A stretch of DNA of 8,548 bases from Methanobacteriota archaeon (GCA_030637925.1 DAOWFR010000080.1:1-8548); one strand, 5' to 3'; counted from the first letter of the stretch, positions 1 through 8,548 are shown. Notes: generated by a model from the letters alone, not told the origin. Translations and numbers: made by a program.

Positions 1-1
1 C

Positions 2-520
2 ATTAACCTAGCTGTTTACAATGCTTATGGAGAACAAGGCTGCATGGTTCCTAACATGTACTGGGGTCCTGGATTGTTTAGTCCTATGCCAATAATGGGT
101 AAGTATTTTCAATATTATAAATACAGCATAGCAAATCCTTATGAGCTTGGAAAAAAGAATACTGAGAGAATGATAAAAGAGCTTTACTCTGATAATTCTG
201 GTTGTTGCAGGTTTCACAGGGGCTGGATAGAAGAATTAATGCAGGATATTATTAACAAACACTTTAAATTGAATATTGATTTTTTTGCTCATCATAAAAA
301 ACTAGTACAAAAAATTAACCAGAATAACAAGAGTGTTTTCTGGGAAAGTGAGAGAGTAATAGACATAAACTTTGAATTCTTTAAAAAGTTCTTAAAAGAA
401 AACCCTGAAGACAAAGATGCAAAAGAATGGATTGAAAGATTTGAAAAAGATAAACTTAAAGCAGCAAAAGAGTACTGGGAAGAGATAAGAAAAGGAATAC
501 GTGATGGGTTAAAAGATTGA
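2..520 (+). CDS. Aldehyde:ferredoxin oxidoreductase (AOR)-family protein, C-terminal fragment; the 5' end lies upstream of the window
   Basis: The frame is open from nt 2 (INLAVYNAYGEQGC precedes the tracked Met at 44), so the window edge truncates the gene. 'YSDNSGCCRF' resembles the AOR DSxGxCxF Fe-S cysteine motif. 'SERVIDINFEFFKK' resembles the downstream GERIWNxERxFN helix. The C-terminal tail is Lys/Glu-rich. The family assignment is from memory and no search was run. Confidence 0.5.
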   Translation: MNLAVYNAYGEQGCMVPNMYWGPGLFSPMPIMGKYFQYYKYSIANPYELGKKNTERMIKELYSDNSGCCRFHRGWIEELMQDIINKHFKLNIDFFAHHKKLVQKINQNNKSVFWESERVIDINFEFFKKFLKENPEDKDAKEWIERFEKDKLKAAKEYWEEIRKGIRDGLKD

Positions 521-529
521 GGTGGAATA

Positions 530-1189
530 ATGAAACAAAACTGGTTTGTTATTTTCATGGGAGTGTTGTTTCTTGGCTCAATATGGGGTATTTTAGAAGC
601 AACCATGGGCAATGTGTTGCATTGGATTGGTCTTCATCCTTACACCGGCCTTATCATGACATCTATAGGCACAGGCTTGATGAGCCTTGCACGAAGACTG
701 TATAGAGTAAGAGGTATAGGAATATTTATGGGATTTATAGCGGCTGGTTTTAAAGCAATAGACTTTTTAATACCAGGAAGCAATGTGCTAAGACCAATTG
801 TTGCTATCATCTTAACAGCTCTTGCATTTGAATCAATCATGGCAGTAGCAGACAAAGTAAAGCAGATGCATGTTCAGCTTAACAAAGCACTAGCAGGCTT
901 TGCACTAGGCTATGTGTCTCTTGCTGCTTTTGCTTATTTCACAGCTTATGTATTAAAGTTTAATTACTGGCTAAAGATGGGAGCCTTAGGAATATTAAAA
1001 TATCTTGGAACAGAGGGATGGAAATTCGGCATAGGAGCAATGCTGTTCATGTTATTAGGGTATAATGTTGTTCCAATAACCGACAAGCTATTAAAAATAA
1101 GGCTTGATAAAATCGTAAGTACAAATCCATTCTATGCAGTGTCAGGAATATTTACAATAGCTGCTCTTATTTTTGTGATAGTGGTATAA
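530..1189 (+). CDS. Polytopic membrane protein of unknown family, about 7 predicted TM helices
   Basis: 219-aa ORF with alternating hydrophobic stretches. A GAGGTGG Shine-Dalgarno-like motif at 519-525 sits 4 nt before the ATG. The gene starts 10 nt after the upstream stop, and its TAA overlaps the next ATG (TAATG at 1187-1191). Confidence 0.75.
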   Translation: MKQNWFVIFMGVLFLGSIWGILEATMGNVLHWIGLHPYTGLIMTSIGTGLMSLARRLYRVRGIGIFMGFIAAGFKAIDFLIPGSNVLRPIVAIILTALAFESIMAVADKVKQMHVQLNKALAGFALGYVSLAAFAYFTAYVLKFNYWLKMGALGILKYLGTEGWKFGIGAMLFMLLGYNVVPITDKLLKIRLDKIVSTNPFYAVSGIFTIAALIFVIVV

Positions 1190-1689
1190 TGAACATAATC
1201 ATATCAGGAGCAAAACATTTTGGAAAAACAACAGTTGCACAAAAACTGGTTGAAAAACTAAAACAAGATAATATTCTTGTTGGTGGAATCCTCTGCATAG
1301 GAGATGATATTACAGATGTAATAACTGGTGAAAAACACAGATTTCTTTACAAACAAGAGATGCCTGATTCCCAGAGAATAGGGTCTAATTATATTAAGAA
1401 TAAAGTAATCAGATTTGCAGAGCAAACCATAGAAAACTCTGTTAAAACAGACAAATACACTGTGATTGATGAGTATGGTAAACTAGAATTAAAAGAAAAA
1501 GGCTTTCATAACATTACAAAGCAAAGCCTAGAGTCTAACAAATGCATAATTCTTATCAGAAACATCAATGTTAAGCCTTTCTTAGAAAGATTTAAGCAAC
1601 ACCAATTCAAAGTCTATGAAATTACACAGCAAAACAGAGATAATCTTCATAAAGAAATCTTTGATTATATTTCTGAATCAGTGCGCTAA
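1189..1689 (+). CDS. P-loop NTPase, THEP1/NTPase_1-like
   Basis: N-terminal Walker A 'ISGAKHFGKTT' and Walker B-like 'VIDEYGKLE' (family consensus is about iDEiGkmE). The 166-aa size is typical of archaeal THEP1-type NTPases. The start overlaps the upstream stop by 1 nt. Confidence 0.75.
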   Translation: MNIIISGAKHFGKTTVAQKLVEKLKQDNILVGGILCIGDDITDVITGEKHRFLYKQEMPDSQRIGSNYIKNKVIRFAEQTIENSVKTDKYTVIDEYGKLELKEKGFHNITKQSLESNKCIILIRNINVKPFLERFKQHQFKVYEITQQNRDNLHKEIFDYISESVR

Positions 1690-1854
1690 AAAAATCCTTT
1701 CCCCCATAAACCAAACAGCAGACAAGCCCAGGAGTATAACCATTATTCCCAGCACAATATCAAACTTTGCACCAAAGAGCCATACCATAACAAGCCTGAT
1801 GCAGACGTAGATTAATAGAATGTCCCTTATAATTCCTCTGATGCCTGTCTTCAT
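1678..1854 (-). CDS. Small two-TM membrane protein, 58 aa, below the ORF-track length cutoff
   Basis: Hand translation of the minus strand gives MKTGIRGIIRDILLIYVCIRLVMVWLFGAKFDIVLGIMVILLGLSAVWFMGERIFLAH*, with ATG at 1854-1852 and TGA at 1680-1678. It has two clean hydrophobic helices separated by GAKFD. A TATA-like ATTTAATAAATA (plus 1885-1896) lies about 35 nt upstream. The 3' end overlaps the convergent NTPase gene by 12 nt. Confidence 0.35.
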   Translation of the reverse strand: MKTGIRGIIRDILLIYVCIRLVMVWLFGAKFDIVLGIMVILLGLSAVWFMGERIFLAH

Positions 1855-1896
1855 TTTTTTCTTACCAAGAAAGTTATTGCTAAGTATTTATTAAAT

Positions 1897-2163
1897 GCAT
1901 GCCTGGAGGTGGATAAGCTGAATAAGCACTAGCTTACCCTGTTCTTTCCTCCGCTCCGCAACCCTCAAAGCACCCTTTTCAAAGCTTAGAGCTGCTTTGT
2001 TCCCAATCTGACTCGGTTCACAAAGATAAGAGCCAATAAGGACAGAGCATCGACGGTCCAAACAGGACTAATACTCAAGGAGCAAACCGCCCCCCAGGCT
2101 TCAGCTCCTGCATACATCCCATTTCAGGTAACAGGGAAGGGCGAACTCCCCAGCCTAGCACAC
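1897..2163 (-). ncRNA. ffs: Signal recognition particle RNA (archaeal 7S / SRP RNA)
   Basis: This is the only GC-rich island in the window and has no credible ORF. The minus strand reads GCUAGGCUGGGGAGUUCGCCCUUCCCUGUUACCUGAAAUGGGAUGUAUGCAGGAGCUGAAGCCUGGGGGGCGGUU. That parallels the archaeal SRP Alu-domain 5' consensus (GCUAGGCCGGGGGGUUCG...CCUGUAACC...GAAGCC..GGGGCGGUU), including the UGUNR turn. The helix-8 motif GUCAGAUUGGGAACAAAGCAGC (plus 1991-2012) matches GUCAGGUCCGGAAGGAAGCAGC, with a GGAA tetraloop and AGCA loop. The 5' GUGUGC can pair with the 3' GCAUGC. The ends are approximate to a few nt. Confidence 0.9.
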
Positions 2164-2172
2164 AGAAGGAAG

Positions 2173-2190
2173 TTTTTATTATTTAAAAAG
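2173..2190. promoter_or_regulatory. AT-rich bidirectional TATA region between the SRP RNA (-) and the MBL hydrolase gene (+)
   Basis: The sequence is TTTTTATTATTTAAAAAG. On the minus strand, TTTAAATA (2180-2187) is centred about 21-27 nt upstream of the proposed SRP RNA 5' end (2157-2163). On the plus strand it would place a TSS near 2200-2210, upstream of the GTG at 2266. Confidence 0.45.
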
Positions 2191-2265
2191 TTGATGAAAA
2201 ACCACTCCAAACCAAAAACCTTATTAACCAGAATTAACCTTCCACTCTATATTGGGGGTGTTTTT

Positions 2266-3084
2266 GTGGAGAATACTGTCTTATTCTTAGGCACAGGCGG
2301 AGACTCAATAGTTGTAGGTAAGCAGATACGTGCCAGCGGAGGCATTATTCTTGAGCTTGAAGGCAACCAGTTCTTACTAGACCCTGGTCCTGGTTGCTTG
2401 GTAAGAGCTAGGCAAGCAGAGGTTAGTATTAGGAATACTATTGCTGTTCTTGTAAGCCATGCTCATACTAATCATTCCAATGACTTGAATGCTGTGCTTG
2501 AAGCCCTGAGTGTTTCTGGTCTTGACAGGATAGGTGTGGTTGTGTGTAATAAGAAGGTTGTTAATGGTGATGAAAAAGAATTACCTGTTCTTAAGAATAG
2601 GAGTCGTAACTTTGTTGAAAAAATCCTTCCTCTTGGTCCAGGTTCAAAAATAAGTATTAATAATGTTAATATAATAACCACAAAAACCAAGCACTTTGAT
2701 TCAGAAGGCACAGGCTTTATATTTGAAACACCTAAGTACAGAATAGGTTATACTTCTGATACTGAGTTCACAGAGGAAATAGCTGACCAGTATAGCAAGT
2801 GTGGAATGCTTATTCTTAACTGTAAACATCCTTTGGGTGTGAAGCAAAAAGGTCATCTTAGCACTGATGATGCTATTAAGTTTATACAAAAAGCAAAGCC
2901 TAAATTAGCAGTAATAAATCATTTTGGAATAAAAATGATAGAAGCCAACCCTATGTATGAGGCAAGAGAGATACAAAAGGAGTCCAAGGTGGAAGTGGTG
3001 GCTGCTAAGGATGGCTTATTGATTAATCCAGTGTCTTTTTCTTCAAGAATGAGGCAGGTGACACTGGAGCCTTTTGGTGAATAA
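2266..3084 (+). CDS. MBL-fold metallo-hydrolase (RNase Z / PhnP-like beta-lactamase superfamily)
   Basis: Family motifs appear in order: N-terminal FLGTGG, LLDPGPG, SHAHTNH (an HxHxDH variant), KH, YTSDTEF and INHFG. I place the start at GTG 2266 because GGGGGTG (2254-2260) lies 5 nt upstream. The tracked TTG 2191 / ATG 2194 starts fall inside or just after the TATA region shared with the SRP RNA, and they would add 25 non-family residues. The stop at 3084 is firm. Confidence 0.8.
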   Translation: MENTVLFLGTGGDSIVVGKQIRASGGIILELEGNQFLLDPGPGCLVRARQAEVSIRNTIAVLVSHAHTNHSNDLNAVLEALSVSGLDRIGVVVCNKKVVNGDEKELPVLKNRSRNFVEKILPLGPGSKISINNVNIITTKTKHFDSEGTGFIFETPKYRIGYTSDTEFTEEIADQYSKCGMLILNCKHPLGVKQKGHLSTDDAIKFIQKAKPKLAVINHFGIKMIEANPMYEAREIQKESKVEVVAAKDGLLINPVSFSSRMRQVTLEPFGE

Positions 3085-3095
3085 AAACAACAACC

Positions 3096-3103
3096 TTTAA
3101 ATA
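3096..3103 (+). promoter_or_regulatory. Candidate TATA box for the 3130 gene, implying a leaderless mRNA
   Basis: TTTAAATA is centred about 27-30 nt upstream of the ATG at 3130, and there is no SD-like motif in between. Confidence 0.35.
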
Positions 3104-3129
3104 ACTCTTTCTTAAATAATAATTTTATA

Positions 3130-3684
3130 ATGGCTTTTTTTGTTTTCAGCATTAAACTCCTGCTTCAAAGGTTTGCTGAACTAGTAGGAGGTCCTTTTGT
3201 TAATTCTAGCATGCTCTGGATTGCTCTGCCATTACTAGTTACCTTGATAGTAATGGAATTATATTTTGGCAGGTACAAGAAAGAGAAACTTGGCTGGAAC
3301 ACAGCTTTAACCAATACCCTTGTTCTTATCTTTGTCTCATTAAACCTTTTTCAGCGTGTCTTCACAACTTATGAAGGAGGTTTTTTCAAGGTGATAATCT
3401 CAACAGGGTTTTTTGTGTCATTACTTGTTTTCATACTAGGCATTCTCTTATTCCTAACTGACTTCTTTCATTGGATATCAAAAAAGATAGCTTTTGTAAT
3501 CTCTGCTCATCTGTCAGTAAACACAACTGCTTATGTAGCAGTAGTTATAGTCTATAACCAGCTTCCTCTTGACTTTATGACCATACTTGCTTGGCTGCTG
3601 CTGATAATACTCTTAGGAATAATCTTTTTCTTTGTAAAGAGAGTAGAACCAAAAGCAGAATCTAAAGAATTAAGTGATTCATAA
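3130..3684 (+). CDS. Polytopic membrane protein of unknown family, about 5 TM helices
   Basis: 184-aa ORF with repeated hydrophobic helices and a charged C-terminal tail (VKRVEPKAESKELSDS). Its 3' end overlaps the convergent protease gene by 6 nt. Confidence 0.7.
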   Translation: MAFFVFSIKLLLQRFAELVGGPFVNSSMLWIALPLLVTLIVMELYFGRYKKEKLGWNTALTNTLVLIFVSLNLFQRVFTTYEGGFFKVIISTGFFVSLLVFILGILLFLTDFFHWISKKIAFVISAHLSVNTTAYVAVVIVYNQLPLDFMTILAWLLLIILLGIIFFFVKRVEPKAESKELSDS

Positions 3685-4617
3685 TAGCAAAATAATAACA
3701 TAACCCGCAAAGCAGCCAGCAGTTATAAAAGGCATTGCAGGATAGAACTTGTCCTTTTTTGCAAATATAAATAATAAACTAAGAGCAATCATTGTTGTAA
3801 AAGTTATTATTAAGCTCTGGTAAAGAGCAGCTGTTTTTGATAAGCCCTGTACTATAAGATTCTCCATTACAACTCCTGTGAAGATCAAGGGAAAAGCAAT
3901 ATCTCCTCCTCCTAGAATAGCGTTTTTTCTTTGAACCCTTTGCTTTGATATTTTTGATGCTTTAAAACTTTTAGGAGGCCCTGCTATTTTCCCAACTTCT
4001 GCTTCAAGACCTTGTTTCTTAGGAGTGTAAGGGATGAACAAGCCTGCAAACACCTTGCTCTTAACCTGGAACTTAGCCATTCTTACCATGTGCTTGCTCT
4101 TAAAAACAGCATAAACATCATATAATGAGATTATTATTAAGAGGATAGCTACCCAGAGTATATTAAGCATAGGAACAAGAAACACTGCAATACCAGCATA
4201 CATCAATAGCTCTGTAATATTATGGACAAAGACGTTGGGTTTCCAAACCTTTAGGATAGCAAGTATAAGAGCTATTATTAATGCAATGAATTTGTGAAAA
4301 ATAACTCCTAGTGCAAGGCTTATGGCAATGAACACTGCTAGGAAGAACCAGGTTTTCCATAACTTAATCTTTTTCATCCTGATAATTAGCAACACTAATA
4401 ATGTGCCTATGAGCAAGCCTATTGCTATGTAAGCAAAAGCACCCATACTTGTTACTTCTGGTCTTGGACCAAGGCTTGTTTCCTCATGAACAATAGTTGT
4501 AACACCTTCAACAACCTTGACTTCTTTGATATCAATATTAACAAGTGCCAATCCAATAAGTTGTGCAAGTACAAAGAACAAGACCAGGATTATAGTAATC
4601 TTTAAGTCATGTTTCAT
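3679..4617 (-). CDS. Presenilin/signal-peptide-peptidase-like intramembrane aspartyl protease (archaeal PSH type, A22 family)
   Basis: About 9 TM helices carry the family's three signature motifs in the correct order and spacing: a YD motif in a TM helix ('SLYDVYAVF'), GxGD ('LGGGDIAFPL') after a basic cytoplasmic loop, and a PAL-like 'YPAMPF' near the C-terminus. Confidence 0.85.
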   Translation of the reverse strand: MKHDLKITIILVLFFVLAQLIGLALVNIDIKEVKVVEGVTTIVHEETSLGPRPEVTSMGAFAYIAIGLLIGTLLVLLIIRMKKIKLWKTWFFLAVFIAISLALGVIFHKFIALIIALILAILKVWKPNVFVHNITELLMYAGIAVFLVPMLNILWVAILLIIISLYDVYAVFKSKHMVRMAKFQVKSKVFAGLFIPYTPKKQGLEAEVGKIAGPPKSFKASKISKQRVQRKNAILGGGDIAFPLIFTGVVMENLIVQGLSKTAALYQSLIITFTTMIALSLLFIFAKKDKFYPAMPFITAGCFAGYVIILLL

Positions 4618-4704
4618 ACCAAGAATTTATCTAACTACTAGTATTTAAGGGTTTGCAAATCTTTCCAAAACACATTAAAACTAATAAATAATCCTTAATA
4701 AAAA
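4618..4704. promoter_or_regulatory. Divergent promoter region between the protease gene (-) and the DUF54-like gene (+)
   Basis: On the minus strand, CTTAAATACT (plus 4640-4649) is centred about 28 nt upstream of the ATG at 4617. On the plus strand, ATTAAAA (4674-4680) is centred about 28 nt upstream of the ATG at 4705. Neither gene has an SD motif, so both may be leaderless. Confidence 0.35.
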
Positions 4705-5148
4705 ATGAGGTTTGCTAATAACATCAAAGTCAGTGTCTTTGTTAAGCCAGAAGAAGACGAGGCAAGTATTAAAAAACATCTTTTAGCTTTATTCCCTTTT
4801 GACTTAGAGCAGGAAAAAATAATTTTTAATAGGAGCAATGCTACTGGTTTTAATCAAAAAGAAATAGTAATTCTTGAAGTTGATTTAAAAAAAGAGAGGC
4901 ATACAAACGCTTTTCTTAACTTTCTTAAAGAAAAACTTAATGAGCAGCAAAAATCAGTTCTTGTAAAGCAGGAGAACAGACTTGATGATGAGTGCAACTT
5001 ATTCATTAGATTAGATAAGAATAAACTCTTGAACAATGAGTTTTGGATTACAGACTCTGGAGAGTGCTACCATATAAGGATTAGTATTGCTGCTTTTCCA
5101 AAGAAAAAGGAAAAGGCAAGGGTAGTGGTGGAGAAGATATTCTCTTAG
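4705..5148 (+). CDS. DUF54 / COG1325-type RNA-binding protein ('predicted exosome subunit' family)
   Basis: The 147-aa size and pattern (IKVSVFVKPEEDEASIKKHLLALFP ... ATGFNQKEIVILEV ...) match my recollection of the archaeal RNA_binding/DUF54 family. No search was run. Confidence 0.5.
   Translation: MRFANNIKVSVFVKPEEDEASIKKHLLALFPFDLEQEKIIFNRSNATGFNQKEIVILEVDLKKERHTNAFLNFLKEKLNEQQKSVLVKQENRLDDECNLFIRLDKNKLLNNEFWITDSGECYHIRISIAAFPKKKEKARVVVEKIFS
5098..5148 (+). repeat. Left copy of a diverged direct repeat, formed by the 3'-terminal 16 codons plus TAG of the DUF54-like gene
   Basis: Nt 5116-5145 match 7603-7632 at 26/30 without gaps (offset 2487 nt). The core AGTGGTGG[A/G]GAAGATATTCTC is 20/21 identical (5124-5144 vs 7611-7631). 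The encoded peptides are PKKKEKARVVVEKIFS* and PQKKKKRAREVVGKIFS*. Confidence 0.8.
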
Positions 5149-5176
5149 AGGCCTTTGATGTTTTATAATAAAAACC

Positions 5177-5227
5177 TTTTTATATGGATACTTTGCTCTC
5201 AGGATAATATTATGATTTGGGAGGGGT
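5177..5227 (+). promoter_or_regulatory. Candidate TATA box plus strong Shine-Dalgarno site for the 779-aa gene
   Basis: TTTTTATATA lies at about 5176-5185. GGGAGGGGT at 5219-5227 lies 5 nt before the ATG at 5233. Confidence 0.45.
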
Positions 5228-5232
5228 AACAT

Positions 5233-7572
5233 ATGTTTTTTAAGTTGAGGCAGAATCAGGTTTACTCTGTTATTTTGTTCTTGTTTTTTTTGTCTGGTGT
5301 TTCTGCTTTGGTTTATGAGATTGTTTGGGTTAAGTGGTTTGGTTATGTTTTTGGTGTTACTATTTATGCTGTTACTACTGTTGTTGCTGCTTTTATGGGT
5401 GGTTTGGCTCTTGGTAGTTTTTTGTTTGGTAGGTATGTTGATAGGCAGAGGAATCCTTTGAGGATTTATATTTTATTGGAGTTGGGTATTGCTTTGTATG
5501 CTGTTTCTTTTCCTTTGATTATTAAGAAGGTTAATTTGTTGTACATAGTTTTAAGTAAATACTTGGGTTTTTCTGTTTTTGTTCATAGTGTTGGTATGTT
5601 TGTGTTGGGTTTTATTTTGTTGTTGATTCCTACTGTTTTTATGGGTGGTACTTTGCCTGTTTTGACTAGGTTTATTGTTAGGAAGGTGGAGAGGGTTGGT
5701 GAGAGTGTTGGTGATTTGTATTCTTTGAATACTTTTGGTGGTGCTGTTGGTGTTCTTGTTAGTGCTTTTGTTCTTATTCCTGTTTTGGGTCTTATTTTTA
5801 CTGCTTATGTTGCTATTTTGTTTAATTTGTTTATTGTGTTGGCTTTTGTTTTGCTTAATTATTTGGTTAAGAAGAGGGTTGTTTATAAGTCAGAGGTTGT
5901 GGTTGAAAGACAGGAGAAAAAACTTCCAACTAAGCTTTTTAGTAAATCAACCTTGTATCTTATCTTACTTGTTTTTGGTTTGTCTGGTTTTGCTAGTTTG
6001 GCTTATGAGATTTTGTGGACTAGGATGTTGATGCCTGTTTTTGGTATTCATGTTTATTCTTTTGCTACTGTATTGGCGATTTTTCTTATTGGTATTGCTG
6101 TTGGTAGTTTGATTTTTTCTAGGTTTTTGAATGATTTTTTTAGGGTTTTGGATAAGGAGAATAAGCTTCTTTTTGTTTTTGCTTTGGTGGAACTATTCAT
6201 TGGTGTTGGTGGTGTGTTGTCTGTAATCTTGTTTAATTATTTTGTGTCTGTTGGGAATACTACGCTGAGTAGGTATCTTATTGTGATTGTTCCTACTCTT
6301 TTTATGGGTATAAGTTTTCCTTTGGTGGTTAAGATTTTGGGTAGGAATATTAAGTTTTTGGGCAGGACTGTTGGTAGTGTTTATTCTGTTAATACTGTTG
6401 GTGCTATTTTGGGTACTTTTGTGGCTGGTTTTTTGCTTTTGAGGTTTTTTGGTATTCAGACTAGTGTTTTTTTGGTTGCTGTGATTAATTTTGTTTTGTG
6501 TTTGGTTATTTTGTTGTTGTGTAAGGATGTTAAGAAGGTTTTGAAGACTGTGTTGATTGTTGTGGTAGTTGTGTTTATATTCTTAACTCCTGTAATGAAT
6601 CATTATGCTAGTGAAAATGTATTTAAATATTCTGGAGCGAAATATGGACTTTTAGAAGAGATACTATATTATAAGGAAGGTGTTACTGCATCAGTTACTG
6701 TATACAGAGAAAAATACAAGGAAAATATGTATTCATTATCTATGCAAGTAAATGGTAAGACGCACGCTTCAACTATCCCGGGAGACACAGAGCATTTGAG
6801 CTTATTATCACACTTACCGCTTTTGCTTCATGAAAACCCAGAAGAAACCTTGTTTGTTGGGTTAGCAACTGGGATAAGTGCTGGTGTTGCTACGCTTTAT
6901 CCTGTGAAAACAATTGATGTGGCTGAGATTTCTCCTGAAGTTGTTGAGGCGTCAGAGTTGTTCTCTGATTTTAATTATAATCTTTCAAAGGATGCTAGGT
7001 ATAACTTGATTATTGATGATGCGAGGAACTATTTGTTAAAGACTGATAAGAAGTATGATGTGATATCTTCAGATCCAACAGATCCTTATGTTGCTGGTTC
7101 TGGAAATTTGTTTTCAAAAGATTACTTTGAACTGATTAAAAGCCGGCTTAGAAGAGGAGGAGTTGTTGCTCAATGGGTTCCGTTGTACATGATGTCTAAT
7201 GATGATTTTAAGACAGCTATTAAGACGTTTCAATCTGTTTTCCCTCATATTAATGCTTGGCTTTATGGAGGAGATATTATCCTAATAGGTTCAGATCATG
7301 AAATAAGAATTAACCAAAAGAGATTTGAGAAAGCATTTGAGGATGAGAGAATAAGAGCTGATTTTGAGAAGATTAATATAAGTAATAGTAGTATGTTACT
7401 TAGTTTCTTCTTGTTTAATGAAACAGAGGTTGAAGAGTATGTTAAAGGTGCTAGGATAAACACAGATGACGCCCCGCTCCTGGAATATAACACTCCCAAG
7501 AGCTTGCGTAAAAAAACAATTCCTGAGAACAGGAGAAGCATAGAGGAGTTCAAGAGAAGAAGCAAGAGTTAA
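5233..7572 (+). CDS. Fused polytopic membrane domain / spermidine-synthase-like (SAM-dependent methyltransferase fold) protein
   Basis: The N-terminal ~450 aa contain about 12-14 TM helices in two homologous halves, each opening with LSGxSxLxYEIxW. The C-terminal domain carries the spermidine-synthase-fold pattern LFVGLATGIS...IDVAEISPEVV...LIIDDARNYL...YDVISSDPTDP...LF...GGV. This matches proteins commonly annotated as 'fused MFS/spermidine synthase'. Confidence 0.85.
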   Translation: MFFKLRQNQVYSVILFLFFLSGVSALVYEIVWVKWFGYVFGVTIYAVTTVVAAFMGGLALGSFLFGRYVDRQRNPLRIYILLELGIALYAVSFPLIIKKVNLLYIVLSKYLGFSVFVHSVGMFVLGFILLLIPTVFMGGTLPVLTRFIVRKVERVGESVGDLYSLNTFGGAVGVLVSAFVLIPVLGLIFTAYVAILFNLFIVLAFVLLNYLVKKRVVYKSEVVVERQEKKLPTKLFSKSTLYLILLVFGLSGFASLAYEILWTRMLMPVFGIHVYSFATVLAIFLIGIAVGSLIFSRFLNDFFRVLDKENKLLFVFALVELFIGVGGVLSVILFNYFVSVGNTTLSRYLIVIVPTLFMGISFPLVVKILGRNIKFLGRTVGSVYSVNTVGAILGTFVAGFLLLRFFGIQTSVFLVAVINFVLCLVILLLCKDVKKVLKTVLIVVVVVFIFLTPVMNHYASENVFKYSGAKYGLLEEILYYKEGVTASVTVYREKYKENMYSLSMQVNGKTHASTIPGDTEHLSLLSHLPLLLHENPEETLFVGLATGISAGVATLYPVKTIDVAEISPEVVEASELFSDFNYNLSKDARYNLIIDDARNYLLKTDKKYDVISSDPTDPYVAGSGNLFSKDYFELIKSRLRRGGVVAQWVPLYMMSNDDFKTAIKTFQSVFPHINAWLYGGDIILIGSDHEIRINQKRFEKAFEDERIRADFEKINISNSSMLLSFFLFNETEVEEYVKGARINTDDAPLLEYNTPKSLRKKTIPENRRSIEEFKRRSKS

Positions 7573-7581
7573 CATTTGTAC

Positions 7582-7635
7582 CCCCAAAAGAAAAAAAAGA
7601 GAGCAAGAGAAGTGGTGGGGAAGATATTCTCCTGA
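7582..7635 (+). pseudogene. Right copy of the direct repeat: an orphan 3'-end fragment of a DUF54-like gene (17 codons plus TGA)
   Basis: It translates to PQKKKKRAREVVGKIFS*, with 12/17 residues identical to the C-terminus of the 4705-5148 gene. It has its own in-frame stop and no upstream gene body. It begins 10 nt after the TAA of the 779-aa gene. Confidence 0.6.
7586..7599 (-). terminator. Oligo-T run, candidate archaeal terminator for the 7641-8039 gene
   Basis: The minus strand reads CTTTTTTTTCTTTT, about 42-55 nt downstream of the minus-strand stop at 7641-7643. Archaeal termination commonly uses oligo-T tracts. Confidence 0.35.
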
Positions 7636-7640
7636 GCTTC

Positions 7641-8039
7641 CTAATATTGCTTAATTTCTTTTAAGATTTTATCTTCTAAAATACATTTCTCTCCAGGTTC
7701 TGGCCCGAGCACTTTTCTTTTAATAAAAGAACAATTACTGAATAACCCATACTCTAAAGTGGCTTCTGAACCGTCTTTAAATTTTACTTGGCGAATTACA
7801 ATGGGATTATAATAATGGGTCATGGCTCTCCATGGTTCTGCATATTTATACTTTTCTTTAAAACTTTCAACTTCTTTTATCTCTCCTTGCTTTATTCCAC
7901 AAGATTGCACCACTCTGTAGCCTTGCTTTCTTCCTCTTGTCAGATTACCGTATTCTCCCAGAATAAATATAGGTGTAGTGATTATTAAATAAGCCATGCC
8001 TATTGTTGCACATTCCTTGATTTTGTTTATTATGGACAT
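7641..8039 (-). CDS. Hypothetical protein with an N-terminal membrane anchor
   Basis: I prefer the internal ATG at 8039 (MSIINKIKE...) because GGAGGG (plus 8045-8050) lies 5 nt upstream. The tracked ATG at 8078 sits inside a TATA-like TTTATAT (plus 8077-8083). There is one hydrophobic helix (IGMAYLIITTPIFIL) followed by a ~100-aa soluble domain. I recognise no family. Confidence 0.65.
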   Translation of the reverse strand: MSIINKIKECATIGMAYLIITTPIFILGEYGNLTRGRKQGYRVVQSCGIKQGEIKEVESFKEKYKYAEPWRAMTHYYNPIVIRQVKFKDGSEATLEYGLFSNCSFIKRKVLGPEPGEKCILEDKILKEIKQY

Positions 8040-8140
8040 TTTTTCCCTCCTTTTTCTCTTAGATGGTATTAGTAACATATAAACCTTTGTTGTAGTATAT
8101 CACCACAACTTTTATATATGATTAAGAATCATCTCTTTCT
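8040..8140. promoter_or_regulatory. Divergent promoter/operator region between the hypothetical gene (-) and the TrmB-like gene (+)
   Basis: On the plus strand, TTTTATATA (8110-8118) is centred about 27 nt upstream of the ATG at 8141, suggesting a leaderless mRNA. On the minus strand, TTTATAT (plus 8077-8083) lies about 27 nt upstream of a short SD-containing leader. A perfect inverted repeat ATGATT-AAG-AATCAT lies at 8118-8132. An imperfect inverted repeat GTTGTAG-N7-CCACAAC lies at 8089-8109. Confidence 0.4.
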
Positions 8141-8548
8141 ATGGAAGTAAAAGAATTAATGGACATAGGCTTGACCAAGAACCAGGCAAGGGTTTATCTT
8201 GAGCTCTTAAAATCTCCTGGCCAGAACCCTGGCAGGCTTGCAAAGAAATTATCTATCGACAGGTCATTCATGTACAGCATTCTTAACAGCCTTATAAACA
8301 AGGGCTTATGCAGTTACATAGTAAAGGAAACCAAGAAATATTTTTATGCAACCAATCCTGACAACCTGTTAAAGGAAATAGAAGAAAAAAGAAGCAAGGC
8401 TGTTGGGGTTGTTGAAAAATTAAAAAAAATAAGCCAAGAACCTTCTGAGGGAGAGCTGGTCAGCTTGTATGAAGGCAAAGCAGGATTGAAAGCCTTTGTG
8501 AGGGATTTCTTGGAATCAGATTCTTTCTGCACTCTTGGGGGTGGAGGC
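8141..8548 (+). CDS. TrmB-family winged-helix transcriptional regulator, N-terminal part; the gene runs off the window end
   Basis: The ORF has no stop before the window end, so it is absent from the track. It is open for 136 codons from the ATG at 8141: MEVKELMDIGLTKNQARVYLELLKSPGQNPGRLAKKLSIDRSFMYSILNSLINKGLCSYIVKETKKYFYATNPDNLLKEIEEK... This matches the TrmB N-terminal HTH pattern (L..lGLt..Ea.vYl.Ll..G..t...la....i.R..vY..L..L..kGl......p..y.a..P..l). Confidence 0.85.
   Translation, partial: MEVKELMDIGLTKNQARVYLELLKSPGQNPGRLAKKLSIDRSFMYSILNSLINKGLCSYIVKETKKYFYATNPDNLLKEIEEKRSKAVGVVEKLKKISQEPSEGELVSLYEGKAGLKAFVRDFLESDSFCTLGGGG

Follow-up and report, generated by a model that had tools for sequence, protein, structure and literature searches.

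An orphaned DUF54 gene tail from another allele behind a membrane-enzyme gene in a DPANN archaeon

The window, i.e. the whole stretch of 8,548 nucleotides that was analysed, belongs to an uncultured DPANN archaeon (Woesearchaeota/Nanoarchaeota), and the features of the locus are collected in Table 1. The resident DUF54 gene is identified by Pfam PF01877 (80.5 bits, gathering threshold 26.9), and its NCBIfam match is a PRK14555-type RNA-binding protein. More than 100 homologues (120 among the matches listed) share the conserved protein tail AAFPKKKExAxxVVxKIFS. The downstream gene, g8, is identified by NCBIfam NF037959 'fused MFS/spermidine synthase' (168.4 bits, cutoff 40) and by Pfam PF01564 (68.9 bits) and PF07690 (38.6 bits). 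Its closest relatives, 64% and 60% identical, lie on archaeal contigs at other loci, and bacterial proteins follow at 35-40% identity. The BLASTP comparison of the 779-aa protein, proposed in an earlier note on this DNA, places g8 in a mainly bacterial family. An exact look-up of the g8 sequence returned no record, and a search for fragments with its C-terminal 249 aa gave no match above 43% identity. The membrane half of g8 shows an extreme T/G-only codon usage. A chimeric protein, considered as an account of the split codon usage, was rejected, because both halves share the same nearest relatives.

Table 1. Features of the locus (positions counted in the window)
Feature	Position	Strand	Basis
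Resident DUF54 / PF01877 'RNA binding' gene, 147 aa	4705-5148	+	Pfam, NCBIfam, L039 alignment
Repeat copy 1, native gene tail (PKKKEKARVVVEKIFS, then TAG)	5098-5148	+	Repeat search; L039/L040 identity
Intergenic leader of g8	5149-5232	+	Sequence; homologous to the DUF54-to-g8 spacer in L041, L042
BRE/TATA-like element aaaacctttttatat in g8 leader	5171-5185	+	Read from sequence
Shine-Dalgarno gggagggg in g8 leader	5219-5226	+	Read from sequence
g8, fused MFS-like membrane domain and spermidine-synthase domain, 779 aa	5233-7572	+	NCBIfam, Pfam
Joint of 9 nt (CATTTGTAC), from g8 stop to start of DUF54-tail homology	7573-7581	+	Alignments
Repeat copy 2, orphan DUF54 tail of a different allele (PQKKKKRAREVVGKIFS, then TGA)	7582-7635	+	Sequence comparisons
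T8 run, candidate archaeal oligo-T terminator of g9	7591-7598	-	Read from sequence
g9, convergent ORFan, ORF of 145 aa	7641-8078	-	No family match
Conserved right border: divergent promoter block and start of TrmB-family regulator (from 8141)	8068-8548	+	Alignments, Pfam PF01978

The two tails, as read from the sequence, bracket g8 as direct repeats. Positions 5100-5144 and 7587-7631, spaced by 2487 nt, agree at 37 of 45 nt (82% identity) and form the top 45-nt direct pair of the entire window; in Markov shuffles (n = 60), the best such pair reached 29.2 on average and 32 at most. The copies are 77-82% identical, with a core of 20/21. The 20-nt core GTGGTGGRGAAGATATTCTC has exactly 2 occurrences, where 0.01 is expected even if 3 mismatches are allowed. 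The longest exact matches between the copies, 12 nt and 7 nt, are one mismatch apart; such matches would be enough for the overlap region of a tyrosine recombinase and are not diagnostic. Copy 2 starts 9 nt past the g8 TAA (7570-7572) and is in frame with the g8 ORF. The coordinates and numbers given for both tails in the earlier note hold on recheck, as do its remarks that copy 2 has TGA, not TAG, at the equivalent position and continues the frame of the 779-aa ORF beyond its stop. Across 289 kb of related DNA, the core was seen at DUF54 3' ends only. Thus, it is not a scattered repeat, as the earlier note had allowed it might be.

As the repeat is A-rich in its 5' part and metagenome contigs can be chimeric, two further accounts were weighed: a chance resemblance between lysine-rich, low-complexity sequences, and a chimera in the assembly. 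Both are refuted for practical purposes, and their residual probability is negligible. Shuffle tests reject chance, copy 2 matches the DUF54 tails of other genomes with E ~1e-10, and DUF54 tails score 37-63 against copy 2 and 18-34 against unrelated loci. The same junction, 3 SNPs from the window, is found in L003, an independent assembly from another sample, which indicates that it is not an assembly artefact. Furthermore, a k-mer chimera through the tail would remove g8, not put a tail behind it. On these comparisons, the segment 7582-7635 is a genuine remnant of a DUF54/PF01877 gene, namely its last 17 codons and its stop codon.

According to the alignments, the DUF54 gene of the window is 93.6% identical at the nucleotide level to that of L039 up to the stop codon and 92.9% identical to that of L040; it is 76-79% identical to those of L035 and L004. 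The homology to L039 and L040, both of which are without g8, ends at 5148/5146, i.e. at the DUF54 stop. The tail stretch is mismatch-free in both cases (5062-5144 for L039 and 5080-5146 for L040), against ~6.5% mismatches elsewhere in the gene. As these g8-free strains have an identical tail, the resident type is the native one of the species-level lineage. L039 was found in the same sample as the g8-bearing strain. Other relatives, namely L004, L035-L038, L013 and L031, also have no g8, so the earlier note's case of one arrangement shared by all relatives does not apply. As regards the empty site for which it suggested a search, g8-free relatives exist (L039 and L040, 93% nucleotide identity), but a precise empty site, DUF54 followed directly by g9, is in no contig, and the relatives have other, unrelated genes there. 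The adjacency of DUF54 and g8 with a homologous spacer is also present in L041 (DUF54 79% identical in amino acids) and L042 (84%), whose contigs both end inside g8. The L042 spacer resembles the aminoacyl-tRNA-synthetase promoter of L013/L031; since several promoters carry the BRE/TATA consensus, this likeness is not taken as evidence for a boundary.

In this group of Woesearchaeota, the slot that runs from the DUF54 stop to the TrmB/aminoacyl-tRNA-synthetase genes is hypervariable. Each lineage has its own convergent gene, mostly an ORFan, abutting the DUF54 tail, and the borders of the slot (left, the DUF54 stop; right, 8073-8077) are common to the lineages. In the window this gene is g9, which probably starts at 8039, behind GGAGG, giving 132 aa. 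It has no match in Pfam, NCBIfam, PHROG or PADLOC and no relatives in IMG/VR viral contigs. BLASTP shows no homology between g9 and the genes that occupy this position in L004, L035 and L037, and inspection of the C-terminal translations shows none to those of L039 and L040. On the right side, the window aligns again with L004, L035 and L039 from 8073-8077 onwards. Over the first 136 nt of TrmB, the window matches L035 at 127/136, L004 at 123/136 and L039 at 121/136. The DUF54 gene thus groups with L039 and TrmB is nearer to L035, in a comparison that is short and concerns an unusually conserved gene. The divergence from L039 differs between the DUF54 and TrmB regions (Fisher p = 0.006), the TrmB part being only ~200 nt and unusually conserved. 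A right flank that is specifically L004-like was rejected, as the identity in TrmB is 89-90% for L004 and L035 alike.

Copy 2 resembles the DUF54 3' ends of other lineages: that of L041 at 86.7% over 45 nt (E 1.6e-10), that of L004 at 84.9% over 53 nt (E 7e-11), and that of L039 with E 9e-9. The DUF54 homology is absent left of about 7582-7585, and the alignments place the joint at 7573-7585. From the resident tail, copy 2 differs at 11-12 of 48-51 nt, and about seven of these differences are the states of L004/L041-type tails (ERAREVV-type with a TGA stop). Copy 2 shares AGA, AGA, GAA and the TGA stop with such tails, and it has states in common with L004/L041 that are missing from the resident copy and from L039/L040. 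The reconstructed source of copy 2, KKKERAREVVEKIFS followed by a stop, is identical in protein to P0008/L041. Copy 2 also adjoins g9 with a 5-nt gap, as intact tails adjoin convergent genes elsewhere. By its sequence, copy 2 is the tail of another allele rather than a decayed copy of the resident tail. This agrees with the earlier note, in which the second copy was taken as the 3' end of a diverged homologue and not as random local decay.

A duplication in situ of the resident tail followed by divergence, either as a target-site duplication or as a tandem duplication with later loss, would account for copies that are direct, share one frame register relative to their stops and flank a single gene. 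It is disfavoured and seems highly improbable. The tails of the g8-free strains equal the resident copy, so the duplication would post-date the split from them, and yet 11-12 differences have accumulated. A random mutation would match an L004/L041 state with a probability of only ~1/3 at each of the seven sites. There is no transposase and there are no terminal inverted repeats, and a target-site duplication of 51 nt is far outside the known ranges. A transposon or casposon with target-site duplication was rejected on the same absence, and the repeat is 51-54 nt long and diverged.

In every relative, the convergent gene ends -20 to +11 nt from the DUF54 stop, and such genes must therefore terminate inside the tail antisense. 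In the window, the T8 run within copy 2 sits 42 nt downstream of the g9 stop, and the orphan tail probably continues to provide g9 with its oligo-T terminator.

The geometry also recalls an integrative element, the main model of the earlier note: a circularisable cassette of the spacer, g8, the 9 nt and a tail copy, whose attP mimics the last ~50 nt of DUF54, would have been inserted by a recombinase acting in trans, the resident copy being attL and the orphan attR. Elements in 3'-distal archaeal protein genes supply a new stop codon in this manner, and a repeat of ~50 nt is within the 29-69 bp of crenarchaeal att sites (Krupovic et al. 2019, PMC6563490). The 20/21 core with copies that are mosaic around it, the presence of g8 beside DUF54 in three lineages (the window, L041 and L042) together with 93%-identical strains without g8, and the mismatch-free tail shared with L039 and L040 can be read in the same way. 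However, no integrase, recombinase or transposase was found in any ORF of the 8.5-kb window by Pfam, NCBIfam and further profile searches, in line with what the earlier note had remarked for the insert, and the MFS/spermidine-synthase fusion is the only gene between the repeats. Terminal inverted repeats are not present at the ends of the insert. The window has no tRNA or tmRNA, and the Rfam search of it gave the SRP RNA at 1891-2165 only. Recombinase, phage and defence domains are absent from g8, g9 and the slot genes of the relatives, except AbiEii in L043.

Several further results speak against this att-type insertion. The repeats are only 77-82% identical, with a longest exact match of 12 nt. 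The 60-64% identical g8 homologues lie at unrelated loci (L027 and L029), and no DUF54-like sequence is found near them. When the tail of each lineage was searched against its own locus, a second copy was found only in the window and L003; no other locus with enough flank has one beside the slot, and the one uncertain, gapped match in L004 (14169-14213) is the 3' end of another ORF. The core was not found in IMG/VR viral contigs. The spacer between DUF54 and g8 is only 55-73% identical to that of L042, diverging as much as or more than the genes, unlike what is expected of a recently spreading element. A 10-nt match, TTCTCTTAGA at 8054-8063, was examined as a third att copy and judged a chance match, since it is missing from relatives. 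The att-type reading is thus considered unlikely.

On balance, it seems somewhat probable that two diverged versions of the locus recombined, by homology on one side and, on the other, through an illegitimate joint that lies 9 nt behind the stop of g8. Version A would carry DUF54 and then g8, as in L041 and L042, and version B would carry DUF54 with an ERAREVV-type tail and TGA, abutting the convergent g9, and then TrmB. DNA of one version would enter a cell with the other version. One end would recombine by homology in the conserved flank, and an illegitimate event would link the other end, at this point behind g8, to the DUF54 of the other allele near codon 131. This process would be homology-facilitated illegitimate recombination, for which host recombination would suffice with no dedicated recombinase. 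The outcome would be additive: g8 and g9 intact, a functional DUF54 tail complete, and the second tail stranded beside g9. That the joint is illegitimate, which way the DNA was transferred and that the orphan tail acts as a terminator are inferred. The alternative named in the earlier note, a recombination event involving a diverged homologous locus, fits better than the att logic: the slot is hypervariable with sharp common borders, DUF54 and g8 are adjacent in two other lineages, and TrmB differs from DUF54 in its affinity. Against this reading, a joint that falls only 9 nt behind an intact stop is rather tidy for an illegitimate event at random.

The same product could arise by another route, in which a fragment is circularised and inserted by a single crossover within the tail. 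Here a donor fragment from the tail to g8 would be circularised by chance, and a single RadA-mediated crossover between the tails would duplicate the tail (a Campbell-type insertion). The left half of the orphan resembles L004/L041 (ERARE), and its right half resembles the clade of the window (TTC; TCC as in L039; TGA as in L040). Such a mosaic is consistent with a crossover within the 20-nt core, with only 4-5 informative sites. The resident copy ends TCT TAG, as in L041, and an L041/L042-like spacer follows. The mosaic and the TCT TAG end are predicted by a crossover in the core and unneeded for a one-ended illegitimate joint, again on 4-5 informative sites. Donors with the DUF54-to-g8 order exist, and integrase-less islands with short direct repeats move by host functions (PMC5426353). 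Nevertheless, ~50 nt at roughly 80% identity is a poor substrate for homologous recombination, a prior illegitimate circularisation is needed, and the mosaic is statistically weak. We regard this route as quite unlikely and treat it as a sub-variant of recombination between the two locus versions, to which it adds a small further share of probability.

Recombination between the two versions has precedents, and the event is of a known kind that reveals no new mobile element or mechanism. Homology-facilitated illegitimate recombination is known from transformable bacteria and from conjugation in E. coli (PMC3240628; de Vries & Wackernagel 2002 and Prudhomme et al. 2002, both as cited in PMC5361080). 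There, too, a homologous end and an illegitimate end add foreign DNA beside the anchor. The bacterial cases are the only ones shown experimentally, whereas the present one comes from comparative sequence, and no parental contig with an ERAREVV-tail DUF54 directly before g9 was recovered. Orphaned 3' gene ends are also left by the C-terminal displacement in Rhs/CDI/T6SS effector loci, which was attributed to the same process (Kirchberger et al. 2017, PMC5361080; the topic is also that of Jackson et al. 2009, as cited there). As in those loci, a conserved upstream gene serves as the homologous anchor, a module is added with no integrase, the former 3' end is displaced downstream and persists as an orphan from another allele, and close strains differ in the module carried. 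Unlike those loci, the host is a DPANN archaeon, there is a single orphan and not an array, the incoming gene is separate and not a new 3' end, and the displaced piece is 17 codons of a small RNA-binding-protein gene instead of a toxin tip with an immunity gene.

Integrase-borne elements in 3'-distal archaeal protein genes or tRNA genes, bounded by attL/attR (Krupovic et al. 2019; Islander, PMC4383910), are similar in that direct repeats of comparable length bracket the insert, one repeat completes the target gene with its own stop, the displaced fragment marks the far end, and insert-free strains exist. They differ in that the present insert is a single gene with no mobility gene and with repeats ~80% identical, and that the g8-free relatives show other genes instead of a clean empty site. 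The H47 island is likewise small, without its own recombinase and bounded by short direct repeats, and it is excised by RecA-independent host recombination (PMC5426353); its mobility was shown experimentally, and the segment in the window is described here from its sequence.

A broader reading, which we hold to be rather improbable, is that the perfectly conserved DUF54 tail on the left and the conserved promoter block at 8068-8078 on the right are docking sites of an integrase-less or trans-mobilised cassette exchange in Woesearchaeota. If so, ORFan cassettes that lack promoters would replace one another in an expression slot, even among co-occurring 93%-identical strains, and the window would be an array of two cassettes, g8 and then g9, with the orphan tail as the internal boundary in the role of attR.

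The genomes of DPANN archaea are tiny, genetics in culture is not available for these organisms, and their gene gain is largely deduced from phylogenies. At this locus the product, the g8-free alleles of co-occurring strains and possible donor lineages with the DUF54-to-g8 order are all visible together. Recombination between the two locus versions would thus be a concrete, datable case in which a gene was added at a recombination hot spot, in which the scar pins the joint within a few bases. A scan for orphaned tails beside strain-specific genes could count such events in metagenome-assembled genomes.

The final 16-17 codons of the DUF54 gene and a stop codon are present again at 7582-7635. 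This second copy (the orphan tail) ends in TGA, and the copy at the end of the gene itself (the resident tail, 5098-5148) ends in TAG. The orphan tail begins 9 nt past the stop codon of the 779-aa gene g8, from whose end it is separated by the stretch CATTTGTAC, and it lies in the same frame as g8. A meaning of this shared frame is without support; chance gives it one time in three. Positions 5100-5144 and 7587-7631 agree at 37 of 45 nt, the top direct 45-nt pair in the window, and the best 45-nt pair in compositional shuffles of the window reached 32 at most. The expected count of the 20-nt core is 0.01 even when three mismatches are allowed. DUF54 3' ends in other genomes match the orphan tail at an E value of about 1e-10, and the translation of the orphan tail agrees with the conserved tail of the family (AAFPKKKExAxxVVxKIFS). 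These results bear out the earlier note, in which the 3' end of the DUF54 gene was said to recur after the 779-aa gene. The case named there as refuting, a core scattered as a common repeat, does not apply: in 289 kb of related DNA, no occurrence away from DUF54 ends was found. An independent assembly, made from another sample (contig L003), contains the joint as well. Chance or artefact is a practically negligible explanation.

The window comes from a low-GC DPANN archaeon, which public records label Nanoarchaeota/Woesearchaeota. Between near-identical strains (99.8%), the differences cluster as multi-nt changes at window positions 3745-3754, 4905-4908 and 6225-6228, and one cluster shows 3-nt spacing. 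Such clustering hints at micro-recombination among strains that co-occur, or at consensus calls made from mixed strains.

Genes and RNA features located in the window
Feature	Position	Strand	Remark
NTPase	1189-1689		
Archaeal SRP RNA	1891-2165	-	Rfam RF01857, 124.7 bits
Metallo-beta-lactamase-fold protein	2191-3084		
Membrane protein	3130-3684		
Presenilin-type signal-peptide peptidase	3679-4617	-	
DUF54/PF01877 RNA-binding protein	4705-5148		
g8, 'fused MFS/spermidine synthase'	5233-7572		NF037959; 779 aa
g9, convergent ORFan	7641-8078	-	probable start 8039
TrmB-family regulator	starts 8141		

The two copies in the window were aligned with the tails of relatives. At about 7 of the 11-12 differing sites, the orphan tail has the state of L004 and/or L041, which are contigs of related genomes. 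These states comprise AGA, AGA, GAA, a third-position G in the Glu codon, and the TGA stop. When three private changes are taken out, the orphan source reads KKKERAREVVEKIFS and stop, and its protein is the L041 tail. Thus, as the earlier note had proposed, the second copy is the 3' end of a diverged homologue and not a product of local decay. The resident tail (KARVVVEKIFS) is the same at every base as that of L039 across 5062-5144 and that of L040 across 5080-5146; the DUF54 nucleotide identities of these two contigs to the window are 93.6% and 92.9%, respectively. Because the resident tail equals the L039 and L040 tails base for base, it is the native tail of this species-level lineage; another allele is the source of the orphan tail. 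Duplication of the resident tail in situ is disfavoured because it would have to be younger than the separation from L039/L040 and still arrive at the states of other lineages; we regard it as very improbable. The right half of the orphan tail (GTGGTGG.GAAGATATTCTCC TGA) resembles the window's own clade, with TTC, TCC (L039) and TGA (L040). The 4-5 informative sites weakly suggest that the orphan tail is a mosaic whose breakpoint lies within the core.

The last ~65-83 nt of DUF54 (5062-5146) are the same in the window and in L039 and L040, and outside this end ~6.5% of the DUF54 sites differ from those contigs, mainly at third positions. The identical end could reflect recent exchange at the border, or a nucleotide-level constraint such as an antisense terminator for the convergent gene.

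The interval between the DUF54 stop and TrmB (the slot, 5149-8077) has different content in every lineage, even in 93%-identical strains, and most of its convergent genes have no detectable family. L039, which shares its sample of origin with L003, a contig that bears g8, has DUF54, a convergent 141-aa ORFan overlapping the stop, and then TrmB; the L040 slot has still another convergent gene, and g8 is absent from both. In more distant relatives, which have this architecture too, DUF54 is followed by a ~118-aa ORFan and TrmB in L004, 198- or 213-aa ORFans and TrmB in L035-38, a 197-aa gene and an AbiEii toxin in L043, a Nudix gene in L005 and L018, and a methyltransferase in L006. The slot is empty in L013 and L031, where DUF54 is directly followed by a class-I aminoacyl-tRNA synthetase (PF00579, Trp/Tyr type). 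BLASTP among g9 and the convergent genes of L004, L035 and L037 detected no mutual homology, and the C-terminal ends of the convergent genes in L039 and L040, translated and read by eye, have no likeness to g9. The homology of the window to L039/L040 stops exactly at the DUF54 stop, and that to L039 restarts at 8077. The right border is located at 8073-8077 in all comparisons, just outside a conserved block with two TATA-like boxes, which is a conserved divergent promoter. The convergent genes of relatives end -20 to +11 nt from the DUF54 stop; the gap between the orphan tail and g9 is 5 nt, as intact tails adjoin convergent neighbours elsewhere. The empty site described in the earlier note, with DUF54 directly followed by g9, would be the precise one for the 2487-nt unit and is in none of the contigs examined; the relatives free of g8 (L039, L040) have other genes there instead.

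In contig L019 (3576-4557), DUF54 is broken after codon 113 and fused to a truncated convergent FAD-oxidoreductase-like ORF; the upstream genes are otherwise identical to those of L004. Either the 3' region of DUF54 was rearranged here as well, or the contig is chimeric. The DUF54 tail of L004 has a gapped match within its own contig, at 14169-14213 (local score 43, versus 18-34 for tails at unrelated loci). The match is the 3' end of another ORF (...ALKKKKVKKRSG and stop) with a paralogue immediately downstream; either a second and older relic of a tail or a coincidence of lysine codons may explain it.

The two flanks of the slot disagree. According to DUF54 nucleotide identity, L039 is the closest to the window (93.6%), as compared with L004 (79%) and L035 (76%). 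In the first 136 nt of TrmB, the positions matching the window number 127 in L035, 123 in L004 and 121 in L039, and L039 is the furthest from all others compared in this region. The divergence between the window and L039 is 31/488 in the DUF54 region versus 26/201 in the TrmB region (p = 0.006). Since the flanks differ in closest relative, the locus appears to be mosaic, with one or more breakpoints between DUF54 and TrmB. Nucleotide identity for TrmB together with its promoter (8077-8548 versus L004, L035, L037 and L039) is 89-93% across lineages in which DUF54 and its neighbours show only 70-79%.

In L041 (ERZ27275847 lineage; DUF54 79% aa identity, tail ERAREVVEKIFS) and L042 (SRR3715698 lineage; 84%), the DUF54 stop is followed by a homologous spacer and g8. 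Both contigs end within g8, and the L042 g8 shows 89% aa identity over 179 residues. The other close g8 homologues (64% and 60%) are at unrelated loci of archaeal contigs, and no DUF54-like sequence was found near them. Beyond these archaeal homologues, the comparison proposed for the 779-aa protein gave relatives of 35-40% identity, mostly bacterial.

In the L042 spacer region (733-800), the first ~25 nt past the DUF54 stop (AAAAACCCGCAACCTTTATATA) match the promoter of the aminoacyl-tRNA-synthetase gene in L013 (1075-1120) and L031 (8444-8493), where this gene is directly after DUF54. The corresponding spacer in the window and in L041 is longer and of another kind. The spacer type is independent of DUF54 similarity, and this may again point to breakpoints at the stop codon.

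Almost every codon in the membrane half of g8 (5233-6591) ends in T or G; the third-position frequencies are A 0.05, C 0.02, G 0.28 and T 0.65. One run of 109 codons has G or T at every third position, and A+C drops as low as 0.19 in 300 nt. The 289 kb of related DNA contain no other region of this type. The same usage is present in the L042 orthologue (801-1337), the synonymous sites of which are unusually conserved (87%, versus 65% in DUF54); the 60-64% homologues lack this usage. The soluble half and the 60-nt linker between the two membrane bundles show normal codon usage. A protein chimera was rejected as the cause, as both halves have the same nearest relatives, and a simple deamination signature (C>T/A>G) does not fit the bias. 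The published idea that comes closest is the NNY 'SECReTE' pattern in mRNAs of membrane proteins (PMC6625729). The membrane half also contains an internal duplication (5280-5434 versus 5968-6124, and 5617-5740 versus 6281-6403; ~71% nucleotide identity), corresponding to two tandem MFS-like bundles with a short linker at ~5893-5950.

The best-supported account, which we hold with modest confidence, is a scar of host recombination with a linear fragment. Two diverged versions of the hot spot, DUF54-g8 and DUF54(ERAREVV)-g9-TrmB, would have recombined, where ERAREVV is the tail type of other DUF54 alleles. One side would have been joined via homology, and the other would be an illegitimate joint at 7573-7585, the whole being homology-facilitated illegitimate recombination (HFIR). 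HFIR has been put forward to explain the orphaned 3' ends of Rhs and T6SS loci (PMC5361080; HFIR also PMC3240628). The structure in the window works like such a C-terminal displacement scar, and it shows features of one, namely an orphan 3' end downstream of the added gene and the derivation of that end from another allele. It also works like the attL/attR pair of an integrative element, and this geometry, claimed in the earlier note, stands; integration of that type is not supported, as the 8.5-kb window showed neither an integrase or transposase nor terminal inverted repeats or a tRNA. A true att cassette, with a crossover in the tail by an unseen site-specific recombinase, is unlikely in the absence of the recombinase that defines an integrative element. 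A single tail crossover of a circular fragment would give the same product and agrees with the weak mosaic, and archaeal elements target 3'-distal parts of protein genes (PMC6563490). A Campbell variant, in which a circular fragment enters by a single crossover within the tail through host homologous recombination, likewise gives the product of the linear-fragment model and agrees with the weak mosaic of the tail copies; we consider it quite unlikely.

The antisense of the orphan tail has a T8 run (7591-7598, minus strand) 42 nt past the g9 stop. This run is a plausible terminator of the archaeal kind; ancestrally, it would have lain inside the DUF54 tail. The orphan tail is likely kept as a putative g9 terminator, because its antisense T8 run may terminate g9. 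The orphan tail is probably a scar of an already known kind. The point of interest is the presence of such a structure in a DPANN archaeon, alongside co-occurring alternative alleles.
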